From: a phage | Length of the DNA: 64,000 bases | Direction: 5' to 3' (one strand) | Sequence record: PZ583739.1 | In this document: piece by piece, positions 1 through 64,000 of the stretch | Numbering within the stretch: position 1 is the stretch's first letter | Layout of the letters: the number at the start of each line of letters is the position of its first letter | The notes under the pieces: model-generated | What the model was told of the DNA's origin: nothing | The model's input: the letters and a program-made list of their open reading frames with translations, nothing else | The model's database searches: none | Translations under genes and position numbers: made by a program

Positions 1-384
1 ACTTCGTGACTTAACACCATCTAATGCAGCGCTACAGAAGTCCTGGAGCAGTGTCCAATACTGAATTGACGTATCAATCTTCAGTACGCTTGAATCTGCG
101 GCCATGACTGTTTTCAATTCTGACTTCTCGTACACATCCATGCATACTTCTTCCCCTGGGTCACCCCTTCCTGTATAATGGTCTAGTCGTTTTTTCAGTG
201 CAGTTTTCTTCTGAATCTCAAGACGCATTATTTCTTTCTTGCAGTTGGTATACAATCTCAACCATTTGCTATGCAACAAAACGTTGTTTTGTGTTTCATA
301 TTGAAGTTGTGTACCATCAATTTTTAAATCTGCATCTAACTCATCCTGAAAGACTTCTAACTTATATTCAATCTCTGTTTTCAT
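1..384 (-). CDS. uvsY: UvsY recombination mediator (partial; 3' end beyond window start)
   Basis: Minus-strand frame open from ATG at 382-384 to position 1; translation MKTEIEYKLEVFQDELDADLKIDGTQLQYETQNNVLLHSKWL... resembles T4 UvsY; adjacent to gene 25 as in T4. Confidence 0.8.
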   Translation of the reverse strand, partial: MKTEIEYKLEVFQDELDADLKIDGTQLQYETQNNVLLHSKWLRLYTNCKKEIMRLEIQKKTALKKRLDHYTGRGDPGEEVCMDVYEKSELKTVMAADSSVLKIDTSIQYWTLLQDFCSAALDGVKSRS

Positions 385-412
385 AATGTATCCAATGTAA
401 GGGTCTAGAACC

Positions 413-438
413 ATTATACAGCCATAAAATTAAAGCAT
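413..438 (-). promoter_or_regulatory. MotA-box middle promoter upstream of uvsY
   Basis: Minus strand reads aTGCTTTA, 12 nt spacer, TATAAT, about 30 nt upstream of the uvsY ATG. Confidence 0.5.
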
Positions 439-827
439 TAACCGTTTTGACTTAGCTGAATCCTGATTTGTTCGAGGGTATCAGGGTCATCAACAATGCT
501 GAACTGAACTGTTACGATAATGGAGTTATCATCATACATAGGGACAACTGCCACCTGTAGATTGCTTATCCTTGGTTCGAAGTTCCGCACCGCGGAGACG
601 ATGTTGCGTTTAATGGTATCTGTGATTAATGGAGTGATATTCTCGAAAAGCTGATTACTTATATCACATCCAAATTCAGGCATAAAAGGCCTTGACCCTT
701 TTCTTGTGGTGATTATTCCCAAAAGACTGTTCTTAACAGACCTTGCACCAGTTACTTTAGCAACGTCTTTATCCCAACTTGTAGATAAGTCGGGAGACAC
801 ATCGCTATACATTTTGTTTATATTCAT
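438..827 (-). CDS. 25: baseplate wedge subunit gp25
   Basis: 129 aa; MNINKMYSDV...LLGIITTRKGSRPFMPEFGCD... matches T4 gp25 (lysozyme-like GPW family) in sequence and length. Confidence 0.9.
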   Translation of the reverse strand: MNINKMYSDVSPDLSTSWDKDVAKVTGARSVKNSLLGIITTRKGSRPFMPEFGCDISNQLFENITPLITDTIKRNIVSAVRNFEPRISNLQVAVVPMYDDNSIIVTVQFSIVDDPDTLEQIRIQLSQNG

Positions 828-1451
828 TTACATAAACTTAAAGAATTCTTTAAGCCCCTTAATTACATGGACAGAATGTGCTCCGCACTCGCAAGAGATA
901 GGAATAGCCATTTGGACCTGTGGCTTGAGAAGTTCTTCTGTTAGTGCATTTATATCATCGAGGGTAATTGCATTGTACAGGTCCTCGATTTCAGCTTCAT
1001 TTAAGTCATCAACAACGATGCGCTCACCGCCTTCCGTGATAATATATTCGATACAACAAGCAATCATTTTTCCTTTATCACCATCTTCAAACAGTCCAGG
1101 ATAACGGAATTTAATTTTAAACGCCCCGAAATCACGAATAACTTCAGACTCATCCACGATGCTTGCGCGACTTATAGTCACAGGAATATCTTGTTCCTTT
1201 CCGCACTCACATACCCATGTATGCTCGACGTTAACAGCTCCGAGACTATTTGCCCAGAGATTAATAAGAAGCAGCTCGGCTTCCTGTTTGTTTAACCCTT
1301 TAGCATCAGTGCATTTATTAAGCAGTTCAATTATTGCAGGTTCCATACGCTTTTCTAATTTTGCCTGAAGCAAATCTTTGTATTCGCGCAAGGTAAAAGC
1401 CCTACAATTTATAGTTTTATTTTTAATTTGGACAATAAATTCATAAGTCAT
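828..1451 (-). CDS. 26: baseplate hub subunit gp26
   Basis: Track ORF 828..1484 starts at TTG; first ATG at 1449-1451 has SD AAGGAG and lies downstream of a late promoter; 207 aa fits T4 gp26 size and position. Confidence 0.75.
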   Translation of the reverse strand: MTYEFIVQIKNKTINCRAFTLREYKDLLQAKLEKRMEPAIIELLNKCTDAKGLNKQEAELLLINLWANSLGAVNVEHTWVCECGKEQDIPVTISRASIVDESEVIRDFGAFKIKFRYPGLFEDGDKGKMIACCIEYIITEGGERIVVDDLNEAEIEDLYNAITLDDINALTEELLKPQVQMAIPISCECGAHSVHVIKGLKEFFKFM

Positions 1452-1468
1452 AATTTGCTCCTTTACTG

Positions 1469-1476
1469 TATTTATA
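1469..1476 (-). promoter_or_regulatory. T4-type late promoter (TATAAATA) for gene 26
   Basis: Plus-strand tatttata at 1469-1476 is TATAAATA on the minus strand, just upstream of the gene 26 SD/ATG. Confidence 0.6.
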
Positions 1477-1480
1477 AATA
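1473..1480 (+). promoter_or_regulatory. T4-type late promoter (TATAAATA) for gene 51
   Basis: tataaata at 1473-1480, 25 nt upstream of the gene 51 ATG; overlaps the divergent gene 26 late promoter. Confidence 0.6.
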
Positions 1481-1504
1481 TCAATAAAGATAAAAGGGGA
1501 TTCT

Positions 1505-2257
1505 ATGGCCAATATCGTAAGATGTGAAATGCCAGACGGAGTTCATCGTTTCAAACCGTTTACAGTCGCTGATTACCGTGATTTACTGCTTGTGCGAAAC
1601 GACATGAACAACAAACCCGTCGAAGAACAAAAACAATTATTAGACGAACTGTTGGAAGATTATTTTGGAGAGTATCCAAAAGCATGGAGGCCTTACATAT
1701 TTCTGAAGGTATTCACTTCCTCTATCGGTAAGACAAAAGTCCCGGTAGCGTTTGAATGTCAAAAATGTAAAAAGACAAAGCAGACTTTGTTTAACCTGAA
1801 TCAGGGTCCATTAGTAAATCCAACGATGGAAACCGCCGGGATAAAAATACAATTTAAGTTCCCTGAAGTGGAATATAAAGATAAGTCAGAGCTTGTCTTG
1901 AATACCATCCAGACTGTCGAAGACTCGGAACAAAAATACAATTGGGAAGACCTTCCTGAAGAAACAAAGATGCAGGTTATCGATGCAATTGATATAGAGA
2001 GCCTCGAAGCACTCCTTAAGAAAATGCATTCGGTTTATATTCCATTTACATATGGCTGTTGTGAAAAGCACAAAACCGAATACACTGACCTGCTTGACGT
2101 CTTTAAGCTTATCCTTAACCCGGATGAAGTCTTTGTATTTTATCAAATTAACCACTTGCTGGTAAAGAATCAATATTCGCTGGATAGCATCATGCATATG
2201 ATTCCTATTGAACGAGGTATTGCTTTATCACTAGTTGAGAAGGACTTGAAAAAATGA
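1505..2257 (+). CDS. 51: baseplate hub assembly protein gp51
   Basis: 250 aa; size and position as T4 gp51; Cys-pair motifs; shares conserved blocks with gp26. Confidence 0.75.
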
Positions 2258-3423
2258 CAGTTAAATCTATGCAGCGCGAAGGCTTTCCTAATATCAGCAT
2301 CCGCCTTTACGAAGATTATGATGCATGGCTTGAGCACCGTTTTGTGGAACTAGCTGCTACCTTTACAACGTTAACCATGCGCGATTCCCTTTACGGAAGA
2401 AATGAAGGTCTCTTGCAATTCTATGATACGAAAAACCTACATACAAAAATGAATGGTGAACAGGTTATTCAGATTTCCGTTAAGAATGCCAACTCTGACC
2501 GAACCCAATCTAGAATATATGGAAGTAAACACTTTGCCGTTTCCGTGGATTCAAAGGGTGATAACATAATTACAATTCAGTTGGCTCCTATTCACGAAAT
2601 TGAAGACTTGAAATTTAGTCGTATGTTTTACCCGAGCGTACAGGAAACATTAGTCGAAATGGCCGGGGTAATTTATCAAGATAGACCATTACTTTCCCCA
2701 CCAATAAACGGCATAAACGTTTATGCTCCTAACGTTCCATGGTGTGATTCGATGCACCAATATATGGAATTCATAAGGGAAGTTGGCCTGTCGGTAGAAA
2801 CTGATAAATTTGTTTTTGTATGGGAAGATATTGATGGGATAAGTATCCAGGATTATGAATGGTTAACATCACAAGAGCCAATTAATTTTGTGGTGGGGGA
2901 ACCTCGATTGGTTGGGCAATTTGTACAAAACCTGACTACTCCTTTAGCCTTCGATTTTGAATGGTTAACAAAGGCAAACCAACACACAAGAAAACCATAC
3001 GAAAACGCAACTGTGTATGCGCATTCATTCCTTGATAAGAACGCAACCAGAATAACTTTTGGGGAAGGACAAAACAGTATTCTGGTATCTCGTTCCGGTG
3101 GCTATGCAGATTACACATACCGAAATGGTTTCGAGGAAGCACAACGATTGATAACTATGTCACAATACGACGGTTACGCGCATTGCAAAACATACGGGAA
3201 CTTTGAACTGACCCCGGGTGATAAGATAAATTTCTTTGACCCTAAGAACCAATTCAAATATGATTTTTACGTAGACGAAGTTATTCATGAAGTGAGTAAC
3301 AATACATCAATTACAAACCTCTATATGTTTACCAATGGTAAGCCTATCGAAGTTGAAGAACCACCGAAGGTTAAAAATGAACTTAAAACTGATTCTGCCG
3401 ACGAAGAAAATACAGCTGGGTGA
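2254..3423 (+). CDS. 27: baseplate hub subunit gp27
   Basis: 389 aa; length and position match T4 gp27; ATGA overlap with gene 51 stop. Confidence 0.85.
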
Positions 3424-3895
3424 TAAAGAGATTCATGTTCCTAAGCTTGGTCTCAAGCATCACAATCTGATTAAAAACGAACCTAACCCATACGCTGCAT
3501 TAAGAAAGATTATGCAATCGATATTCCCTAATCTTACAGCAGCCGAATCCGACTTTGTATCTTTACATCTCCTGGAATTCAATGGTAAGCTAAAAGACAA
3601 ACGCGAGATTAATGGATTTACATATAAGCTGGATGATGTTTATATCTGTCAGCGCCTTGAATTTTCTTATCAAGGGAAGACATTTAAATTCCGCTCCAAT
3701 AAACCGTATGAAGAATTCGGACCAGTTGACAATCTCCTGGAGACCCTTTATCTCGGGGAAGATGTTCCAGACTTTCTGGATATGCCTGCTTTTGTTGCTA
3801 AGTGGGCAGACGATATCACAAGCACATTAGCAATCCCGGGCCCGAATGGTCCTGTTAAGGGGTTACTGAAAATAATGGAACTCCTAAATGAATAA
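3377..3895 (+). CDS. 28: baseplate hub distal subunit gp28
   Basis: Track ORF starts at ATG 3335 with no SD; ATG at 3377 has SD GAAGG and gives 172 aa, close to T4 gp28 (177 aa); start uncertain. Confidence 0.7.
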
Positions 3896-5633
3896 GAACT
3901 CCGAACAAACAAGCTTCAGACGCGGTGGACCTAATAAAAAGCTTATCGAAGAATTAGCACCACAAAGGAGGGCGGAAGCCCTCTCTGCTGAACAGAATGA
4001 TGAATTATCGAATCTGAATACAACCCTTACAAATACTCAGGCTGCAACCGAACTTGTATCGGAAGCTATTGAGGATAAGGGTAATCAGATTATTGAGAAT
4101 ATCCAAACCAATAATGGAGTCCTCCAGGATATCAGTGCTGGGGTCGAACTGACGGCCGAAGCCACCGAGAAGACTCAACAAGGGATTAAAAACCTCACGG
4201 ATATTCTCTCGGATAAGCTCGACAAACTCAGTGCAATGATAAGCGGTAAAATAGGCGTCACGTCTCCTGTGGCTGGTTCTGAAAGCCTTAAACCTGTGGA
4301 AAATGCACTACCAGAGCCTGAAGAGAATAAGCCCACAGCGAGCGTTCCGGCGCTCATACCGCCAGAAGAACAAAAGCCCGACGCTGACTTCATTCCGGAA
4401 CCAGAACAGCCAAAAACCGATGCAGAAGGTAAAGAGACTAATACCTGGTCACTTGGTGATAAGCTTGATACCCTTTCGAAGATAACCGAAAAAGGATTTA
4501 AGGCATCGGTTTCTGTTGCTGACCGAATCTCCGGGATGCTGTTCAAATATACAATTACGGCAGCAGCCGAAGCAGCCAAGCTTATTGGTGGATTATTGTT
4601 GTTGGTATTCGGTATCGATGCGATACGAGTTTACTTCCAATATTTCATGAAGCAATTCGAAAAAGGATGGGCCGAATTTAATGATAAGTTCAAAGAATGG
4701 GGTCCGTTGCTCGAAGGGTTAATGACCTGGGCTAAGAACGCTGAAGCTATGTTCAGTGAAAGAAATTGGCTTGGACTGGCAGAAGCTATTATCCGTGGAA
4801 TGGTCAACTTAACGAAGAATATGGCTCAACTTCTTATGCTTGGTATTTCAAAATTAATCTCGGCTATTTTAAGTAAAATCCCTGGGATGGGTGATTTAGC
4901 AGATAATGTGGAAGCCTCAGCTTTGATGTCTTATCAGCAAAATACAGGGGCAACTCTGGATGATGAAGACCAAACCAAGATAGCAAAATATCATGACAAA
5001 CGTTCGGCCGAAGCAATGGAAGCTGCAGAGAAGATGAATAAGAAGTATAAGGATAAACCTGAACTAATTAATCAAGCCGAAAAATATGGTAACCTTACCA
5101 AGGAACAAGCTGACCAGCTTCGCGCGGGTGGGATTGACACAAGCTTCAGAGACCTTCCGGAAGAAGAACGTCTGGACTATTTCAAGAAGCGTGACAAAGC
5201 ACAGGCTGATATTATTCGTTTGACCCAAACTGCTGACAACCTAATGAAGCCAGACGCAACCGATAAAAAGAATGCGATGGAAATGAGAGCTAACATTGAA
5301 AAACAATTAGCTGACCCAGCTATGGCAAAAGGTGGAGCTCCGAAAGACCTGAATATGCGCACCCTGTTGGAAAAACTTGATAAGTCTCTCGAGAAGTTCA
5401 AAGACGAACCGAAAGTTAAACCGCCGGATGTTAAGACTTCTCCGGATGCACAACAAGCTGCGAAGGTTGACGAAGGTATGAAGGCCAAAGAAAATAAATA
5501 CAAGGATGCACCAGCTCAGGCACAAATTAACACGGTCAATAATATTCAGAAGACTTCCAGGACGCAATACAATATGCCTCCTCAAAGTTCAACCCCTGCC
5601 CCTGGCATGAGACAGGCCACGAGAATTAACTAA
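3888..5633 (+). CDS. 29: baseplate hub subunit / tail length determinant gp29
   Basis: 581 aa; coiled-coil and hydrophobic central segment; length and position match T4 gp29. Confidence 0.8.
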   Translation: MNKNSEQTSFRRGGPNKKLIEELAPQRRAEALSAEQNDELSNLNTTLTNTQAATELVSEAIEDKGNQIIENIQTNNGVLQDISAGVELTAEATEKTQQGIKNLTDILSDKLDKLSAMISGKIGVTSPVAGSESLKPVENALPEPEENKPTASVPALIPPEEQKPDADFIPEPEQPKTDAEGKETNTWSLGDKLDTLSKITEKGFKASVSVADRISGMLFKYTITAAAEAAKLIGGLLLLVFGIDAIRVYFQYFMKQFEKGWAEFNDKFKEWGPLLEGLMTWAKNAEAMFSERNWLGLAEAIIRGMVNLTKNMAQLLMLGISKLISAILSKIPGMGDLADNVEASALMSYQQNTGATLDDEDQTKIAKYHDKRSAEAMEAAEKMNKKYKDKPELINQAEKYGNLTKEQADQLRAGGIDTSFRDLPEEERLDYFKKRDKAQADIIRLTQTADNLMKPDATDKKNAMEMRANIEKQLADPAMAKGGAPKDLNMRTLLEKLDKSLEKFKDEPKVKPPDVKTSPDAQQAAKVDEGMKAKENKYKDAPAQAQINTVNNIQKTSRTQYNMPPQSSTPAPGMRQATRIN

Positions 5634-5641
5634 GGAATAAC

Positions 5642-6736
5642 ATGAAAGTAAAAGAACTCGATATTGATATTGCGGGTTTATTTAACGGAGGTTCTAAGAC
5701 CTCCGCTGGGCAGTCAAAAGCTGCCCAGACTCAAGCTACTATTGTGGCGCAATATCCAGCAGAACGAGCTTCCGGTAATGATTCTTCAGATGATATGCGA
5801 GTTAATGACCTTTATAAAAATGGTCTGTTATTCACGGCATACAATTTCAGTTCAAGAACATCTCCGGAATTACGCTCAGACAGGTCAAGCCAATTGACTT
5901 CATTAAAGAAAGTTTCCAATGGTGCTTCATTTAACCCGGTTAAAAGTTTAACATCTTTTGCTAAATCGAAATTAACCGGCGCTGGCTCAACCGGTAAAAG
6001 TTTTGATTCAAACGCTGTTGCAAATATCCTGTTGCCTCGTTCGAAGTCCGATGTAGAATCCGTATCGCATCGATTCAACGATGTTGGTGAGTCTCTTATT
6101 ACGAAAGGTGGTGGCTCAGCTACAGGTATTCTTAGTAACATCGCATCGACTGCAGTTTTCGGCGCACTCGAATCAGTTACAAACGGTGTAATGGCCGACC
6201 ATGGCGAACAGATTTACACAACCGCGCGAAGCATGTATGCTGGTCCCGATAACAGGACAAAAGTTTATACCTGGGAAATGACTCCACGTTCGGCCCAGGA
6301 CTTAATCCAGATAGTGAAGATATACGAGATTTTTAACTATTACTCCTATGGGGAAACCGGTAAAAGTTCGTTTGCTTCCGAGCTGAAAGATAAAATCGAT
6401 ACATGGTATAAATCCACCTTCAAAAAGGAAGCAATCGATAACTTTGACGGCAAGTTGCTCGGTGAAGAGATAACAAGCTTCCTAACGAACGTTCTGGTGG
6501 TCTCTAACCCTACTATCTGGTATATCCGCAACTTCGGTGATACAAGCTCGTACGATGGCCGTGGGGAGCTATTTGGGCCGTGCCAGATTCAGAGCATAAG
6601 ATTCGATAAATCCCCGGATGGTCATTTCGGTGGATTAGCTATTGCTCCTAACCTGCCATCGACTTTTGTACTTGAAATCACTTTCCGTGAAATCATTACG
6701 CTTAACCGTGGCTCATTATATGCGGAAGGTTTCTAA
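5642..6736 (+). CDS. 48: baseplate tail tube cap gp48
   Basis: 364 aa, same length as T4 gp48; syntenic. Confidence 0.8.
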   Translation: MKVKELDIDIAGLFNGGSKTSAGQSKAAQTQATIVAQYPAERASGNDSSDDMRVNDLYKNGLLFTAYNFSSRTSPELRSDRSSQLTSLKKVSNGASFNPVKSLTSFAKSKLTGAGSTGKSFDSNAVANILLPRSKSDVESVSHRFNDVGESLITKGGGSATGILSNIASTAVFGALESVTNGVMADHGEQIYTTARSMYAGPDNRTKVYTWEMTPRSAQDLIQIVKIYEIFNYYSYGETGKSSFASELKDKIDTWYKSTFKKEAIDNFDGKLLGEEITSFLTNVLVVSNPTIWYIRNFGDTSSYDGRGELFGPCQIQSIRFDKSPDGHFGGLAIAPNLPSTFVLEITFREIITLNRGSLYAEGF

Positions 6737-7695
6737 TGTTTACTTTACAAGAATTTCAAACACAAGCGATTAATATCGACTTACAAAGGAATAACCTTTT
6801 TAGTGTGGTCTTCGCGACCACACCTTCCTCCAAATCTCAGAATCTTCTGGACCAGTTTGGTGGCGCATTATTCAGCAACCTTCCTGTTAACTCAGATTGG
6901 TTCGGATTAACACAAGGTGACTTAACTCAAGGGATAACAACTCTTGTTACTGCCGGGACACAAAAGCTTATTCGCAAATCAGGGATAAGCAAATATCTTA
7001 TCGGGGCAATGAGTAACCGTGTTGTGCAATCATTATTGGGGGAATTTGAGGTTGGTACTTACCTGCTTGATTTCTTTAATATGGCATATCCAACGGCTGG
7101 TCTATTAGTTCACTCTGTTAAGCTTCCGGATAACACATTGAACTACGAAATGGACCTTAACCATAATGCACCAAATATCAAGATAACAGGGAGAGAATAT
7201 TCTCCATTGGTATTGAGCTTCAGAATGGATTCAGAGGCAGGGAACTTTAGAGCATTTAACGATTGGGTCAACTCTGTACAGGACCCAGTTACCCAGCTAA
7301 GGGCCTTGCCTGAAGACGTTGAAGCTGATATTCAGGTTAACCTTCATTCGCGTAACGGATTGCCGCATACGGTTGTTATGTTAACTGGTTGTGTTCCTGT
7401 AAGTGTATCAGCGCCTGAATTGAGTTATGAAGGGGATAATCAGATAGCTACATTTGATGTAACTTTTGCTTATCGCGTTATGTCAACTGGTGCGGTGGGA
7501 AGAGCTGCGGCATTGGAATGGTTGGAAGATAAGGTTATTAAGGGTGTATCTGGTATTAGTTCAGATAACAACTTGAACTCAGAAGTTGCCAAATTGAGCC
7601 GCTTGTCTGGTGCTCAATCTGGATTAACAAGTCTATACAATACGTTTACTGGTTCTGGGAGAACAGTCTCTGGTGGAAGTCAACGTATATTATAA
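6736..7695 (+). CDS. 54: baseplate tail tube initiator gp54
   Basis: 319 aa; T4 gp54 is about 320 aa; syntenic; followed by terminator. Confidence 0.8.
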   Translation: MFTLQEFQTQAINIDLQRNNLFSVVFATTPSSKSQNLLDQFGGALFSNLPVNSDWFGLTQGDLTQGITTLVTAGTQKLIRKSGISKYLIGAMSNRVVQSLLGEFEVGTYLLDFFNMAYPTAGLLVHSVKLPDNTLNYEMDLNHNAPNIKITGREYSPLVLSFRMDSEAGNFRAFNDWVNSVQDPVTQLRALPEDVEADIQVNLHSRNGLPHTVVMLTGCVPVSVSAPELSYEGDNQIATFDVTFAYRVMSTGAVGRAAALEWLEDKVIKGVSGISSDNNLNSEVAKLSRLSGAQSGLTSLYNTFTGSGRTVSGGSQRIL

Positions 7696-7702
7696 AAAGA
7701 AA

Positions 7703-7724
7703 GGGACCCGAAGGTCCCTTTTTT
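7703..7724. terminator. bidirectional rho-independent terminator
   Basis: gggacc-cgaa-ggtccc hairpin flanked by an A-run and a T-run, between convergent gene 54 (+) and the 7723..8013 ORF (-). Confidence 0.7.
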
Positions 7725-8013
7725 ATTTGCGGAATGAAATGAAACCTGCTGCAGTCATTACAACTTCTTTCTTAGCAAAGACTGTAATTGCAATTGGTGC
7801 TTCAGATTCAAGTTGCCCAGTTACTACACCATTAAAAATATTTTCTGTTTGTTCAGAATTTACAAAGTTTTCAACAGGGCGAAGGTCAAACTTCTTATCT
7901 TCGCCAAACACGCGCCGCAGTTCATTACCCACCGCGCTGTCAAACTCTTCTGAAGCCGGGATAACATTCTCAACTACCAGTTCCTGACCATTAAAGCGAA
8001 AAGATGATTTCAT
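7723..8013 (-). CDS. hypothetical protein (alt.-1-like by position)
   Basis: Track ORF start ATG 8044-8046 lies inside the promoter -10 box; ATG at 8011-8013 has leader catgaggaaaacaaaATG; 96 aa. Confidence 0.5.
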   Translation of the reverse strand: MKSSFRFNGQELVVENVIPASEEFDSAVGNELRRVFGEDKKFDLRPVENFVNSEQTENIFNGVVTGQLESEAPIAITVFAKKEVVMTAAGFISFRK

Positions 8014-8044
8014 TTTGTTTTCCTCATGTGCAATTGATATGAAC

Positions 8045-8074
8045 ATTGTATCGCACTTCCTTGTGCCTGTAAAC
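8045..8074 (-). promoter_or_regulatory. early promoter, T4-type -35 GTTTAC / -10 TACAAT
   Basis: Minus strand GTTTAC, 18 nt, TACAAT, immediately after the alt stop codon. Confidence 0.5.
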
Positions 8075-8076
8075 CC

Positions 8077-10143
8077 CTACGAAAGGAATTTAGGAGGAAT
8101 AGCTTCCAAATTAATACAACTAGCAAGAATACCAAGCCCTTGATTGACTTTCTTCGTTACCCCAGAGGATGCAAACGATGCAAAGTCAACAGATTCTACT
8201 GGCTCTTCTGTTTCCTCGCCCTGATAAACGACAAGCTCACCAGTTTCCATCAACACATCACCATCATAGATAACTGCATTTTCAGCCAGCATTTCGGTAG
8301 TCTGGATATCAGCTTCCAACAGTTTGACGTTTGCGTTTCCTTTATACGATGCATCGGTAATCTTGGTAATCTTAACTACAGTCCCACGAGGAAGAATAAC
8401 TTCCTGCTCGGATGTGTTGTTAGATAATTGACCAGGAAGAATGACGTTAATTAAATCAGCTCCAGAGATTTTCCAACCGACATGCATCATTGCATTATCA
8501 GGATTTGCCCCAGGAATATTAGGAAGCACAATTTCCTCGTCACCCTGGAAAGTGGTTCCATCGCGATAATCCTGATGAACTGCAGCCATAGCAACGTTTG
8601 CAACCCAACCGCCAAAGATAATCGGTTTAAGGGATGTTGATACATAGTTACGGAAATAAAATAACTTCGACTGCTTAATTTTATTAAACGTAGGAACGTT
8701 TAGATATTGACCACGCCATAGAGTAATATCTGGAGGTAGTTTTTGACCAACCTCAAATGCCGAGTCCATCACTTTTATTTTATGTGCAACATCTTTAGCG
8801 CTATTAAGGAATTCAGCTTCTTCCTCGTAATAATTACCCATCAAATAATTGTTGATGTCAATATAGTTAACGCCACAATAGCCCATGATTGTTCCTTTTT
8901 GACTTACGGTAAAACGGGCTGCTTCATTGTAGCTACTAACGAAATTCAAGATACTTTCGGTGGAGTCGTCTGCAAAATCATTAACTGCCGCACGAATTCC
9001 CGCAGTATATTCTTTTTCCCAAAGCTCTGCTGCATATTCGGCTGCATTTAGATTTGGTGGAGCAGAAGCCATTTGTTTTTCGATAAATGCGGCTTTACGT
9101 AGATTAAGAACCTCAGCACATGACTCAGCAAAAATCTGCATCTGCTTCATACTGCCAACCGGAGCACGTTTAAGTTCACGGTGCATGCGATTAAAAATAG
9201 GGTCAGTATCTTCAATACGAATTTCTTCTTTCCACACCCCGTTAGAACGCATAGCATAATCTGCTGCTTTCATACGGAACATCGCATTAGCATCCGATGG
9301 TTTAATAATAGTTTGTAATTCTTTATAATTCTTTATTGGTTCAGCAGTTACCGGTTTGCTAAATTTAGCAGCTTCTGCATCAATTTCATCCCAACCTTCG
9401 GGAACTTCATCTCGAGGTGCATACTGGGCCTGTGCGATAGCTCTGCGACTGATTTTTGTTTTCTGTGCAACAGAAGCATCAGTCTTTTTGTTTGCTGCAT
9501 CAATCAGAATCTCGGCCGCGATTTCTTGGTTGGAAACCTGTGTACCTGTATCTTTATCAGTGAATACATCGCCAACTTTAGTTTCGACTTTTTGATATTT
9601 CGCAGGGACTGGTGGCATACCATCAACCGAAAGCAGGTCAACACCTTTTTTGTACATAATTACGTATGCGTTCTTTTTACCAAGGCCAGAAGCATTCGGA
9701 AGAACACGATAACGGCCACCAGTTTTCATCTGAATCAGTCGAGTCATAATACGAATAACAGCTTGCTCTTGTCCTTTCATCTTTTTGGATGGGAAACGGA
9801 ACAATACTACATCTGGTTTGCCTAGTTTAATGCTTTCCCAGACAGTAGTAAAAATCAGGTTAATCGCATCAATAGGTTTTTCACCTAAACCGCCTTTCAG
9901 AGGAACAGCATGACCGTGTGAAGTACCGGAGAGCAGGAATACCTCAGCAATCGCATCGCCACGTTTATATTGTTTAACAGTTTCTTTGCCCGTGAATTGC
10001 ATCAAACGAGCCATAAGAGAATCTGTACCAGGAACAGCGAAGTGCCACACCTGTGGTACTTTATATTTCGGGTTCATATCAATGACAGGGTAGTTCAGAC
10101 CTTCTGTATCGGTGTCAAAGAGTTCATTTAATTGTTCAGACAT
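8077..10143 (-). CDS. alt: Alt ADP-ribosyltransferase (virion-packaged)
   Basis: 688 aa vs T4 Alt 682 aa; position between gene 54 and gene 30 as in T4; preceded by late promoter. Confidence 0.8.
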   Translation of the reverse strand: MSEQLNELFDTDTEGLNYPVIDMNPKYKVPQVWHFAVPGTDSLMARLMQFTGKETVKQYKRGDAIAEVFLLSGTSHGHAVPLKGGLGEKPIDAINLIFTTVWESIKLGKPDVVLFRFPSKKMKGQEQAVIRIMTRLIQMKTGGRYRVLPNASGLGKKNAYVIMYKKGVDLLSVDGMPPVPAKYQKVETKVGDVFTDKDTGTQVSNQEIAAEILIDAANKKTDASVAQKTKISRRAIAQAQYAPRDEVPEGWDEIDAEAAKFSKPVTAEPIKNYKELQTIIKPSDANAMFRMKAADYAMRSNGVWKEEIRIEDTDPIFNRMHRELKRAPVGSMKQMQIFAESCAEVLNLRKAAFIEKQMASAPPNLNAAEYAAELWEKEYTAGIRAAVNDFADDSTESILNFVSSYNEAARFTVSQKGTIMGYCGVNYIDINNYLMGNYYEEEAEFLNSAKDVAHKIKVMDSAFEVGQKLPPDITLWRGQYLNVPTFNKIKQSKLFYFRNYVSTSLKPIIFGGWVANVAMAAVHQDYRDGTTFQGDEEIVLPNIPGANPDNAMMHVGWKISGADLINVILPGQLSNNTSEQEVILPRGTVVKITKITDASYKGNANVKLLEADIQTTEMLAENAVIYDGDVLMETGELVVYQGEETEEPVESVDFASFASSGVTKKVNQGLGILASCINLEAIPPKFLS

Positions 10144-10168
10144 AATAGGTTCCTTATAAAATATGATG

Positions 10169-10176
10169 TATTTATA
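10169..10176 (-). promoter_or_regulatory. T4-type late promoter (TATAAATA) for alt
   Basis: Minus strand TATAAATA about 25 nt upstream of the alt ATG. Confidence 0.6.
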
Positions 10177-10178
10177 CT

Positions 10179-10200
10179 AAAAAAGGGCCGAAGCCCTTTT
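10179..10200 (-). terminator. rho-independent terminator after gene 30
   Basis: gggc-cgaa-gccc hairpin with a flanking T-run on the minus strand, directly after the ligase stop. Confidence 0.6.
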
Positions 10201-10201
10201 G

Positions 10202-11734
10202 TTATTTTAACCCGGTCTTTGACCAGTCGCCAAATACATCTTCGAATGTGTCTGCATGGTCTTTATCGAAACGGAACCCTTTGATAATCGGCAGGAACAA
10301 TGCAACCGTATTATCTTTACGAGTCTCGGAAGTCAACCAACCATTACATTCACAGTCAGCAATCATTCCAACCAATTCACCTTTACGGGCTTTAACCATC
10401 AAGGCTTCACGGTCCATTTCATGACGCTCATCAATCGGAATAGAAACCCATTTTTTGGTTTTCTTATCTTTAACTTGAGTTGTGTCTTTAAAACCAGAAC
10501 CACAGTTATTTGTAATCTTACCGCAAGAAGAACGAAGCACAACACCGCCAATCTTATTCGGGTCTTTATCGTGCTCGTAATATCCAATGATTTCCATTGC
10601 AATGTCAATTACTTCTTTGAACTTGTACAAGTTCTTTGAGCGCTTGTTTTCCCAAATCGATGCCATGTTCTTAAGGATAATACCTTCAAGACCTTCATCC
10701 ACATATTTCTTATAGATAACCTTCGCTTCATCGAGATTGTTAACAACATGGTTTTCAATCAGAATCATGCGGTCGAAACCATGCAGCACCACGTTATCTG
10801 CAATCATCTTTTCCAGAACAGCAAAACGCACATCGTATTTCAACGGATTGAGAATCTTAACATCAGAATAGACTTCAATCAGTGGAACATAATCCCAAAC
10901 CTGGAATTTCATACAAGCAGCTTCTGTTGCAGAAATAGTTCCTTTCAATGATTTGTTTGCCAGACCATTTGAAAAGGTTCTTGATTCCGCAGTTTCTTGT
11001 GCAGGGGCAATCTCATCTGTATCGTCAAAAAGGAAGCCCAAACCATCATTCTGGGAAGCTATTTTCTGTTCATGATATACTAACTCGCCGTCAATCAAAA
11101 CGCCCTCAGGATGTCTCTCACGCGCTTCACGGGTAGCTTCAATCAATTCCTTTTTAAGAAGGTCAAGCTTGAGGTATTCGTTGCCAGCTCGGGATAACAA
11201 TCGAACATCATCCAACTCATCACCACGAACTTCTGCGAAACACCGAGCGCCGTCGGCTTTCAATTGCGCAAAGGCCGGGAACTTAATGTTCTTGGCAATA
11301 CCGGCTTCATCATAGGAAGAAGCGAGCATCTGCGGTTGTTCAGGAATTAAACCTTTCCAAACCTTATTTGCAATTGATACGGATGCCCCGCATTCCAGGT
11401 CACGCATCATCACACGGCGAAGAACTTCAACATCTGCTTTTTTACCATCAGCAATATAGCCAGATAATTCCTCGATTGCAGCATTACCTGTTAATTTACG
11501 AGAGGCTAATGTAAATTCGATAAAGTCAAGCATATCATCGATATTCAACATGCCAAAGCTTTGAGACGTTGTCCCAGGTTTTGGCCATTTCTTGATATAG
11601 AACTGGATGCCTTTGGAATATGTCAAACGATACACACGTTTGAGGGTTTCATTGTCAGAATACGATTCCAGAATAGCTTGTTTCTCTTTAGTGGAATCGG
11701 TTGCAGCAATTTCATTTAAAATATCTAAAATCAT
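10202..11734 (-). CDS. 30: ATP-dependent DNA ligase gp30
   Basis: Track start is GTG at 11740; ATG at 11732-11734 with SD AAGAGGTGA gives MILDILNEIA...; ligase KADGAR adenylation motif; about 510 aa. Confidence 0.9.
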   Translation of the reverse strand: MILDILNEIAATDSTKEKQAILESYSDNETLKRVYRLTYSKGIQFYIKKWPKPGTTSQSFGMLNIDDMLDFIEFTLASRKLTGNAAIEELSGYIADGKKADVEVLRRVMMRDLECGASVSIANKVWKGLIPEQPQMLASSYDEAGIAKNIKFPAFAQLKADGARCFAEVRGDELDDVRLLSRAGNEYLKLDLLKKELIEATREARERHPEGVLIDGELVYHEQKIASQNDGLGFLFDDTDEIAPAQETAESRTFSNGLANKSLKGTISATEAACMKFQVWDYVPLIEVYSDVKILNPLKYDVRFAVLEKMIADNVVLHGFDRMILIENHVVNNLDEAKVIYKKYVDEGLEGIILKNMASIWENKRSKNLYKFKEVIDIAMEIIGYYEHDKDPNKIGGVVLRSSCGKITNNCGSGFKDTTQVKDKKTKKWVSIPIDERHEMDREALMVKARKGELVGMIADCECNGWLTSETRKDNTVALFLPIIKGFRFDKDHADTFEDVFGDWSKTGLK

Positions 11735-11743
11735 AATCACCTC

Positions 11744-12022
11744 TTAGTCGTTGGCTCTATTATATGCCACATCTTCCAAAAGCAAATCCAGACGTTTGTG
11801 ATAAGTGAACACAAATTTAGTCGCCCCATCTGGTTTCATTTTAGTCATGAAGTGAACATAGATAAATCCTTGCTCAACACATTCCCGCCAGATTGGGTTA
11901 TCCTTGACCGGATTAATATCAAACGAGTAATTATGATTCACATGACGAATAAACTGGTTAACATGACCGTAATCCATCGTGGTGACTGGACCACGGTCTG
12001 AAATAGTATGAACGACAAACAT
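11744..12022 (-). CDS. hypothetical protein (30.1-like)
   Basis: Track ORF starts at TTG; first ATG at 12020-12022 with SD AGGGGG; ATGA overlap with upstream stop; 92 aa. Confidence 0.45.
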   Translation of the reverse strand: MFVVHTISDRGPVTTMDYGHVNQFIRHVNHNYSFDINPVKDNPIWRECVEQGFIYVHFMTKMKPDGATKFVFTYHKRLDLLLEDVAYNRAND

Positions 12023-12846
12023 CAATTGCCCCCTTGTCCGCCGGTCGGTTGATTGTACCAATATTCAATACCAGTACCCACGCGTGGGCCATATTGATAT
12101 GGATATGCTGGATTATAACCAGGAGTCCACGGTTGTCCAGGCTGCCAGCCCTGCTGCATTTGTTGCTGAAGACGGCGAGTTTCACGAAACAGCTCTTCCA
12201 GTTTACGGAGTTCATCTGGGGTGAATTCTGGTTTGACTGGTTCATCTTTGTGTTTCAGTTTAAGCTGTCCGGCTACATCGTCCCAATTAAAAACTTTGGA
12301 AGCTGTTTTAGGAATAGCATCACGTTCGCCGCGGGCCATCCAATAAACCGGGACTTCAAGAATTTCACTCGCATGGTCGCAATGGTGTGCAAGGTCATCA
12401 ATATAACAAATGACATTATATTTGTCTTTTGCCTTCTGAAATAACTCCTCTTTAGAGGCTGTATGGCCGCACATCATCACTTCTTTAAATGCGCCAGGGA
12501 ACAAAGCGTTCAGGTTGAATTGACGATTCAGACGGGCATCAATGGAATCACCCAGAGCCGTAACAGCCACAAAATCATATTGCTCTTTGAGGTTATTAAT
12601 AACCCTTAACGCATCCGTGTAAGGAGACAAATAGCGAATAAAATCTGAACAGTTATATTTCTCAATCAACTGTGCTCCCAACTCTTCATCACAATTGAAC
12701 AGTTTACCAGGGGTCACAAATTTTTCATCCTGAATCATTTTAAGGATATGTTCCAGGGGTAAATTATATTTTTGAGCGAAATAAGGCAAGCCTGACTGCC
12801 ATGACAAACATACGCCATCAATATCTGTTAAAATAACGGGTTTCAT
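12022..12846 (-). CDS. HAD-superfamily phosphatase-like protein with Q/P/G/Y-rich C-terminal tail (30.2-like)
   Basis: 274 aa; N-terminal ILTDIDGV (HAD motif I DxDG); last about 50 aa are low complexity QQQMQQGWQPGQPWTPGYNPAYPYQYGP...GGQGGN. Confidence 0.55.
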   Translation of the reverse strand: MKPVILTDIDGVCLSWQSGLPYFAQKYNLPLEHILKMIQDEKFVTPGKLFNCDEELGAQLIEKYNCSDFIRYLSPYTDALRVINNLKEQYDFVAVTALGDSIDARLNRQFNLNALFPGAFKEVMMCGHTASKEELFQKAKDKYNVICYIDDLAHHCDHASEILEVPVYWMARGERDAIPKTASKVFNWDDVAGQLKLKHKDEPVKPEFTPDELRKLEELFRETRRLQQQMQQGWQPGQPWTPGYNPAYPYQYGPRVGTGIEYWYNQPTGGQGGN

Positions 12847-13301
12847 AATGCATCTCTCAATTGGTTAAGTATGTCAATAAATTCTTGTTCAGTCAATATT
12901 GTATCATGAACAGTAAGGTGGCTCGCCATCGAATGCTTTAAAACTTTGCCCTTTGTAGCTTGTAATGCGTCGCGGAATCCTTTGTTTTGGAGCGCTGCTT
13001 CAAAATAAGCATTTGTATACAACTCTTTCCATGATGCAGAGTATCTTGAAAAGGGAATTCCAAGCCAGAAAAGCGTCCCACGGTCCGCAGCTCTTGCATA
13101 AGCTCTTCCACTTTGCTGGGCGGCCAATCCGGACATCCCAAATATACGTTTTTGTTGTTCATTATTTCTCACCTTGCACCCTTGTAGGAAGCATTCAAGA
13201 CCCCCAAACTGGATACCCTCCATAACAAAAGGCCATTTAGCAAAGTTACTTAATGCACATGATGGCCACGGAAAATTACTTCTGATTTCTAACTCAGACA
13301 T
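12843..13301 (-). CDS. NADAR/YbiA-like protein (30.3-like)
   Basis: First ATG at 13299-13301 (track start is GTG); FPWPSCALSNFAKWPFVMEGIQFGGLECFLQGCK resembles NADAR family signature by eye; 152 aa. Confidence 0.5.
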   Translation of the reverse strand: MSELEIRSNFPWPSCALSNFAKWPFVMEGIQFGGLECFLQGCKVRNNEQQKRIFGMSGLAAQQSGRAYARAADRGTLFWLGIPFSRYSASWKELYTNAYFEAALQNKGFRDALQATKGKVLKHSMASHLTVHDTILTEQEFIDILNQLRDAL

Positions 13302-13506
13302 CTTTGACACTGATAATATCTACATCAGCCCAATGACCATAACCAGGTAGACGGTCTTTAATAGATAATCCACCGTCAGATTTCAGCATTTTAATTGTTT
13401 TAGTATATGGTTCAATATTTCGGGCCCATGGGCTCACGTCTGTTACACGATAAGTAACTTCAACCATTTCTGTGCCCAAAATTTTCTGAATCAGTTTCTT
13501 AAACAT
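13294..13506 (-). CDS. hypothetical protein
   Basis: 70 aa ORF packed in the minus-strand early gene run with short overlaps to its neighbours. Confidence 0.45.
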   Translation of the reverse strand: MFKKLIQKILGTEMVEVTYRVTDVSPWARNIEPYTKTIKMLKSDGGLSIKDRLPGYGHWADVDIISVKDV

Positions 13507-13507
13507 A

Positions 13508-13702
13508 TTATCCTCGCTTTAAGCATTTGATTACAGACAACTCACCACCCATGCGAACGTCTTCAGTTCCATCAACCCACAAGACTGCATATGCTTCTTT
13601 AATTCGGGTATTGCCTAATTTAAACGCAGGCAGGACCTTTGAAATCATTCCAGGAATACCCACACCTTTTAACTGAACTGTTTGTGATAAGAATAGTTGC
13701 AT
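13508..13702 (-). CDS. hypothetical protein
   Basis: 64 aa ORF, tightly packed in the same operon. Confidence 0.4.
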   Translation of the reverse strand: MQLFLSQTVQLKGVGIPGMISKVLPAFKLGNTRIKEAYAVLWVDGTEDVRMGGELSVIKCLKRG

Positions 13703-13989
13703 TAGAACCTCGTCAGGAAACCGCGTGATTTAACATTACCGCCATTAATATCAGATGAATTAATTTCCCGCGCCGCAATTGGGTCAATATCAATGTCGCG
13801 TCTAAGCTTGGTGATTGCCAGAGTATCACGTCCATTAACAGTCCTGAATTCAACTGGGCAAACTACATCAACATAGTTCTTAATGGAATCGCGTGTTGGT
13901 TCACACCCAGCAGGAACATTAGGGCCTTTTTTAGAGAAAACAACTTCACAGAAATTTTTACGTGTATCAAAGTAAGTAGTCATAAACAT
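13702..13989 (-). CDS. hypothetical protein
   Basis: 95 aa ORF, tightly packed in the same operon. Confidence 0.4.
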   Translation of the reverse strand: MFMTTYFDTRKNFCEVVFSKKGPNVPAGCEPTRDSIKNYVDVVCPVEFRTVNGRDTLAITKLRRDIDIDPIAAREINSSDINGGNVKSRGFLTRF

Positions 13990-14030
13990 AGTATTTTCCT
14001 CAAGGGGCTTTCGCCCCCCCCCATTTAAGA

Positions 14031-14396
14031 TTAGATATCAAATTCATTAAGAACTACATCAAAGATTGCTTCCAGGTGTTCAGGTTTTGCTTTGTTGCTC
14101 AGGATGTGACGAATCCAAGTTTTAACCAGAAGCTTGCGATTAACACCATTCCAGCAAGGATGAGTCCCTAAATCACGTTCACGGAAATCATCATCTAAAG
14201 CAATTTTAAAAGTTGAACCAGTCATAGTGATTGAAAGAGTGATACCATTTTCAAATCGCATATAAACGTAGTTAGGAGTCATATACTGTTCAATTTCGCA
14301 CACTGAACCATTTTTATGTTTCCATAAGCAAATAAATTCAGAAGAACCTGGGATGCAGTTAGAAACATATTTGCGTTCAAAGTTGATGTAGTTCAT
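14031..14396 (-). CDS. hypothetical protein
   Basis: 121 aa ORF preceded by a promoter/hairpin element at 14400-14460. Confidence 0.5.
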   Translation of the reverse strand: MNYINFERKYVSNCIPGSSEFICLWKHKNGSVCEIEQYMTPNYVYMRFENGITLSITMTGSTFKIALDDDFRERDLGTHPCWNGVNRKLLVKTWIRHILSNKAKPEHLEAIFDVVLNEFDI

Positions 14397-14467
14397 TTTA
14401 TTCTCCAGTTGTTTTCATTTGTTGGTACAGGTCTATAATATCATAACCTGTACCAAAGTAAACTGTT

Positions 14468-14836
14468 TTATGCGACTTTAATCCAATTATCTAAATTTAA
14501 TTCACCCTTAGCTTTCATTTTTTCAATCAAATCATCAGCAGTAGTGCGACCATTTTGATACCATGTAACATCTTCAGAATAACCAGTTTCTTCATCTTCA
14601 TAGGTCTTACAACGAATCTTACCAAGAATCAAAGTTTTCAGTTCGTAGGTATCACCAGTAAAAAAGTTTGTTACCATAATTTTCCAAGAGAAGTCATCAG
14701 AAGGACCTTCTGGAGTCATACAAGAAACGAATTCAAATTGTTCTTTATACAAGTGCCATTGCATTTCTTTAGTTTCAATGGCTTTGTAACCGTCGTGGTC
14801 TTTACCTTTGATGTATGAGTTAAGATTGATTTTCAT
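14468..14836 (-). CDS. hypothetical protein
   Basis: 122 aa; ATG preceded by the conserved leader ...actggagaataaaATG shared with three other loci. Confidence 0.5.
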   Translation of the reverse strand: MKINLNSYIKGKDHDGYKAIETKEMQWHLYKEQFEFVSCMTPEGPSDDFSWKIMVTNFFTGDTYELKTLILGKIRCKTYEDEETGYSEDVTWYQNGRTTADDLIEKMKAKGELNLDNWIKVA

Positions 14837-14877
14837 TTTATTCTCCAGTGTTTTATTGTGTAACTCAGTATGGAATC

Positions 14878-14907
14878 ATTATGCACTGGTCAAACCCTGT
14901 TGTAAAC
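14878..14907 (-). promoter_or_regulatory. early promoter (GTTTAC / CATAAT) with conserved leader
   Basis: Minus strand GTTTAC, 18 nt, CATAAT, followed by the leader gattccatactgagttacacaat...ggagaataaaATG. Confidence 0.5.
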
Positions 14908-14918
14908 CCCTTTATGGA

Positions 14919-14948
14919 AAATAAAAAAGGGACTCCGAAGAGTCCCTG
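14919..14948 (-). terminator. rho-independent terminator
   Basis: gggactc-ttcg-gagtccc hairpin plus T-run on the minus strand after the small ORF 14952..15113. Confidence 0.6.
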
Positions 14949-14951
14949 AAC

Positions 14952-15113
14952 TTATGCTTTCGGCTTACCAAAGCAAGCTGCATCGGCACGCAATACCGCA
15001 CGAGCACGAGCCTGAAGTTTATCAGTTACCTGATTGATTCGCTGGTTGGACGCACGCTTGTAACCAGCGCGTTTGGAGGAGCCATCAACAACTTTAACTT
15101 CTTTCTTAGCCAT
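14952..15113 (-). CDS. small basic protein (53 aa), not in the ORF track
   Basis: ATG at 15111-15113; translation MAKKEVKVVDGSSKRAGYKRASNQRINQVTDKLQARARAVLRADAACFGKPKA; followed by terminator. Confidence 0.4.
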   Translation of the reverse strand: MAKKEVKVVDGSSKRAGYKRASNQRINQVTDKLQARARAVLRADAACFGKPKA

Positions 15114-15144
15114 ATTAAATTCTCTTTAAAATAGAATGCAGGAC

Positions 15145-15435
15145 TTATTGACATTGCCTGCGCAAGCCCTCAAGGGGGAACATAGGTTTTGTATATTTAA
15201 CGACAGGATAACCATAAACCTCGTCATCATACCAACCACGACTTAGACAGATAACCTTTTTCTGACGCGTGATAGTACAAAATACATTCAAGAGGTACAC
15301 CACAAAATTATCGGGGTCTAAAACTATAATGATTCGCAAACCATTAATCAGATAATTCGGTGGCTCCTCGGATGATATTAAAGACAATATACAAGCAGGT
15401 ATCATATTATAGTGGAGGTACCTGCCAACATCCAC
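15145..15435 (-). CDS. questionable ORF
   Basis: 96 aa ORF in a region that may be largely regulatory; no clear SD; composition not convincing. Confidence 0.2.
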   Translation of the reverse strand: MDVGRYLHYNMIPACILSLISSEEPPNYLINGLRIIIVLDPDNFVVYLLNVFCTITRQKKVICLSRGWYDDEVYGYPVVKYTKPMFPLEGLRRQCQ

Positions 15436-15442
15436 CTAAAGC

Positions 15443-15697
15443 TTACTTCAGGGTTACGACAAAATGGCGAACAGCTTTACGGGCAGCAGATGCCAGTGGC
15501 TTAGCAAATTTCAGTTCATCTTTTGCTTCGAGCACTGCGCGAAGGTCGGTTTGAACCGGGTTAAGATGTTTGAAATACTGCAGAATTTCCAGTGCTTCGG
15601 CTTCAACATCAATAGATGCGCCGTAGTTTTCGTGACCGTTATTCCATGCAGTGCGTTGCAGTTCAAGAGCGTGTTGTAATTGTTTGTTTAAAGACAT
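15443..15697 (-). CDS. rIII: rIII lysis-inhibition accessory protein
   Basis: Track ORF starts at TTG; first ATG at 15695-15697 gives an 84 aa protein (T4 RIII is 82 aa); position between the 30.x genes and gene 31 as in T4. Confidence 0.55.
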   Translation of the reverse strand: MSLNKQLQHALELQRTAWNNGHENYGASIDVEAEALEILQYFKHLNPVQTDLRAVLEAKDELKFAKPLASAARKAVRHFVVTLK

Positions 15698-15851
15698 TTT
15701 AGAAGCCTCAATATGAGGTGAATATTTGGTGGACACGTTCTTCTGAATTTCACTTCCTTTCGGCAAGTCTCTCAGTTGTAGTCCACCGTTTAGGATTAGC
15801 TAACCCCATACACCAGCAAAGCTCTGTATGACATCAACCAATCCATATTAT

Positions 15852-15859
15852 TATTTATA
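15852..15859 (-). promoter_or_regulatory. T4-type late promoter (TATAAATA) upstream of rIII
   Basis: Minus strand TATAAATA about 155 nt upstream of the rIII ATG. Confidence 0.45.
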
Positions 15860-15868
15860 ACGCTAATT

Positions 15869-16216
15869 TTACTTATAAAGACAAGGAACAGCTTTATAAT
15901 GACAGGTCACAAATTTCTGCTTAACTTCTTTAGCCTGCTTAAGTCCCAGAGCAACCAGAGGATGTGGAACGTTTGCAATCTTGCCAACCGGAAGAGGAGT
16001 CAAATCACCCACTTCACAGAAACCTTCAGGAACATCCGGACCAATCGAAAATACTTCACACATCTCTGGGATTTCACCCTGATGGAGTTTTCCGATAACG
16101 ATACCTGATGCCGTAGTTTCTTCATCACCAGCTTGCTTTGGCTCAGAAACCAAAATAATATATTCACCTACTGCTTTAATTGGTAATTCCATATTTAATC
16201 CATGTTGTTTGGTCAT
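15869..16216 (-). CDS. 31: co-chaperonin gp31 (GroES-like)
   Basis: [16 protein letters not shown]...[14 protein letters not shown] matches T4 gp31; alternative ATG at 16190-16192 may be the true start. Confidence 0.8.
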
Positions 16217-16222
16217 GTATTA

Positions 16223-16247
16223 ATAATAACACGCACCGTTTGAAGCA
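16223..16247 (-). promoter_or_regulatory. MotA-box middle promoter for gene 31
   Basis: Minus strand aaTGCTTCA, 12 nt, TATTAT, just upstream of the gene 31 start. Confidence 0.45.
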
Positions 16248-16547
16248 TTAAAGGACAAGCAGAGTCTCGGTCTGTAGCCCATTCACGGAAATCAATTTAT
16301 TGAAACAGAATGAACGCCATTCATTAAGCTTGGTATCAAATACCCGGATATAGCTAACTGGTTCTTTATTGGCTTCTGGTCCAGGGGCCTGGATTTCTTT
16401 ATACGGTAGCAGGTCCAGGTCGCGAGTACAAGTCATACGACGGATGCTACCATCTGCTTTTTCAAACAGAACTTCGTGAAAACCAACAGACAAAATAGTC
16501 TTGACTTTTTCACGGAGACGAATTGTTTCTTGTTCAGTTAAAATCAT
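16248..16547 (-). CDS. hypothetical protein
   Basis: 99 aa ORF between gene 31 and cd. Confidence 0.45.
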   Translation of the reverse strand: MILTEQETIRLREKVKTILSVGFHEVLFEKADGSIRRMTCTRDLDLLPYKEIQAPGPEANKEPVSYIRVFDTKLNEWRSFCFNKLISVNGLQTETLLVL

Positions 16548-16549
16548 AA

Positions 16550-16783
16550 TTATTCCAGAATAGTTTTGATAGTGGTTGCATTACGCTCTTTTAGAGCTCT
16601 TAATAGGCTATGGCAATTATCAAGAATAGGCACCGTTTTATATTTCATTTCGGGGCGAACCCACTCGGATTTATAGTACGATTTCCAACGAGAGAAAAAG
16701 TATTTTTTATATTCTACTGAATAGGCTACCAGGTTTTCACCTTTTGAGTTCAGACCTGAAAACTTAACTAGACGAAATTTCAT
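16550..16783 (-). CDS. hypothetical protein
   Basis: 77 aa ORF, 2 nt after the neighbouring gene. Confidence 0.45.
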   Translation of the reverse strand: MKFRLVKFSGLNSKGENLVAYSVEYKKYFFSRWKSYYKSEWVRPEMKYKTVPILDNCHSLLRALKERNATTIKTILE

Positions 16784-17364
16784 TATTCACCACAAAATTC
16801 GTTAATGTTTTCCCAGTTCAATTTGTCTAGACTACGCTTAGGCACATTGAACACCTCAATTCCCGCGTTCTTCAGGATATCATCCCAACCAGGAATATTC
16901 TTATCATACGTTTCACAGTAAACCAATTTCTTGATTCCTGATTGAGAAATTGCCTTTGCACAATCAGGACAAGGAGAAAGCGTCACATACATAGTAGCGC
17001 CTTCAATTGACGAACCCATTCTGGCTGCGAACAGAATCGCATTAAGCTCAGCATGAATTTCGTTGTTCTTTGACCATGCAGAATGTTCTTCGCGATGAGC
17101 TTTCGCCAATACAAAACGGTCAACCTGACTGAATCTCACGCATTCTGGCTTATGACCAGGGATGAGAACAGGTTTAGGTTTATTCAGTAACCAACCTTGC
17201 TCTTCCGCATGCTCGCAACAGTTAACCCCACCTGCAGGGGAACCATTATACCCTGTAGAAATAATGCGGCCATTCTTTTCAATAACAGCTCCCACTTTCC
17301 AGGAGCAACATTTGGATTCTTGAGATACAAGGTATGCGATTTGCAGAACAGTAGTTGGTTTCAT
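16783..17364 (-). CDS. cd: dCMP deaminase
   Basis: 193 aa (same as T4 Cd); zinc-binding CCEHAE and PCPDC motifs of the cytidine/dCMP deaminase family. Confidence 0.9.
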   Translation of the reverse strand: MKPTTVLQIAYLVSQESKCCSWKVGAVIEKNGRIISTGYNGSPAGGVNCCEHAEEQGWLLNKPKPVLIPGHKPECVRFSQVDRFVLAKAHREEHSAWSKNNEIHAELNAILFAARMGSSIEGATMYVTLSPCPDCAKAISQSGIKKLVYCETYDKNIPGWDDILKNAGIEVFNVPKRSLDKLNWENINEFCGE

Positions 17365-17700
17365 TTACATCACCACGAGATAATTGGTTTTAATAGTTTC
17401 AACACGATATAATTCATGTCGCAATTTAGTAATGCTCTTAACATGTGTTGTAATTATACTATCACCGTCGCTGAAGCGTTTTTTCTTATCGCCAAAAATC
17501 ACCCCAAACATTCGCTCACCAATTTCTACAGGAGCTTCTGTGATAACAACCGCATCATAATTACTTGGGTGAATACTTTTAAACAGAGCATCATTCACAA
17601 GCGTTACTTTGATAAATGCAGCTGTCTCCGGGTCCAACTTACGATGGTCACCCAAATCATTTTTAAGTGCTTCCTGAAAAATATCCATTAAATTCATCAT
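17365..17700 (-). CDS. hypothetical protein
   Basis: 111 aa ORF contiguous with cd. Confidence 0.45.
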   Translation of the reverse strand: MMNLMDIFQEALKNDLGDHRKLDPETAAFIKVTLVNDALFKSIHPSNYDAVVITEAPVEIGERMFGVIFGDKKKRFSDGDSIITTHVKSITKLRHELYRVETIKTNYLVVM

Positions 17701-17942
17701 TGAATATACACTCGCTGCGCTTCAACCAGACCGTCAGAACCCAATTTCAGTTGGGTCAACTGGTCACCACCTTTTAGAGTAATTTTCGGATTAATGACAA
17801 TCATAAAACTGCGTGCAGATTCCTGAATAACTTGCAAAGTCGCAGCAGGGAATCGCTGTGATACGCGGTTAATCATCTCTTGAGCAAATGCCTTCACTTT
17901 TTCGTGGAACTCTTCAACAGTAATTGGGGTTTCGCTAAGCAT
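17697..17942 (-). CDS. hypothetical protein
   Basis: 81 aa ORF with 4-nt overlap to its neighbour. Confidence 0.45.
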   Translation of the reverse strand: MLSETPITVEEFHEKVKAFAQEMINRVSQRFPAATLQVIQESARSFMIVINPKITLKGGDQLTQLKLGSDGLVEAQRVYIQ

Positions 17943-18484
17943 CAGATTGTCTCCTGTTTTACTTGTTTAACGATAGAAGCTTTTGTGATATCGCCTTTGA
18001 TAATATAGCAATCTTCAACAGTACCACGGTTTAACAGACGCTCTGCTTCGCCTTCCGCATATTCTTTTGACACATGACGAGAGTTAATCTCAATCTTGCC
18101 ATTTTTAACCACAAGCAATTTCCAAACTGATGCAAGTTTTACTGGCACAGGTTCAACTTCTGGCTTAACACCAACTTCTGCCTGGATGAAATAATCAAAT
18201 TCATCAGACAATGGACCAGCAGAAACAAACATTGCCCCATGATGCCTGTTCTGTGTGCCAGATATTTTTGGCAAATCCACAAAATCATTTTCATCAATCA
18301 AACGAATCTCACAAACTTTTTTACCGCCGCTGATGTCATCGGATAAAATCTTAACTTCAAACGGAGTCATACCGATGTATCCAGCAATTTGGTAATTGGC
18401 TGCCCAGCCTCCGGCAATAAACTGTTTTTTGGCATTTTCAGATACAAATTTGTAAAACTTACCTTCTTCAAAGAAATCGCTCAT
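17942..18484 (-). CDS. hypothetical protein
   Basis: 180 aa; ATG preceded by leader catgaggaaaacaaaATG and an early promoter. Confidence 0.5.
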   Translation of the reverse strand: MSDFFEEGKFYKFVSENAKKQFIAGGWAANYQIAGYIGMTPFEVKILSDDISGGKKVCEIRLIDENDFVDLPKISGTQNRHHGAMFVSAGPLSDEFDYFIQAEVGVKPEVEPVPVKLASVWKLLVVKNGKIEINSRHVSKEYAEGEAERLLNRGTVEDCYIIKGDITKASIVKQVKQETI

Positions 18485-18513
18485 TTTGTTTTCCTCATGT
18501 GTTGATGAAATTC

Positions 18514-18542
18514 ATTATACACCATCCATGGTGAAAGTAAAC
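18514..18542 (-). promoter_or_regulatory. early promoter (GTTTAC / TATAAT)
   Basis: Minus strand GTTTAC, 17 nt, TATAAT, then leader ...catgaggaaaacaaaATG. Confidence 0.6.
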
Positions 18543-18544
18543 AC

Positions 18545-18823
18545 TTAAATTGCTTCGACAACTACCGTTTGTTTCTGGAAGTCCATTTTGCATGAAATAG
18601 CCAAAATATGGTTATCAATTTTAAATGGAACAATTGCAAATGCTGCACCAGGCGTGAGTTGAACAGTGATTGCATCAACTGCATCCGGGAACATGATTTC
18701 CAGAATAGCAGACAAACGACCGTGCACTTTTAGTTCAGTCGACACGTCGACGCTTTCGTATAGATAATCAGATACAATCTGACTAAAAAGTACTTTAACA
18801 ATTTCAGAATATGTAGGAAACAT
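18545..18823 (-). CDS. hypothetical protein
   Basis: 92 aa ORF. Confidence 0.45.
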   Translation of the reverse strand: MFPTYSEIVKVLFSQIVSDYLYESVDVSTELKVHGRLSAILEIMFPDAVDAITVQLTPGAAFAIVPFKIDNHILAISCKMDFQKQTVVVEAI

Positions 18824-18894
18824 TTCTTTTCTCGCTTAGTTATTGGGGTATCCAAAGGACCTAGACCCCATTATATCATAAAATTTTTAAAGCG

Positions 18895-19110
18895 TTAATG
18901 GACGGTATGCACCTTGACATTAACGATAAATCGGTCAATGACTTCAGTCAGCGGAACGAATTCAACATAATATTCGCCCTTGTACCGTTCGTTGATGTCA
19001 TTACGCAGTGCAGCCAGGTTATTGATAAGAGCAGGAGACATATTCTGACCTACCAGTTTCTGAAGCTCTTTATAAGCTTCTTCTTCAACTTCATGGTGTT
19101 TGTTATACAT
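18895..19110 (-). CDS. hypothetical protein
   Basis: Track ORF 18895..19179 overlaps its neighbour by 77 nt; internal ATG at 19108-19110 with SD GGAAG gives 71 aa; start uncertain. Confidence 0.35.
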   Translation of the reverse strand: MYNKHHEVEEEAYKELQKLVGQNMSPALINNLAALRNDINERYKGEYYVEFVPLTEVIDRFIVNVKVHTVH

Positions 19111-19300
19111 AATGTTCTTCCAAGAAGGCCAAGAGTTCTGGAGCGGATTTAAAGATACCGCCATCGACCTTGTCTTCATCTTTATAGTCCATTACATCCA
19201 GGCCAATACGTCCATCAGTTAAAGGCCATACACTGAAAAAGTATTCGTAACGTTTTTCAATCTCTTCGATTGTACGAAAAATCTTTTCGATATTATTCAT
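19103..19300 (-). CDS. hypothetical protein
   Basis: 65 aa ORF. Confidence 0.4.
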   Translation of the reverse strand: MNNIEKIFRTIEEIEKRYEYFFSVWPLTDGRIGLDVMDYKDEDKVDGGIFKSAPELLAFLEEHYV

Positions 19301-19492
19301 AGGTTTTCCATGGTAATTGGATTCGAGTTTGTTTTACAGTAAGCTCGACCTCGGGATTCAATTTTTTCAATCGGAGACATTCTTCCCAGGCGTCTGATTC
19401 GTTACTGAACGTATAGAAACGGCCGTCAATAACTACAATCTTTTTCTGATTGGTAATATTAACAATGGCCCAGGTATCGCAATAATAGCCCA

Positions 19493-19493
<1 letters not shown>
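19293..19493 (-). CDS. hypothetical protein
   Basis: 66 aa ORF immediately upstream of pseT. Confidence 0.4.
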
Positions 19494-20715
<1,222 letters not shown>

Positions 20716-20743
20716 AATAATTTCCCCAATTTTATAATCCGTA

Positions 20744-20777
20744 GGAGCATTATACTCTGCTCCCATGAGTTTGTACA
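20744..20777 (-). promoter_or_regulatory. early promoter embedded in stem-loop (PeSL-like)
   Basis: Minus strand TGTACA, 17 nt, TATAAT; inverted repeat ggagca/tgctcc brackets the -10 box. Confidence 0.5.
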
Positions 20778-20881
20778 CTACTTTCCAAAAAGACCTTGAA
20801 CACATAAAGTGGCCGCAATTCCAAAACAAAAACAGAATGCACCAAATCTAACAATATCCCAACCAAGGCTACAGTTCTCTA

Positions 20882-21172
20882 TCATTTACAACGTTCCTCT
20901 TTTAGTTCAGAACGATAATAACATAACATACCTTTTTGGTCATGTACATATCTTTTTACATCATTCATCCAAATCCGGAATTCTTGCGATGCTTCAAAAG
21001 GCATACCAACCCAGGCTTGACCCTCAATTACCTTAACTTCCCATTGCTGTTTGTAATCAGCCAATGCAACAGGCCAATTGGGATGAACTTGGATTGTGGG
21101 CTCCACAACGGGCTTCTGGGCACATGAAACGAGTCCAATAGCCAAACATACTGCCATGATAGATTTCATCAT
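20882..21172 (-). CDS. o-spanin (outer-membrane lipoprotein spanin subunit; pseT.2-like)
   Basis: 96 aa; signal peptide with lipobox LVSC; 4-nt overlap with the upstream i-spanin gene. Confidence 0.7.
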   Translation of the reverse strand: MMKSIMAVCLAIGLVSCAQKPVVEPTIQVHPNWPVALADYKQQWEVKVIEGQAWVGMPFEASQEFRIWMNDVKRYVHDQKGMLCYYRSELKEERCK

Positions 21173-21522
21173 TTGGTGAGCTCCTGGAAGTCCCGGGCGA
21201 ACTTATCAAAAGACTGATTAATCTGTTTTTCAACTAATTTAGGCTTCGCTACCACAACCTTAGTACGTTTTGCATCTGCACGGAGTTTATCATTTTCCTT
21301 CTGCAGAAGTTCAACATATTCCTGCCGCTCCTGGTCAAGGAGATTAATTTGATTAATTTGGTCTTTTACTGATTGCAGATTTTTCGCGTTATCTTCTGCA
21401 ACTTTGGTGACCGCAGCCACCTCTGTCTTGAGATTATCTACTTTTGCTTTTAGATAGAAACCACTACCAGCAGTTACTACCAGGGCGAGCATAAGCCCTG
21501 CAGTGAGATTACTTATTTGCAT
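21169..21522 (-). CDS. i-spanin (inner-membrane spanin subunit; pseT.3-like)
   Basis: 117 aa; N-terminal transmembrane segment LTAGLMLALVVTAGSGFYL followed by a long coiled-coil-like region. Confidence 0.7.
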   Translation of the reverse strand: MQISNLTAGLMLALVVTAGSGFYLKAKVDNLKTEVAAVTKVAEDNAKNLQSVKDQINQINLLDQERQEYVELLQKENDKLRADAKRTKVVVAKPKLVEKQINQSFDKFARDFQELTK

Positions 21523-22016
21523 AACTTGATGATTACCTCAACAATATCATCCTGGGATAAACCATTCAGGAGGATGTGATTTGTACTGTCAGACGCTGAA
21601 ATGCGGAACTGATTACCAACTTCATCCGCCATATCATCCTGGGTTAACACTGGGTGTTTAATTCCCAGGCGGTGTTGAAGTGTCAGGGGTTCAACCACAA
21701 CATAACAAACACATCCATTGATATGTACATTAGGTTGGGTCTGGTTAATGAACACTTCTGCATCATATTTAACCAAATGGTTCTTTAAGAATTCAACCAT
21801 TTCAGGAACAGATTCATGCAGTGCTTCTTTCCGCTCTTCTGATTTTTTATCGCGATATTCTTTTTGTTTCGCCTTCAACTTTTTGTTAGAGGCGAGTTTT
21901 TTCCGCAGGTCAGTCATAAGACCAATTTTCTTGGTCCCTTTATAGACATAAATTCCGTCATGACGGTCACCATATTCATTGACAATCATTTCATTTGAAA
22001 TCAGTTGCATATCCAT
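21513..22016 (-). CDS. alc: Alc-like protein (assignment by position and size only)
   Basis: ATG at 22014-22016 gives 167 aa (T4 Alc is 167 aa); lies between rnlA and the spanins as T4 alc does. Confidence 0.4.
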   Translation of the reverse strand: MDMQLISNEMIVNEYGDRHDGIYVYKGTKKIGLMTDLRKKLASNKKLKAKQKEYRDKKSEERKEALHESVPEMVEFLKNHLVKYDAEVFINQTQPNVHINGCVCYVVVEPLTLQHRLGIKHPVLTQDDMADEVGNQFRISASDSTNHILLNGLSQDDIVEVIIKLCK

Positions 22017-22029
22017 AATATTTTCCTCA

Positions 22030-22263
22030 TTAGTAGCGGTTATAACCCCGGGGACCAAAAGAGTTGGCACCCAGGCGCTCATCTTTCTTTTTGGCTCTTG
22101 CTCTAAACCCGGAATCACCTGTTTGAGCTTTCAGTTCTTTTAACAATTTGGCCTTTAGGTCAGTAATGAAACCAATCCGGCGGTCTCCCTTATAGACATA
22201 GATTCCATCATTTCTGTCACCATATGCCTTTGTAACTCTGTCATTTGTAATTAAGTTTAACAT
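22030..22263 (-). CDS. short paralog of the Alc-like N-terminus
   Basis: 77 aa; MLNLITNDRVTKAYGDRNDGIYVYKGDRRIGFITDLKAKL parallels MDMQLISNEMIVNEYGDRHDGIYVYKGTKKIGLMTDLRKKL of the downstream gene. Confidence 0.45.
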   Translation of the reverse strand: MLNLITNDRVTKAYGDRNDGIYVYKGDRRIGFITDLKAKLLKELKAQTGDSGFRARAKKKDERLGANSFGPRGYNRY

Positions 22264-22294
22264 GTTTTGGTCCTCATCAGTAGTTGATGGAACC

Positions 22295-22332
22295 ATTATG
22301 TATAGAAAGAAGGGGCTTGTACACCCCTTTTT
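22295..22332 (-). promoter_or_regulatory. terminator hairpin overlapping early promoter (PeSL-like)
   Basis: Minus strand gggg-tgtacaag-cccc hairpin with T-run after the rnlA stop; TGTACA, 17 nt, CATAAT, then leader caactactgatgaggaccaaaacATG. Confidence 0.5.
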
Positions 22333-22333
22333 A

Positions 22334-23470
22334 TTATTCAGGAAGGATTACTTCCGCCTGGTAGTCTAACGGAATGTAAAGTTTATGATTTTTAAGGAAA
22401 ACTTTATTGATTTGAGCAATCGTTTGTTCAGTTTCCTGTGGGCGTTGATAGGTGTTCATTAATACGGAGAACAATCCCGGATATGGTTTACATAACTCTT
22501 GACCTTTAATCGCAAACTCGCGACGGTCTTTTCCTGCTAACTGTTTTTGTGCATCAAGCAACAGTCCAAGAGTGTTGGACAGATAATCCAGATGTGTTGC
22601 AGTAAAGGCAGTAACTTTTTCACGAGCATAAGTATCGCCAGTAAACATGGCAATAACATCATCCGCGCCGCCAGCAACAACAACTTCAAACAGTCGCTCA
22701 TTATTATTAATGGAGTCTTTAGTATGATGCAGAGCACAATACCATTCTGTTTTCATCTTGAACTTCTGACCGTTAGCCATCTCATAGACGAAGCCTTCAA
22801 TCTCTTTCATACCGCGAACATTCTCAATGGTTGCCGGGTCATATGCTTCAACCAGGAAAGGACGAAGCGCTGCATCTTTGAACAGCTCCTGATAAGGAAT
22901 ATATTCACCAGTTTCATTATGACGAACGTTCAGTAAAATCAGGTCACGTTCCTGGTAAGGCAAAACAATGCGGTTGGTCGGTGCAACATATTCCATGTTG
23001 CATGTATAACCAGCTTCAGTGATTTCAGTCACACGAGCCCTGAATGCACTGCGATGTTCTTGTTTAAACACCTGCAAGGATTCAGCTGCTTGGGAGCTTT
23101 TGATTGACCCTTTGGATTTAAAGGCGATATTGGTCTGGTCCATATAAGTGGAAACCAAACTACCATCAGCTTTTGCAGTAACCAGGACAACTTCATCAAG
23201 GTTAAGGTCCATGGTCATTGGATTCTCACCCAGATTAAAGAATTTTTCCATAGGACGAGCAGCAATGCGAACTGGACCATTGTCATCCATTTCAAACATA
23301 ATGCCACGGCACTCCAGCGCATCATCAAGGAGCCAATCACTATAGGAAGCATAGTTATAGCTAAAGATGCGGAACTTAGTTTCAAATGGAGAAACAAAAT
23401 CCGTATAGAAAAACTTACCTTTATCAGATTCGGCGCAAAGCTTCATTAAGTTATCATATAATTCAATCAT
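22334..23470 (-). CDS. rnlA: RNA ligase 1
   Basis: 378 aa; FRIFSYNYASYSDWLLDDALECRGIMFEMD and KADGSL (adenylation lysine motif) match T4 Rnl1 (gp63). Confidence 0.9.
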   Translation of the reverse strand: MIELYDNLMKLCAESDKGKFFYTDFVSPFETKFRIFSYNYASYSDWLLDDALECRGIMFEMDDNGPVRIAARPMEKFFNLGENPMTMDLNLDEVVLVTAKADGSLVSTYMDQTNIAFKSKGSIKSSQAAESLQVFKQEHRSAFRARVTEITEAGYTCNMEYVAPTNRIVLPYQERDLILLNVRHNETGEYIPYQELFKDAALRPFLVEAYDPATIENVRGMKEIEGFVYEMANGQKFKMKTEWYCALHHTKDSINNNERLFEVVVAGGADDVIAMFTGDTYAREKVTAFTATHLDYLSNTLGLLLDAQKQLAGKDRREFAIKGQELCKPYPGLFSVLMNTYQRPQETEQTIAQINKVFLKNHKLYIPLDYQAEVILPE

Positions 23471-23877
23471 TTCTTCACCTTATGTTGGTAATTCCACGGG
23501 GGATTAAAAAGCTTGATGAACATCGGCTCTTCCAGTGACATAGTTTCGACTGACATTGTGCCAAGTTCATTGGTCATTGACAGATTGAAACACTGTCGAG
23601 CATAGAATACCACCTTTTTACCTTCTTGTAAAGCTTCGTGTATCATCCGGGATTTGTTTGAATCGCTCGTCTGGTCGATTCGGTTAATTGCAGTCCGGTA
23701 ATAGTTGATACGCTTCTTAAGGTTGTTCGTCTTACCAATATACACTAGTTCATCATCAACTGAAATAGCATAGATAACATTTTTCTTGTTCGCGAGAGTA
23801 AGGGTAGGGATTGTACCATTGACTAACTCCAACTCCGCGTATTTTATAAAACTATATTCGTCAGCGATTTGTTTCAT
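23467..23877 (-). CDS. denA: endonuclease II (GIY-YIG)
   Basis: Track start is TTG; ATG at 23875-23877 gives 136 aa as in T4 EndoII; GIY-YIG-type motif VIYAISVDDELVYIGKTNNLKKRINYY. Confidence 0.75.
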   Translation of the reverse strand: MKQIADEYSFIKYAELELVNGTIPTLTLANKKNVIYAISVDDELVYIGKTNNLKKRINYYRTAINRIDQTSDSNKSRMIHEALQEGKKVVFYARQCFNLSMTNELGTMSVETMSLEEPMFIKLFNPPWNYQHKVKK

Positions 23878-23881
23878 AGAC

Positions 23882-23900
23882 AAAAAGGGCCGGAGCCCTT
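23882..23900 (-). terminator. rho-independent terminator after nrdB
   Basis: gggc-tccg-gccc hairpin followed by TTTTTG on the minus strand, between nrdB and denA. Confidence 0.55.
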
Positions 23901-23903
23901 TCC

Positions 23904-25082
23904 TTATAGATATTTACGGAAACCAGCAAGAACGTTCTCATCGACGTCATTGTCAATCTGGGCTACCAGGTAAGCAGACAACTCAACTTCTTGTGGTGCT
24001 GATTGCACATTATCAGAGTTCAGATATTCGCGAATCCATGGAATCGGGTGCTTAGTAGATTCTAACACGATTTCACACGGGAGACCGCATTGCTTCATAC
24101 GAGAAACTGTAAGGTAATCGATGAACCGGTTAAGAATCTCGACGCTCAGACCAGGGAGTCCACCATCTTTAAACAGATGCACGGCCCATTCTTTTTCCTG
24201 GCGATTAACTTCCATGAAAATGGAAGCGGCTTCTGCTTCACATTCGTGCGCGATTTTAACCCATTCGTCACCGTCAACACCAGTCTGCAGCTGACGAAGA
24301 ATATATTGGGTCCCCTTAAGGTGGAGCTGTTCATCACGGGCGATGAACTTCATTATCTTCGCATTGCCTTCCATGATTTCCATGTTCTTATGGAAGTTGA
24401 AAGTACATGCGAAAGATACATAAAAACGAATAGCTTCCAGGGCGTTAATAACATGCAGGCAGAGATAAAGAGACTTCATCAATGCTCGTTTGGCGATAGC
24501 TTCTTGTTTGATAGCTCGTTCCAAACGTTCGTCCGCTTCGGGAGTTTCTTTGGCCAGTTCAACAAAAGCAATCTGATTTTGCCATTGACGAGTTTTATTC
24601 AGAACATCATCATAGTAATGACCAATGGATTCTGCGCGCTTCATGATTGCATCATCTAACAGGATTTCGTCGAATACCTTCGCCGGGTCCGTATAGAGAT
24701 TTCGCATGATGTGCGTATAAGAACGAGAGTGAATTGTCTCGCTGAATGTCCAGGTCTGAATCCATGTATCAAGACTTGGGTCAGAAACTAATGCGGCTAA
24801 TGCTGCAGCTGGAGCGCGACCCTGAATACTATCCAGAAGTGATTGGTATTTCAGGTTGTTGGTAAAAAGTTTTTGTTGATGGTCAGGAAGCTTATTAAAT
24901 TGAGCTCCGTCCATCATCAGGTTTACTTCCTCTGGACGCCAGAAGAATGATAATTGCTTTTCTGTTAATTCTTCGAAAACTTTATGGCGCTGGATATCAT
25001 AACGGGCGATGCCCAATCCTGAGCCAAAAAACATAGGCTCGGCTAAAACATCCACTGGAGTGGTATTAAAAACTGTACTCAT
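23904..25082 (-). CDS. nrdB: ribonucleotide reductase small subunit (aerobic, class Ia)
   Basis: 392 aa uninterrupted ORF with diiron-ligand EExxH-type blocks; syntenic with T4 nrdB. Confidence 0.9.
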   Translation of the reverse strand: MSTVFNTTPVDVLAEPMFFGSGLGIARYDIQRHKVFEELTEKQLSFFWRPEEVNLMMDGAQFNKLPDHQQKLFTNNLKYQSLLDSIQGRAPAAALAALVSDPSLDTWIQTWTFSETIHSRSYTHIMRNLYTDPAKVFDEILLDDAIMKRAESIGHYYDDVLNKTRQWQNQIAFVELAKETPEADERLERAIKQEAIAKRALMKSLYLCLHVINALEAIRFYVSFACTFNFHKNMEIMEGNAKIMKFIARDEQLHLKGTQYILRQLQTGVDGDEWVKIAHECEAEAASIFMEVNRQEKEWAVHLFKDGGLPGLSVEILNRFIDYLTVSRMKQCGLPCEIVLESTKHPIPWIREYLNSDNVQSAPQEVELSAYLVAQIDNDVDENVLAGFRKYL

Positions 25083-25120
25083 TTTATTTCCTCAATAGCT
25101 CATCCATGAGCATAATTATA

Positions 25121-27376
25121 TCAAAGTTTACAGGCGGAGCAGTCTTCTGCTTTAGGAGCTTCGATTTCGTAATCGTCTGTTCCGGAACCATCTCTAGTGT
25201 TATGATAATAAAGGTTTTTCCCACCAAAATACCAGAAGTACATCAAGTCGTCAAGCATAACTGACATCGGAACTTTTCCTTTCGGATAATTCTGCGGGTC
25301 ATAATACGTATTTGCCGATGCTGACTGACAAATCCATTTCAACATAATCGCGACTTGGGTCAGATAAGGTTTGTTACCCTGCTTAGCCAGTACCCATGCG
25401 TAATCGTACAATCCTTTATTGTGTTCGATATTCGGAACAACCTGGTTAAAGGAACCTTCTTTACTTTCCTTGATACTTACTGGACCGCGCGGAGGTTCGA
25501 TACCGTTTGTACTGTTGGAAACTTGGGAAGATGACTCACAAGGCATAAGTGCTGATAATGTGCTATTACGGATGCCATGTTCAACCAGGTCTTCCCGCAA
25601 CTGCGCCCAGTCACAAACGTAGTTTGGAGCTGCGATTTGGTCAATCTTTTTATTGTACCAGTCGATAGGTAATTCGCCTCGAGCCCAACGAGTGTCTGAA
25701 TAATATTCGCAAGGTCCTTTTTCTTTGGCGAGCTTGATTGATGCTCGGATAAGGCCATATTGTAATCTCTCGAACAGTTCATGCGTTAAATCGTTTGCAT
25801 CAGCGTAGGAAGCGAAATTGCTTGCCAACCATGCAGCATAGTTAGTAACCCCAACACCCAGGTTGCGGCGTTTTTTGGCTTTCAGAGCTTCTTTAACCGG
25901 ATAACCCTGGTAGTCCAACAGGTTATCAAGAGCACGAACCTGAACTTCAGCCAGCTCGTTAATCTTATCTTGGTCCTGCCAGTCAAAACTATCCAAAACA
26001 AATGCAGACAATGTGCACAATCCGATTTCAGCATCTTCGCTGTTCACATCAGTAGTCGGGATTGCAATTTCGCAGCAAAGGTTTGATTGACGAATCGGAG
26101 CCTTGTCGCGGATGAACGGAGTGTAGTCATTCACGTTATCGACGAACTGTGGATAAACCCTGGCCGTACCGGAACGTTCGGTCATGAATAATTCAAATAC
26201 ATCTTTTGCTTTGATGCGCTTCTTACGAACCGTCGGGTCTTTTTCTAAGGCTTCATATAACTCGCGGAATTTATCCGGGTTATCAAAATATGAATAATAC
26301 AATTCACCGCCAGCTTCGTGTGGACTAAACAGAGTGATGTAATCATTCTTAGCCAGTCGTTCCATCATCAGGTTATTCAGCTGGACGCCATAGTCCATAT
26401 GTCTGATGCGGTTTTCTTCAACGCCCTTGTTGTTCTTCAGAACGAGTAAATTTTCAACTTCCAAATGCCAAATAGGATAATAAGCAGTAGCAGCGCCGCC
26501 ACGGATTCCACCTTGTGAACATGATTTAACAGCCGTTTGGAAATGTTTCCAGAACGGAATAACACCAGTATGCTTGACTTCGCCCATACCGATTTTCGAA
26601 CCTTCAGCACGAATCATGCCAACGTTGATACCGATACCCGCACGCTTACTGATATATTCGATGATTGAATTAGCAGTCTTATTAATTGACTTCAGGGAGT
26701 CAGCCGCTTCGATAACCACACAGGAACTGAACTGCCTGGTAGGTGTTCTGGCGCCCGCCATGATAGGTGTGGGCAACGAAACCTGTCGGGTGGATACTGC
26801 ATCATAAAAACGGCAAACGTGCTTCAGGCGGTCCGTTGGTTCATCCTGGTGCAGTGCCATGCCGATAGCCATGATAGCGAATTGTGGAGTCTCGTAGATT
26901 TTACCAGTGGTTTTATCTTTAACCAGGTATTTCTCTTTAAGTTGCATCGCGCCTGCATAAGTCAGGTCAAAATCACGTTCATGCTTGATACGAGATTCCA
27001 GGTAAGTAATCTCTTCGGCGGAGTAGCTTGACAACAGCTCCGGGTCGTATTTACCTTCATTAACACAATAAGAAATCTGGTCAATAAAAGAACGCGGCTC
27101 AAATTGTCCATAAACATCTTTACGCAGAGCAAACATCGTAGCTTTGGCTGCAACATATTGGTAATCTGGTTCTTCAACCGAGATAAGCCCAGCAGACACT
27201 TTGATGATAACCGTCTGAATATCGCGAGTAGTCATACCATCGCGCAGATGTGGTTTGATTGTTTCATATAATTCGTATGGGTCGATATTGGTTCCTTCAC
27301 ATGACCAAGAAAGAACTTTAATAATTTTCTGGCCATCAAAATCTTGGGATACACCACTACTTTTTTGTACTTGCAT
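25121..27376 (-). CDS. nrdA: ribonucleotide reductase large subunit (aerobic, class Ia)
   Basis: 751 aa; conserved NLCCEI/GLCTLSA-type active-site blocks; T4 NrdA is 754 aa. Confidence 0.95.
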   Translation of the reverse strand: MQVQKSSGVSQDFDGQKIIKVLSWSCEGTNIDPYELYETIKPHLRDGMTTRDIQTVIIKVSAGLISVEEPDYQYVAAKATMFALRKDVYGQFEPRSFIDQISYCVNEGKYDPELLSSYSAEEITYLESRIKHERDFDLTYAGAMQLKEKYLVKDKTTGKIYETPQFAIMAIGMALHQDEPTDRLKHVCRFYDAVSTRQVSLPTPIMAGARTPTRQFSSCVVIEAADSLKSINKTANSIIEYISKRAGIGINVGMIRAEGSKIGMGEVKHTGVIPFWKHFQTAVKSCSQGGIRGGAATAYYPIWHLEVENLLVLKNNKGVEENRIRHMDYGVQLNNLMMERLAKNDYITLFSPHEAGGELYYSYFDNPDKFRELYEALEKDPTVRKKRIKAKDVFELFMTERSGTARVYPQFVDNVNDYTPFIRDKAPIRQSNLCCEIAIPTTDVNSEDAEIGLCTLSAFVLDSFDWQDQDKINELAEVQVRALDNLLDYQGYPVKEALKAKKRRNLGVGVTNYAAWLASNFASYADANDLTHELFERLQYGLIRASIKLAKEKGPCEYYSDTRWARGELPIDWYNKKIDQIAAPNYVCDWAQLREDLVEHGIRNSTLSALMPCESSSQVSNSTNGIEPPRGPVSIKESKEGSFNQVVPNIEHNKGLYDYAWVLAKQGNKPYLTQVAIMLKWICQSASANTYYDPQNYPKGKVPMSVMLDDLMYFWYFGGKNLYYHNTRDGSGTDDYEIEAPKAEDCSACKL

Positions 27377-27409
27377 GTTTTCCTCTATAGTTCAAAAGGG
27401 TTGGGAACC

Positions 27410-27655
27410 TTAAATTGTCTCTGGTAGTTCCGAAGTCATTTCATCATTATATTCTTCTTCTGACTGGACAGTGATGTCAAAATATGACTGGACATCACCG
27501 GCTGAATCATGACAGTAGACACGTTCATGTCGTTTGGCCAGAAATTTGATTCCGTCAATAGTGATATAAGAATTTGGCGCAGGTAAATCCTGTTCGGTAA
27601 ATTGTGGCATTTCAAAAATGACTTCGCCTGACTGGCGTTTAAATCGTAAATTCAT
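27410..27655 (-). CDS. hypothetical protein
   Basis: 81 aa ORF between td and nrdA. Confidence 0.45.
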   Translation of the reverse strand: MNLRFKRQSGEVIFEMPQFTEQDLPAPNSYITIDGIKFLAKRHERVYCHDSAGDVQSYFDITVQSEEEYNDEMTSELPETI

Positions 27656-27714
27656 AATTTCCTCTCATTAAATTTTAAATAATTATATCACAGTGCCCTG
27701 AAGCGGAATCGTAT

Positions 27715-28014
27715 TTATGTACCCAAATCCTCGAGCGAAAAGGTGTCTTTGAAAAGTTTGTTAACGACCAGAGCGATAACGTCGCCATGACATGACTTCG
27801 GTTTGCATGTGCAGGCTAATCGCATTCCACGAAGGGTTTCAAGGTGTTCTCTTTTGATTTCACCCGATTTAATCTTTGCTATGAAATATTCTTTAAAGTT
27901 CTTTATGTTTTCTTCTCGGGTACCATCTTTATATGGGTTTCCCCACATGGTACCCCGTTGAATATTCACATCAAAGTCGGATTGATATTTGTTAACAACC
28001 CGACAGGCTTTCAT
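27715..28014 (-). CDS. hypothetical protein with Cys-rich motif
   Basis: 99 aa; conserved-looking WGNPY and CTCKPKSCHGD motifs; family not confirmed. Confidence 0.45.
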   Translation of the reverse strand: MKACRVVNKYQSDFDVNIQRGTMWGNPYKDGTREENIKNFKEYFIAKIKSGEIKREHLETLRGMRLACTCKPKSCHGDVIALVVNKLFKDTFSLEDLGT

Positions 28015-28075
28015 AATAGGAAGTTAAGCCCGACCATTACGGCCAGAAATAAAATACCGACAATTTGAATTTTCA

Positions 28076-28272
28076 TTAGACCTCGACAATAAACCAGATA
28101 GACCGATTGAAATCATCATATTCATACGATTTAATTACACGCATAACATAAAGTTCTTTACCCTGGACAAAAATCGTTGTTTTCTCTTTAGGCAGTTCAT
28201 CGAGACTTATGTTCATTTTTTCAAACAGCACCTCATTGGCGCCGTATCTATTGTTTACTATACGAATATTCA

Positions 28273-28273
<1 letters not shown>
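28076..28273 (-). CDS. hypothetical protein
   Basis: 65 aa ORF abutting td. Confidence 0.4.
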
Positions 28274-30049
<1,776 letters not shown>

Positions 30050-30059
30050 TATATTTTCC

Positions 30060-30299
30060 TCACGCTTTCTTAGCGACTTTCCAGTCAGCTTTAAATTGGT
30101 CAACATCAGAGTGGTGAATCCAGAAACCAGATGAGCTACCATCTTCATAAAGAGGACAACCATCACACTCATCTTTCCAACCCATCGCACATAAAGTTTC
30201 TTCAGCTTTTTCCAGGGCTTCTGGATTGTTACCCTGGATTGTAAAGTACCATTTGCCTTTAACTTCTGAATCTTTGATGCTCTCACGTTGTAATTTCAT
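30060..30299 (-). CDS. hypothetical protein
   Basis: 79 aa; ATG preceded by conserved leader ...actggagaataaaATG. Confidence 0.5.
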   Translation of the reverse strand: MKLQRESIKDSEVKGKWYFTIQGNNPEALEKAEETLCAMGWKDECDGCPLYEDGSSSGFWIHHSDVDQFKADWKVAKKA

Positions 30300-30340
30300 T
30301 TTATTCTCCAGTGTTTTAGTTGTTAACTCAGTATGGGACC

Positions 30341-30369
30341 ATTATGTCATAGCCCCATTTGGTTGTACA
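30341..30369 (-). promoter_or_regulatory. early promoter (TGTACA / CATAAT) with conserved leader
   Basis: Minus strand TGTACA, 17 nt, CATAAT, then leader ggtcccatactgagttaacaac...ggagaataaaATG. Confidence 0.5.
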
Positions 30370-30376
30370 CTACTTT

Positions 30377-30643
30377 TTAAATTTTATCAAGCCATTTGCC
30401 AAGTTTAATCATTTCCTTGGTGGCTTTTTCCATACTTCTGAACTTAACTAATAAAGGATGAGTATCAACCCCCATAACAAGATTGGTTGCAAGACTGTGT
30501 TCACCAACAAGCCATAATGAGTATGTTTGAACATCCAGACCATAATTTCTGTCTTTATGAACTCGTACACCCATTACTTCAAATTGATCGCTTGCTTTTT
30601 CTACTGCATCCAGGAAATCATCTTTAGTCATGTTAGACCCCAA
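30377..30643 (-). CDS. hypothetical protein
   Basis: 88 aa ORF. Confidence 0.45.
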   Translation of the reverse strand: MGSNMTKDDFLDAVEKASDQFEVMGVRVHKDRNYGLDVQTYSLWLVGEHSLATNLVMGVDTHPLLVKFRSMEKATKEMIKLGKWLDKI

Positions 30644-31007
30644 AAGTTGCTTTAATCAGCGCAATGACTTCTGCGGCATTTTTGTGATTGACTTGCACAT
30701 GAATGGTTTGGGTATCAACATCAGGAGCATCGCCATCAACTTCCAGGAAGTGACGGAATTCCCATTCAGCGAGTTCAAAGTACTCATCAGGCCCACCCAT
30801 ACTATTCAGGATAGTGCCATCTTTCATTTCAACTTTTTCAACAAAATAATCACCTTCAATATAACTCATATCCAGGACTTTGAAGGAATTGCCGTGTTGT
30901 TCCATCAACTTGACCATGCATGAATTATAATTATCATCAGCAATGGCAGAAGTGATGAATTGTTTTTTAGCAGCAGGGTCCAATACGTAAAATTTACCGG
31001 TTTCCAT
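30633..31007 (-). CDS. hypothetical protein (paralog of 31356..31718)
   Basis: 124 aa; shares DEYFELAEWEF / DDYFELSEEEF and start motifs with the 120 aa protein at 31356..31718. Confidence 0.5.
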   Translation of the reverse strand: METGKFYVLDPAAKKQFITSAIADDNYNSCMVKLMEQHGNSFKVLDMSYIEGDYFVEKVEMKDGTILNSMGGPDEYFELAEWEFRHFLEVDGDAPDVDTQTIHVQVNHKNAAEVIALIKATFGV

Positions 31008-31065
31008 TTTAATTTCCTCATTTTTGTTGAGGGAACATGATAATATGTTCCCATTGGTTTGTATA

Positions 31066-31293
31066 CTACGCTTGAATTAAGCCCATATAAAATTCAGCGT
31101 CTTCAGCATGCATACCGTCACAATACTCATCAGCCATAAAGCGAGTAAGGTCTTCAAGAGGACCTTGAACTTCAATTTGAATACTAAAGAATTGCGTATC
31201 TTTAATGTAAGTCATACTCAAAGAAGGATAGCGATTACGGATAACTTCGTAAGTGTATTCAAAATCAACGATATCAATATTAACCTTAGCCAT
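31066..31293 (-). CDS. hypothetical protein
   Basis: 75 aa ORF preceded by the promoter-hairpin at 31322-31352. Confidence 0.45.
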
Positions 31294-31321
31294 TTTATTT
31301 TCCTCATGTAGTTGATAGGTC

Positions 31322-31352
31322 TATAATAACATAATCATAGACCCGTTGTAAA
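31322..31352 (-). promoter_or_regulatory. early promoter (GTTTAC) with stem-loop over the -10 region
   Basis: Minus strand GTTTAC, then hairpin ggtctat...atagacc containing a TATTAT-like -10, then leader ...catgaggaaaataaaATG. Confidence 0.45.
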
Positions 31353-31355
31353 CTG

Positions 31356-31718
31356 CTATTTGAAAGCTTTTTGTAGAAGTTCAATGATTTGGTCGACGTT
31401 ATTAGCATCTACAACACAATTAATAGAAACCGCCCCCGAAGGTGTTTTCGTATAATTGGAGTATTCACGGAAGCAATAAAACTCTTCTTCACTAAGTTCA
31501 AAATAATCATCACCCATGCCATCATCATTATAGATTGCACCATTAGCACAAATGATTTCGGTTACATAATCATAGCCGTCTGCACTTGATATTGATTTAA
31601 CTTCAAACCAACCGCCATTTTCTTGGATGATGTCGACCATACTAGCATTCGATGAACTAATATCAATGAAAGATTTAATACGATGTGGATTGAACTCATA
31701 TTTTTTGCCGATTTCCAT
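31356..31718 (-). CDS. hypothetical protein (paralog of 30633..31007)
   Basis: 120 aa; SD GAGGAAA; paralogous to 30633..31007. Confidence 0.5.
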   Translation of the reverse strand: MEIGKKYEFNPHRIKSFIDISSSNASMVDIIQENGGWFEVKSISSADGYDYVTEIICANGAIYNDDGMGDDYFELSEEEFYCFREYSNYTKTPSGAVSINCVVDANNVDQIIELLQKAFK

Positions 31719-31756
31719 TTTTATTTCCTCAGTTGTTATCAGTAGTTGATGGAATC

Positions 31757-31785
31757 ATTATGCCTTAGCTCAAAGGACTTGTACA
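31757..31785 (-). promoter_or_regulatory. early promoter (TGTACA / CATAAT)
   Basis: Minus strand aaaaagtagTGTACA, 17 nt, CATAATgattcc, then leader caactactgataacaactgaggaaataaaATG. Confidence 0.5.
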
Positions 31786-31800
31786 CTACTTTTTGAAAAT

Positions 31801-31824
31801 AAAAAAGGGACCCGAAGGTCCCCT
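31801..31824 (-). terminator. rho-independent terminator after gene 32
   Basis: gggacc-ttcg-ggtccc hairpin followed by a T-run on the minus strand. Confidence 0.65.
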
Positions 31825-31828
31825 TATA

Positions 31829-32740
31829 TTAAAGGCCAGCCAGAAGGTCGTCAAGACCATCATCAGAAGGCTCTGGAGTGCTTGGAGCGGTCGCAGTGCG
31901 TTCAGACTTAGCAGGTTTGCTGGAAGTGAAGTCTTCCATATCTTTATCAAAATCGTCCAGGTCAGCGCCCAGTTTATCGGCTTGCGCAGCAGCTTTAGAA
32001 GCAGCACCACCGAGAGCAGCTGTACCCATTACTTTAGAGAATTTCTTCTGATTCTCTTCAAGGGATTTAAATGTCAGCAATTCATTCAGGTCAGACATTT
32101 CGTCCCAAAGTTTTTTCTGGAATGCTTCATCATTGATACCAGCGATTTCAGACTGGTTCATGAATTTGGAATCATCGTAATTTTTATAACCGGAAACCAT
32201 TTTAGATTTCAGTACGAAGTTCGCACCTTCAAACGGACAAGTTACATCAATAGCTGTTTCGCCCATGTCAACATCAACTTCAACCATCTGGTTGATTTTG
32301 TCCATGATTTTCTTGCCGAAGCGATATTTGAATACTTGACCTTCGTTAGACGGAACTGCAGGGTCTTTAATGACCAGGATGTTAGCCCAGTAAGAAGTAT
32401 TACGCTTCAGTTTACGATATTCGGATTCGTTTGTATTGTACAGGTCATTCTTATTCATGTACGCACACACAGGGCAGTTTTCATAATCACCGTGAGTAGA
32501 AGTACAGTTTTCAATATACCATTGACCAGCATTTTTAAAGCCGTGGTTAACGAGCTTGATGAATGGAGATGGATTTTCTTCATTCTTAGAAGGTAGGAAA
32601 CGAATAACCGCAGAGCCGACGCCATCAGTATCTTTCAGTTTCCATTCTTTTTTATCGTCAGAAGAGAAACCAGCACCACCTTTCAGAGCGTTAAGGGAAG
32701 CAGCCAGGTCAGCAGGGTTTTTACGTTTAAACATAGACAT
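31829..32740 (-). CDS. 32: single-stranded DNA-binding protein gp32
   Basis: MFKRK...[13 protein letters not shown]...VIRFLPSK...CPVC zinc motif...acidic C-terminus; matches T4 gp32; true start may be the second ATG at 32732-32734. Confidence 0.9.
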
Positions 32741-32800
32741 ATGATTTTCCTTAGATTATTTGATTTTTAGCAGTTGTTTTGATTACGTATTAATTATACT

Positions 32801-33469
32801 TCAAAGTGATTGAAGCGTTATTTGACAGTTTTTAACGGTCTCGATGAACAATTTACGAGCTTCAAGAGAATCTATATTTAAGATTTTCTTATAGGCATTT
32901 AGTTTGGTTGAATACTTTTCCCAAACCAAGTCGTTAGTCTGTTCATCATGTTTATTTATAATACCTAAAAATGAATCAAGCAAACAAAACGTTTCAAATG
33001 AGATAACATTCGATTGGAGAAGTTTGAAAATATAACTTGTATTCACTTTAGTATTATACTCGAAAATCTCTTGGAGCGATTTGACTTCGACTTTCTTACT
33101 GAAGTAATAGATGTTCTTTATATCATCTTCGTATACTTGTCTAATTCTTTTAAGTCGGCCAATGTATTCTCTATAAAATATCAGAGCATCGGCATCACTT
33201 ATATCGCCTATCCATGCATCCTGGTTTGCAACCAGGTTTGACATGAATATTAACGTTAATTCTTTAAGAGTGTACTTATCGCTAAGCTTTTCGAAAAAAT
33301 ACTTATCGCGACGTTTTTGATAAGCACTATCGGAGATTCGCATGGTCCAGTTATATTTGATAATATCATAACGACCCGAAAAATGCTGTTTGATGGATAA
33401 GTACAGTTGGTATACTGATTTACCATTTATATATCGGTTGTTATTTGGAGGCATGCGAATCGTAATCAT
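32801..33469 (-). CDS. 59: helicase loader gp59
   Basis: 222 aa; YQKRRDKYFF, LVANQDAWIGDISDADAL, EIFEYN blocks match T4 gp59. Confidence 0.85.
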   Translation of the reverse strand: MITIRMPPNNNRYINGKSVYQLYLSIKQHFSGRYDIIKYNWTMRISDSAYQKRRDKYFFEKLSDKYTLKELTLIFMSNLVANQDAWIGDISDADALIFYREYIGRLKRIRQVYEDDIKNIYYFSKKVEVKSLQEIFEYNTKVNTSYIFKLLQSNVISFETFCLLDSFLGIINKHDEQTNDLVWEKYSTKLNAYKKILNIDSLEARKLFIETVKNCQITLQSL

Positions 33470-33759
33470 AACAAAAAGTCCAGCGTATTAGTTTTCTGTG
33501 TACGAGACATACTAGGACGAAGCAAGTTATCATCATATGCTTCATTCATAATCTTATCGACGATTCCCGCAGGGATATATCGCGCAAAATTACCTTCAGG
33601 AATTCCACGTTCTTCCAACCAGGCAGTCGCAGCTTCCAGATAAGACATTTCAGTTGACTCGACCATGGCTTCAATATCAAGCCCGTTTTGCTGCTTACTA
33701 ATCGCCCCGGAAGGCGATTCAGTTTTCTGTGTATCAAAATTAACTAAAGAGGACATCAT
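33466..33759 (-). CDS. 33: late transcription co-activator gp33
   Basis: Track ORF starts at TTG; ATG at 33757-33759 with SD GGAG gives about 97 aa ending ...DNLLRPSMSRTQKTNTLDFLL; start uncertain. Confidence 0.55.
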   Translation of the reverse strand: MMSSLVNFDTQKTESPSGAISKQQNGLDIEAMVESTEMSYLEAATAWLEERGIPEGNFARYIPAGIVDKIMNEAYDDNLLRPSMSRTQKTNTLDFLL

Positions 33760-34009
33760 AGAGCTCCACAGCTTCGGTTTTTTCATCTTCAAAACGCTCA
33801 CGAGTGCCTTTATGATACAGGCCGAGCTGTGTATTGAACATCTTACCGTCAACGCCTAATTCGGTTTTTGCCTTGTCTTTAAGGTCTTTAATTTCGTCTG
33901 CATATGCTTCCATTTTTAATTTGGTATCGGAAGCAGCTTTAATCAGCTTGGCCAGTTCAGCACCATGAGTATCAGGACAAAATTCAACTTTCACTTTTTT
34001 CTCTTTCAT
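33740..34009 (-). CDS. dsbA: dsDNA-binding late transcription protein DsbA
   Basis: 89 aa, same size and position as T4 DsbA. Confidence 0.6.
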   Translation of the reverse strand: MKEKKVKVEFCPDTHGAELAKLIKAASDTKLKMEAYADEIKDLKDKAKTELGVDGKMFNTQLGLYHKGTRERFEDEKTEAVELYDVLFS

Positions 34010-34017
34010 AATATACC

Positions 34018-34962
34018 TTAATAAAATTCAGCAATGTTTGCAGTTAGTTTAGACAAACCAGACTTAACAAAGTAAGGATAAACTTTACTTTTGGCTGGGA
34101 TAACGTAATTATTATATCGTTCTAAGATTGAAGCGGATATTTCCGTTGGGATAAAGTCCATATCAATCAACAATTGGTTTTCACAGAATCTATTATATTG
34201 CTCTTCTGTTAAAAGCGTTTTCAGCACGTCATGGTCGTAATAGTTGAGAGCAATTTGTTCAAGCTCGGCTGCACGGGTTGGTGGAGTACGTTCACCTTCT
34301 TCATGAGTATAATAAAAATCACCACGAACCTTGATGCTTGACACGTTATCTTTTTTGTCACCTTTAACAACCTTTGTCACGCAATCCATAAGGGCATCGC
34401 CTGATTTAGTTTTGACATATTTTTTCTGCATCGGGGACCATTGTTTCACCCCAGGGAATTTATGCAACTGTGTAAAGTCACCATCCGAAGAAACAATCAT
34501 AACCGGATGTCCTAGACTAGTGAGCAACTTCGTTAATACTGCAATATGGTCATCAGCCTCGACTTTATCCATATTCATCACGATGTAAGGCATGTATTTT
34601 TCCATTTCATCGATGATGATGTGCATGGCAGCATGTAGACCTTCCCAATCGAATTGAGACTCTTCACGAGCCTTTGCACGGTTTTTCTTATAATAATAAG
34701 ATTTAGTCCGGCGCCAATAGCCATTCTTCGAGTTATCAACACAAATAATTGGAATTGTATAACCAAGCTTTTTGAACTGTACGATATTTTTTCGGATAGA
34801 GTTCAGAACCAAGTGTCTGGTCATTGCAGTTGTTACTTTCGGAAAGCCTGCGTCTTTGCCGAATTCCTGAAAGGCTGCAGCCATGATGAGCTGACTAAAA
34901 TCGAGTAACTGAAAACCTTCTTTTTGACGGTCTTCTTCAGGGAGTAAAAAATCTAAATTCAT
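34018..34962 (-). CDS. rnh: RNase H (FEN-1 family 5'-3' exonuclease)
   Basis: 314 aa; blocks CVDNSKNGYWRR, YYKKNRAKAREES, VEADDHIAVL, SSDGDFTQL match T4 RNase H. Confidence 0.9.
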   Translation of the reverse strand: MNLDFLLPEEDRQKEGFQLLDFSQLIMAAAFQEFGKDAGFPKVTTAMTRHLVLNSIRKNIVQFKKLGYTIPIICVDNSKNGYWRRTKSYYYKKNRAKAREESQFDWEGLHAAMHIIIDEMEKYMPYIVMNMDKVEADDHIAVLTKLLTSLGHPVMIVSSDGDFTQLHKFPGVKQWSPMQKKYVKTKSGDALMDCVTKVVKGDKKDNVSSIKVRGDFYYTHEEGERTPPTRAAELEQIALNYYDHDVLKTLLTEEQYNRFCENQLLIDMDFIPTEISASILERYNNYVIPAKSKVYPYFVKSGLSKLTANIAEFY

Positions 34963-35019
34963 ATGAACCTCTGTTCAATTAGTTGACTCGATTATATTAG
35001 CATAAAATTTTTAAAGCAA

Positions 35020-35027
35020 TATAAATA
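35020..35027 (+). promoter_or_regulatory. T4-type late promoter (TATAAATA) for gene 34
   Basis: tataaata 31 nt upstream of the gene 34 ATG. Confidence 0.6.
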
Positions 35028-35057
35028 CACATATACCAATCAATAAGGATAAAGCAC

Positions 35058-38000
35058 ATGGCCGATATTTTAAAACCAGCATTCAGAGCAACATCCGGTC
35101 TCGATGCTGCTGGTGAGAAAGTCATTAATGTCGCAAAAGCTGATTACTCAGTTTTATCAGACGGCGTTAACGTAGGTTTCTTTATAGAAGAAAACACAAT
35201 TCAACAATATGATGCGACGCGCGGATACAAAAAGAACTTTGCGGTTATTAATGATAACCGTATTTGGGTTGCTCAACGTGATATTCCGGCACCAGCTGGA
35301 GCATTTACCCCTCAGTATTGGTTAGCAACTCGTACTGACCCTAAATGGGAAACTGTTGCATCTCCAACTCGTCAGCTTAGCTCCGGGGAATTTATCGCAG
35401 TCGACTCAGCTGCAAGCTTTACCACATTTACATTGCCTCCGAACCCGACTGATGGTGATACCATCGTTATTAAAGATATCGGCGGTAATACCGGTTATAA
35501 TGAAATTAAAGTTCAATCGAGCAATGTGCCTGGTCAAGGTAACCAAAAGATTGTTCGCTTTGGTAATCAGTATCCGGAAATTTTAATTACCAAACCATTC
35601 TCTTATAACATGCTTATCTTTTCAAACCGCTTATGGCAATTTTGGGAAGCTGGCAACGAAGAACGTGGCATCAGAATAGAACCATCGACAGGTCGTTTCC
35701 ATGCACAAGCTGGCGACTTTATTATGCGTCGTTATACAACTGGTGCACCGATTACTTTCATTCTTCCTAAGTATGCAAACCAGGGTGATATTGTCAAATC
35801 TGTTGATATCGATGGCATGGGACCAACGTTCCACCTGATGGTTGAAACCTTTGACACCAGTTCCAGTCTTGGGAAAGCTGGCCAGCATCAAATGGAATTC
35901 CGTACCACAGGTGATGGTTTCTTCGTTTATGATGCTGCCGAAAAACTCTGGCATGTTTGGGACGGTGATTTTAAAACTCGTCTTCGCGTTATTCGCGACA
36001 GCGTTAAACTTTTACCAAACGAAAGTGTCATTGTATTTGGCGAAGATAACTCAACTCCGGCAACGATTAATATCGATTTGCCAACTAATGTTTTGCAAGG
36101 CGATATTGTTAAGATTGCGCTGAACTATCTCCGTAAATCGCAGACTGTTAATATAAGAGCTGCTGTTGGCGATAAGATTGCAACTGACATTAAATTGCTG
36201 CAATTCCCTAAACGTTCCGAGTATCCACCAGATACAACTTGGGTGATGGTTGATTCATTGACCTTTAATGGCAACATCAGTTATACTCCGGTTATTGAAT
36301 TATCATATGCAGAAGATGCAGTGTCTGGAACAAGTTATTGGGTTGTCGCTCAGAACGTCCCGACTGTCGAACGAGTTGACTCATTAAATGATTCCACGCG
36401 TACACGTCTTGGTGTTATTGCTCTGGCAAACCAGACTCAGGCAAACGTTGACCATGAAAATAACCCAGAAAAAGAACTCGCAATTACCCCTCAGACTTTA
36501 GCCAACCGTGTTGCTAAAGAGAACCAACGAGGCATTGCCAGAATCGCAACGACTGCTCAAGTAAATCAGAACAGTGATTTTGCATTTGTTGATGATGTAA
36601 TTATTTCTCCGAAAAAACTCAATGAACGTACGGCAACAGAAACGAGACGCGGGCTCGCAGAACTCGCCACACAGCAAGAAACCGATGCGGGTGTAGATGA
36701 TACCACAATTATAACTCCAAAGAAACTGCAAGCTCGCCAGGGCTCAGAATCGCTATCCGGTATTGTAACTTACGTTTCAACGACTGGTGCAACTCCTGCT
36801 GCTTCGCGTGAATTAAATGGTACAAACGTTTATAATAAAAATACGGTTAATCTGGTTGTTTCTCCGAAAGCTCTTGACCAGTACAAAGCTACTTACACCC
36901 AACAAGGTGCGGTTATTCTTGCGGTTGAAAGTGAAGTAATTGCTGGTACTTCTCAATCTGGATGGGCAAACGCAGTCGTTACTCCAGAAATGTTGCATCG
37001 CAAAACTGCTCTTGATTCCCGTATCGGTTTAATCGAGATTGCAACTCAAGTAGAAACAGATGCAGGAACCGATTATACCAGAGCTGTGACTCCTAAAACG
37101 TTAAATGACCGTAAAGCATCAGAAACGTTAACCGGCATAGCCGAGATTGCTACGCAATCAGAATTTGATACTGGAACTGATGATACTCGTATCTCAACTC
37201 CATTAAAAATTAAAAATAGATTTAATAATACTGCTCGTACTTCTGTTAATGCATTAAGTGGTTTAGTAGAAACAGGGACGCTCTGGGACCATTATAGCCT
37301 GAATATTCTTGAAGCAAATGAGACTCAGCGTGGTACGGCAAGATTAGCAACTCAGGGTGAAGTCAATACCGGCACTGACGATAAAACAATCGTTACCCCG
37401 CTTAAATTGATGTCGAAAAAAGCCACTGAAAATGCCGAAGGTATTGTTCGCATCGCGACAAACGCAGAAGCAACAGCAGGTACATCAAAAGTCTTGGCCA
37501 TCAGTCCGTCAGCGCTGAAATATATTGCACAAACGGAAACAACCTGGGAAGCATCTGAAACCCTACGTGGATTTGTTCGTTTATCTTCTGGTACAGCTAC
37601 TTCGGCCGCAACTACAACGACTGGTGCAGGATTTACATATGCAAATGGCGTGTATACTCCGGACCCAAGTAAACTGGTTAGCTACGCAAAATCTGGATAT
37701 GCAGTTTCACCTTACGAATTAAACCGCGTATTGCAAAACTTCCTACCGATAAATGCGATGGCTGTTAATGCTGAAAAACTGGATAACCTTGATTCGACCC
37801 AGTTTATTCGTCGTGATATTGCTCAGACTGTTGAAGGTGTGTTAACTCTTACCAAACAGACAAATATATCTGCTCCGGTTGTATCGACGAGCACTGCAGT
37901 GTTTACTGATGTAACGGCTGGCACTTCGACGTTCGGAACTGTGAACGTTGTTAACGGAACTAACAAGTGGAAAATCACCGCTCCTTCCACCGGAACGACA

Positions 38001-39014
38001 ATGACTATTGGCGATACGACTAACGTATTGACATTAAACACCGCCTCGGGTAATGCTGCTGTACTGAACAACCTTAGCGCCGGAAATGATGTTCAAGCCA
38101 AAAATAATTACGTTCTAAATGGTCGTACTATCGCAACCACAACGGGTGAAGCTTCTGGTGCAACTCTGGCTCTGGGTGATAACTCGCAGAATTTAGTGCT
38201 TAAAACTCTTGATGCTGGTAATATCATAGCAAATGGTGGCGGTGCATTTAAAGTCCTGACCGAGAAAAACGCTGTTGAGATTGTAGATAGAAACTTTGTT
38301 AACCAAGGCGGTGATACAATGTCTGGTGTGCTCCATGTGAATGCTCCGGTCCGTGTATTCGGTACGAAACCAAGTCTTATCGCACAAGCTCCGACTGCAG
38401 ATACTGTTGGCTTCTGGTCTGTCGATATCAATGATGAACCGACTTATAGTCAGTTCCCTGGTTATTGGACAATGAAGTTAAAACGTCAGGTAAACATTGA
38501 TACAGTTCAAACTAAACCTGCTGGGGTAACTGATGAAGTTTGGAATGCTTCTGGTTGGTTAACTGAAAATGGAACTTTCGCCTCGCCTGTTATTCGTTAT
38601 CGTAATGACGATGGTACACTCGGTGATGAAGTATTAGGTAGCTCTGGCCAAAAACTGCGCGGAACCTGGTTTGACTATTCGGTTCGTGATAAGGAAGTTA
38701 AATACCCTGGTACGTTAACTCAGTTTGGTAATACATTGGATTCATGTTATCAGGATTGGGTGTGTTATCCAACTGGATTGAACGGTGGTACTATTCGTTA
38801 TACTCGTACATGGCAGAAAAATAAATCTGCATGGACGACTTTTGCAATGGTTTACACCGCGGATAACCCTCCGTCTGCAGAGGATGTTGGTGCATTACCG
38901 GCCGACAACACAACAATGGGGAACTTAACCATTCTCGATTGGTTGCGTATCGGTAACGTGCGCATCATCCCAGACCCGACCACTAAATCCGTTAAGTTTG
39001 AATGGGTTGAATAA
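35058..39014 (+). CDS. 34: long tail fibre proximal subunit gp34
   Basis: 1318 aa (T4 gp34 is 1289 aa); repetitive fibre sequence; first gene of the 34-35-36-37-38 operon. Confidence 0.85.
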   Translation: MADILKPAFRATSGLDAAGEKVINVAKADYSVLSDGVNVGFFIEENTIQQYDATRGYKKNFAVINDNRIWVAQRDIPAPAGAFTPQYWLATRTDPKWETVASPTRQLSSGEFIAVDSAASFTTFTLPPNPTDGDTIVIKDIGGNTGYNEIKVQSSNVPGQGNQKIVRFGNQYPEILITKPFSYNMLIFSNRLWQFWEAGNEERGIRIEPSTGRFHAQAGDFIMRRYTTGAPITFILPKYANQGDIVKSVDIDGMGPTFHLMVETFDTSSSLGKAGQHQMEFRTTGDGFFVYDAAEKLWHVWDGDFKTRLRVIRDSVKLLPNESVIVFGEDNSTPATINIDLPTNVLQGDIVKIALNYLRKSQTVNIRAAVGDKIATDIKLLQFPKRSEYPPDTTWVMVDSLTFNGNISYTPVIELSYAEDAVSGTSYWVVAQNVPTVERVDSLNDSTRTRLGVIALANQTQANVDHENNPEKELAITPQTLANRVAKENQRGIARIATTAQVNQNSDFAFVDDVIISPKKLNERTATETRRGLAELATQQETDAGVDDTTIITPKKLQARQGSESLSGIVTYVSTTGATPAASRELNGTNVYNKNTVNLVVSPKALDQYKATYTQQGAVILAVESEVIAGTSQSGWANAVVTPEMLHRKTALDSRIGLIEIATQVETDAGTDYTRAVTPKTLNDRKASETLTGIAEIATQSEFDTGTDDTRISTPLKIKNRFNNTARTSVNALSGLVETGTLWDHYSLNILEANETQRGTARLATQGEVNTGTDDKTIVTPLKLMSKKATENAEGIVRIATNAEATAGTSKVLAISPSALKYIAQTETTWEASETLRGFVRLSSGTATSAATTTTGAGFTYANGVYTPDPSKLVSYAKSGYAVSPYELNRVLQNFLPINAMAVNAEKLDNLDSTQFIRRDIAQTVEGVLTLTKQTNISAPVVSTSTAVFTDVTAGTSTFGTVNVVNGTNKWKITAPSTGTTMTIGDTTNVLTLNTASGNAAVLNNLSAGNDVQAKNNYVLNGRTIATTTGEASGATLALGDNSQNLVLKTLDAGNIIANGGGAFKVLTEKNAVEIVDRNFVNQGGDTMSGVLHVNAPVRVFGTKPSLIAQAPTADTVGFWSVDINDEPTYSQFPGYWTMKLKRQVNIDTVQTKPAGVTDEVWNASGWLTENGTFASPVIRYRNDDGTLGDEVLGSSGQKLRGTWFDYSVRDKEVKYPGTLTQFGNTLDSCYQDWVCYPTGLNGGTIRYTRTWQKNKSAWTTFAMVYTADNPPSAEDVGALPADNTTMGNLTILDWLRIGNVRIIPDPTTKSVKFEWVE

Positions 39015-39022
39015 GAGGTAAT

Positions 39023-40153
39023 ATGGAAAAATTTATGGCAGAGTTTGGACAAGGATACGTCCAAACGCCAGTTATATCAGAAAATAATGCCGTTAAATTT
39101 AAAATGAGTATAGCAGGGAGCTGTACTCTTTCCACGGTGAAATCGTATATCAAATTTCAGGATGAACAAATCGGACCAACTACTTTTGGCAATGGTTTGA
39201 CTCTATTAGAAATTGATACAACTACGAATAAAATTGTTAACACGAAAAACTATTCATTGACCAGCACACATGATGTAATCAGTCAGGCATTAATCACCTT
39301 TGTGGAATCTGTTCCAGCTGGAAGATTGATTGCTTTTATTTCTTCTGGGAAACTAAATGCCTCGCAAACATTAATTGACTGGCTTCGTAAATGTGGCTCA
39401 AGAGCATTCCCCGAGAAATGGCTGATTGATAAAGTTGATACATCGTACTCGGCTTTTTACATAACCGGCCGGAACGTAATTGTTTCGGAGCATGTTAAGT
39501 ATAATGACGGGAAGTTAGTTGAGGATGTTTCGACTCCGCTTGAAGTCGTTTATGATACCTTTAGTGATATAGGAGCAACAGGCTATCCTGTGCGCATAAC
39601 GGAAGACGAGAGCACGTATTCATCAACAGGTGATGGAACATCAACCTCAATTAGAAGGTTCCCCACAGAGGACCTGGTGACTCCTATGAGCACATATAAC
39701 CTTTTACCTTTGGATGTGCTTTACCTGAAGTTTCAGATGTCATTTGACGCTGAACTGAAAGCCGCCGGGACTGTAAGGACTTCGGTTCGATTCTTTAAAA
39801 GTCCTAGCACTTCTCCGATATCAAATACAAACATCGATATTGCAGCAAACGTTCCAGCTGGTGCATGGGTAAGTTTCGAAAGATATGTTGAGATTCCAGC
39901 GGGAGCCGATGGCTTTACAGTAGTAACATCAAGGACTGTAGCTGTGGGAACTGGGTCAATACGTAATATTGTTATTGGTGAGATAACCAGAGGTGACTCG
40001 GCATTCAAACCAGCTGAATTTGGTGTCAACGGCATAAGGATGTCATATGCAAACGATGCAACAAATACAGGCAATACAATTGTAACATTACCAGATGCAC
40101 AAGCTCCGAGAGCCGGCAAGATATACGCAGCCGAACTACGAGAAAAACAATAG
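39023..40153 (+). CDS. 35: long tail fibre hinge connector gp35
   Basis: 376 aa (T4 gp35 is 372 aa); syntenic. Confidence 0.75.
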   Translation: MEKFMAEFGQGYVQTPVISENNAVKFKMSIAGSCTLSTVKSYIKFQDEQIGPTTFGNGLTLLEIDTTTNKIVNTKNYSLTSTHDVISQALITFVESVPAGRLIAFISSGKLNASQTLIDWLRKCGSRAFPEKWLIDKVDTSYSAFYITGRNVIVSEHVKYNDGKLVEDVSTPLEVVYDTFSDIGATGYPVRITEDESTYSSTGDGTSTSIRRFPTEDLVTPMSTYNLLPLDVLYLKFQMSFDAELKAAGTVRTSVRFFKSPSTSPISNTNIDIAANVPAGAWVSFERYVEIPAGADGFTVVTSRTVAVGTGSIRNIVIGEITRGDSAFKPAEFGVNGIRMSYANDATNTGNTIVTLPDAQAPRAGKIYAAELREKQ

Positions 40154-40174
40154 GACTCTTCGGAGTCCTTTTTT
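40153..40174 (+). terminator. rho-independent terminator (partial) after gene 35
   Basis: ggactc-ttcg-gagtcc hairpin followed by TTTTTT. Confidence 0.6.
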
Positions 40175-40177
40175 CGT

Positions 40178-40185
40178 TATAAATA
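40178..40185 (+). promoter_or_regulatory. T4-type late promoter (TATAAATA) for gene 36
   Basis: tataaata 36 nt upstream of the gene 36 ATG. Confidence 0.6.
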
Positions 40186-40220
40186 CAAAATATCATATGC
40201 CGGTTGAAGAGGACTTATAA

Positions 40221-40868
40221 ATGGCAGATTTAAAACTAGGCTCAACAGCCGGAGGTTCGGTCCTCTGGCACCAGGGTAATTTCCCATTAACACCAGTCAG
40301 TAATGACTTATATTTCAAAACTTATAAAATTTATTCCGAATATAACAAGCCACAAGCAGTCGATAACGATTTCGTTTCTAAAGCTCTTGGTGGTAATTAT
40401 AAAGCAAACGTATATTTTGAACAAGGCCTGACATTTAATGATTCAAATGGTTACGGGATTAAGTTGGGGGCGAGAACGGGCGGTGCACCATTTACAGCAT
40501 CTTTCCGTATTAAAGGGCCGTTTGGATTTGAGACTGAAACGGGAACACCATTCGTTATTTTTGACCCTGACACTACGACAGGAGCAAAACGTCTTACTGT
40601 TATGGGTGATACGTTAGCTCGACAGATTTATGATGAAACAGGACGTGTATTTTCTCCAGGGAATACTCCGTCAAAAGCTCAAGTTGGTCTTAGTAATGTA
40701 ACTAACCAGCAACAGGTGGAACTAAATAATAGTACATTGCAAACAATGACAGGTAACTTGTCAGCACCTAATTTCTTCTCTAGGAACCCAGCATCAGACC
40801 CGGCTCACGTGCCCCGTTTTGACCAAATCGTTCTTAAAGACTCCGTACAAGATTTTGGATATTATTAA
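40221..40868 (+). CDS. 36: long tail fibre distal connector gp36
   Basis: 215 aa (T4 gp36 is 221 aa); syntenic. Confidence 0.75.
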   Translation: MADLKLGSTAGGSVLWHQGNFPLTPVSNDLYFKTYKIYSEYNKPQAVDNDFVSKALGGNYKANVYFEQGLTFNDSNGYGIKLGARTGGAPFTASFRIKGPFGFETETGTPFVIFDPDTTTGAKRLTVMGDTLARQIYDETGRVFSPGNTPSKAQVGLSNVTNQQQVELNNSTLQTMTGNLSAPNFFSRNPASDPAHVPRFDQIVLKDSVQDFGYY

Positions 40869-40876
40869 GAGGCATT

Positions 40877-43800
40877 ATGGCTACTTTAAAACAAATACAA
40901 TTTAAAAGAAGTAAGGTTGCCGGCGTTCGCCCGGCGCCAACAGTTCTTGCCGAAGGTGAACTGGCTATCAACTTGAAAGACCGCTTACTTTTTACTAAAG
41001 ATGACACCGGCGCCATCATTGACCTTGGCTTTGCTAAAGGCGGTAATATTGATGGTAACGTTATTCATAACGGTAACTACACCCAAACCGGTGCCTATAC
41101 TATAGCCGGAGCTATTTCACAAACGTCTGGACATTTTACTACTACTGGTAATATAATAGCAACCGGTGATGTCACAGCAAAAGCCCGTTTAATGACAGAT
41201 AATGGTGAAGTTCTTGTACGAGGTACAGGAACCACTCATGTTCGATTCCAGGATTTGGCTGATGCTCGAGAAAGAGGTATAATTTATTCTCAAAACCGTA
41301 CTGGGGATACCAAGCAAATCTTGAACGTTCGTGTTCAGGATTACACTAATTCAACATCTAATATTTTTGCATTCAACGGCGATGGTTTATTTTATGCTCC
41401 GTCTATTTCCAGCGGAACATCGGTGAAATCTCCAGTAATTTATACTAATACCGTTGATACTGGTAATAAATCAGCTCTTGATTATGATATATCTTCATTA
41501 GCAAATAATAATCCTGCAAGTTCAAGCGCAACAGCTATTAACTATCTTAGAATAAGTAGACACGCTGTCGATGGAATTAGGTATCGTGAACTTAATAATG
41601 TAAATGGTATTTCATGGCATTCTATTTCTACAGCCGGAACAGCTAAGTATCTTTGGTCATTTAATGCAGATGGCGATGTCAAAACATCAAATTCTCTTTC
41701 CGTTGGCCTACCTGGGGATAGCTCAGGATACTCAACATTAGGTCCGTCTGCTATCGCACTTGGTGACAATAACACAGGTTTGAAATGGAAACAAGACGGT
41801 CAGTTCCATACAATTAATAATGGAGCTTATACTTTACTTACATCTCCAACTGAAGTTACAAGCCTTAAACAGTTAGTTGCGGGTTATTCAACCAACGGTT
41901 CTGATTTAATTCTTCCTACAACTCAAAACTATCCATTAGTTATTGTTAATACTACTAATGATAAAAACGGCTTCGGCGACGGTCAAACTCTTTTAGGTTA
42001 CCACCAAAGCGGCAAATATCACCATTATTTTCGTGGCAAAGGTGTAACAAACGTTAACACCGATGGTGGGTTGTTGGTTACTCCTGGCAACGTTGAAGTC
42101 CGTGGTGGTTCGGTTAATATTGATGGTCTCAGTAATGCTTCGACAGTGCTTTTTAAAGGAAATACAACAGGAAGTAGTTCAGTTGATAATATAGAGCTCA
42201 AAGTTTGGGGTGACACTTTTAATACAGTAGATGGTTCTCGTAAAAACGTAGTGGAAATATCCGATGCTACTAGCTGGATGCACTATATTCAACGAACTAC
42301 AGCAGGTAAAGTCGAATCCTATTTAAATGGTACCATGAATGTAATTGAAGGATTGTCTGTCAATCAAGATACATCCTTAAAACGCAATCTGTATGTTTCC
42401 AATGAAATTAAAGTTCGCGCGGCGAGTGGTCTTCGTATTTGGAACGATAAGTACGGTGTTATTTTTCGAAATTCAGAAGACCAGCTGCATATTATCCCAA
42501 CCAATGTTAATGCCGGCGAAAGTGGCGGATTAGGTCCATTACGCCCATTAAGTATTATGTTAGACACGGGTCTGGTTAAAATCCCTAACTTAGAAGCAGA
42601 CCAGGTTTCTTTTAAGGGTAGCGGCGTATTAGAATTCCCTAATAGTAGCGGCGCATCTTATGCCAACCAGAACACGACTAAAGCTCCGTTGTATCAAGCA
42701 CTTGATGCTGCGACTCAAGCATTTTATCCTATTACTAAGCAGAAAAATATCGATTCGAATGTAACTGTTACGCAAGGTATGGACCGAGCTACGAGCGAAT
42801 ACCGAATTGTTGCCCAAGGTGATTTGCTTGGCGATGGCGTTACAACCGGATTAAAATACTGGCGCTTTACCAAAGAAGGTAACTTCATGGCCCAGAACCG
42901 CTTATATGCCGGTACAGCTTATATGAATACCGATGGTAATATTGCAGGTTCTATTTGGAAAAAGTATAGCGGTGCTACTAACCTTGACGCAGCGGTGAAT
43001 ACTCGTGTAGGTAAAGGCGGCGATACAATGACAGGTAAATTGGTCATTGATGCTCCAGGCGATCCTTTAGTATTAAAAACAACCGCAGGTAATAGCTCGC
43101 ATATCCGTTCTGATGTAAATGGTACCGGCAACTGGTATGTTGGTAAAGGTGGCGATGATAACGGAATAGCTCTTTACAGTTATGCTACCAACTCGGGTAT
43201 GTACATCACTAATGATGGGGCTTTCAACGTAGAACTTTCTGGTGCTGGCTTAGCAATGCAGATGAATTATTATCGCATGTATGTTAATGGCCGAGCATGG
43301 GTTAATACACAAGGTCATGGTTACGGAAACCAATGGCAAACAGAAGCTCCTTATTTCGTCGACTTTGGTGAATCTGTTCCTAAAGATAGCTATATGCCAA
43401 TTATCAAAGGAAAAAGCACTCTAATTACCGACGGATATTCTACTAAAGCAGACTTTGGTATTATTCGATTAGGTGGAGCTGCTACTTGGGGTTCTGCTGT
43501 TATTCGTGTGGGTTCTGCCGAAAGCGGCGATGCAAGCCATCCTAATGCAATATTTGTATTTCAGGCCAATGGTGATTTTGTTGCACCTGCCGGTTTACGA
43601 GCCAGAGCTAACCTAGGCGTGGGCACAATCCCGGTATGGGGCGGCGCATCCATTGCCATTGGGGACGATGACACCGGCTTAGTCCATGGTGGTGACGGTC
43701 GAATTAATATGTATGCTAACTCGCAACATATTGCAAGCTGGGGAGCCGGTTATCAGATTCATGAAGGTCTTTGGGATACCCATGGGGCTTTGTGGACTGA

Positions 43801-44221
43801 AACAGGAAAAGCTATTATTTCTTATGGGCATTTAGTCCAACAAAGTGATGCCTATTCTACATATGTCCGTGATGTGTATGTCCGTTCTGATATTCGTGTT
43901 AAAAAAGACCTTGTTAAATTTGAAAATGCTTCTCGGAAGCTTTCTAAAATTAACGGCTACACATATATGCAGAAACGTGGAACTGACGAAGAAGGTAATC
44001 AGAAATGGGAACCTAATGCTGGTTTAATTGCTCAAGAAGTTCAAGCTATTTTACCTGAATTGGTTGAAGGCGACCCTGATGGTGAAGCTTTACTTCGTTT
44101 GAACTATAACGGTGTAATTGGTTTAAATACAGCTGCAATCAATGAGCACACTGCAGAAATAGCAGAATTGAAATCAGAGATTGAAGAACTTAAAGCTTTA
44201 GTTAAATCATTGTTAAAATAA
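40877..44221 (+). CDS. 37: long tail fibre distal subunit gp37
   Basis: 1114 aa; Gly/Asn/Thr-rich fibre repeats; C-terminal SDIRVKKDL block suggests an autoproteolytic chaperone domain. Confidence 0.85.
43886..44218 (+). other. putative C-terminal intramolecular chaperone (autoproteolytic, S74-like) domain of gp37
   Basis: Last 111 aa begin with SDIRVKKDL (Ser at 43886) and end in a coiled-coil-like [22 protein letters not shown]; resembles the self-cleaving chaperone domains of endosialidases and T5 pb1. Confidence 0.5.
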
Positions 44222-44226
44222 TAAGA

Positions 44227-44240
44227 GGGGCTTCGGCCCC
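44227..44240 (+). other. GC hairpin with UUCG loop between genes 37 and 38
   Basis: ggggc-ttcg-gcccc with no T-run; overlaps the gene 38 SD region. Confidence 0.4.
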
Positions 44241-44252
44241 TTGGAGGTTTAT

Positions 44253-45035
44253 ATGGCAGTAGTAGGACCGTGGGTAGGGTGGTCTGCGAGGGTACAAACT
44301 GGGGACCCTTGGATGGGCGGCGCTGCCCAACGATTGAGAATGGGTATTCCGTTTTGGATGAGTAATATGGTAGGTCGGTCTGTTGAAATAATTCACACAC
44401 TTGGAGCCGACCATAACTTTAACGGGCAATGGTTTAGAGACCGTTGTTTTGAAGCCGGTGCTGCCCCTATTGTGTTTAATATCACAGGTGATTTAGTATC
44501 TTATACTAAAGATGTTCCGTTGTTCTTTATGTATGGCGATACCCCTAATGAATACGTTACTTTGAATATTCACGGCGGGGTCCATATGTGGGGCCGTGGT
44601 GGTAACGGTGGGACCCGTGTTTGGGTAGCGGGTACAAATGGTGGTGATGTAATTCAAAACGACATTGGTGGCAGACTCCGTATCTGGAACTATGGCGTTA
44701 TAGCTTCAGGGGGCGGCGGCGGTGCCGGATGTGCTTCAAATAACTCTTGGCTTGTGGCGGGTACAGCTGGTGGCGGTGGCGGTAGACCATATGGATTAGG
44801 TGGTACTAATGGCGCCGTAAACCCAGGCGGCAACGCTAGTTATACCGGACCAGGTGGCGGTGGTAGCTTTGGTGGACAGTGGGGTGGTGGTAATGGCGGC
44901 GACGCGGGTGGGGCTGGTGGCGGCGCTTACGGACGAAGCGTTACATACGGCTCACAAGGCGGAGCTGGACGAGCTGTATTCGGAAGTTCTCCTTCATGGG
45001 GCGCTACAGGCACTATCTACGGCTCCTGGCTATAG
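44253..45035 (+). CDS. 38: tail fibre adhesin gp38 (T2/S16-type, polyglycine-rich receptor-binding protein)
   Basis: Track start 44241 is TTG; ATG at 44253 with SD GGAGG gives MAVVGPWVG...; Gly-rich motifs ([24 protein letters not shown]) between variable segments; ends GSWL. Confidence 0.85.
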
Positions 45036-45046
45036 TACATAAGCGC

Positions 45047-45054
45047 TATAAATA
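45047..45054 (+). promoter_or_regulatory. T4-type late promoter (TATAAATA) for holin gene t
   Basis: tataaata 19 nt upstream of the t ATG, with SD AAGGAG between. Confidence 0.6.
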
Positions 45055-45072
45055 TCTTTAAAGGAGAAAAGT

Positions 45073-45726
45073 ATGGAACCAAAAGTAGGAATATCAATAC
45101 CCGACCTACTTTTTGGACTTCTTGATAGAATTTTTAAAGATAATGCGACCGGGAAAGTTGTTTTTTCCCGGGTACTAGTTATTGTTCTATTATTTTTAAT
45201 GGCGGTAATCTGGTATAAAGGTGATGCACTTTTAGATGCGTACAGGGATGCTTCATATGCCTCATACACAGAAATGATAAGGCAAGACCAGGACAACAGA
45301 TTTAAAATTGCAGCTATCGAGCAAATCCAGATAGTCCACTCGTCAAGTGGGGCAGACTTTACAGCAATATATTCTTTTAGACCAACTAACCTTAACTACT
45401 TTGTGGATATGGTGGGATACGAGGGGATATTGCCTGATACAGTCGACGAAAAAAATTTAGGTGGGTTTCCAATAGATAAAACTTCGGCGGAATATTTGGC
45501 GGGGGTTAATGGTAATTATTTTGAATCCAGTACGGAATCTGTATTCTTACCAACAAAGAAAAAAAGCAGCTTCTCATATATGTTCAGCTGCCCATTCTTT
45601 AATTTGGAAAACGTTTATGCAGGTACAGTCTCACTGTACTGGTATAAGCAAAAACCTAACCTTGGTTTTGATAGGCTTTCTGCTATGTGTGGACAAGCAG
45701 GTCGTACGCTTGGGCGTACACGTTAG
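45073..45726 (+). CDS. t: holin T (lysis inhibition-sensitive holin)
   Basis: 217 aa; LLFGLLDRIFKDNATGKV, single transmembrane segment, LPTKK...YMFSCPFFNLENVYAGT blocks match T4 holin T. Confidence 0.9.
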   Translation: MEPKVGISIPDLLFGLLDRIFKDNATGKVVFSRVLVIVLLFLMAVIWYKGDALLDAYRDASYASYTEMIRQDQDNRFKIAAIEQIQIVHSSSGADFTAIYSFRPTNLNYFVDMVGYEGILPDTVDEKNLGGFPIDKTSAEYLAGVNGNYFESSTESVFLPTKKKSSFSYMFSCPFFNLENVYAGTVSLYWYKQKPNLGFDRLSAMCGQAGRTLGRTR

Positions 45727-45998
45727 AATCCGGAGGTATACATCATAAGATAACGGTGTATATCTTCGAATCCTTCGTTAAATTGTTCAATGATTTGTTC
45801 AATTTCATCTTCAGATAAACTTTTAAACAACTTGTTAAACGATACATTGTTTAACTCATTCCCATTCTCATTTCTCAATCCCAACTCATTCAAAAACGCG
45901 ATAAACACATCACGCTTCATCGTAATATCTTCCCGGTCGGTTTTAATCAAAATTGAAGTTATAGTAACAATTTCAGAAACGATTTCAAATTTAGTCAT
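45723..45998 (-). CDS. asiA: anti-sigma70 factor AsiA
   Basis: 91 aa; EIVTITSILIK...FIAFLNELG...FNEGFEDIHRYLMMYT matches T4 AsiA (90 aa). Confidence 0.85.
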   Translation of the reverse strand: MTKFEIVSEIVTITSILIKTDREDITMKRDVFIAFLNELGLRNENGNELNNVSFNKLFKSLSEDEIEQIIEQFNEGFEDIHRYLMMYTSGF

Positions 45999-46047
45999 TT
46001 TAATTTACTCAAGTATTCAATAAGACATTCAATTATTCAGTAAGGGT

Positions 46048-46076
46048 ATTATACTATTATTCCTCTGGGTTGTACA
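46048..46076 (-). promoter_or_regulatory. early promoter (TGTACA / TATAAT) for asiA
   Basis: Minus strand TGTACA, 17 nt, TATAAT, about 45 nt upstream of the asiA ATG. Confidence 0.55.
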
Positions 46077-46221
46077 CATGATTTTCCATGTGTACAACAT
46101 ATTCCTGATACATCTGTTCAACTGGTTCCTGGAACTTAAAATCAGCTCCAAGGAATTCCTCAAAGCAAGCCAGCTCGCGTGTACGTTGACCGGTGATGGT
46201 GTTCTCTAAGTTATGACTCAT
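46057..46221 (-). CDS. small acidic ORF (54 aa), not in the ORF track
   Basis: ATG at 46219-46221; MSHNLENTITGQRTRELACFEEF...; overlaps the asiA promoter; speculative. Confidence 0.25.
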   Translation of the reverse strand: MSHNLENTITGQRTRELACFEEFLGADFKFQEPVEQMYQEYVVHMENHVYNPEE

Positions 46222-46310
46222 AATGATTCCCTTTGTGCTTCTGCTTACGTTTGGACTGCATTTTGGTTTTCTTCTTGTCCTTATGGACAGACGCCTTATT
46301 GAAATCGTGC

Positions 46311-46592
46311 TTAGCTACCAGATTGTTCATGCAATTTCCTTAATTGATATTCAAGAGAACTAATAATTTCTTTATTGGTTGCTATATACATATCACGCAG
46401 GAAAGGCTTCAATCCTACCATGCTTTCATGAAATGTCTTAGAACTAATATCCTTTATATATTCATGGTCTAAGGCTATCCATGCAGGTTGGTTAACATAA
46501 GTTCCCCAGTTGTCTTCCATCATAGTGTTCAGACGTTTGATATGATTGATATGGGTTTCGATTGCATCAATCTGGAGTTGTTTAAGGTTCAT
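46311..46592 (-). CDS. hypothetical protein (Arn position in T4)
   Basis: 93 aa ORF near asiA, where T4 carries arn (92 aa); sequence identity not verifiable by eye. Confidence 0.4.
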   Translation of the reverse strand: MNLKQLQIDAIETHINHIKRLNTMMEDNWGTYVNQPAWIALDHEYIKDISSKTFHESMVGLKPFLRDMYIATNKEIISSLEYQLRKLHEQSGS

Positions 46593-47080
46593 TAGTAAAG
46601 GTCCTCTGAATAAAGTTCTTTTTCGCTACCGCCACGTTCAATACGCACCTGATTTGCATAAGTCGCAATAATCATTGCTTCTTCGCGGGTCCAGTAATTG
46701 CTGTATTGGTCAATGAATCCTTGGTCGTCACCACAAACATGGTCCGACACAAGTTTATCACTTACCTGGTCAAGCACTTCTGCCATATCCTTGGAATAAT
46801 GTCTGGCACCAGGAATAACCAGAGTCCCACCATCTTTTAACTTAAAGCGGTTGGCTGCACATACAATCCGTCGCTGATATTTTTCATTATTGTTCCAATG
46901 AGCAATCTGCCAACAGATTTCAGGAACTTCTTCTAAAACATCCTCTTCCGTATATTCGGTGTAGTCACCATAGGCCTGTAATTTAGCTGCTAGACTTTCT
47001 GGAGTTTCACGAGAAAGAGCTTTATCTAATAAAGCCATACGGTCTTTAAAGGATAATTCTTTACCTTTTAATGGATTCAT
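46592..47080 (-). CDS. hypothetical protein
   Basis: Track start is TTG; ATG at 47078-47080 in ATGA overlap with the upstream stop; 162 aa. Confidence 0.45.
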
Positions 47081-47409
47081 TTGAACCAACCTTTAACACG
47101 TTGCCACAGACTTTTCTGTTGAGCTTTATTAACACCAATTGAGCGAATAACTGGTTGTGATTCCTGGTATTCTTTATAGTCAGCTTTATATACTTCATAT
47201 GCTGCTGGAACAAAAGCACCAATCGCTGCCATGAAGTTCTTGCGGACGCCAAACGGTGCTGTCGCATCATCCTGACGATGAATAAGATACTGACCAGCTT
47301 TGACCTTGACAATAGTTCCAAGGTAAGCGCCATGATACCAAACATCCCAACCCTCTTGAGTAGGTTCCGCACAAGCACGCAATTCATTAACAATATTCAG
47401 CTTATTCAT
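47077..47409 (-). CDS. hypothetical protein
   Basis: 110 aa; SD GAGGAAAT; preferred over the overlapping frame 47061..47393. Confidence 0.45.
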
Positions 47410-47416
47410 AATTTCC

Positions 47417-48025
47417 TCACTTTAAGATGTTAATAACATGTTGAATGTTTTCAGTTGACATATGATTGTCAATGTAGGTATTCAATCCACCTACTTTAAC
47501 GCTAAATCCCACGTCTGTAAACTGTTTTACTATCTTTTGTTCAGTATTATACGCATGCACACGAATCTGACCATCACGACGTACATCAATCTGTTTTAAT
47601 GTCTTGATACGCTTGAACTTCACAATCAGATTGCTGCGGTCTTCTGAAATGCTCTTAAAGTCAATACCAATAGACAATAATTGCTCTTTGATATATTCTG
47701 CAGTCGCTTCCATTTCATCAGTCACACCGCGTTTTGTTCTTGTCTTCTTCACTTCCAGAAGGTCGGGATTATTTTCATTCGCCCACAATTCTGCTGCATC
47801 CAGAATAAGGTCAACACCTTTTTCTGTAACCATCAAACCATCACCGGAAGCTTCAACATAGTTGTTATTCAACAATGTCTGTACACTATCAATTGATGTG
47901 TTCTGCTGGTCTAAAACAACTTCTGGACTCACAAAGTTGTTTTTGTATACAAACACCAGAGCATTAACATCAGTCTCATGTAGAGCGTTCTGGGAGCATT
48001 TAACGATATAATTTAACTTGTTCAC
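47417..48025 (-). CDS. motA: middle transcription activator MotA
   Basis: 202 aa aligning with T4 MotA from the N-terminus; apparent GTG start at 48023-48025 with SD AAGGGA. Confidence 0.75.
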   Translation of the reverse strand: MNKLNYIVKCSQNALHETDVNALVFVYKNNFVSPEVVLDQQNTSIDSVQTLLNNNYVEASGDGLMVTEKGVDLILDAAELWANENNPDLLEVKKTRTKRGVTDEMEATAEYIKEQLLSIGIDFKSISEDRSNLIVKFKRIKTLKQIDVRRDGQIRVHAYNTEQKIVKQFTDVGFSVKVGGLNTYIDNHMSTENIQHVINILK

Positions 48026-48027
48026 AA

Positions 48028-48243
48028 TTATCCCTTAATAGATTTCATATAATTTGATGCATATGATTGTACCACAGTACGTTTCATATGGGAAGTAGAA
48101 ACAATCACATCAATCGCTTGTTTACGTTCTTCTTTAGAGTTTGCCAGTTTGAACATGTCAAAGTAGTAATAACAAGCTTCTTTATTAGATTTGAATTTAG
48201 CGTTAATGTATTCTTGACCTTCATTCTGTTGTGCAGTAAACAT
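48028..48243 (-). CDS. hypothetical protein
   Basis: Track start is TTG; ATG at 48241-48243 preceded by conserved leader ...ctttggagaataaaATG; 71 aa. Confidence 0.45.
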   Translation of the reverse strand: MFTAQQNEGQEYINAKFKSNKEACYYYFDMFKLANSKEERKQAIDVIVSTSHMKRTVVQSYASNYMKSIKG

Positions 48244-48292
48244 TTTATTCTCCAAAGTTTTTGTGATTCATTGTGTAACTCAGTATGGAATC

Positions 48293-48321
48293 ATTATGCA
48301 GCGGGTCAAGGGGATTGTACA
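48293..48321 (-). promoter_or_regulatory. early promoter (TGTACA / CATAAT) with conserved leader
   Basis: Minus strand aaaaagtagTGTACA, 17 nt, CATAATgattccatactgagttacacaatgaatcac...ggagaataaaATG. Confidence 0.5.
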
Positions 48322-48334
48322 CTACTTTTTTTAA

Positions 48335-48360
48335 AATAAAAAAGGACCCCGAAGGGTCCT
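48335..48360 (-). terminator. rho-independent terminator
   Basis: ggaccc-ttcg-gggtcc hairpin followed by TTTTTTATTTT on the minus strand; forms a terminator-promoter cassette with the adjacent promoter. Confidence 0.6.
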
Positions 48361-48457
48361 AGTCTTTATCTATCTTATTACCAATAAACATACCAACAAT
48401 CACACCTGCGATTGCCGCGAAAATACAAAGCAATGCAAACTCAACTCCAAAACTCAT
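48359..48457 (-). CDS. small hydrophobic peptide (32 aa), not in the ORF track
   Basis: MSFGVEFALLCIFAAIAGVIVGMFIGNKIDKD directly downstream of gene 52; speculative. Confidence 0.3.
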   Translation of the reverse strand: MSFGVEFALLCIFAAIAGVIVGMFIGNKIDKD

Positions 48458-49833
48458 AGAGCCTCCAAATCATTAAGGTATTCAGTTTTAACATCAGTTG
48501 TCTTCCAGTACTCATGCTCAGCTTTCTTAGCCTTTGCTTCGTCTGCAAGCTTCTTGGCTTCATCAGAGGTCATATGGTAGATGTTCATCGCCACTAACTT
48601 CTCTGCATAATCGCCATATATTTCACTCGCCTGGAGTTCCTCAATCAACTTCTTACGAGGTTTCCCCTGGATAATAACCTTACCATCAATCACTTCTTTA
48701 ATAAAGAAGACTTTCGCACGGGCCAGTTTAAATGCCGCTTCAGTTTCTTTAATCTTGCTGTCAATTCGCACTTGAACATAGGTCTTACGGACATCCACGA
48801 AATCGCGAATCAGGTCAAGCGTGTTGGTGTATTCAGCTAATTTGCCTTTGTGATTAAGCACAGTTAAGTTCTGGGAGAGTTTCTCAATCAGACCAAAGTC
48901 TTTCATGATTTTCTCATGATTCTCTTCTTCAGTGCCATCCAACTTGTATTCTTTGCGGAATTTAATCTTAAACCCAAAACCATGTTCACCGCAGTTATCT
49001 TTCCAGGTGATAAAACCTTTCTCTTCCAGCGGGTCAAGTATTTTACTTGTATATTTTTCCAGGTTCCATTGGACCGGGATTTCAGTAATTTCCATTTGAG
49101 TCCGGGAAGTCATTTTGTATGTGCCATGAAGCTCATACTTACCAGGCTCTTCCAGCTCAACAACTTCACCGCGGAATTCTGGATATTTTACTTTCGGAGC
49201 AACCGGCTCACGACCTTCCACGATAGCTTTAACAGCTTCCTTGACGTCCTGGAACGAATGAGGAAGTATATCAGTAGCGAAGCCAACAGCAATCCCAGAA
49301 GTGGCGTTAAGTAATACAGTAGGAATAACAGGAAGATAAAAAGCAGGAGGCTTATGTTCTTCATCAGGATGGACCGGAGCATATTCTGTATCCTTAAACA
49401 AGTTATAAAAGTTCTTTGAAACCCTTGCGAATACATAACGAGCTGATGATGCTTCTGGCACCATTCTGGAACCAAAGTTGCCTTGTCCATCAAACATGGG
49501 GTATTCATTTTTATATGTTGCGACCAGACCAGAAGTTGCTTCTTCCGCTGATGCTTCGCCATGGTGATAACCATAATCAGCTACGCCACCTGCGATGGAT
49601 GCAACCTTATGGAATTTATTCTTATCACCACGAGCCAGGTCTAATGCTCTCGCCATAACAAATCTGTGAACTGGTTTAAAACCATCAATCATGTTTGGGA
49701 TGGCACGACCTTCCACAGTGTAGATAGCATATGACAATGCTTCCACATCAATAATGTCTTTTAGACTGCGTGGGTTAAGGGTCCCCACGGAATCACTGAA
49801 CTGTTTGGACATCATACTTAAAACGTCAGACAT
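48454..49833 (-). CDS. 52: DNA topoisomerase II medium subunit gp52
   Basis: 459 aa; GyrA-like N-terminal region (GFKPVHRFVMARALD...ASIAGGVADYGYHHGEAS); position after motA as in T4. Confidence 0.9.
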   Translation of the reverse strand: MSDVLSMMSKQFSDSVGTLNPRSLKDIIDVEALSYAIYTVEGRAIPNMIDGFKPVHRFVMARALDLARGDKNKFHKVASIAGGVADYGYHHGEASAEEATSGLVATYKNEYPMFDGQGNFGSRMVPEASSARYVFARVSKNFYNLFKDTEYAPVHPDEEHKPPAFYLPVIPTVLLNATSGIAVGFATDILPHSFQDVKEAVKAIVEGREPVAPKVKYPEFRGEVVELEEPGKYELHGTYKMTSRTQMEITEIPVQWNLEKYTSKILDPLEEKGFITWKDNCGEHGFGFKIKFRKEYKLDGTEEENHEKIMKDFGLIEKLSQNLTVLNHKGKLAEYTNTLDLIRDFVDVRKTYVQVRIDSKIKETEAAFKLARAKVFFIKEVIDGKVIIQGKPRKKLIEELQASEIYGDYAEKLVAMNIYHMTSDEAKKLADEAKAKKAEHEYWKTTDVKTEYLNDLEAL

Positions 49834-49841
49834 ATATCACC

Positions 49842-49982
49842 TTACCAGATTAACGAATGTACTGCCATTATAGCATCAGAAATAAAAAGCACAACCTGCA
49901 CTAATGCAAATACAACTCCATAATACAGCGCTACCAATAAGGCAGCAAGGGCTAACGAGTAGCCCAGGATTTTCTTAATCAT
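49842..49982 (-). CDS. small hydrophobic peptide (46 aa), not in the ORF track
   Basis: MIKKILGYSLALAALLVALYYGVVFALVQVVLFISDAIMAVHSLIW; ATGA overlap with the upstream stop; speculative. Confidence 0.3.
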   Translation of the reverse strand: MIKKILGYSLALAALLVALYYGVVFALVQVVLFISDAIMAVHSLIW

Positions 49983-50143
49983 TTATTAATAGCCGATTCA
50001 AGAAATTTAACTAAGGCATCCAGTACAAACCATGTGCAAATAAATCCTGCAAAAAGAGTACTTGGGACCCATACACCTGTAGCAAAAAGAGTCACAGCAA
50101 CGATAACAGCTACGAGCCAGATAAAAGTAAAAACTGATTGCAT
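49979..50143 (-). CDS. ac: small membrane protein (Ac-like by position)
   Basis: Track start is TTG; ATG at 50141-50143 with SD GAGGAAAAC gives 54 aa with two hydrophobic segments; T4 Ac is 51 aa at this position. Confidence 0.4.
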   Translation of the reverse strand: MQSVFTFIWLVAVIVAVTLFATGVWVPSTLFAGFICTWFVLDALVKFLESAINK

Positions 50144-50150
50144 GTTTTCC

Positions 50151-50231
50151 TCAGGGGCGTCCAAAGACGCCAGTTAATTTCAGATTATGACGATGCCATT
50201 GCATCACGTGCTCATTATGGAAATTACTCAT
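50151..50231 (-). CDS. stp: Stp peptide (suppressor of three-prime phosphatase; anticodon-nuclease activating peptide)
   Basis: 26-codon [29 protein letters not shown]; T4 Stp is 26 aa with a very similar sequence; lies between ndd and ac as in T4. Confidence 0.7.
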
Positions 50232-50232
50232 A

Positions 50233-50682
50233 TTAATAGCTCTGCAGAATGAATTTAAAGTTATCAGCAAGCATGCGATTCATTTCTGAAAGGGTCTGAC
50301 AATCAGAATTATGTGAGCGAGTGAACGCCATCGCAATTTGACCTTTACCGTAACCAGTTGTCAGAGGTTTCATTTTAGAAACTGGGACAAACAGGACTTC
50401 ATAGATAACCCCATTGTTCGCCATTGTGCGAGACAGTTGAGAACGCTGTTTGCGGATGTGACTTAATACAGTGTCAAACCCTTGTTGTGAACGTTGGTTA
50501 CCAACATAAAAACGTGCGGCAACAATACGTGATTCACCTTCACCTTTAACCACGAAATAAAAACCTGGTTGAGTGATAGCTTCTTTAGTTGGACGCCCTG
50601 CAACATAATTGCCATTATGGATGTAAGCAACAGTGGTAGCGCCAGCATTCAGTACGTCACGACGGGTCATGTAAGTAGTCAT
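50233..50682 (-). CDS. ndd: nucleoid disruption protein Ndd
   Basis: 149 aa; [37 protein letters not shown]...[20 protein letters not shown]...[15 protein letters not shown] matches T4 Ndd. Confidence 0.8.
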
Positions 50683-50720
50683 ATTAATTTCCTCAGTAAG
50701 TTAAAGTTTTGTGCTCCAGT

Positions 50721-50755
50721 GGGGTCATTATACTCTGACCCCATGAGTTTGTACA
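50721..50755 (-). promoter_or_regulatory. early promoter embedded in stem-loop (PeSL-like), near-identical copy of 62473..62507
   Basis: Minus strand TGTACA, 17 nt, TATAAT; ggggtca/tgacccc inverted repeat brackets the -10; about 45 bp nearly identical to 62465-62510. Confidence 0.55.
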
Positions 50756-51100
50756 CTATTTTTGAAGTTGTTCTAAAATAAATCCGCTGGTGTAAAGGCT
50801 TGCATTATACAGGCGGTCAAGAGATAACGAATCCAATCCATAAGCTTCACGAATTGCATTGATAACACTTTCATAACTTGTATAATAAACATCGCGATAA
50901 TCGCGGTCCATAGTCATGCGGAACTTAATAAATTTGTAGAAACCAGTTTCAGGGTCCTGATAGAATGCAAATTCTGCAGACATCAAATTTTTAAGGTTAA
51001 CAGCCTTTGTACCACCTGAATAACTTAAATCAAATGCTTCTGATACGCTAATCTGTTTAAAGAACATAATGTTGCGATTACCAAAAAATACTTTAGACAT
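50756..51100 (-). CDS. hypothetical protein
   Basis: Track ORF 50756..51124; ATG at 51098-51100 with SD GGAAAA gives 114 aa. Confidence 0.45.
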   Translation of the reverse strand: MSKVFFGNRNIMFFKQISVSEAFDLSYSGGTKAVNLKNLMSAEFAFYQDPETGFYKFIKFRMTMDRDYRDVYYTSYESVINAIREAYGLDSLSLDRLYNASLYTSGFILEQLQK

Positions 51101-51110
51101 AATATTTTCC

Positions 51111-51323
51111 TTATTCAGCGTCAACAGAAATAGCCATCAGTTCATCAACGGTAAGGCACTGTACACTAGGGCCTACACAAAAACGCTTAGTTGAATCATA
51201 AAGGTCCGTAGCATTAACAGGTTGTAATTCGGTCCCAACTTGCAAAGGAGAAATGCGAATCAGTTGTTGGCCATTATGTAATACAAAGCTCTCGCCGACT
51301 ACCACATCTTTAAAAAGTTTCAT
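51111..51323 (-). CDS. hypothetical protein
   Basis: 70 aa ORF. Confidence 0.4.
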   Translation of the reverse strand: MKLFKDVVVGESFVLHNGQQLIRISPLQVGTELQPVNATDLYDSTKRFCVGPSVQCLTVDELMAISVDAE

Positions 51324-51340
51324 AATGTTTTCCTCAGAAG

Positions 51341-51529
51341 TTAAAGAATTTCTTCAATTTGGATGTATTTGCTATAACCTTCCTCAATGAGGATATCACG
51401 AGCACAATCAGCACTGATATAAGCATTAAAGCTAAGGGTTGCAATCACTTTACCGTGCAGCTTTACTTTATAAATTCGATTACCCATAATATTTTCCTCA
51501 GAAGTTAAAGAATACACGTACATGGTCAA
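51341..51529 (-). CDS. hypothetical protein
   Basis: 62 aa ORF; start may be an internal ATG. Confidence 0.35.
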   Translation of the reverse strand: MTMYVYSLTSEENIMGNRIYKVKLHGKVIATLSFNAYISADCARDILIEEGYSKYIQIEEIL

Positions 51530-51822
51530 TCATAAAAACGATTGGGAAAATGCTCAATACCATTAACAACACAAACATGTTCCAAATGACTTTAAGTAAC
51601 TTTTTCATAATCATCTCCAGCAGTTGATAGGTTCATTATACTACAACCACCGGAGATGTACAACTCTTTTATGCAAGTTTCATTAATAATAAACTAAAAC
51701 AAACGCAAATTACTGGGATACACAACATCCAGATAAGACACCAGGTTTTGCTGCTCAAAATATCACCTCTTTTATTTCAATCAGACCCCTGTGCAATGCG
51801 GTGCGAAGGTCATAAAGAATAT

Positions 51823-52020
51823 CTATGCCATCAACATTATCCAGTTTTCCATCAATAAGCTTTTTAAATCACGCTTTGATGCAACTAGCGGGCGAAGAAA
51901 TTTACATTCAGAAAGAGACAATTCTGTAGTAATATCATCACCATCACCTGACGCATCATACATGGCAGCAACAACCATACCTGTAACTTTGTGCTTGGCG
52001 TAATATAATTTGATATCCAT
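51823..52020 (-). CDS. hypothetical protein
   Basis: ATG at 52018-52020 preceded by leader catgaggaaaacaaaATG (also seen at 8013 and 18484); 65 aa. Confidence 0.4.
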   Translation of the reverse strand: MDIKLYYAKHKVTGMVVAAMYDASGDGDDITTELSLSECKFLRPLVASKRDLKSLLMENWIMLMA

Positions 52021-52030
52021 TTTGTTTTCC

Positions 52031-52186
52031 TCATGCATAACGATTGTATGTATTTTTGCGACACGCGTAAAATTGACGCTCAGTAACTGCAAAACTTTTT
52101 CCGCGCTGTTGCATTAATTTAAAAAATTCAGTAATATCGCCATTAACTTCAAGGTATAAAGTCATTGCATATTGAGCAGGTTTCAT
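52031..52186 (-). CDS. small ORF (51 aa), not in the ORF track
   Basis: ATG at 52184-52186 preceded by conserved leader ...actggagaataaaATG; MKPAQYAMTLYLEVNGD... Confidence 0.35.
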   Translation of the reverse strand: MKPAQYAMTLYLEVNGDITEFFKLMQQRGKSFAVTERQFYACRKNTYNRYA

Positions 52187-52211
52187 TTTATTCTCCAGTC
52201 TGTTTGGTAAC

Positions 52212-52254
52212 TCAGTATGGAATCATTATACAATAGACTCCATACTGATGTACA
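52212..52254 (-). promoter_or_regulatory. early promoter embedded in stem-loop (PeSL-like)
   Basis: Minus strand TGTACA, 18 nt, TATAAT; 10-bp inverted repeat tcagtatgga/tccatactga brackets the -10. Confidence 0.5.
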
Positions 52255-52265
52255 CTACTTTTTAA

Positions 52266-52541
52266 TTAATTGTGCATTTGTTCTTTAACTTCTTTATATG
52301 CGCCAACTGCATTCACGACCCCAGTAAAATCTGCAGTCCCACGATATAGATAGAAAGCAATTTCAGTCAGGTGGTATACTTCAAATTCTGAAAGATAAAT
52401 GATAACGTCATAATATGCAACTTGACCCTGGACTTCGTTGAATGCCACATCAAAAATTTCATGGGTTGGAAAATTGATGTTGTTGTTTTTGAGTGCTTGG
52501 ATAAGGATTTGTTTGATGTTGTGAGTAGTAACGTGTTCCAT
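52266..52541 (-). CDS. hypothetical protein
   Basis: Track ORF 52266..52646 overlaps its upstream neighbour; ATG with SD GAGGA gives 91 aa (MEHVTTHNIKQ...). Confidence 0.45.
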   Translation of the reverse strand: MEHVTTHNIKQILIQALKNNNINFPTHEIFDVAFNEVQGQVAYYDVIIYLSEFEVYHLTEIAFYLYRGTADFTGVVNAVGAYKEVKEQMHN

Positions 52542-52588
52542 GATAATGTCCTCATTTGTTGGTATGAGGACATTATTACACAGTTGGT

Positions 52589-53185
52589 TCAGCTTGTAAA
52601 CCGGTGATAGGGAAATTTTTCTTCTGAACAAGAACGGAGGTACCAACCATCCCCTTGTGACTTCTGCACAAGACCAGACTCAGGAACGAAAGCACCAGGT
52701 CCAGCAAGGAATTTTGGTTTAAATCTATAACCTTTGAGAGTCTCTTTTACATTAAACATAATCATAAGGTCAGCAAGCTTGTGTTGCATAAAAGGACCAA
52801 GATTGACCCCGTAACCATGCGGATAATCACCCTGGTGACCAGTATGCACGGATATCCATTTGGAACCAGACTGATGAGTCTTGACTTCGATTCTTACCCC
52901 TTCCTTCGAAACTACATCAAATGCAAAGGAATAAGGATTATCGTAATCTTCATCACCGCCACATAAAAAACCGGAGGTCCATTTAGCAATAGCTTGTTCA
53001 GCCATTGTGGCCACCATACATCTTTGCATGACTTGCTCACGGTCCTGACCTGGGTCTTTACGCAATGAATACCTAGCCGTGTCTACAATCTTTTGCAGGG
53101 ATTCAGGGGTTAAGTCTTCCTTTGTATAAAGAAAGGAGGGCATCTTTTTCAGATGCTCCCATGTTTTACTCTTCTGAATCATCAG
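52589..53185 (-). CDS. hypothetical protein (T4 denB position; identity unconfirmed)
   Basis: Track start is TTG at 53266; ATG at 53180-53182 (adopted end coordinate 53185 is approximate within a few nt) gives about 198 aa; lies between rIIB and the ndd-proximal genes. Confidence 0.35.
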   Translation of the reverse strand: MMIQKSKTWEHLKKMPSFLYTKEDLTPESLQKIVDTARYSLRKDPGQDREQVMQRCMVATMAEQAIAKWTSGFLCGGDEDYDNPYSFAFDVVSKEGVRIEVKTHQSGSKWISVHTGHQGDYPHGYGVNLGPFMQHKLADLMIMFNVKETLKGYRFKPKFLAGPGAFVPESGLVQKSQGDGWYLRSCSEEKFPYHRFTS

Positions 53186-53186
53186 C

Positions 53187-53507
53187 TCATCCTTTAAAAT
53201 ACATATCGGATTTTTCGACAATATCCAAAGAATTTTGCTCAGCTTGCTCTTGATAATCACTGCCAATATAAACTTTGTCTACATGAACGACGCCATAATA
53301 AATTCTGGCACTTTCGGCTAGAGTGGAATGGTCCAGACTACGAAGTTCTTCTTTCGTTGCAAGAATGATGTCTCTCGCATATAACCGGCCAGTTGACTTT
53401 GTAGAAGCATAATGGCAATCAACACAATAAACAATATCCGCAACATGATTACCATGCAACCGAATTTCGTTAATAGATTCATCACCAACGTTCATATAGT
53501 TAATCAT
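53187..53507 (-). CDS. hypothetical protein
   Basis: 106 aa ORF. Confidence 0.4.
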   Translation of the reverse strand: MINYMNVGDESINEIRLHGNHVADIVYCVDCHYASTKSTGRLYARDIILATKEELRSLDHSTLAESARIYYGVVHVDKVYIGSDYQEQAEQNSLDIVEKSDMYFKG

Positions 53508-53510
53508 AAT

Positions 53511-53708
53511 TTATTCACCAAAATAAGAGATACGAACTGCCAGTATATGAGCATAAGCGCCCATCGCGTCGAGTTGTGCAATCAAAAGACCTTGTTGACG
53601 GATGTCAAGAGTTTCAAAAACACCGCCCTTAATAAATTCTTCAAGAGCATTGATTTTCAAAACCAGCTGGTCGTATTCTTCAACTACACGTGCTTGGAAA
53701 CCTAACAT
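53511..53708 (-). CDS. hypothetical protein
   Basis: 65 aa ORF directly downstream of rIIB. Confidence 0.4.
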   Translation of the reverse strand: MLGFQARVVEEYDQLVLKINALEEFIKGGVFETLDIRQQGLLIAQLDAMGAYAHILAVRISYFGE

Positions 53709-53720
53709 AAAGCCTCATTA

Positions 53721-53734
53721 GGGGCCGAAGCCCC
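53721..53734 (-). other. GC hairpin with tetraloop between rIIB and the next gene
   Basis: ggggc-cgaa-gcccc (UUCG-type loop on the minus strand); no strong T-run, so may be an RNA stability or processing element rather than a terminator. Confidence 0.4.
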
Positions 53735-53741
53735 GATTAAT

Positions 53742-54713
53742 TTAAAATTGTTCAGTTACATCATCAAGGACCAGGTAACCACAGACCCTCATCTTACTAT
53801 CCCCATAATCCACCGGGATACTTACAACATCACGCGGGTGAACTTTACAGGATACGATGCGTCCATCACCATGACCAAAACCACTTCCGATATAGCCTTT
53901 AGAGCAAACATGCAACCCGGTTGAACAGGTCTGTTCGTCATTGTCATTCACACGAGAGCGCGGCATTTTAACATATTGACCAGGGCTGTTGTCGAATGTG
54001 TTTGAGTGACAATCTTTGTAAGTTGCACGAACCATTTTCCATGCGATGAAATGACCGTCTTCGGTGATTTCGATATCGTTTGCAACCAGGAAGTCAAACA
54101 AACGCTGTACAGCTTTCTCACTCGGATTCTCAAGGAGATTCTCAAGGAACGGCAGATAGAATTCAAAGTCTTCACCATTTTGCATTGAATCAATGATACG
54201 AGTAACCAGGCCAGAGCGCAGTTCAATTCCCTGATAGAACAAACTACCACCTTCAATACGCACATCACCTTTCACATATTTTTGTACTGCAGCTTTGATT
54301 GAGATAAACTCGATAGCATCTTCATAACGGAATTCAATCAATGCCTGAATAATATCATCAAAGTGTTTATGGTCTTTTGTTGCGTTCCAGACTGTACGGC
54401 CTTCAGTGATGGAAACGAATTTACTCGATGCGTTCCATACGATTTCCGGGCGGCTTCCACCGATTGTATCAGTAACCGGGACTTCAACCGTTACTGTCAC
54501 CGGAGCATTAATCGCCACGCCAACAGCTGCTTTCAGTGATGCAGAAATGGTTTTAGCTAATTTTGATTCTTTATCATTTTTCAAAACGCGGCGAATGGTG
54601 TCGACGGACACGGCAAAATATTCTGCCAATTCAGGCTGGGTATAATTGCCTGTTGAATACATCTGGACCACATCAGCTTGTTCGGCTTTAGACATACATT
54701 TGATATTAAACAT
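53742..54713 (-). CDS. rIIB: rIIB protein
   Basis: 323 aa; MFNIKCMSKAEQADVVQMYSTGNYTQPELAEYFAVSVDTIRRVLKN and the C-terminal half closely match T4 rIIB. Confidence 0.9.
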   Translation of the reverse strand: MFNIKCMSKAEQADVVQMYSTGNYTQPELAEYFAVSVDTIRRVLKNDKESKLAKTISASLKAAVGVAINAPVTVTVEVPVTDTIGGSRPEIVWNASSKFVSITEGRTVWNATKDHKHFDDIIQALIEFRYEDAIEFISIKAAVQKYVKGDVRIEGGSLFYQGIELRSGLVTRIIDSMQNGEDFEFYLPFLENLLENPSEKAVQRLFDFLVANDIEITEDGHFIAWKMVRATYKDCHSNTFDNSPGQYVKMPRSRVNDNDEQTCSTGLHVCSKGYIGSGFGHGDGRIVSCKVHPRDVVSIPVDYGDSKMRVCGYLVLDDVTEQF

Positions 54714-54714
54714 A

Positions 54715-56949
54715 TTATTCCTTATTGGCCGCTTCCACGGCCTTCATGATTTGAGCAACGTTCTGTACTTGTTCAGTTGACATAGCGTTACGGTTATATA
54801 AAAAGTGTGAAACAATCGGGTGATTCTTTTCAAATTCAAAAACCATTTTATCGCTTGTTACTGAAGCGTTTTTGGTCAGGTCGTAATAAATCTTATTACA
54901 AAGGACCAGTGTTTCCTGCATGGTTTTATCAACCGTTCCACTGTTATATGCGTTATAAGCAAAGAACTTATTGAACTGCATTAGTTCGGCATAGTCAGTA
55001 TTCACATCTTTCTGAACATCTTTTGCATAAAAATACTTGAACATAAAATTCAGTTCTGCATATTCAGACAGGATAGGAATATAATAACGCGAACGGCTTG
55101 AAGCGGCAATGTACTGGTCCACATCAACCGCATCAATCAATTCTACATAACGATTGACCGCAGCTTCAATCAGACAATCACACTGCGTCAGCTTGGTAAC
55201 CTTTTTCTGAAGCTGTGGACGAATAACACAGAATTCATTGATTTCCAACAGGTTTGCCAGTTTACACAATGTCTGGGTCCCGAAGGTCGTGGTGCCATAT
55301 TCCTGATTCAACGGGGAAATGCTACTGCGGTTAATGAATACAGCATAACCATCGATTTCCTCTGCATCAGCTGCACATGTAAATTCTTCAACAGACTGCC
55401 ATTTGCCATTAGTTTTAGTCCAACGAATCACCGATGGAGTCTTTGACTTAACACGCTCTTTCGGGTCCGCAACCGGAATCCAGTCTTTTACAAGGGCAGT
55501 CAGTTCAGACGTACGATAGATATTAACTGTATCGCCTTTAAATCGTTCCTGGAGTTGAACCATCAACCGTGTTTGAATTTCGCTGGTCGGGTCAACAAAC
55601 AGTAAACTACTACCCTGACGAGTCGGGACTTTACCAGATGCAATAAGCTTTTTGGCTTTTGCACTGGTATCATACAACATTGAACTGATACCGCGAATCA
55701 TCGCAATTCGCCCTTTAACATCATCAATAACAATGTTCAAGGTATCATTCTGAATACCAAACATGCTCGTCAGACTTGCTGTGTTCGAGTTTGAGCTTGA
55801 GTTGCGCAGACGTTTCAGACGAGTGTCACGATAGATATCATAAACAACCCCGGCATTAATAAGGTCTTTGTCCAGCTCGAACATTTCGTACATCTGGTTA
55901 AAGGTCAATTGTGATTTCGTAAATTTCGTTTCAGCATTACGAGCTTTCAGAAAATTACGAGCTTCATAATTCAGATTCTGCAATTCGCGATATGTATGGC
56001 GGAGACATTCTGATTCCTGCCATTTCTTACAATCGTCTTCCATGACTTTCTTATCAAGGGTTTCAATACGTTCAACGATATTTGCGACCGTACGTTTGTC
56101 CAGCGATAATGCTTCACGAGAAGGTGCGATATCCAGCGAACCCATCGGGAACTTAATAAAGACAACATCATTTTTGGCAGTCATCCAGGTTTTCTTTGTA
56201 TACCCGCCATCAATCGGATAAACAATTCCGCCATAAATTGCATAAAGTCCATAACGTTCTGGGCTGCTATAATCAATACGCTCTGGAGCATAATAATCAT
56301 CAAATTCCGGGAAATAATTAATTTCGCCTACGCCTTGTACTTCAGCCAGTCCAGCAAATGGGCGCATGATATATGCAATCTCGTGGCGGAACTTACCAAA
56401 ATCATTACTATCAACCGGGACAACAACTTCAATCCCTGTGCGGTCGCCAGGTTTCATTGGTTCGCTAAAGGTTGGCTTAATCTGTGGACCATCGCCGTCC
56501 ATATAAGCGACATAACCATTAACTTGACCATCATGATATGAAATCAGGCTAAACGTCTCTGTATAACTGAACGGAGATTTAGAACCCAGACCAAAGCCAC
56601 CAATAAAATCGTTGGATTCAGCCTTGGATGATGCAAAGAAACTGTTATACAGACCTGGGGTATTTTCATCACCACGAATCTGGAAATCACTCATACCTGG
56701 ACCAAAGTCACGACATACAAAACGTGGGTCCAGTTCGCCAGGAGCTTGAACAATGAATTTATCCTGACAGCCATTGAGCATATGAGCATCAATCATATTG
56801 GTAATCAGCTCACGAACAACCGCGCGCACCTTGTTTGTATAAAGGTCGCTGGTCAGAATCTTAAACACCTTTGGAGATGCCTGGATTGTGAATGCTGATG
56901 CTTTGGCACCATTACCAAGGATTGTTTCTTTTTCAGTTTCTAAAATCAT
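54715..56949 (-). CDS. rIIA: rIIA protein (GHKL-type ATPase fold)
   Basis: 744 aa; ETILGNGAKASAFTIQAS...RELITNMIDAH...FIGGFGLGSKSPF match T4 rIIA. Confidence 0.9.
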   Translation of the reverse strand: MILETEKETILGNGAKASAFTIQASPKVFKILTSDLYTNKVRAVVRELITNMIDAHMLNGCQDKFIVQAPGELDPRFVCRDFGPGMSDFQIRGDENTPGLYNSFFASSKAESNDFIGGFGLGSKSPFSYTETFSLISYHDGQVNGYVAYMDGDGPQIKPTFSEPMKPGDRTGIEVVVPVDSNDFGKFRHEIAYIMRPFAGLAEVQGVGEINYFPEFDDYYAPERIDYSSPERYGLYAIYGGIVYPIDGGYTKKTWMTAKNDVVFIKFPMGSLDIAPSREALSLDKRTVANIVERIETLDKKVMEDDCKKWQESECLRHTYRELQNLNYEARNFLKARNAETKFTKSQLTFNQMYEMFELDKDLINAGVVYDIYRDTRLKRLRNSSSNSNTASLTSMFGIQNDTLNIVIDDVKGRIAMIRGISSMLYDTSAKAKKLIASGKVPTRQGSSLLFVDPTSEIQTRLMVQLQERFKGDTVNIYRTSELTALVKDWIPVADPKERVKSKTPSVIRWTKTNGKWQSVEEFTCAADAEEIDGYAVFINRSSISPLNQEYGTTTFGTQTLCKLANLLEINEFCVIRPQLQKKVTKLTQCDCLIEAAVNRYVELIDAVDVDQYIAASSRSRYYIPILSEYAELNFMFKYFYAKDVQKDVNTDYAELMQFNKFFAYNAYNSGTVDKTMQETLVLCNKIYYDLTKNASVTSDKMVFEFEKNHPIVSHFLYNRNAMSTEQVQNVAQIMKAVEAANKE

Positions 56950-56956
56950 GTTTTTC

Positions 56957-57166
56957 TCACTTTATGTTACGTTTGATTAATTCTGCAACTTCAAGAAGTT
57001 CATCCTTTGTTGCGGTGTCTGAAGCTATTTTAATACGGATTTCTTTGAAGCGTTCTTTAAACTCTTCAGCTTCTCTTATATCAAAAAATCGTTGGATAAC
57101 ACGGTATTCTTTATGGATAGCCTTATCAAACAGTTCCATATTAACTTTGAAGTTCGTCATTTCCAA
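56957..57166 (-). CDS. hypothetical protein
   Basis: 69 aa ORF between gene 39 and rIIA. Confidence 0.4.
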   Translation of the reverse strand: MEMTNFKVNMELFDKAIHKEYRVIQRFFDIREAEEFKERFKEIRIKIASDTATKDELLEVAELIKRNIK

Positions 57167-57425
57167 TCTCCTGCAATATTTTTCTCATACTACGCATGGT
57201 AGCTTTATGTTCTTGGCCATGGTATATCAATGCAAGGAGTGCTTCAATTCGCTCCTCAGGGACCTTCTGGCCAGCCTTAATGCTCATGGCTGTTGTTCTT
57301 ACCGCTAACAAGTAACTTCGCTTCCTGTCGTTATCTGGGAGCCCCTGCACCTTCCTCAGGCCTGCTTCCATAATACACCGTGCGACATTTTGCAGATTAA
57401 CTAAACTTCCGTCAGACATAATCAT
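57141..57425 (-). CDS. hypothetical protein
   Basis: 94 aa ORF downstream of the early promoter at 57443-57471. Confidence 0.4.
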   Translation of the reverse strand: MIMSDGSLVNLQNVARCIMEAGLRKVQGLPDNDRKRSYLLAVRTTAMSIKAGQKVPEERIEALLALIYHGQEHKATMRSMRKILQEIGNDELQS

Positions 57426-57442
57426 ATTTTCACCTCAAAGAC

Positions 57443-57497
57443 ATATTAACACACTTTTTGTGGCTTGTACATAATAAAAAAGGACCCGAAGGTCCTT
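57443..57497 (-). promoter_or_regulatory. terminator hairpin followed by early promoter (PeSL-like cassette)
   Basis: Minus strand aggacc-ttcg-ggtcct hairpin plus TTTTTTATT, then TGTACA, 17 nt, TAATAT. Confidence 0.5.
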
Positions 57498-57501
57498 TTG
57501 G

Positions 57502-57654
57502 CTACTCAACTTTATAGACTTGCCCATATGCGGTATAGTATTCACCATCCCAGGTCTCGCACATAATGGTGACAAAGGATGCAAACAGAGGTTTAGTCTC
57601 GGCCCACAGATAACCGTATTCGCCATTTGACAACGTAACCCACCACTTTTTCAT
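57502..57654 (-). CDS. small ORF (50 aa), not in the ORF track
   Basis: ATG at 57652-57654 with SD AGGAGAAG; MKKWWVTLSNGEYGYLWAETKPLF...; preferred over the overlapping track ORF 57435..57626. Confidence 0.35.
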   Translation of the reverse strand: MKKWWVTLSNGEYGYLWAETKPLFASFVTIMCETWDGEYYTAYGQVYKVE

Positions 57655-57693
57655 GGACTTCTCCTATAAGACGGGAGAATATTCTCCCGTATC

Positions 57694-57701
57694 TATTTAT
57701 A
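57694..57701 (-). promoter_or_regulatory. T4-type late promoter motif (TATAAATA) overlapping the gene 39 stop
   Basis: Minus strand TATAAATA immediately upstream of a 20-bp palindrome and the small ORF at 57502..57654. Confidence 0.4.
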
Positions 57702-59529
57702 GCGTCGCATTCATCCAGTCTTTACGCTGCTGGGAATCTTTACCGAATAGCATTTCGAACAGTTCTTTCCAATTGTCGGGCAATTGAACAACTTCGAATA
57801 CTGGCTCGAGCAATACGCGTTTGTACTCTGAATCTTCCAGAGAACCAAGCCCCTTGATATATCGAATGGTATGCTTCGGAAGTTTATCCTTAGCTTCTTC
57901 GTAATCAGGAAGAGAATAGAACCATTCTTGTTTATCTTTGAGCTGTGCAATAATAACAGGAGTTTTCACAAAGCGAATTCGTCCTTCATGGAACAGCTCT
58001 GGCCAGTTACTGAAAAACGCCAATAACGATGGATAGATACTACCAACACCATCCACATCCGCATCTGTCATGATAGCAATGTTTCGGTAATTCATATTCT
58101 CGGCCGGTTGTCCAATCGTTAAACCAGTAATCGCACACACATCAAAGGCTTCAGCGTTCTTCATAACTTCAACAGCTTTCAGACCCCATGTGTTTTTAAA
58201 CTTACCACGTAACGGATAAGCACCTTGCAATTCACGGTCACGAACCTTGATAAACGGACCCGTTGCAGAATCTCCTTCGGTCAGGAATAGAGTCGTTTCC
58301 AGCTTATCATTACCCCATTCGTTGGCTTTGATATGCTTTTGTACCTTGGCCTTTGAAGCTTTCTTATTTGCTTTAGTCTCTGCTGCTTTCTCTGCAGCCA
58401 ATTTACGAGCCAATGCAGCTTCAATGATAGGCGTCAGAATAGCTTCTGATTTTAACAACGAACCAGCTAACTTTTTGCCATCAACCTGGATATGTGATTT
58501 AATTTCACCGGCAGGTGAAGTCAATCGCTCCTTAGTCTGGGAATCAAATCGCATGTTCTTCATATTGCGAATAAACATCAACAATGTAATACATTCTTTA
58601 ACGCGTGCTTTGGTTACTTCAATTTTATACTTGCGTTTAATCGCCGGGATTAACACATCACACATTTCATCCATAACACATTCAATATGGTGACCACCAT
58701 TTTTTGTATGGATTCCGTTAACATAAGTCACATGACGGAAACCATCGGGTGACCGACCAATTGCAATTGAGCAATTATCTTGTTCCTGAATAATGATTTC
58801 ATCATCGTATTGCTTGGCATATTTTTTAAAGTGACCTTGCACTTTTTTACCATTGAACTTGAATTCGATATCCGGATAAATGACTGCAAGAGTCTGGATT
58901 TGGTCAAGCATAATTTGGACATATGTTTCGTCAAAACCAGACGTTTCAAAATTCGAAAAATCCGGAATAAATTTAACTTTAGTTCCTTGCAACTTTGATG
59001 GTTTTGATTTCCATGAAATATTATCAAGTCCATTTGAACAATTAACGGTTAATTCATTTTTCCCATCTGATGTAGTGCCTGTGAACAATATTGAAAAAAT
59101 ATTGGTAAGACTGGACCCAACTCCGTTCATCCCAGTGGTAACACGATTTGCATCATCACTAAAGTTTCCACCCGAACGAACCTTGGTCCATGCAGCGACC
59201 GGCCCAGGAATTTCTTCGCCTTCTGGGGTTACAACAATCGCCTGTGGAATGCCTCGACCATTATCTTCAACGGTCACTTCGTTTGTTTTGATATCAATAT
59301 TCAATGAAATTTTGTTTGCAAATTTAAAATTGGTGCGAATAGCTTCATCAATAGAGTTATTTGCAATTTCTTCGATTAATTTAATTAAACCTGGAACGTA
59401 TTGAACCTTTTTATATTCACCAAACAGAAAAATTTCTTTGTCTTCATTGGTAACACTACCGATGTACATTGATGGGCGAGCTTTTACGTGAGCTACATCA
59501 GAAAGGATTTGAATTTCATTCTTAATCAT
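57697..59529 (-). CDS. 39: DNA topoisomerase II large subunit, fused gp39/gp60 form (GyrB-like ATPase)
   Basis: 610 aa continuous ORF; GHKL ATPase motifs (NSIDEA, EDNGRGIP) at the N-terminus; longer than T4 gp39 (516 aa), consistent with the gp60 part being fused. Confidence 0.9.
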   Translation of the reverse strand: MIKNEIQILSDVAHVKARPSMYIGSVTNEDKEIFLFGEYKKVQYVPGLIKLIEEIANNSIDEAIRTNFKFANKISLNIDIKTNEVTVEDNGRGIPQAIVVTPEGEEIPGPVAAWTKVRSGGNFSDDANRVTTGMNGVGSSLTNIFSILFTGTTSDGKNELTVNCSNGLDNISWKSKPSKLQGTKVKFIPDFSNFETSGFDETYVQIMLDQIQTLAVIYPDIEFKFNGKKVQGHFKKYAKQYDDEIIIQEQDNCSIAIGRSPDGFRHVTYVNGIHTKNGGHHIECVMDEMCDVLIPAIKRKYKIEVTKARVKECITLLMFIRNMKNMRFDSQTKERLTSPAGEIKSHIQVDGKKLAGSLLKSEAILTPIIEAALARKLAAEKAAETKANKKASKAKVQKHIKANEWGNDKLETTLFLTEGDSATGPFIKVRDRELQGAYPLRGKFKNTWGLKAVEVMKNAEAFDVCAITGLTIGQPAENMNYRNIAIMTDADVDGVGSIYPSLLAFFSNWPELFHEGRIRFVKTPVIIAQLKDKQEWFYSLPDYEEAKDKLPKHTIRYIKGLGSLEDSEYKRVLLEPVFEVVQLPDNWKELFEMLFGKDSQQRKDWMNATL

Positions 59530-60322
59530 TTTTGACCTCTAAATTTTTAGTATAACCTAAACATTTCCAACTGGACCATTTTACATCATCGGAATTGCAG
59601 CGTTTTCGTAATGTAGGATAACTAATACCAAGAACTTCGGCGGCTTCTTTTCGGGTTGTGAATATGACCCCATTTATAGAGTACGTTTTAGCCTCGGGAT
59701 TTTTATCACCAGAGAATAATTTTGATAATTTATCTTTGTGTTCAAGAGAAAGATGTTTGCCAAAGAAATGATGATTTTCGCCTGCTTTACGCAGGGAGAC
59801 ATTATAACCAAAATCATCGGGGTATGGCTTTCTTTTAACACCAGTTCCATATATTCTATTATATTCGGTTTTATCTAACAGTTTATTCCGTTTTTTAACG
59901 GCTTCGCCTTTAAGTAAATTAATTTCCGCTTTTCTTGGATGATTGGACATTGTGTCACCACCAAAATCCGCCAACGTTATATTATAACCGTTTTTGATAG
60001 AATTTAATTCAGTTATCCAGAAACTTTCTCTTTTCAAGAAATATTTTTTATTATAAACTTCTATATTTTCTATTAGTTTGCATACAAATGATTCTTTACC
60101 GTATTTGTCATATGCAAACTGTAAATGGCTGTTTATGCCAACACCTTTGGATAAATTCCGAAAATGCGTGGCAATTCTACGATGAAAATCATTTGAACTT
60201 CCTATATAATATTTTTGAGATATTAAATTATAAATTATATAAATCCCACTATTTCCACTCGATGGTGGAATATAATCAGGAAATTTATTTTTTATTATCC
60301 CGAATACTTCATTAATCATCAT
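59522..60322 (-). mobile_element. GIY-YIG homing endonuclease (Seg-like) gene
   Basis: 266 aa; GIYIIYNLISQKYYIGSS GIY-YIG motif; C-terminal helix-turn-helix-like segment EAAEVLGISYPTLRKR; overlaps the gene 39 start by 8 nt. Confidence 0.75.
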
Positions 60323-60344
60323 CTTTCCTCTTGTGTATGGAGGT

Positions 60345-60370
60345 ATTATAAGTCACATGTTTTAAAGCAA
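60345..60370 (-). promoter_or_regulatory. MotA-box middle promoter upstream of the homing endonuclease gene
   Basis: Minus strand TTGCTTTA, 12 nt, TATAAT, then SD AAGAGGAAAG and ATG. Confidence 0.45.
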
Positions 60371-60388
60371 AAAGGCCCGAAGGCCTTT
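60368..60388 (-). terminator. rho-independent terminator
   Basis: ggcc-ttcg-ggcc hairpin flanked by T-runs, directly after the stop of 60388..60786. Confidence 0.55.
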
Positions 60389-60786
60389 TATTTGAATCGA
60401 AGCTGCTCTAACATTTTAATAGCTTGTAGACGGCCGGCTTCAGTTTTAACCGTAATAATAACATCGCCGCCAGTAACAACGATATCCTCTTTTGATTCCT
60501 GTTCGGTTATTTCAGAATCACATTCCGGGACTTCTTCAAAATATTTAAATTCATCACCAAAAATAAGACCGGTTCCATTACGACTATGGAAAGAAAATCC
60601 AGTTCCATCGATAGTACTAAATTCCGTAACAACATTTGCTTCCATCTTAGTGACTGAAAACTCTTTGGTAGTAACCAAATCAATGATAGAGGTTCCCTGT
60701 TGGTTCAAAATGCTACCAGGCATACCAACATGTTTAAGGAAGCCATCTAAATCTTTAATGTGATAACTCTTTCCAATTTTAAACAT
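60388..60786 (-). CDS. hypothetical protein
   Basis: 132 aa ORF. Confidence 0.45.
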   Translation of the reverse strand: MFKIGKSYHIKDLDGFLKHVGMPGSILNQQGTSIIDLVTTKEFSVTKMEANVVTEFSTIDGTGFSFHSRNGTGLIFGDEFKYFEEVPECDSEITEQESKEDIVVTGGDVIITVKTEAGRLQAIKMLEQLRFK

Positions 60787-60793
60787 AATATCC

Positions 60794-61054
60794 TCATTCG
60801 AATCGGATGGTTGAATTCTTAAACAGCAATCCAGAACAAACAGTTCCTTTAACTTTCTTACCAGTTGGCCCTACGGCCGTAAAGCCTGTGTGTTGGAAAT
60901 CATCTTCAGAGCAACCCAACCAGTTATAACCGGTGATTTGGATTTGTTCATAGCCGTTTGCATCTAATACACGAATGGCATTATCTGCATCAGTACAACT
61001 AGCCAATGAAACCGCCAGTACCAGTGCTGCAATAGAACGATTAATGTATTTCAT
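60794..61054 (-). CDS. small lipoprotein
   Basis: 86 aa; signal peptide MKYINRSIAALVLAVSLASC with lipobox LASC; SD GAGGAT. Confidence 0.55.
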   Translation of the reverse strand: MKYINRSIAALVLAVSLASCTDADNAIRVLDANGYEQIQITGYNWLGCSEDDFQHTGFTAVGPTGKKVKGTVCSGLLFKNSTIRFE

Positions 61055-61060
61055 ATATCC

Positions 61061-61234
61061 TCACTTCAAAAGGTCGTAAAAACCGCCATTAACATGTTTA
61101 GGAGCCGAGACTAACCGAACAGCCAGCCGATGGCAATCAGGACAAACATCATTATCTCTTTCAGAGATTTTCTTGATTTTTTCGTATTCTTTCGCGCAGT
61201 CATTGGATTGACATTTGTAATCATAAAGTGGCAT
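61061..61234 (-). CDS. zinc-ribbon protein (FmdB-like CxxxxC...CxxC), not in the ORF track
   Basis: 57 aa; MPLYDYKCQSNDCAKEYEKIKKISERDNDVCPDCHRLAV...; N-terminal MPxYxYxC pattern typical of FmdB-type zinc ribbons. Confidence 0.45.
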   Translation of the reverse strand: MPLYDYKCQSNDCAKEYEKIKKISERDNDVCPDCHRLAVRLVSAPKHVNGGFYDLLK

Positions 61235-61235
61235 G

Positions 61236-61610
61236 TTATTCCTTAAAGTGTGCTTTCAACATCTGGTAAACGGTCCAGGCTTCAGAGTTATTAGAAATGG
61301 TGATTTTAGTCAAAGGGAATTCGCTTGGTTCAAATGCTTCATCAGCGTCTTCGCATTCATCTTCAGTATCGTCATCTTTTTCTTCTTCAAAGAAACGACG
61401 CTCATCTTCCTTTATGAATATTCTCTCTATTCCACCGGTCGAAAATTCTATCCGATATACATCACCACCTTCAATTCCGACTGGTCTAAATCCTTCACCA
61501 TTGATTATAGCATCAGCTATATTATCATTATCAGAGCATAACAAACGAAATCTGCTTTCAGCAACATTATCTTTAAAATAATACCATTTATCAGTTTCAA
61601 ATTTCAACAT
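61236..61610 (-). CDS. hypothetical protein with acidic C-terminal region
   Basis: Track ORF 61236..61733 overlaps its upstream neighbour; ATG at 61608-61610 with SD GGAAGGA gives 124 aa. Confidence 0.45.
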   Translation of the reverse strand: MLKFETDKWYYFKDNVAESRFRLLCSDNDNIADAIINGEGFRPVGIEGGDVYRIEFSTGGIERIFIKEDERRFFEEEKDDDTEDECEDADEAFEPSEFPLTKITISNNSEAWTVYQMLKAHFKE

Positions 61611-61827
61611 GATAAGTCTCCTTCCAAAAATCTGTGCCATCTTCTGATTCTTCGCGGAACAGCGCATAGCTAGGTAGTTCTGCATCTTTATCTGCGTACA
61701 CATAAATGATGTCAGTGGTACAAAGAAATTCATTGATGTTTTTCTTCACAATCACTTTATCACTTTCAGCAGTGTCCCAGAACTCTTCAGCAGTCAGGGA
61801 AGTGGTCACACAATTTTCATTAAACAT
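61597..61827 (-). CDS. hypothetical protein
   Basis: 76 aa ORF. Confidence 0.4.
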   Translation of the reverse strand: MFNENCVTTSLTAEEFWDTAESDKVIVKKNINEFLCTTDIIYVYADKDAELPSYALFREESEDGTDFWKETYHVEI

Positions 61828-61875
61828 AATATTCTCCTCATTGATAGGGTAATTTTACCCTATCATTTTTATAAT

Positions 61876-62436
61876 TTAGGCACGATGAATATCAGCATAC
61901 TCAACGATAAAGCTTTCAGGAACCACCTTAAAGGTTCCAAGGAACACGATGTTATAGAGCTTAACGCCTTCTTCAACCCACTGGTCTGTGATGTAACCAG
62001 ACATGCTAGTGGTTTCATAAGTACCAAAAGGTTCGTCAACATATTCAAACGGTTTAGGTGAAACAAAAAAGACACCTTTGCCCAATTTCCATTTAAAATC
62101 AACCCCAACATGAGACTGGTCAATGGTTTCAACGTCTTGAGCAATTACGCCACGGATATCATTGCTTTCGCACACATATCCATCATGGGATTCAACTTCT
62201 TCAACCACAGGGAGGTTGGCGGCAGTAATAGCAGTTGATTCCAGGAATTTAGCACGAACATAAGCGAATTGAGTTTCAGTCTGACCATTTTTGGGAATGA
62301 TACGCACCTTTACTTCATTATCAGGATGGTCAACAAAAATATCAGCACGAATACTGACAACCTCAACAAAACGTCCAGCGGCTCTTGAACGAGATTTTTT
62401 GGATACGCGAACGATTTCGCCAGCTTCAACTTTCAT
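61876..62436 (-). CDS. hypothetical protein (paralog of 62516..63268)
   Basis: 186 aa; C-terminal GYITDQWVEEGVKLYNIVFLGTFKVVPESFIVEY parallels GWVTDQWIEDGVELLNVVHAGEFTVVPRSMVVEI of the neighbouring gene. Confidence 0.5.
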   Translation of the reverse strand: MKVEAGEIVRVSKKSRSRAAGRFVEVVSIRADIFVDHPDNEVKVRIIPKNGQTETQFAYVRAKFLESTAITAANLPVVEEVESHDGYVCESNDIRGVIAQDVETIDQSHVGVDFKWKLGKGVFFVSPKPFEYVDEPFGTYETTSMSGYITDQWVEEGVKLYNIVFLGTFKVVPESFIVEYADIHRA

Positions 62437-62472
62437 AATTTTCTCTCTTGGTTAATAAGTTTATTCTCCAGT

Positions 62473-62507
62473 GGGGTCATTATACTCTGACCCCAAGAGT
62501 TTGTACA
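62473..62507 (-). promoter_or_regulatory. early promoter embedded in stem-loop (PeSL-like), near-identical copy of 50721..50755
   Basis: Minus strand TGTACA, 17 nt, TATAAT; ggggtca/tgacccc stem around the -10. Confidence 0.55.
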
Positions 62508-62515
62508 CTTTAAAT

Positions 62516-63268
62516 TTAATTAAAAATTTCAACAACCATGGAACGTGGTACAACAGTAAATTCACCAGCATGGACAACGTTCAGGAGTTCAACACCATCT
62601 TCAATCCACTGGTCTGTTACCCAACCACAAATGGAACTATTAAATGGGCGTTTGATTTGAACTGGTTTGCACAACAAGTCAATAGGGTCACCCAGCTCGC
62701 TAACTTCTTCCAGCAGTACAGATTCACGCGGATAAAGGATAGCTTCAAGATTGTCACCTGATTCATTGACTGCAGTAAATTCAAAGATGCTTTGGTGATT
62801 GTGGTACTTAACTGTTTTAACGGTAAATGGAGCAAATCCAAAAATACCTTTCAGTACCCGCCAACCAGCATTCAATGCATTAGTATTATCAAAATCACCA
62901 TATCCAACAAGTTGATAGGTTTTGTCAACTTTGATAGGAGTTTCTTCAACTTCTTTGAAGAGTTCAATCTCAGCTTCATAAACCGTAATTTTTTCTACTT
63001 CATTTGTATCAAGGCGACGTGCATGTAGAATATATGCTTTATCAAACCAGTTACTTTTTACAAAAGTTTCAACAATAAATTCACCTTCACCTAAAGCATC
63101 AGTCAGAGTATTATACCCAGAAACCATAGCTGCGTTTTGAATAATAGGTTCAATCAGTTGATAAGTTTTGTTAATTTCAATAGTCATATTTTGTTTCTCA
63201 AGTTTTAATGGTTTAATTGGGCGAACATACATACTTACAACATCAAAGTCAATAAATTCTGGTTTCAT
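62516..63268 (-). CDS. hypothetical protein with internal domain repeat (paralog of 61876..62436)
   Basis: 250 aa; two KTYQL-initiated repeats; C-terminal domain homologous to 61876..62436. Confidence 0.5.
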   Translation of the reverse strand: MKPEFIDFDVVSMYVRPIKPLKLEKQNMTIEINKTYQLIEPIIQNAAMVSGYNTLTDALGEGEFIVETFVKSNWFDKAYILHARRLDTNEVEKITVYEAEIELFKEVEETPIKVDKTYQLVGYGDFDNTNALNAGWRVLKGIFGFAPFTVKTVKYHNHQSIFEFTAVNESGDNLEAILYPRESVLLEEVSELGDPIDLLCKPVQIKRPFNSSICGWVTDQWIEDGVELLNVVHAGEFTVVPRSMVVEIFN

Positions 63269-63525
63269 TATGCAACCTTATTGAACATCGCCAGTTGATT
63301 AGGTTGTACAACCATAATTTCACGACGACCTTTTGCGTTTGACACGTTCAGGTAGATGCCTTTGTTCATGTCTGTTTCTTTATCATATACCGCAATTTTA
63401 TTGACAGTAAAGATTTTACCACGAATATTTGTAAATGCACATTCAAACGCTTTGGTCAGACCTGCTTCAGCAGCTTGAAGAGCAGACATTTCATATTGTT
63501 GGCCAATTTCAAAAGAAGTAATCAT
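63268..63525 (-). CDS. hypothetical protein
   Basis: Track start ATG at 63571-63573 lies between the promoter -35 and -10; ATG at 63523-63525 with SD GAGGATAAC gives 85 aa. Confidence 0.4.
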   Translation of the reverse strand: MITSFEIGQQYEMSALQAAEAGLTKAFECAFTNIRGKIFTVNKIAVYDKETDMNKGIYLNVSNAKGRREIMVVQPNQLAMFNKVA

Positions 63526-63556
63526 TTTGTTATCCTCATCAGTAGTTGATGAGATG

Positions 63557-63585
63557 ATTATGTCTCTTTCCATTGGCCTTGTACA
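63557..63585 (-). promoter_or_regulatory. early promoter (TGTACA / CATAAT)
   Basis: Minus strand aaaaagtagTGTACA, 17 nt, CATAATcatctcatcaactactgatgaggataacaaaATG. Confidence 0.5.
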
Positions 63586-63592
63586 CTACTTT

Positions 63593-64000
63593 TTATCGTT
63601 TTTTCGGTAAAGATAACGGGTCTGCATCTTCTTCGGAAGGAACTTCATCTAAACCAAGAGCATAGCGCTGGGCATACTTCAACATCAAAATATCTTTCGC
63701 GCAGTCATGTACCGAATCGTGCGCCACAAATCCATCTAAAGTCCCTTTCGGTAATGGGGTTTCACACATCTTACGGACGAGTGACAGGGCTTCGATGGCT
63801 GTCCTGATATCTCGCTGGTTCCAGAATACAACCGGCTCCAGGTCATAGGTATTCAATTCACGCTCAGGAATCCCCTCATTGCGCTGTAGGTCGCGGATAA
63901 GGTCAACAAATAACGGAAAGTCAAAAGACATTCCACGACACCACATAAGGCTTTCGTATTTGTTAATTCCATTACCATTCAGATAATCAATTGCCTGTTG
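63593..64000 (-). CDS. dexA: DEDDh 3'-5' exonuclease, DexA-like (partial; 5' end beyond window end)
   Basis: Minus-strand frame open to the window edge; C-terminal GFVAHDSVHDCAKDILML resembles the Exo III H-x4-D motif of DnaQ-like exonucleases; T4 dexA lies in this neighbourhood. Confidence 0.45.
   Translation of the reverse strand, partial: QQAIDYLNGNGINKYESLMWCRGMSFDFPLFVDLIRDLQRNEGIPERELNTYDLEPVVFWNQRDIRTAIEALSLVRKMCETPLPKGTLDGFVAHDSVHDCAKDILMLKYAQRYALGLDEVPSEEDADPLSLPKKR

Follow-up and report, generated by a model that had tools for sequence, protein, structure and literature searches.

The closest described counterparts of the element analysed here are the promoter-early stem-loop (PeSL) cassettes of T4-type phages, known from RB49, phi1 and others (PMC2839356, PMC4122927; Arbiol et al. 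2010, Comeau et al. 2014). In these cassettes a stop codon is followed by an early promoter, a stem-loop that overlaps or adjoins it, a Shine-Dalgarno sequence (SD) and an ATG; the stem-loop has been regarded as attenuating or terminating upstream transcription and the whole module as a recombination linker (PMC2839356, PMC4122927). In the case of the RB49 211/210 PeSL, the stem-loop cut the expression of a downstream lacZ reporter about as strongly as rrnB T1 (PMC2839356). As the sequence of this stem-loop holds no U-tract, its effect on lacZ provides a reporter-level precedent for attenuation by such hairpins. A second design has been described for the T4 genes e, soc, 49 and I-TevI, where inhibitory hairpins specific to read-through RNA carry an embedded late promoter (PMC3014915). 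Late promoters of T4 consist of an 8-bp box at positions -13 to -6 and need no -35 element; A at -13 is the commonest natural variant of this box, and A or T is usual there in T4 relatives (PMC2988020, PMC1524935).

The locus studied here lies in a window of 64,000 nucleotides (sequence record PZ583739.1) from a T4-like phage of the VR7/SP18/RZ type, genus Gaprivervirus, and its 1-kb region is 88-97% identical to 34 such genomes. All genes at the locus are on the minus strand. Gene 39 (57697-59529 in the ORF list) encodes 610 aa of an unsplit (fused) 39+60-type topoisomerase II large subunit, and relatives carry the annotation DNA topoisomerase II large subunit. Its stop codon TAA (57699-57697) lies inside the motif TATAAATA (57694-57701). 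After a gap of three bases follows a 20-nt palindrome, ACGGGAGAATATTCTCCCGT (57671-57690), a 100% complementary repeat, and then CTTAT, the SD AGGAGAA (57659-57665) and the ATG (57654) of a 50-aa ORF (57502-57654). Read along the minus strand, the order is GCG ACG CTA TAA ATA GAT ACGGGAGAATATTCTCCCGT CTTATAGGAGAAGTCC ATG. Counted from the AUG, the palindrome lies 17-36 nt upstream, and 6 nt separate its stem from the GGAG of the SD. The initial annotation had reported this perfect 20-bp palindrome and its placement between a late-promoter motif overlapping the gene 39 stop and the SD/ATG of the small ORF, and both descriptions proved accurate. The unit formed by gene 39 and the small ORF is closed by a canonical intrinsic terminator, AAAAGGACC-UUCG-GGUCCUUUUUU (57476-57499; GGACC-UUCG-GGUCC-U6), which is the real unit terminator and lies 170 nt downstream of the palindrome. 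On its 3' side follow a DUF7367 ORF, rIIA.1 and rIIA.

The motif at the gene 39 stop is an exact 8/8 match to a T4-type late box (TATAAATA or AATAAATA), which at 57701-57694 would occupy -13 to -6. The segment between box and start is A/T-rich, with GATAC at -5 to -1 (3/5 A/T) in this phage and TAGTA, TGTAT, ATACG and similar in other lineages, and SD and ATG lie within 34 nt of +1. Following the -13 to -6 rule, late transcription is predicted to start at G57688, the sixth nucleotide past the box, with which the invariant 6-bp inner stem begins. At the base equivalent to this predicted +1, 19 of 20 loci have G and one has A. No transcript or start-site maps were found in the literature for VR7-like or other cassette-bearing phages, and we infer promoter activity, start site and every functional effect of the cassette discussed in the following. 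Overall, TATAAATA is a credible predicted late promoter, as the initial annotation had proposed.

The arrangement is similar to a PeSL in several respects. A compact module of stop, promoter, stem-loop, SD and ATG stands before a small ORF of unknown function, and the palindrome supplies a stable stem-loop at the promoter, between the upstream stop and the SD/ATG. Like the stem-loop of RB49 211/210 it lacks a U-tract, and it appears to form a joint for swapping the flanked ORF. However, the promoter is a gp55-type late box, whereas that of a PeSL is a sigma-70 early promoter; no conserved sigma-70-like -35/-10 pair is present at the palindrome site, and late promoters are nowhere mentioned in the PeSL papers (PMC2839356, PMC4122927). 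Furthermore, PeSLs are dispersed repeats that populate hyperplastic regions, whereas the cassette is single-copy and locus-specific in the window and its position is kept across many genera. Several PeSL-like early elements were observed elsewhere in the window.

RNA folding, which had been suggested as a check of the palindrome, gave an 8-bp stem (5' arm 57690-57683, 3' arm 57678-57671) with an AUAU loop (57682-57679) at -12.5 kcal/mol and a z-score of -5.15; none of 200 shuffles was equally stable. By our own arithmetic (64000 x 4^-10), about 0.06 perfect 20-bp palindromes are expected per 64 kb. By energy, the hairpin ranks 12th among the 48 intergenic gaps of at least 20 nt in the window, 25 of which hold a hairpin of -11.1 kcal/mol or better. 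It is therefore the conservation of the structure across genera, and not stability alone, that places the palindrome beyond chance. Its invariant 16-nt core, GGGAGAATATTCTCCC (57688-57673), occurs once within the 64-kb window. In IMG/VR the exact 16-mer was found at 52 loci, mostly on unrelated contigs, which fits chance plus three Gapriverviruses. The palindrome is a single-copy, locus-specific element and no dispersed repeat. In Rfam 15, no family match overlapped 57671-57690, even at E <= 10.

For the comparison across genera, 25 cassette-bearing loci were used, corresponding to at least 12 (about 12) independent hairpin sequences from at least six genera. These loci came from Gaprivervirus, from Dhakavirus (JS98, Bp7, WG01), Kanagawavirus (PEi26, Entb_45, CIP9) and Jiaodavirus (JD18, KP185, GF), from Citrobacter phage Ursula, from IMG/VR contigs that are putatively TG1, CBH8 and Merlin, and from one further contig (165,540 bp), putatively CC31. 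In all 25 loci the small ORF directly follows gene 39 and the layout is common: a [T/A]ATAAATA box, always at the same place, then the hairpin, the SD, a homologous ORF of 50-58 aa and a U-tract terminator, the last being found in every lineage. Spacing is narrow, as the hairpin starts -2 to +5 nt after the box and 0-7 nt separate the stem from the SD. The box-to-stem spacing is unchanged even in TG1 and JD18, where stop codon and box are set apart by extra bases. The hairpin sequences themselves are unrelated (GGGAGA/UCUCCC, UAGUAGGG/CCCUACUA, AUCGGGC/GCCCGAU, UACGGUAC/GUACCGUA, UACGAGG/CCUCGUA, GUAAGGG/CCCUUAC and others), and the loops, 3-8 nt long, have no sequence in common across lineages.

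RNAalifold, run on a MAFFT alignment of 18 leaders, returned no consensus structure, because stem offsets differ slightly and loop sizes vary. Conservation of the structure was instead scored by per-lineage z-scores and by tests of cognate against non-cognate arms. In each lineage the hairpin exceeds its own dinucleotide shuffles in stability, with z-scores of -2.1 to -7.0. Of eight positions, 7.5 are paired between cognate arms and 3.7 between non-cognate arms, and only 0.6% of the non-cognate pairs reach at least 7. Between JS98 and Bp7, which belong to one genus, a compensatory change of a stem pair from C-G to U-A was detected.

Box and hairpin are absent from lineages without the small ORF, among them T2/T4-type phages, Klebsiella phage pzk-kv8 and two IMG/VR lineages. 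What follows gene 39 directly in these lineages is either an early promoter or a terminator with a UUCG loop, the latter being the counterpart of the one behind the small ORF in the present phage. For these reasons we assign the palindrome to the cassette rather than to gene 39. The cassette is shared by many T4-like phages that lack T4's split gene 39/60. A function at the gene 39 3' end, derived from the UUCG hairpins of cassette-less phages, was rejected, since those hairpins correspond to the post-small-ORF terminator. Translational bypass or stop read-through at the gene 39 stop, in analogy to T4 gene 60, was also discarded: the one codon that could serve for landing has a stop behind it, the contexts of the stop vary by lineage, and nothing is conserved in frame.

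To which strand and molecule the hairpin belongs can be judged from its pairing. The sense hairpin is more stable than the antisense one in 14 loci, equal in five and weaker in one, owing to G.U pairs. This bias, together with the full turnover of sequence and the range of loop lengths, favours a structure in sense-strand RNA over an antisense terminator or a DNA dyad bound by a dimeric protein. The sequence comparison thus argues for a hairpin that acts as coding-strand RNA. With its G+C-rich stem, short loop and intergenic position, the hairpin resembles a Rho-independent terminator, but no U-tract follows the stem on the coding strand (tail CUUAUAGG, following sequence CTTATAGG), and the minus strand was not called in the terminator scan. 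The tails after the stem are A-rich in other lineages. Classical intrinsic termination is therefore not expected, in agreement with the initial remark that the missing T-run makes a typical terminator improper here. As the stem has only 8-10 bp, an RNase III site was dropped as a candidate.

The consensus scan did flag the plus strand, where the hairpin is followed by AUCUAUUUAU, the complement of the TATAAATA box, so that an intrinsic terminator for opposite-strand transcription might be proposed. The box complement indeed places a U-rich tail right behind the stem in all lineages. However, the flag arises because the complement of a late box is U-rich, and conservation in this tail is that of an exact promoter box rather than of any U-run, whereas genuine terminators in these genomes have tails of U5-7. 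Antisense hairpins are systematically weaker, there is no plus-strand gene here and no plus-strand unit within 12 kb upstream, and the nearest plus-strand late box is more than 12 kb upstream. A plus-strand terminator is thus hardly credible. As for the anatomy of the locus, we consider it very probable that the palindrome is a genuine, conserved sense-strand RNA stem-loop and an integral part of the late-promoter cassette of the 50-aa gene.

Variation within Gaprivervirus gives further insight. In 12 Gapriverviruses the block GGATGAATGCGACGCTATAAATAGA..GGGAGAATATTCTCCC is essentially invariant, and the box TATAAATA is invariant in 12/12. Stem variation is confined to the two outermost positions, which read AC..GT in the window, GT..GT in most genomes (e.g. 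RZ) and GT..GC in the VR7 type. In coding-strand RNA these give A-U/C-G, G.U/U.G and G-C/U.G pairs, respectively; outer pairing is kept through wobble pairs, and on coding-strand RNA only. The downstream ORF, by comparison, exists in the same 12 phages as two alleles with only ~67% DNA identity, allele 2 having a compensatory variant of the terminator, GGTCTCC-TTCG-GGAGACC. Two haplotypes of the gene 39 end combine with the two ORF alleles in all four possible ways, and it is precisely where the palindrome ends on its 3' side that identity falls from ~100% to 67%. It follows that the conserved block is a recombination joint; judged from these alignments, the palindrome is the joint between ORF alleles.

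This bears on the protein-binding operator that the initial annotation had offered. Such an operator could be a DNA dyad for a dimeric regulator or a site in the RNA, bound by RegA or by the small protein. The perfect dyad would suit such a role, as would the 16-nt core that stays invariant within the genus across both ORF alleles. Much of this invariance, however, is accounted for by recombination running through the conserved block. Between genera, stem sequence, loop sequence and loop length all differ and only pairing is kept, the G.U asymmetry favours one RNA strand, and no nucleic-acid-binding fold can be recognised in the 50-aa protein. RegA binds unstructured, A/U-rich sites that overlap the AUG or lie just 5' of it (PMC3014915), whereas the element here is a stable hairpin upstream of an AUG in the context GAAGUCCAUGAAA. 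An operator of any of these types appears very improbable. In summary, the palindrome is neither an operator recognised by its sequence nor a RegA site, nor a terminator of the coding strand, and should not be annotated as operator or terminator.

Because the predicted +1 lies inside the 5' arm, the complete stem of 8-10 bp forms only in RNA that reads through from gene 39. Pairing of the bases at -7 to -1 with the 3' flank is specific to the lineage: on average, the stem is extended without a break by 3.9 pairs in cognate and by 0.74 in non-cognate combinations, and an extension of at least four pairs was found in 8/13 cognate cases compared to 6% of the non-cognate ones. The selected structure therefore needs an RNA begun upstream of the late +1. 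In this phage only 2/8 stem pairs lie upstream of +1, and the predicted late RNA from G57688 folds as ((((((....)))))) from its first nucleotide, keeping 6 bp at -10.1 kcal/mol compared to -13.0 kcal/mol for the full stem. In other genera 4-7 stem pairs are lost in the late RNA, and the remnant outside Gaprivervirus is weak or absent (-2.4 to -7.5 kcal/mol). The other late-box leaders in the window are unstructured (-0.1 to -4.1 kcal/mol for six with SD/ATG, and not beyond -6.4 kcal/mol at any site, compared to -15.7 kcal/mol here), which ties the hairpin to a late promoter standing directly behind an early gene with no terminator between.

On this basis, our main reading, to which we assign a probability of roughly 40%, is that the cassette of late box, stem-loop, SD, mini-ORF and terminator insulates a late mini-gene from the early gene 39 message. 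The cassette would form the head of a one-gene late transcription unit, consisting of the 50-aa ORF and its own terminator, placed between the early/middle gene 39 and the operon terminator. In gene 39 read-through RNA, the full stem would lower expression of the small ORF by attenuation or pausing of RNA polymerase and/or by hindered ribosome loading, and at a later stage of infection the embedded late promoter would give rise to a short mRNA. For several sister genera, the hairpin is predicted to be the apical helix of a more extended fold, in which the region from SD to AUG is buried in read-through RNA only. In this phage, the 6 bp (~-10 kcal/mol) left at the 5' end of the late RNA could in addition protect that end. 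Several points weigh against insulation in the present phage. Neither SD nor AUG lies within the stem, no U-tract follows it, and the attenuation precedent from PeSLs is a reporter assay in another phage with another promoter class. Moreover, the contrast between read-through and late RNA is small, as the late RNA keeps its hairpin and loses only two of eight pairs, and the accessibility of SD..AUG is predicted to be identical in both.

In detail, opening SD..AUG in this phage costs 5.5-5.6 kcal/mol in read-through and late RNA alike, and compared with shuffled upstream sequence the z-score is -0.2. The cost is equal because both RNAs contain a weak local hairpin, UUAU-A-GGA-GAAG-UCC-AUGA (57651-57669), which pairs part of SD and AUG, is part of the MFE structure of the 71-nt fold and occurs with ORF allele 1 only. 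A basal helix that buries the ribosome-binding site (RBS) is not predicted in this phage. In 7/13 sister lineages, by contrast, RBS occlusion specific to read-through RNA is predicted (z 2.5-4.4 against shuffles), with opening costs of 7-11 kcal/mol in read-through compared to 3-6 kcal/mol in late RNA. These lineages are CBH8, JS98, Bp7, PEi26, Entb_45, KP185 and one IMG/VR lineage, and in all seven the trap is an outer helix between the last gene 39 codons and the SD-AUG spacer, stacked under the hairpin. The leader hairpin suggested in the initial annotation is thus borne out as a hairpin of the transcribed-strand RNA in the leader/intercistronic region. The occlusion or exposure of the ribosome-binding site that went with it is not predicted for this phage (5.6 vs 5.6 kcal/mol), its stem ending short of the GGAG, and holds as a prediction for the seven sister lineages.

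The same results define the relation to e, soc, 49 and I-TevI. Here too, the late promoter lies in the DNA for the 5' strand of the structure, so that late transcripts would miss part of it, and a late gene stands downstream of early transcription with no terminator between. Burial of the RBS in read-through RNA only is a further likeness, predicted in those 7/13 sister lineages. The present phage differs in that its stem sequesters neither SD nor AUG, the RBS is predicted to be equally accessible in the two RNAs, and the late RNA would retain most of the stem. Overall, the cassette is best read as a counterpart, built on a late promoter, of the PeSL and of the e/soc/I-TevI design.

In Gaprivervirus alone, the hexamer GGAGAA of the SD occurs again in the 5' arm GGGAGAA and has its complement in the 3' arm UUCUCC. 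A three-element switch peculiar to this genus could be built on this: whenever the 5' arm has been cleaved, is not included in the transcript or is melted by a ribosome finishing gene 39, the 3' arm would pair with the SD instead and silence the small ORF. Folding with a truncated 5' arm does produce a UUCUCC:GGAGAA helix in which the 3' arm captures the SD, and in four Gapriverviruses it raises the cost of opening SD..AUG to 6.6-6.9 from 1.2-5.6 kcal/mol. However, the complete hairpin (-12.5 kcal/mol) strongly out-competes this alternative. By our own estimate, a ribosome at the gene 39 stop reaches ~57690-57688 and should melt only 2-3 outer pairs, so that it makes no convincing trigger. The complementarity is absent in other genera, and G-rich arms are SD-like by composition. 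Such a switch is quite improbable.

A different view starts from the late RNA. Stem-loops of the ompA type at the 5' terminus stabilise bacterial mRNAs, and 5'-terminal base pairing was reportedly shown by Emory, Bouvet and Belasco in 1992 to stabilise E. coli mRNAs. In the same way, the 5' end of the late mRNA, paired without overhang, might be shielded from 5'-end-dependent decay by RppH and RNase E. Together with the 3' terminator hairpin this would yield a very stable late mRNA of ~210 nt, and a read-through RNA cut in the A/U-rich box region would gain similar protection. The geometry of the predicted late RNA fits a 5'-terminal stabiliser, given the predicted start: the 6-bp hairpin of -10.1 kcal/mol begins at nt +1 with no unpaired 5' nucleotide, and the SD lies uncovered downstream of it. 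The remnant begins exactly at +1 in 11/13 lineages. A further point in favour of such protection is that RNA decay at all stages of T4 infection is mainly due to RNase E (PMC3014915).

Pairing at +1 is, however, automatic, because the start lies inside the 5' arm. The difference to the ompA type is that the 5'-terminal hairpin is not kept in all lineages: the late remnant is weak (-2.4 to -4.9 kcal/mol) in 5/13 and lost from the 5' end in JD18 and KP185, unlike the full stem, which is always strong. The selected pairing includes bases outside the late RNA, and the lineage-specific pairing of -7 to -1 is not selectable through that RNA. Six other late leaders before an SD/ATG in the window do without any hairpin. 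We therefore hold end protection to be rather unlikely as the main function, and regard it as a possible secondary role of the 5'-terminal hairpin of late mRNA in Gaprivervirus.

Selection of the full stem in read-through RNA could also be taken to favour a barrier for the upstream message, where the hairpin would block 3'-exonucleases at the 3' end of gene 39 mRNA after endonucleolytic cleavage, by RegB at the GGAG of the SD or by RNase E in the A/U-rich linker, so that the topoisomerase message outlives the downstream cistron. RegB has the specificity GGAG (PMC3014915), and in most lineages the SD contains this motif. All lineages examined have some hairpin within ~15 nt past the gene 39 stop. 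In cassette-less lineages, however, this hairpin is the UUCG-loop terminator, the counterpart of the post-small-ORF one. The SDs of JD18, KP185 and PEi26 are GGAA-type and without GGAG. A decay barrier also leaves unexplained the constant box-to-stem spacing in TG1 and JD18 despite their extra bases between stop and box. It is improbable as an explanation of the cassette.

Returning to insulation of the late mini-gene, the regulatory designs behind the cassette are already known in T4, and the late-promoter stem-loop version is new. If the reading is correct, T4-like phages overlap promoter and stem-loop for late promoters as well as for early ones, and a late-expressed mini-gene can enter an early operon without a terminator. 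A more far-reaching proposal, which we think rather unlikely, is that late-promoter stem-loops are a distinct, previously undescribed class of Tevenvirinae cassette: a self-contained late 'moron' after gene 39 in at least six genera, whose hairpin would be at once the apical helix of a read-through RBS trap or attenuator, a 5' protector of late mRNA and a recombination joint, and which Gaprivervirus would have remodelled to an SD/anti-SD/SD-mimic arrangement. The locus offers a simple test bed in which transcriptional, translational and mRNA-stability effects of such hairpins can be separated.

The small ORF belongs to phrog_4369 (E = 8e-29), and tblastn matches of this ORF were found in 271 phage genomes from many Tevenvirinae lineages. 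The 50-aa protein had no match in Pfam, and its model had no significant fold match in the PDB. This single-sequence model has a pLDDT of 85.5 and predicts a four-strand beta meander. In the records of JS98, JS10 and IME08, nothing is annotated where the small ORF stands; the cassette thus brings to attention a conserved and often unannotated 50-aa gene.

Across the window's 57502-57670 and the comparison loci L001-L012, the small ORF that follows gene 39 occurs as two alleles within one genus, with about 67% DNA identity and 74% protein identity. Two haplotypes of the gene 39 end were found in the same loci, and all four combinations of haplotype and allele (4/4) are present. The left breakpoint between the alleles coincides exactly with the palindrome's 3' edge. 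Compensatory changes distinguish the terminator stems of the two alleles, GGACC-UUCG-GGUCC vs GGTCTCC-TTCG-GGAGACC.

The 50-aa ORF itself (57502-57654, minus strand; 501-650 of L087 in JS98) is conserved, yet it is unannotated in several reference genomes, among them JS98, JS10, IME08 and PKO111. Its product was assigned to no Pfam family; a four-stranded beta meander was predicted with confidence, and a search for structural neighbours of this predicted fold gave none that were significant.

In JD18 (L090, ~440-460) the gene 39 stop carries a 7-nt tandem duplication, GAATAAA|GAATAAATA, in which the hairpin-adjacent copy preserves the box-to-stem spacing, showing that conservation of the late box does not depend on the stop codon. 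The last codons of gene 39 (UGG AUG AGC/U, or AAG GCC) are conserved and complementary to the spacer between the SD and AUG of the small ORF in L089 (Entb_45), L076 (CBH8), L081/L092 (Moon-type) and L088 (PEi26), and in the modelled RNAs of these loci the two segments pair into an outer helix beneath the hairpin. This helix is predicted to act as an RBS trap specific to the RNA reading through from gene 39. In the T4-like contig IMGVR_UViG_2974739009_000001 (L072, ~2095-2200), an ORF starting MNYRKIYDKLIAAAKNR, which we take to be HNH homing-endonuclease-like, begins right where gene 39 stops, at its stop codon, reminiscent of the mobA insertion splitting gene 39/60 in T4.

Directly past the terminator and ahead of a DUF7367 ORF lies a T4-early-promoter-like sequence, ATGTAC-N17-TAATAT (57430-57475, minus strand; GTTTAC-N17-TATGAT in WG01), and the locus therefore runs from late cassette to terminator to early promoter within 300 nt.

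Strong hairpins with a TATAAT-like -10 box in the loop were detected in six intergenic gaps on the minus strand (62437-62515, 50683-50755, 52187-52265, 14397-14467, 30173-30376 and 31294-31355; -13.7 to -18.3 kcal/mol), one example, GGGGUCAGAGUAUAAUGACCCC, occurring twice. These gaps look like the promoter-early stem-loop (PeSL) cassettes of T4-type phages, of which no earlier description in Gaprivervirus was found in the literature searched.

A UUCG-loop hairpin without U-tract adjoins a GGAGG Shine-Dalgarno at 44222-44252 on the plus strand (GAGGGGC-UUCG-GCCCCUU-GGAGG). Klebsiella phage pzk-kv8 has this arrangement too, downstream of gene 39 (L004, 1886-1912), so such elements may recur at gene junctions. 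Further intergenic inverted repeats that stand out for their strength or perfect pairing are a double hairpin at ~49.9 kb (-17.8 kcal/mol; gap 49834-49978), a 13-bp perfect stem (52543-52576; gap 52542-52588), a 12-bp perfect repeat (46069-46098) and an 11-bp stem (61842-61865; gap 61734-61875). A near-copy of the palindrome core with 2 mismatches, GAGAGAATATTCTCCA (7191-7206, plus strand), within a 319-aa ORF (6736-7695, plus strand), is most likely a chance match.

Follow-up and report, generated by a model that had tools for sequence, protein, structure and literature searches.

An unsplit topoisomerase large-subunit gene and the endonuclease gene at its start in a Gaprivervirus genome

The topoisomerases of phages T2 and T6 are made of two subunits, and an enzyme of three subunits is known only from T4 (PMC11461880). 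The large subunit of the T6/T2 enzyme, gp39, is a chain of 605 aa with gp52 as its partner (PDB 8ylu; PMC11461880), and crystal and cryo-EM structures have been deposited for the T6 protein (8ylu and related entries). In T4, gp39 and gp60 together correspond to this same subunit, the part bearing the EGDSA motif being carried by gp39 and the DxDxD motif by gp60. The T4 arrangement comprises mobA, gene 60.1, a C-terminal extension of gp39 and an N-terminal extension of gp60, as well as a GGA-UAG take-off site, a hairpin and a 50-nt gap. This MobA/bypass element is considered to be mobile, recent and derived, the unsplit gene representing the "parental" form, and it has been reported in 28 genomic sequences, none of them described from Gaprivervirus (bioRxiv 10.1101/2022.08.31.505936).

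Here we describe the corresponding locus in a stretch of 64,000 nucleotides of phage DNA (record PZ583739.1), analysed as a whole and referred to as the window. It is part of the genome of a Gaprivervirus, a T4-like coliphage (Straboviridae, Tevenvirinae), and its backbone is closest to phage vB_EcoM_RZ, to which the first 25 kb are 96.6% identical. No tRNAs were found in the window. A 688-aa ORF at 8077-10143 (minus strand), with an ADP-ribosyltransferase exoenzyme domain, probably encodes an Alt-like protein.

The large-subunit gene and its relatives

The neighbourhood of the gene is that of T4 (rIIB, rIIA, rIIA.1, 39, 39.1, 39.2), with two small conserved ORFs between rIIA.1 and gene 39, where T4 has gene 60. 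Homologues of 39.1, 39.2, goF, cef and motB lie upstream of gene 39, and the partner subunit is encoded about 8 kb away from it, with a match to PHROG 551 (E = 1.7e-201).

48454..49833, minus strand: gene 52 homologue, GyrA-like DNA breakage-reunion subunit, 459 aa (Pfam DNA_topoisoIV, E = 5.4e-77)
53742-54713: rIIB
54715-56949: rIIA
56957-57166: rIIA.1
57141-57425, minus strand: 94-aa ORF, DUF7367
57502-57654, minus strand: 50-aa ORF, PHROG 4369
57697..59529, minus strand: gene 39 homologue, unsplit large (GyrB-like) subunit of a phage type IIA topoisomerase, 610 aa, ATG start
58960..59388, minus strand: GHKL ATPase domain, residues 48-190 (Pfam HATPase_c, E = 3.3e-8)
58372..58737, minus strand: transducer domain, residues 265-386 (Pfam DNA_gyraseB, E = 2.5e-13)
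58045..58293, minus strand: Toprim domain, residues 413-495 (Pfam Toprim, 17.1 bits, sub-threshold)
57706..57963, minus strand: C-terminal Toprim-associated domain, residues 523-608 (Pfam TOPRIM_C, E = 1.3e-8)

The ORF at 57697..59529, the strand of which had been omitted from an earlier note on this DNA, contains no in-frame stops and starts 6 nt downstream of a GAGG Shine-Dalgarno sequence. It matches PHROG 543, "DNA topoisomerase II large subunit" (E = 5.8e-267), and its N-terminus can be aligned with T4 and T6 gp39 from residue 1 on. The GHKL (Bergerat) ATPase domain presents the N-box EIANNSIDE (E54, N58, D61), as read from the translation. Its G1 and G2 boxes were located by a script at residues 89 (DNGRG) and 133 (GMNGVG), as was the QTK loop of the transducer domain, including its lysine, at residues 331-333. 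HATPase_c, DNA_gyraseB and TOPRIM_C all score above their own cut-offs. The Toprim match stays under its cut-off of 23.1 bits; despite this score the region is fully covered by the T4 and T6 alignments and by motifs: a script located the catalytic EGDSA at residue 418 and, on the same polypeptide, the metal-binding DADVD at 489-493. On its sequence, the protein is classed as the predicted ATPase/Toprim subunit of a type IIA topoisomerase, the group of GyrB, ParE and phage gp39.

The closest structural match is T6 gp39, with which the ORF aligns collinearly from residue 1 to residue 607 (residues 1-604 of structure 8ylu_C, E = 3e-298). The two proteins are of similar length and have the same domain order, but their sequences have diverged, with small indels of 2 aa (around residue 75) and 1 aa (around residue 408). 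The ORF is about 70% identical to the unsplit genes of Tequatrovirus and belongs to a different genus, and unlike T6/T2 gp39 its N-terminal ~330 aa represent an allele that is found elsewhere only in phage P479.

The T4 proteins, namely gp39 and gp60 minus the 50-nt gap, were taken from NC_000866 and compared with the 610-aa ORF by BLASTP. Residues 1-473 of gp39 correspond to residues 1-476 of the ORF (68.5% identity, E = 0), and residues 28-159 of gp60 to residues 476-607 (132 aa, 70.5% identity, E = 4e-70), similarities that lie far beyond chance and argue for homology with both T4 proteins. The gp60 alignment begins where that of gp39 ends, at residue 476, with zero extra residues in between, and what in T4 is distributed over gp39 and gp60 stands here on one chain, the TOPRIM_C region (523-608) being the counterpart of the C-terminal part of gp60. 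The earlier note had proposed that one continuous ORF of 610 aa encodes the whole large subunit, which is borne out by the abutting alignments and the uninterrupted frame. It had suggested comparing the first 450 aa with gp39 and the C-terminal portion with gp60, dissimilarity to gp60 being a ground for rejection; the C-terminal 132 aa are in fact 70% identical to gp60, and the split point at about 450 aa has to be moved to a junction at about residue 476.

How common is this arrangement? A gene 39 product of 609-610 aa occurs in 5/5 Gaprivervirus relatives examined (P479, RZ, SP18, VR26 and VR7). In the phage collection the protein has a match in 2227 records, of which 1991 align with 80% or more of its length at a single place, a count that includes some endonuclease-interrupted genes, nearby alignment pieces being joined; among 40 records sampled at even intervals the match was in more than one piece in four, most of these being interrupted by endonuclease genes. 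In turn, of the 499 records with a match to the T4 gene 60-60.1-mobA DNA, only 41 contain 80% or more of it, and the partial matches in the sampled rows are limited to the 3'-terminal 336 nt of gene 60, beyond the bypass. Within the collection, the T4 insert DNA is confined to Tequatrovirus-like records. Taken with the literature, the Gaprivervirus survey and these counts therefore make the arrangement described here an already known and ordinary one: an unsplit large-subunit gene is the normal and long-known state in T4-like phages, and the T4 split is the exception.

Gene names in the databases are a separate matter. The gp39 gene of Shigella phage SP18 (L004 3611-5443) encodes a full-length protein of 610 aa and is annotated as "topoisomerase II large subunit N-terminal region", a misleading name inherited from the split gene of T4.

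An endonuclease gene and a mosaic tract at the start of gene 39

Directly upstream of gene 39, and overlapping its start, lies a gene for a protein related to I-TevI, the endonuclease encoded in the td intron of T4.

59522..60322, minus strand: free-standing I-TevI-like GIY-YIG homing endonuclease gene, 266 aa (Pfam GIY-YIG, E = 3.5e-11)
60323..60388, minus strand: native gene 39 upstream region, now that of the endonuclease gene (comparison with SP18)
58535..60358, minus strand: block of about 1.8 kb made up of the endonuclease gene plus ~1 kb at the 5' end of gene 39 (99.6% identical to P479)

The protein shares with I-TevI a GIY-YIG catalytic domain, NUMOD3 (25.6 bits, cut-off 20.4) and a C-terminal DNA-binding domain of I-TevI type (I-TevI_DNA-bd, 25.1 bits, just under the cut-off of 27). 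It is 37% identical to residues 3-240 of T4 I-TevI, the C-terminus included, and the alignment keeps GIY, Y(I/V)G, R, E (in RE.FWI.ELN) and N (in NGYNI). Y6, Y17, R27, E75 and N90 of I-TevI, which we take to be the characteristic positions of the family, are aligned with identical residues. The two proteins also differ: I-TevI has a Cys-containing zinc-finger segment that is absent here, its place being taken by an alignment gap, and the phage protein has an N-terminal extension of 24 aa, which opens with the first four codons of gene 39. No group I intron was found by Rfam between 56500 and 62000, where two sub-threshold matches were due to chance; the gene is therefore free-standing, in an arrangement resembling that of the Seg-type genes, unlike the intron-encoded I-TevI. 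Its closest relative in the phage collection is that of P479, the next best being 43% identical, and no relative above 33% identity was found in IMG/VR. The cassette represents a new case of a known type, that of the free-standing phage homing endonucleases.

The way in which this gene is set into the locus can be read from SP18, which lacks it. In SP18, a hairpin is followed by TTTGCTTTA, 12 nt, TATAAT, AGAGGAAAG and then ATGATGATTAATAATGAAATT, which is the start of gene 39 (MMINNEI). The region 60323..60388 of the window contains the same succession of elements, i.e., a hairpin with a T run after it (AAGGCCTTCGGGCCTTTTT), the MotA-box-like TTTGCTTTA, TATAAT and the Shine-Dalgarno sequence AGAGGAAAG, and the window equals SP18 through ATGATGATTAAT, bar one base, after which the body of the endonuclease gene begins. 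On this match, therefore, the endonuclease gene is read as borrowing the upstream signals of gene 39, its Shine-Dalgarno sequence, its ATG and its first four codons (MMIN). At the other end, the stop codon of the endonuclease gene overlaps the start of gene 39 within ATGATTAA, which is present twice, at 60312-60319 and at 59522-59529, and its 3' end contributes the new GAGG in front of gene 39, together with the ATGATTAAG at which gene 39 starts.

A generic scan for sigma-70 promoters and terminators over 57400-60900 gave counts at chance level and listed neither the upstream hairpin nor the putative promoter. Since the scan did not list it, we infer the putative middle promoter 5' of the endonuclease gene from its likeness to the MotA-box consensus of T4 and from its conservation in SP18 and T4.

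The same slot is occupied by an unrelated gene of Endonuclease_7/HNH type in RZ, VR26 and VR7, and by none in SP18. In these three phages the gene was inserted a few bases further upstream, directly after TATAATACCTCC.

RZ (L003), 3666-4373: Endonuclease_7/HNH-type gene
VR26 (L005), 3128-3886: Endonuclease_7/HNH-type gene
VR7 (L006), 3191-3886: Endonuclease_7/HNH-type gene

Endonuclease genes of different families have landed repeatedly at the start of gene 39.

Another presence/absence polymorphism of the gene 39 locus concerns an ORF of 132 aa at 60388-60786 (minus strand), which belongs to PHROG 622 and whose C-terminal part weakly resembles a goF family. It is present in the window and in SP18, has a similar counterpart at the same position in RZ, and is absent from P479, VR26 and VR7.

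The endonuclease gene is embedded in a tract with a history of its own. The block 58535..60358 differs from P479 by 7 mismatches in 1824 nt, with identity falling to about 95% downstream, and upstream of it the window is 96.8% identical to RZ and only 90% to P479. Furthermore, the first 700-1100 nt of gene 39 are only 56-78% identical to RZ, SP18, VR26 and VR7, whereas its last ~700 nt are 92-100% identical to the same phages; beyond P479, the next best match of the N-terminal ~330 aa is found in a Klebsiella phage (83.7%). Given this P479-like 5' tract on an RZ-like backbone, the topoisomerase ORF is read as a recombinant chimera, in which a P479-type allele has been joined, together with the endonuclease gene, to the backbone.

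Free-standing homing endonucleases of phages are associated with mosaic tracts in the adjacent essential gene. A plausible account, which complements the reading of the topoisomerase gene given below and to which we incline slightly, is that the first ~1 kb of gene 39 arrived with the endonuclease gene through homing and co-conversion. The block at 99.6% between flanks at about 90-95%, and the drop in identity to the other Gapriverviruses from the 3' to the 5' part of a gene on an RZ-like backbone, are consistent with it, as are the position of the cassette inside the first codons of the ancestral gene, the reuse of its Shine-Dalgarno sequence and ATG, the conservation of the presumed catalytic positions of I-TevI, and the filling of the slot by Endonuclease_7-type genes in RZ, VR26 and VR7 while it stays empty in SP18. 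However, ordinary homologous recombination during co-infection could yield the same mosaic with no endonuclease activity involved, and just two phages are known to carry the cassette, that of the window and P479. The mosaic looks like the signature expected from homing with co-conversion, one that plain recombination could also produce.

At its fullest, this account would describe an active or recently active homing cassette, which inserts at the first codons of gene 39, seizes its promoter, Shine-Dalgarno sequence and start, supplies a replacement start, and has moved from a P479-like to an RZ-like backbone along with a divergent, presumably cleavage-immune allele of the N-terminal ATPase region. 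From the sequences compared here, such a description has about as much in its favour as against it.

The empty MobA/bypass site and the history of the gene

The alignments with T4, together with the codons, delimit the place that the element would occupy.

58042..58104, minus strand: empty equivalent of the T4 MobA/bypass insertion site (T4 alignments, codons)

One end of this site is A476 (58102-58104), the junction of the gp39 and gp60 alignments. At the bypass-equivalent position, 58042-58053, stand D493 (GAT), G494 (GGT), V495 (GTT) and G496 (GGT). T4 presents there GAT GGA UAG, a hairpin and, after the 50-nt gap, GGA UUA; the window has GAT GGT GTT GGT, with neither a UAG nor a 50-nt insert at 58042-58053. 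The take-off hairpin motif of T4 has no match in the whole window with up to three mismatches allowed, and RNA folding at the bypass-equivalent site is no better than that of shuffled sequence (z = 0.09), while the T4 control sequence folds into the expected take-off hairpin. The absence of the bypass hairpin and of the take-off and landing GGA codons, as proposed in the earlier note, thus holds.

Likewise, no mobA (an HNH endonuclease gene) or pseudogene of it lies between the two parts of the ORF, which is uninterrupted, and BLASTP revealed no counterpart in the ORF of the last 43 aa of T4 gp39 or of the first 27 aa of gp60. The ORF is accordingly free of mobA, gene 60.1 and both protein extensions, as well as of the GGA-UAG site, hairpin and gap. 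A separate gp60-like ORF, which would have spoken against an unsplit gene and which the earlier note had not expected, was not encountered: tblastn with T4 gp39 and gp60 over the whole window detected no second gp39- or gp60-like ORF, the best other match having E = 0.39. The complete genome of Escherichia phage P479, whose protein is 99.5% identical, contains a single place matching the large subunit. By these sequence comparisons the ORF does not belong with the split large subunits of T4 type.

An uninterrupted gene could in principle also result from the re-fusion of a split one after a "hit and run" by MobA. Re-fusion cases do exist, in Aeromonas phages (bioRxiv 10.1101/2022.08.31.505936). 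However, known re-fusions retain C- and N-terminal extensions derived from the element, about 70 extra aa, and none are present at residue 476; in addition, the alignment of the ORF with T6 gp39 contains indels of 1-2 aa only. Because remnants of the extensions are absent, re-fusion is excluded as a working explanation and we consider it highly improbable. The "hit and run" candidate was also confronted directly with residues 470-495, which have no similarity to the T4 extensions, and is effectively refuted. That the gene is a decayed, non-functional one that merely happens to be still open is scarcely credible, since all catalytic motifs are intact, identity to the functional proteins of T4 and T6 is 68-70% along the entire chain, and the full length is conserved throughout the genus.

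The reading that accounts for the locus is therefore that of a gene never split: the ORF is almost certainly the complete GyrB-like subunit of the Gaprivervirus type IIA topoisomerase, and its gene has almost certainly never received the MobA/bypass element. The GHKL ATPase, the transducer, the Toprim domain and the C-terminal tail are all part of one gene 39 polypeptide, which, by analogy with T2 and T6, would assemble with the gp52 homologue into a two-subunit A2B2 enzyme. Such an enzyme would use ATP to open one DNA duplex transiently, by a break in both strands, and to lead a second duplex through the opening; relaxation and decatenation are its predicted activities, judging from the T6 and T4 enzymes, for which structures and assays are available (PMC11461880). 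With an element never acquired by gene 39, neither the reassembly of the subunit nor ribosomal bypassing would be needed.

What the locus means for T4-like phages

As far as the topoisomerase itself is concerned, the finding is of little consequence: the phage would have a standard two-subunit enzyme of T2/T6 type, and the MobA/bypass site of its gene is empty. It serves as a reminder that the split gene of T4 is a derived oddity, and that database names copied from T4 mislead. The endonuclease cassette, in turn, adds a further case of the large-subunit gene attracting homing endonucleases, with the insertion located here at the start codon and not in the Toprim domain, and it could help in studying how free-standing endonucleases enter essential genes without killing them.

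Follow-up and report, generated by a model that had tools for sequence, protein, structure and literature searches.

A probable homing endonuclease gene of the I-TevI branch, free-standing at the start codon of topoisomerase gene 39 in a Gaprivervirus

The DNA analysed here, a 64,000-nucleotide stretch of record PZ583739.1 (the window), comes from a Gaprivervirus, a T4-like coliphage. Between an RB69ORF005c-like ORF and gene 39, which encodes the large subunit of topoisomerase II, it carries an ORF of 266 aa (59522..60322) that is probably a homing endonuclease gene, free-standing and belonging to the I-TevI branch of the GIY-YIG family, placed at the start codon of gene 39 and spreading by intronless homing with co-conversion. 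A sequence-only reading had noticed the same ORF, with GIYIIYNLISQKYYIGSS in its translation, just upstream of gene 39, and had called it a likely freestanding homing endonuclease; the ORF is there as described, and both the GIY-YIG profiles and the presence/absence polymorphism detailed below support that call. The genes, domains and expression signals located by coordinates in this report all lie on the minus strand.

In the Pfam search, the GIY-YIG profile (PF01541) matched residues 25–114 at 43.7 bits against a cut-off of 22.6 (E = 3.5e-11), the catalytic domain occupying aa 25–121 (59960..60250), and a NUMOD3 motif (PF07460; aa 176–200, 59723..59797) was found at 25.6 bits against a cut-off of 20.4. 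The helix-turn-helix-like segment that had been suspected at the C-terminus was recovered by profile search as well, in the form of a probable I-TevI-type helix-turn-helix at aa 201–252 (59567..59722). Its PF20987 score of 25.1 bits is slightly below the cut-off of 27; it matches the I-TevI DNA-binding domain (1i3j) with E = 2e-4 in a profile search, and Foldseek pairs the structure model with 1i3j at a probability of 1.00. Over residues 25–252, the protein scores 101.9 bits with TIGR01453 (cut-off 56.05) and covers positions 2–210 of the 215 in that profile. The I-TevI catalytic domain (1mk0/1ln0) was matched at E = 1.8e-19, and the predicted catalytic domain superposes on 1ln0 with a TM of 0.92 and an rmsd of 1.1 Å. 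Tyr28, Tyr39, Arg49, His53, Glu99 and Asn114, which are invariant across the homologue alignments, are the equivalents of Tyr6, Tyr17, Arg27, His31, Glu75 and Asn90 in I-TevI. The zinc finger (PF22635), which scores 73.4 bits in I-TevI, has no match in the Pfam search, and the alignment contains no Cys cluster. Preceding the catalytic domain is an N-terminal extension of 24 aa (60251..60322), absent from I-TevI and the other homologues in the alignment and not seen in characterised relatives; no internal ATG, GTG or TTG start is present ahead of residue 25. Taken as a whole, this is a GIY-YIG protein with the I-TevI architecture, consisting of a catalytic domain, a linker without zinc finger, one NUMOD3 and a probable helix-turn-helix.

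Gene 39 itself (57697..59529, 610 aa; phrog_543, E = 5.8e-267) is unsplit, as the sequence-only reading had it. Thus, phrog_543 extends over residues 1–609 and the gp60-like phrog_7229 over 454–608, with TOPRIM_C at 523–608, which is the unsplit 39+60 form. Gene 39 is presumably the target gene in relatives that are free of the endonuclease.

The insert measures 790 bp, sits exactly at the gene 39 start codon, and is occupied by the endonuclease ORF in its entirety. In the alignment with SP18, both flanks of the insert match and share nine overlapping bases. This comparison identifies the first four codons of the endonuclease gene, ATGATGATTAAT (60311–60322), as the ancestral start of gene 39, and the Shine-Dalgarno region before them, AAGAGGAAAG (60323..60332), is identical in SP18, where it stands right before the gene 39 ATG; formerly serving gene 39, it now serves the endonuclease gene. 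Further upstream is a T4-type middle promoter (60345..60369) with a perfect MotA box, TGCTTTA, a 12-nt spacer and TATAAT. The window contains two matches to this pattern, where 0.04 would be expected by chance; in SP18 this sequence stands ahead of gene 39, and in RZ ahead of a different endonuclease gene. The upstream ORF is closed by a terminator-like hairpin (60370..60389), AAAAGGCC-UUCG-GGCCUUUU, with a folding dG of −11.1 kcal/mol, which is kept in SP18, RZ, P479 and the metagenome contig Logan L016 and which the terminator scan missed because only four T follow the stem. The upper coordinate of 60392 given to the gene in the sequence-only reading takes in this hairpin and the promoter upstream of the ORF.

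That reading had also credited the endonuclease gene with its own middle promoter and a flanking terminator. The MotA box and the hairpin are indeed present, but ownership is another matter: promoter and terminator are 95–97% identical in relatives that lack the endonuclease gene, and on sequence comparison they are ancestral signals of gene 39, not the endonuclease gene's own. The aligned junctions show the insert to reuse the middle promoter, the Shine-Dalgarno sequence and the first four codons of gene 39. At its other end, the insert supplies a replacement. The last endonuclease codons contain a new Shine-Dalgarno sequence for gene 39, GAGG (59536..59539; TAGAGGTCAAAAATGATTAAG), 6 nt before the ATG, and the start of gene 39 overlaps the endonuclease stop by the 8 nt that had been noticed earlier, ATGATTAA (59522..59529). 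The same 8 nt form a direct repeat with 60312–60319, so that the two copies flank the 790-bp insert. With its Shine-Dalgarno sequence supplied by the 3' end of the insert and its ATG overlapped by the endonuclease stop, gene 39 forms one transcription unit with the endonuclease gene, and the captured gene 39 promoter, as read from this arrangement, now drives both of them. A search for an internal gene 39 promoter on the minus strand between 59400 and 60400 returned neither a MotA box besides the upstream promoter nor a TATAAATA late motif, and a sigma-70 scan gave 12 hits where chance predicts 11.6.

The sequence around the insert is a mosaic. Compared with SP18 and RZ, identity is 95–97% in the upstream flank, drops to 56–80% over the first ~1 kb of gene 39 and is 91–100% in the remainder of the gene. 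At the protein level, the topoisomerase ATPase domain shares 58–84% identity within the genus and the C-terminal third ~100%. When the 5' 930 nt of gene 39 were searched, identity was at most 76% in every phage record except P479; the donor lineage is therefore unsampled apart from the Logan contig, which is 92% identical. With P479, on the other hand, the window shares a near-identical block (58535..60385) that comprises the endonuclease gene and about the first 1 kb of gene 39 and is foreign to other Gapriverviruses. Within this block there are 6 mismatches in 1851 bp (99.7% identity), as opposed to 49 in 1135 bp (95.7%) just outside (Fisher p = 2.6e-15), which indicates a probable recent transfer.

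We take the mosaic around the insert as a likely signature of homing with co-conversion, not as its demonstration, and a target within gene 39 would fit its steeply divergent first 1 kb. The course of events could be as follows. In a mixed infection, the endonuclease would cut both DNA strands at or near the 5' end of gene 39, or at its promoter region, in phages without the endonuclease gene; the break would be repaired from the genome that carries the endonuclease; and the repair would copy the endonuclease gene together with adjacent gene 39 sequence, as intronless homing with co-conversion. Protection of the carrier's own site would come from its disruption by the insert and from the divergent 5' end of the carrier's gene 39. 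Having proposed this, we would note that the junction on the upstream side is very sharp, coinciding with the start codon, and that no co-conversion tract extends from it; an illegitimate or microhomology-based first insertion would account for this no less well, and perhaps better, than two-sided homing of the classical kind. The mosaic could also have come about through ordinary recombination between T4-like phages, with no endonuclease at work.

The distribution of the gene among relatives is patchy. In 22 Gaprivervirus genomes the site is empty and the flanks abut with the 9-nt overlap (SP18 being the one compared in detail). The endonuclease gene was found at three sites, in the window, in phage P479 and in Logan L016, the latter two being the only ones to share it among the relatives examined; the gene is not universal and the locus is polymorphic. 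The P479 copy is 98.9% identical in amino acids and departs from the window by three nucleotides, all non-synonymous (K82E, D206G and N243K). It was deposited as 'hypothetical protein', an annotation that can therefore be corrected. The exact protein has no database record in an exact-protein lookup. In a search of 5.8 billion proteins there was one close cluster (P0001), other relatives being at most 42% identical; the best relatives in IMG/VR are 30–33% identical over comparable stretches, with one short match of 54 residues at 40%. A literature search returned no description of this gene or of any Gaprivervirus endonuclease gene at gene 39.

The rarity of the gene (two phages and one contig) is one of several observations that would suit a decaying or domesticated endonuclease, which no longer homes and either drifts to loss or persists as a DNA-binding regulator. 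The others are the missing zinc finger, which in I-TevI is the determinant of cleavage distance, the helix-turn-helix score slightly below the Pfam cut-off, and the exclusively non-synonymous differences from P479. I-TevI represses its own promoter, and by analogy the present protein could bind the promoter/translation-start region of gene 39. We nevertheless regard decay or domestication as unlikely. Comparison of the window and Logan copies gives a dN/dS of 0.083 for the whole gene and of 0.053 for the catalytic domain; none of the six catalytic positions has been lost, each of the three copies has the full-length ORF, and the near-identical 1.85-kb block shared with P479 speaks for recent transfer. 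The substitution pattern shows the gene to evolve, by this estimate, under purifying selection, and a dN/dS of 0.08 argues for an active protein; the three differences between the window and P479 could reflect relaxed constraint in these two lineages. An active nuclease might also serve the phage, by cutting the DNA of the host or attacking rival T4-like phages without getting its own gene copied. GIY-YIG nucleases are versatile, the gene is driven by a middle promoter as part of an essential replication operon, and the marker exclusion exerted by Seg enzymes favours the carrier (PMC2988022). We find this very improbable, given that the foreign gene 39 segment and the block shared with P479 look like the product of gene conversion centred on the endonuclease gene. 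Competitor exclusion and homing are not mutually exclusive, and exclusion is therefore more a by-product than a separate mechanism.

The location of the ORF could further be read as that of a group I intron after codon 4 of gene 39, splicing of which would join MMIN to NEIQ, colinear with MMINNEIK in SP18. The first four codons of ancestral gene 39 share the reading frame of the endonuclease ORF, the boundaries resemble group I splice sites (U as the last base of the putative 5' exon, G as that of the insert), and TIGR01453 is the 'group I intron endonuclease' subfamily. Several observations make this reading barely credible. Of the 790-nt insert, only ~114 nt are outside the I-TevI-homologous part, too few to accommodate a ribozyme core; for comparison, about 280 nt of core lie outside the ORF in the td intron. 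Rfam scans of sub-ranges at both ends of the insert did not return Intron_gpI even with E values up to 10 admitted, whereas the same procedure (truncated matches allowed) detected the 3' half of the td intron at 27.1 bits (E = 2.3e-5); the whole-region Rfam negative is uninformative, because the T4 td positive control also gave nothing at either threshold. Moreover, a GAGG-N6-ATG start belongs to gene 39 itself, whose product begins MIKNEI; in RZ, TG1 and Bp7 the product begins MI(E/D)N, and in each of them an endonuclease gene upstream overlaps or abuts this start. With the insert filled by the ORF, no Intron_gpI in the sub-range scans and a positive control, a group I intron around the endonuclease gene was rejected.

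The site is occupied by other genes in other phages. In RZ, VR26 and VR7, of the same genus, it holds Endonuclease_7-type genes, for which F-CphI (PMC6083498) is the comparison. These too have landed between gene 39 and its promoter and are likewise tied to their own divergent gene 39 5' allele; the protein (PF02945, 65 bits, no GIY-YIG domain) is unrelated to the window endonuclease, and its gene is inserted 12 nt further upstream. In TG1 and Bp7, the site holds a NUMOD3 gene whose Seg-like protein is again unrelated to ours (E = 0.48) and reaches only 21 bits with TIGR01453. A broader and rather doubtful picture would be that the promoter-to-start stretch of gene 39 is a contested landing pad, that no fewer than three unrelated endonuclease families have settled it in separate events, each importing a foreign 5' segment, that this traffic is the main cause of the exceptional divergence of the ATPase domain within the genus, and that the I-TevI-family protein additionally regulates the captured operon, binding a homing-site remnant at the promoter/translation start and setting the topoisomerase level.

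Returning to intronless homing of an I-TevI-branch gene, the reading we prefer, the locus would offer a natural example of an I-TevI-family enzyme outside an intron and without zinc finger, and adds the topoisomerase large subunit as a new presumed target gene for this family. The junctions are resolved to the base, with a cassette that seizes the host promoter, ribosome-binding site and first codons, and gives the host gene a new ribosome-binding site in return. With three occupants of a single site in one genus, each accompanied by its own gene 39 allele, the locus would suit the study of endonuclease competition and of essential-gene diversification, and a natural I-TevI variant would be on offer for nuclease engineering. 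The current understanding of homing elements is unchanged; this is a clear but ordinary case of a known kind of mobile element.

Among characterised enzymes, the closest is I-TevI of T4, with 36.5% identity over 241 aa (E = 8.5e-36). The two have a common order of modules (GIY-YIG, long linker, NUMOD3-type element and, probably, C-terminal helix-turn-helix), and the catalytic Tyr, Tyr, Arg, His, Glu and Asn of the I-TevI type are kept. Unlike I-TevI, the window endonuclease is outside any intron, lacks the zinc finger, and has 24 extra residues at the N-terminus and 14 at the C-terminus. Its gene partner is gene 39 instead of td, and it lies downstream of a middle promoter, in contrast to the late expression reported for I-TevI. 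The nearest relatives outside its own group (38–43% identity) are genes of the Klebsiella phage KpV477 and the Acinetobacter phages AbTZA1 and Porter, which are also I-TevI-like and free-standing, with no I-TevI-type Cys cluster visible in the alignment. These differ in lying between td and nrdA on the opposite strand, and their proteins have no N-terminal extension and are not fused to the start of a host gene.

In genomic habit, the gene resembles segA–G of T4. The Seg class consists of free-standing GIY-YIG endonucleases of T-even phages, encoded between genes and not in an intron or intein, and the free-standing endonuclease genes of T4 are promoter-less cassettes in host operons that cleave the neighbouring gene and co-convert its flanks (PMC2988022). 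The window gene is likewise a free-standing GIY-YIG gene, a promoter-less cassette on a host operon with the adjacent essential gene as likely target, and shares with the Seg systems a linked divergent flank that is consistent with co-conversion (PMC2988022). The label 'Seg-like' chosen in the sequence-only reading is apt in this sense and not by sequence. The I-TevI locus was the sole match in T4 records (tblastn, E ≤ 1e-5), with no Seg match, and SegG of SP18 shows no significant similarity (E = 0.69); 'Seg-like' therefore holds only operationally, the protein being I-TevI-like. T4 also provides a homing endonuclease gene tied to the same topoisomerase gene, mobA, placed by that reading between genes 39 and 60, in agreement with its listing at 60.1/39 with gene 39 as target (PMC2988022, Table 1). 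MobA is an HNH enzyme and belongs to another nuclease family than the window endonuclease. It splits the T4 gene near the 3' end, accompanied by a 50-nt bypass element, whereas in the window gene 39 is whole and the insert is at its start codon.

The endonuclease gene (59522..60322, -; ORF call) encodes 266 residues, MMINEVFG...SGIYIIYNLISQKYYIGSS..., and its final codons, AAT GAT TAA, share bases with the start of gene 39, ATG ATT AAG. Gene 39 itself (57697..59529, -; 610 aa; ORF call and profile matches) encodes an unsplit topoisomerase II large subunit: phrog_543 spans residues 1-609 (E = 5.8e-267), and the C-terminal 150 residues are matched by the gp60-like phrog_7229 and Pfam TOPRIM_C. 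Upstream of the endonuclease ORF, just before a terminator, lies a 132-aa ORF (60388..60786, -; RB69ORF005c-like, phrog_622). On the minus strand, the stop of this ORF is followed by a hairpin (AAAAGGCC-UUCG-GGCCUUUU, dG -11.1 kcal/mol), TGCTTTA-12 nt-TATAAT, AAGAGGAAAG and ATGATG. The motif TGCTTTA-N(11-13)-TATAAT, which fits the T4 middle-promoter consensus, has two matches in the 64-kb window versus 0.04 expected by chance; the second perfect match, at 413-437 (-), is presumably another middle promoter. The sequence-only reading had described the ORF, an 8-nt overlap, an unsplit gene 39, a MotA-box-like middle promoter and a flanking terminator, and all of these are seen in the sequence. 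In addition, CCUC just past the -10 element (60323-60343, -) can pair with the Shine-Dalgarno GAGG in a weak 4-bp hairpin that folds no better than shuffled sequence does (z = -0.79); since SP18, a Gaprivervirus with an empty site, has it too, it is part of the leader of ancestral gene 39.

The junctions reveal how the insert sits. SP18 reads ...TATAATACCTCCATACACAAGAGGAAAG ATG ATG ATT AAT AAT GAA ATT AAA..., its gp39 being MMINNEIK. The window is the same as SP18 through ATG ATG ATT AAT and then continues GAA GTA TTC..., so the endonuclease starts MMINEVF; 790 nt further it reads ...TTA GAG GTC AAA AAT GAT TAA, or, in the other frame, ATG ATT AAG AAT GAA ATT CAA, from which gp39 starts MIKNEIQ. 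Therefore, the 8-mer ATGATTAA brackets the insert. By this comparison, the promoter, the Shine-Dalgarno sequence and the first four codons of ancestral gene 39 now serve the endonuclease gene, and its own 3' end provides GAGG six nt ahead of the relocated gene 39 start. The middle promoter that had been read as the gene's own does carry a MotA-type motif, but it was captured from gene 39.

The protein belongs with I-TevI. Pfam profiles for GIY-YIG (43.7 bits, cut-off 22.6) and NUMOD3 (25.6 bits, cut-off 20.4) both match, and the I-TevI DNA-binding domain falls slightly under its cut-off (25.1 versus 27 bits). Residues 25-252 match NCBIfam TIGR01453, 'group I intron endonuclease' (101.9 bits, cut-off 56.05), and BLASTP aligns 241 residues with T4 I-TevI at 36.5% identity (E = 8.5e-36). 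A search of solved structures returned the I-TevI catalytic (E = 1.8e-19) and DNA-binding (E = 2e-4) domains, and no real match beyond these two. The AlphaFold model has a mean pLDDT of 66.8, rising to 80-89 within the catalytic domain; superposition on 1ln0 gives a TM of 0.92 and an rmsd of 1.1 A, and the model matches 1i3j as well. Residues Y28, Y39, R49, H53, E99 and N114, which align with I-TevI Y6, Y17, R27, H31, E75 and N90, are invariant. A tblastn search of T4 records at E <= 1e-5 found I-TevI as the sole match and no T4 Seg protein, and SP18 SegG scored E = 0.69; by sequence, the T4 Seg proteins are thus not detectably related to the endonuclease. The label 'Seg-like' holds in the operational sense of Edgell et al. 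(PMC2988022), which covers GIY-YIG genes that are free-standing in T-even-type phages, but not by sequence.

Given the family name, an ORF that continues the reading frame of the first four ancestral codons, and U before the insert with G at its end, we examined whether the gene lies inside a group I intron interrupting gene 39 after the fourth codon. Enzymes of this family are named for being intron-encoded. However, the ORF occupies the entire insert, ~114 nt of it beyond the I-TevI-homologous part, and gene 39 comes with a Shine-Dalgarno sequence and an ATG of its own. An Rfam 15 cmscan of the whole region detected no intron, which meant nothing, because the whole T4 td locus (L008) was likewise negative at both thresholds. 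When the td 3' half was scanned as a sub-range ending inside the intron, a truncated Intron_gpI match appeared (27.1 bits, E = 2.3e-5), whereas sub-range scans of both insert ends gave chance matches only. We consider an intron here extremely improbable, and we would caution against relying on a negative scan around an ORF-containing intron unless a sub-range control of this kind backs it. The gene is best described, from its sequence, as a predicted free-standing homing endonuclease gene of the I-TevI family at the start of gene 39 in a Gaprivervirus, unannotated before.

Its distribution is sporadic, with a clear presence/absence polymorphism. Gaprivervirus phages (SP18, RZ, P479 and the VR and TH series) share 95-98% identity with this region. 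In SP18, segment 59530..60310 is absent and the flanks join with a 9-nt overlap; comparison of alignment tables gave such abutting flank coordinates in 22 distinct Gaprivervirus genomes. Three copies of the gene are known: the window's, that of P479 (98.9% aa identity, annotated 'hypothetical protein') and that of a 1,988-bp Logan metagenome contig (L016; 97% aa identity), which also has the same promoter and gene 39 allele. The relatives in IMG/VR are all distant: matched stretches of comparable length show 30-33% identity, and a single short match, of 54 residues, reaches 40%. Among phages, the next-closest homologues (38-43%) come from T4-like phages of Klebsiella and Acinetobacter, where they are free-standing and lie between td and nrdA. 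Elsewhere in SP18, genes 32 and 59 are separated by segG, which encodes a GIY-YIG endonuclease; segG is absent from the window (32820-32831), where the two flanks, each 97% identical to SP18, lie ~10 bp apart. The endonuclease contents are thus reciprocal, since SP18 has segG and an empty gene 39 site and the window the opposite.

Between the window and Logan copies, 24 codon changes are synonymous and nine non-synonymous. By the Nei-Gojobori method, dN/dS comes to 0.083 for the whole gene and 0.053 for the catalytic domain, the mark of a protein-coding gene under purifying selection; for the adjoining segment of gene 39 it is 0.01. The dS is 0.18 for the endonuclease gene (59522-60322) and 0.45 for adjoining gene 39 (58396-59529), and the gene may have moved or been exchanged later than its flank diverged. 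The window and P479 copies differ at three nucleotides only, 59594, 59706 and 60079, all non-synonymous (N243K, D206G and K82E).

The surroundings are mosaic. Upstream to the ATG, the window is 95-98% identical to SP18 and RZ. Within gene 39, the first ~1,100 nt are 56-80% identical to SP18 and the remainder 91-99%; versus RZ, the first ~700 nt are 65-78% identical and the remainder 87-100%. For the gp39 protein, identity to SP18 is 58-84% across the N-terminal 400 residues and 100% across the last 210. Versus P479, this pattern is reversed: there are six mismatches in 1,851 bp from 58535 to 60385 and 49 in 1,135 bp adjoining outside (Fisher p = 2.6e-15), and upstream of 60400 identity falls to 88-91%. 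A search of phage records with the first 930 nt of gene 39 found, P479 aside, nothing above 76% identity. Given the divergence from SP18 and RZ, the near-identity to P479 and this search, a ~1.85-kb unit (the endonuclease gene and the first ~1 kb of gene 39) appears foreign to the genus backbone and recently common to two otherwise diverged Gapriverviruses. P479 lacks the 132-aa ORF (window 60400-60791 versus L001, the P479 sequence), which the window, SP18 and RZ have; this deletion starts exactly at the end of the near-identical block. At 51000-53500, RZ aligns throughout and SP18 and P479 only partly, an indel pattern common to window and RZ that is a further sign of mosaicism among Gapriverviruses.

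Homing with one-sided co-conversion would be expected to leave just such a mosaic. The mosaic is not proof, because ordinary recombination could produce it too. Under homing, the endonuclease would cleave gene 39 alleles that have no endonuclease gene, and repair would then copy the gene and its flank, a mechanism we infer from anatomy, comparative genomics and precedent.

The gene 39 start region is a hot spot for endonuclease genes. Between this same middle promoter and gene 39, RZ, VR26 and, by annotation, VR7 have a gene for a 235-253-aa Endonuclease_7-domain protein (PF02945, 65 bits; RZ, L003 1795-2502; VR26, L015 2737-3495). Compared with the window, it is inserted 12 nt further upstream; it begins immediately behind TATAATACCTCC, 12 nt ahead of the ancestral Shine-Dalgarno sequence, and goes together with a gene 39 5' allele of its own, the third divergent one. 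Yersinia phage TG1 (Tegunavirus; L012 2722-3405) and coliphage Bp7 (Dhakavirus; L013 2723-3403) have, upstream of gene 39, an unrelated Seg-like gene for a NUMOD3-containing protein of 226-227 aa, ending ...AAT GAT TGA with an 8-nt overlap with the gene 39 ATG, as in the window; its RefSeq label, 'HNH endonuclease', gets no support from Pfam. The association of T4 mobA with gene 39, also noted in the sequence-only reading, agrees with the literature, which places it at the opposite end of the gene (PMC2988022).

Compared with I-TevI, the endonuclease is longer by 24 residues at the N-terminus, a stretch that contains no alternative start codon, and by 14 residues at the C-terminus; unlike I-TevI, whose linker zinc finger matches PF22635 at 73 bits, it has neither a PF22635 match nor a Cys cluster. 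Seven T4 free-standing endonuclease genes are each a 'promoter-less cassette in a host operon' (PMC2988022). The window gene has this same arrangement and adds one example to a well-known kind of element.

Follow-up and report, generated by a model that had tools for sequence, protein, structure and literature searches.

Two small genes lie end to end upstream of topoisomerase gene 39 in the 64-kb stretch of phage DNA that was analysed here (the window). One encodes a 57-residue protein with two Cys knuckles and the other an 86-residue protein with a lipobox, and the locus raises the question of whether the two form a functional pair and of what the lipoprotein does. Both genes are already known: they are 39.2 (nwgI) and 39.1 of phage T4, ordinary annotated members of the T4-type early set. 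In our main reading, to which we give a probability of about 0.6, they belong to the T4-type early unit cef-goF-39.2-39.1-(goF-like)-(HEG)-39 as accessory genes independent of each other, one encoding a modulator of GroEL and the other a lipoprotein directed at an envelope target. This reading builds on the identity and orthology of the two products, the export and anchor signals of gp39.1, the selection acting on both genes, the fold class of the mature lipoprotein domain, the independent distribution of the two genes, and the early expression of the T4 orthologue.

Organization of the locus

The block that contains the two genes is 96–97% identical in nucleotide sequence to that of the Gaprivervirus phages TH41, UPEC01, and SP18, whose records label it goF, 39.1, cef, and 39.2, and its synteny is kept relative to T4, RB32, and SP18. 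The window is from a Gaprivervirus-type T4-like phage. All genes of the cluster are on the minus strand, in the order cef-goF-39.2-39.1-goF-like-HEG-39 (Table 1), where HEG is a homing-endonuclease gene. The goF orthologue is collinear with T4 goF, and its start is the one annotated in EAWsc9. Direct reading of the minus strand confirms the positions, lengths, and motifs that a preliminary description had given for the two ORFs, and likewise their tight juxtaposition in a small accessory-gene block upstream of gene 39. That description had placed them in a variable region, which is right for the region in part and wrong for the two genes themselves, both of which are widely conserved.

Table 1. 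Positions of the features discussed in the text, in window coordinates
Feature	Position	Strand	Details
o-spanin lipoprotein, 95 aa, lipobox LVSC	20882-21169	-	PHROG 812, E 3.4e-39
i-spanin-like ORF, 117 aa	21169-21522	-	end overlaps o-spanin start
Gene 39 topoisomerase, single unsplit ORF	57697-59529	-	610 aa
GIY-YIG homing-endonuclease gene (HEG)	59522-60322	-	266 aa; GIY-YIG, NUMOD3, and I-TevI DNA-binding domains
MotA-box middle-promoter-like site, TGCTTTA-N12-TATAAT	60345..60369	-	pattern search
goF-like paralogue, 132 aa	60388..60786	-	PHROG 622, E 2e-17; directly downstream of 39.1
39.1 orthologue, 86-aa prolipoprotein	60794..61054	-	PHROG 902, T4 identity
Mature periplasmic domain of gp39.1, residues 21-86 (predicted)	60797..60994	-	predicted: one helix and a 4-stranded antiparallel sheet
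Signal peptide and lipobox of gp39.1, residues 1-20 (predicted)	60995..61054	-	PROSITE PS51257 core pattern
39.2/39.1 junction	61055..61063	-	TGA 61061-61063, SD-like GAGGA 61058-61062, spacer 61055-61060
39.2 orthologue (NwgI), 57-aa FmdB-type zinc ribbon	61061..61234	-	Pfam, TIGR, T4 identity
goF orthologue, 124 aa from MLKFETDKWYYF start	61236..61610	-	PHROG 622 and goF PHROGs
cef	61597-61827	-	start of listed cluster

Several features of the flanking genes differ between lineages. The two goF-family paralogues, both members of PHROG 622, flank the 39.2-39.1 pair in the window. The second goF copy follows 39.1 here and separates 39.2 from 39.1 in RB32 and T2; T4 and some Gapriverviruses, such as vB_YenM_P8, lack it. 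The homing-endonuclease gene is inserted directly upstream of gene 39, the start of which it overlaps by 8 nt; at a coverage of at least 80%, it was found at the gene 39 site in only one phage record, P479 (99.6% identical), and it is absent from the closest relatives of the window. Gene 39 itself is in the fused '60 plus 39' form of the RB-type phages, whereas that of T4 is split into a 517-aa ORF and gene 60.

A pattern search returned 13 MotA-box-like sites in the window, against 3.0 expected. The sole site near the pair comes after the 39.2/39.1 block and precedes the homing-endonuclease gene and gene 39, so that transcription of 39.2 and 39.1 should come from promoters farther upstream. 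A search of the window located no late-promoter motif close to the pair. These motif positions are consistent with read-through from early promoters upstream of the two genes.

The zinc ribbon as the counterpart of T4 Gp39.2 (NwgI)

The 57-residue protein (MPLYDYKCQSNDCAKEYEKIKKISERDNDVCPDCHRLAVRLVSAPKHVNGGFYDLLK) carries the arrangement MPLYDYKC-x4-C ... C-x2-C and thus the FmdB motif, taken here as an N-terminal MP.Y.Y.C followed by two Cys knuckles about 17 residues apart. Its zinc-ligand cysteines are C8 (61211-61213), C13 (61196-61198), C31 (61142-61144), and C34 (61133-61135). A profile search supports the FmdB-type assignment of the preliminary description, with scores above the curated cut-offs of both Pfam PF09723 (Zn_ribbon_8; 44.3 bits, cut-off 34.4, E 1.8e-11) and TIGR02605 (CxxC_CxxC_SSSS; 45.6 bits, cut-off 31.3, E 5.5e-12), and a sequence search of the PDB with the protein came back empty. 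Of the 57 residues, 55 are identical in the Gp39.2 of resequenced T4. The two proteins share the four zinc-ligand cysteines, the length class (57 versus 58 aa), and a place between goF, which the gene directly follows, and 39.1; the window allele differs by K11N and T28N and by the absence of the C-terminal Gly. Judged by its identity and by the goF-39.2-39.1 order that it shares with T4, the zinc ribbon is the orthologue of T4 Gp39.2/NwgI, an already catalogued gene.

The primary study of this protein is reportedly that of Ang and Georgopoulos (Genetics 190:989, 2012), in which T4 Gp39.2 (NwgI) is said to modulate GroEL/GroES. Two articles that cite it (PMC5153855; PMC4396842) describe T4 Gp39.2 as a peptide of 58 aa with a subtle modulating effect on the GroES/GroEL machine, in which it shifts GroEL toward an open conformation, and state that T4 deleted for 39.2 is blocked on certain hosts with groEL mutations. 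If published work on T4 carries over, the window allele would be a small cytoplasmic protein that pushes host GroEL toward an open, co-chaperonin-accepting state, and this state would in turn permit growth of the phage on hosts with otherwise non-permissive GroEL/GroES variants; GroEL modulation by the window allele is accordingly given here as a putative function. Because Gp39.2 has a published function on GroEL, it is not a transcriptional regulator, nor does it act as the lipoprotein's partner. The database label 'FmdB-like transcriptional regulator' is a carry-over of the family name rather than a tested function, and it should become Gp39.2/NwgI, GroEL modulator.

The lipoprotein encoded by gene 39.1

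The 86-residue product of the downstream gene begins MKYINRSIAALVLAVSLASC/TDADN... Its signal consists of the n-region MKYINRS, with K2 and R6, the h-region IAALVLAVS, and the lipobox L17-A18-S19-C20, the Cys20 codon being at 60995-60997. We asked of a lipoprotein a positive n-region, a hydrophobic h-region, and the sequence [LVI][ASTVI][GAS]C with the Cys at residues 15–35; a script match to this PS51257 core pattern accepts the protein, with its Cys at residue 20 and K2 and R6 in the n-region, so that the signal peptide and classic LASC lipobox reported earlier are borne out. In the mature domain, C48 and C73 are near-invariant and probably form a disulfide, and conservation extends to the motifs TGY, HTGF.A, and GTVCSG..FKNSTIRF.

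Over its full length (residues 1-86), the protein matches PHROG 902 with an E value of 5.5e-36, and it is identical to T4 gp39.1 at 66 of 86 positions (77%). It has in common with the T4 protein and with PHROG 902 the length of 86 aa, the position of the lipobox, the two conserved cysteines, and a C-terminal STIRF motif, and differs from them in nothing of kind: it is an ordinary member and, by these comparisons, the orthologue of the already catalogued T4 gp39.1. Some records of relatives label it 'lipoprotein'.

Both genes are under strong purifying selection, with dN/dS values against relatives at dS 0.1–2.8 of 0.04–0.11 for 39.2 and 0.04–0.15 for 39.1. The possibility that the two are chance ORFs is ruled out by dN/dS values of 0.04–0.15 together with homologues in more than 1000 phage records.

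A structural model of the mature domain (pLDDT 88.9, pTM 0.75) consists of one helix followed by four antiparallel strands. By analogy, this resembles a generic small extracytoplasmic binding or inhibitor fold, possibly of cystatin/PepSY-like character, a likeness of class that carries no family assignment; the domains named as closest on the same grounds are cystatin, PepSY, and the colicin M immunity protein (Cmi). A fold search of BFVD returned members of the gp39.1 family only. Scans of gp39.1 and 51 relatives against Pfam, NCBIfam, and PADLOC gave nothing beyond signal-peptide-type matches, Pfam LPAM_1 being matched by 12 of the 51 relatives. A sequence search of the PDB with gp39.1 was empty, and a literature search retrieved no experiment or publication on the function of the protein.

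The T4 reference annotation and expression in T4

In the T4 RefSeq genome (NC_000866), 39.2 is annotated with 45 aa and 39.1 with 65 aa and without a signal peptide. An alignment with the resequenced T4 genome OZ209023 reveals two single-base insertions in RefSeq and a cluster of substitutions, all confined to about 180 nt that run from the 3' half of 39.2 into the 5' end of 39.1; the stretches compared were 2396-2843 of locus L003 (NC_000866.4) and 298-743 of locus L009 (OZ209023.1). In OZ209023, Gp39.2 has 58 aa and gp39.1 is an intact prolipoprotein of 86 aa whose lipobox is LIGC, and the identical 86-aa gp39.1 is found in at least nine other T4 records. Since the proteins of resequenced T4 are intact, T4 itself has the 39.2-39.1 arrangement, with a gap of 2 nt. 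The lipoprotein nature of gp39.1 was hidden because the reference annotation of T4 is without the signal peptide. By truncating 39.2 and concealing the 39.1 lipobox, the RefSeq entry affects every study that maps data onto that annotation.

In a time-resolved omics study of T4 infection, 39.1 belongs to the class 'early-RNA_late-Protein' and the RNA of 39.2 is early, the 39.2 protein not being quantified (PMC9697503, supplements 4 and 6). The class given to 39.1 implies that T4 gp39.1 protein is detected during infection.

Spread and variation of the gp39.1 family

A tblastn search identified gp39.1 in 1065 phage records. A profile search of 1.84 billion representatives recovered 2286 clusters at E <=1e-3, 1104 of them at <=1e-10, the clusters counted being representatives at 50% identity and nearly all of them 80–130 aa in length. 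None of the 94 relatives from the gp39.1 homologue search has a precomputed Pfam domain. The T4-like phages that carry the gene infect Enterobacteria, Aeromonas, and Vibrio, and the family occurs elsewhere in the Xanthomonas phage XacN1, the Stenotrophomonas phage IME-SM1, the Sinorhizobium phage phiM7, the Agrobacterium phage Atu_ph07, and a Rhodobacter siphophage. A scan of bacterial genomes with a single gp39.1 protein yielded one MAG contig, itself phage-like and of podophage-like character, in which the family member adjoins primase-helicase and PolA genes. At the near end of this range, the T4 and T2 proteins are identical at 85 of 86 positions, and 488 records of phages from E. coli, Shigella, and Yersinia carry a gp39.1 of at least 95% identity.

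The lipobox core pattern is present in 195 of 242 sampled family members, most of the others having a hydrophobic, uncleaved N-terminal anchor without Cys, and the lipobox Cys is at least 90% conserved in both of our alignments (A1 and A2). The minority without this Cys implies that tethering to the outer membrane is not essential to the function of the family. According to the Lol rule of E. coli, the residue at position +2 determines the sorting of a lipoprotein. Position +2 is Thr or Ser in 148 of the 166 members with Cys at the lipobox position, and sorting of the gp39.1 family to the outer membrane is therefore predicted. C48 and C73 are invariant in alignment A1, and some members have a second Cys pair. 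Paired cysteines in the mature domain are typical of oxidizing compartments and, as a sequence feature, are as would be expected of a periplasmic protein. One metagenomic member (P0123, 142 aa) has two tandem gp39.1 mature domains behind a single signal peptide, and in several others the last two strands contain an additional cysteine pair, CC...C.

The 39.2/39.1 junction

The preliminary description regarded the two genes as translationally coupled. The 6-nt gap that it gave is confirmed by direct reading: GGATAT separates the 39.2 stop codon from the 39.1 ATG (61052-61054), and the SD-like GAGGA overlaps that stop codon (Table 1). Both features would suit a coupled module whose products act together, for example with the zinc ribbon controlling or chaperoning the synthesis or export of the lipoprotein. 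The adjacency of the genes in T4, JS98, and the Gapriverviruses is also in its favour, as are the 605 phage records, of 1311 matched by a concatenated query, in which the two genes share one location; in the rest, a single gene was matched.

Against this stands the structure of the operon, in which every gene of the cluster is flanked by equally tight junctions: cef and goF overlap by 14 nt, goF stops 1 nt ahead of the ATG of 39.2, which directly follows it, the homing-endonuclease gene runs 8 nt into gene 39, and 39.1 is separated from the next ORF by 7 nt, with the same TGAGGATAT motif as at the 39.2/39.1 junction. The junction RNA has a minimum free energy of −17.9 kcal/mol, compared with −23.0 on average for shuffled sequences (z +1.63), and folds less well than 195 of 200 shuffles, and the comparison with shuffles predicts no occluding structure, that is, no hairpin that would sequester the ribosome-binding site. 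With an SD of its own at 39.1, a junction RNA of this kind, and tight junctions throughout the operon, specific translational coupling is not supported.

The distribution of the genes also counts against a module. Each is found without an intact copy of the other, and they have been gained, lost, or separated independently in other phages. The Mosigvirus HX01 has the zinc ribbon and no lipoprotein, a Slopekvirus-like Klebsiella phage has the lipoprotein at another locus, and in RB32 and T2 a goF-like ORF of 105–124 aa comes between 39.2 and 39.1. In the Jiaodavirus 311F, an intact lipoprotein gene is next to a zinc-ribbon remnant that has lost the first Cys knuckle, which suggests that 39.2 is decaying and 39.1 is kept in Jiaodaviruses. 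The remnant, an unannotated stretch of 41 aa with in-frame stops upstream (Klebsiella phage vB_KpnM_311F, positions 1245-1370 of locus L068), is 85 nt upstream of the lipoprotein gene. Of 62 loci examined, only 20, all T4-like, have a zinc ribbon in the vicinity of the lipoprotein, no other conserved neighbour of gp39.1 was found, and distant phages have the lipoprotein without a zinc ribbon within 2–3 kb. Gp39.2, moreover, has a documented cytoplasmic target of its own in GroEL. We consider a coupled module highly improbable; the evidence is against a functional pair and describes 39.2 and 39.1 as independent, co-transcribed, and tightly packed neighbours.

Possible roles of gp39.1

Under the main reading, the sequence, the model, and the T4 data together allow a route for gp39.1 to be proposed, in which lipidation, sorting to the outer membrane, and the disulfide are inferred, and most of all what the protein targets and with what effect. 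It would be made early and exported by Sec, lipidated at Cys20, and cut by signal peptidase II, as its lipobox predicts. In the periplasm, it would display a 66-residue helix-plus-sheet domain of cystatin/PepSY-like type, probably locked by the C48-C73 disulfide. This domain may bind, and most likely inhibit or shield, some component of the periplasm or envelope that is conserved among Gram-negative hosts, for which a hydrolase of peptidoglycan, an envelope protease, and an envelope machine are candidates, and the target would not be a phage-specific outer-membrane receptor. A conserved target is favoured because of the near-identity of the T4 and T2 proteins, the conservation across the 488 records, and the presence of the same domain in phages of unrelated hosts; as to which component it is, our confidence is low.

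The preliminary description had named superinfection exclusion as a candidate role for the lipoprotein, with T5 Llp and T4 Imm and Sp as comparisons. In its most specific form, that of T5 Llp or of Cor from phi80 and T1, an early outer-membrane lipoprotein binds the phage's own receptor from the periplasmic side, blocks adsorption or DNA entry of later phages, and protects progeny from debris. The likeness of gp39.1 to Llp and to the Cor proteins of phi80, T1, and N15 is one of design only: it is small, early, and predicted to be directed to the outer membrane, has a compact periplasmic domain predicted to contain a disulfide, belongs to the size class of Llp, and sits in a block of accessory genes. 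No detectable sequence similarity and no top-ranking fold similarity to Llp or Cor was found, nor is there a sequence match to entries of Pfam, PADLOC, or the PDB, and in some members of the family a transmembrane segment takes the place of the lipid as anchor. Llp and Cor, moreover, are specific to a single receptor, FhuA, whereas the conservation of gp39.1 extends over phages with different receptors and hosts. T4 uses OmpC and LPS as its receptor and T2 uses FadL and OmpF. A receptor-masking protein should track receptor usage; gp39.1, one residue apart in T4 and T2, does not vary in this way, which argues against masking of the Llp type. The same can be said of its conservation across Tequatrovirus-type records from different host genera and of the occurrence of the domain in phages of Xanthomonas, Rhodobacter, and Sinorhizobium. 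We therefore regard receptor masking as unlikely, and an envelope role that is not receptor-specific, some form of exclusion included, as possible. Imm and Sp (Spackle) resemble gp39.1 in being envelope proteins of T4 that are made early and act once the cell is infected. Imm resides in the inner membrane, and Sp is a soluble, helical protein of the periplasm that inhibits the gp5 lysozyme; neither is a lipoprotein, and no similarity of gp39.1 to either was found.

A part in lysis, as an o-spanin-like outer-membrane lipoprotein or an accessory to one, would agree with the small size of gp39.1, its predicted location, and its conserved cysteines, and is nevertheless barely credible. The window already encodes a canonical spanin pair elsewhere (Table 1), no i-spanin overlaps or adjoins gp39.1, and the context is not a late one, T4 39.1 being transcribed early. 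In the model, moreover, the fold is compact and globular, unlike the extended, proline-rich o-spanin type. The spanin pair (20882-21522) adjoins a pseT-like polynucleotide kinase gene, and apart from gp39.1 its o-spanin is the one ORF of the 64-kb window that has a lipobox.

A wider form of the conserved-target reading is more speculative, and we put it forward tentatively as something that could be so and probably is not. Here gp39.1 would represent a large, unrecognized class of early phage periplasmic proteins, absent from Pfam and spread over about 2300 clusters (at 50% identity) in myo-, sipho-, and podo-type phages of many Gram-negative hosts, that use a strongly conserved, 66-residue disulfide domain to neutralize one universally conserved envelope component independently of the receptor. 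That component might be a hydrolase of peptidoglycan, a protease or stress sensor of the envelope, or a machine for outer-membrane biogenesis. In T4, such a class may have been overlooked through the faulty annotation of the gene in the reference genome, from which the signal peptide is missing.

For the window itself, the identification of the two genes is of little consequence, one of them having a published function. With gp39.1, it brings into view a bona fide, expressed, and very widespread family of phage lipoproteins without a Pfam entry, whose conservation points to a conserved envelope target over a receptor and makes it a reasonable and cheap candidate for experiment. If the wider form is true, the family would embody a receptor-independent mechanism of takeover or protection, distinct from those of Imm, Sp, Llp, and Cor.
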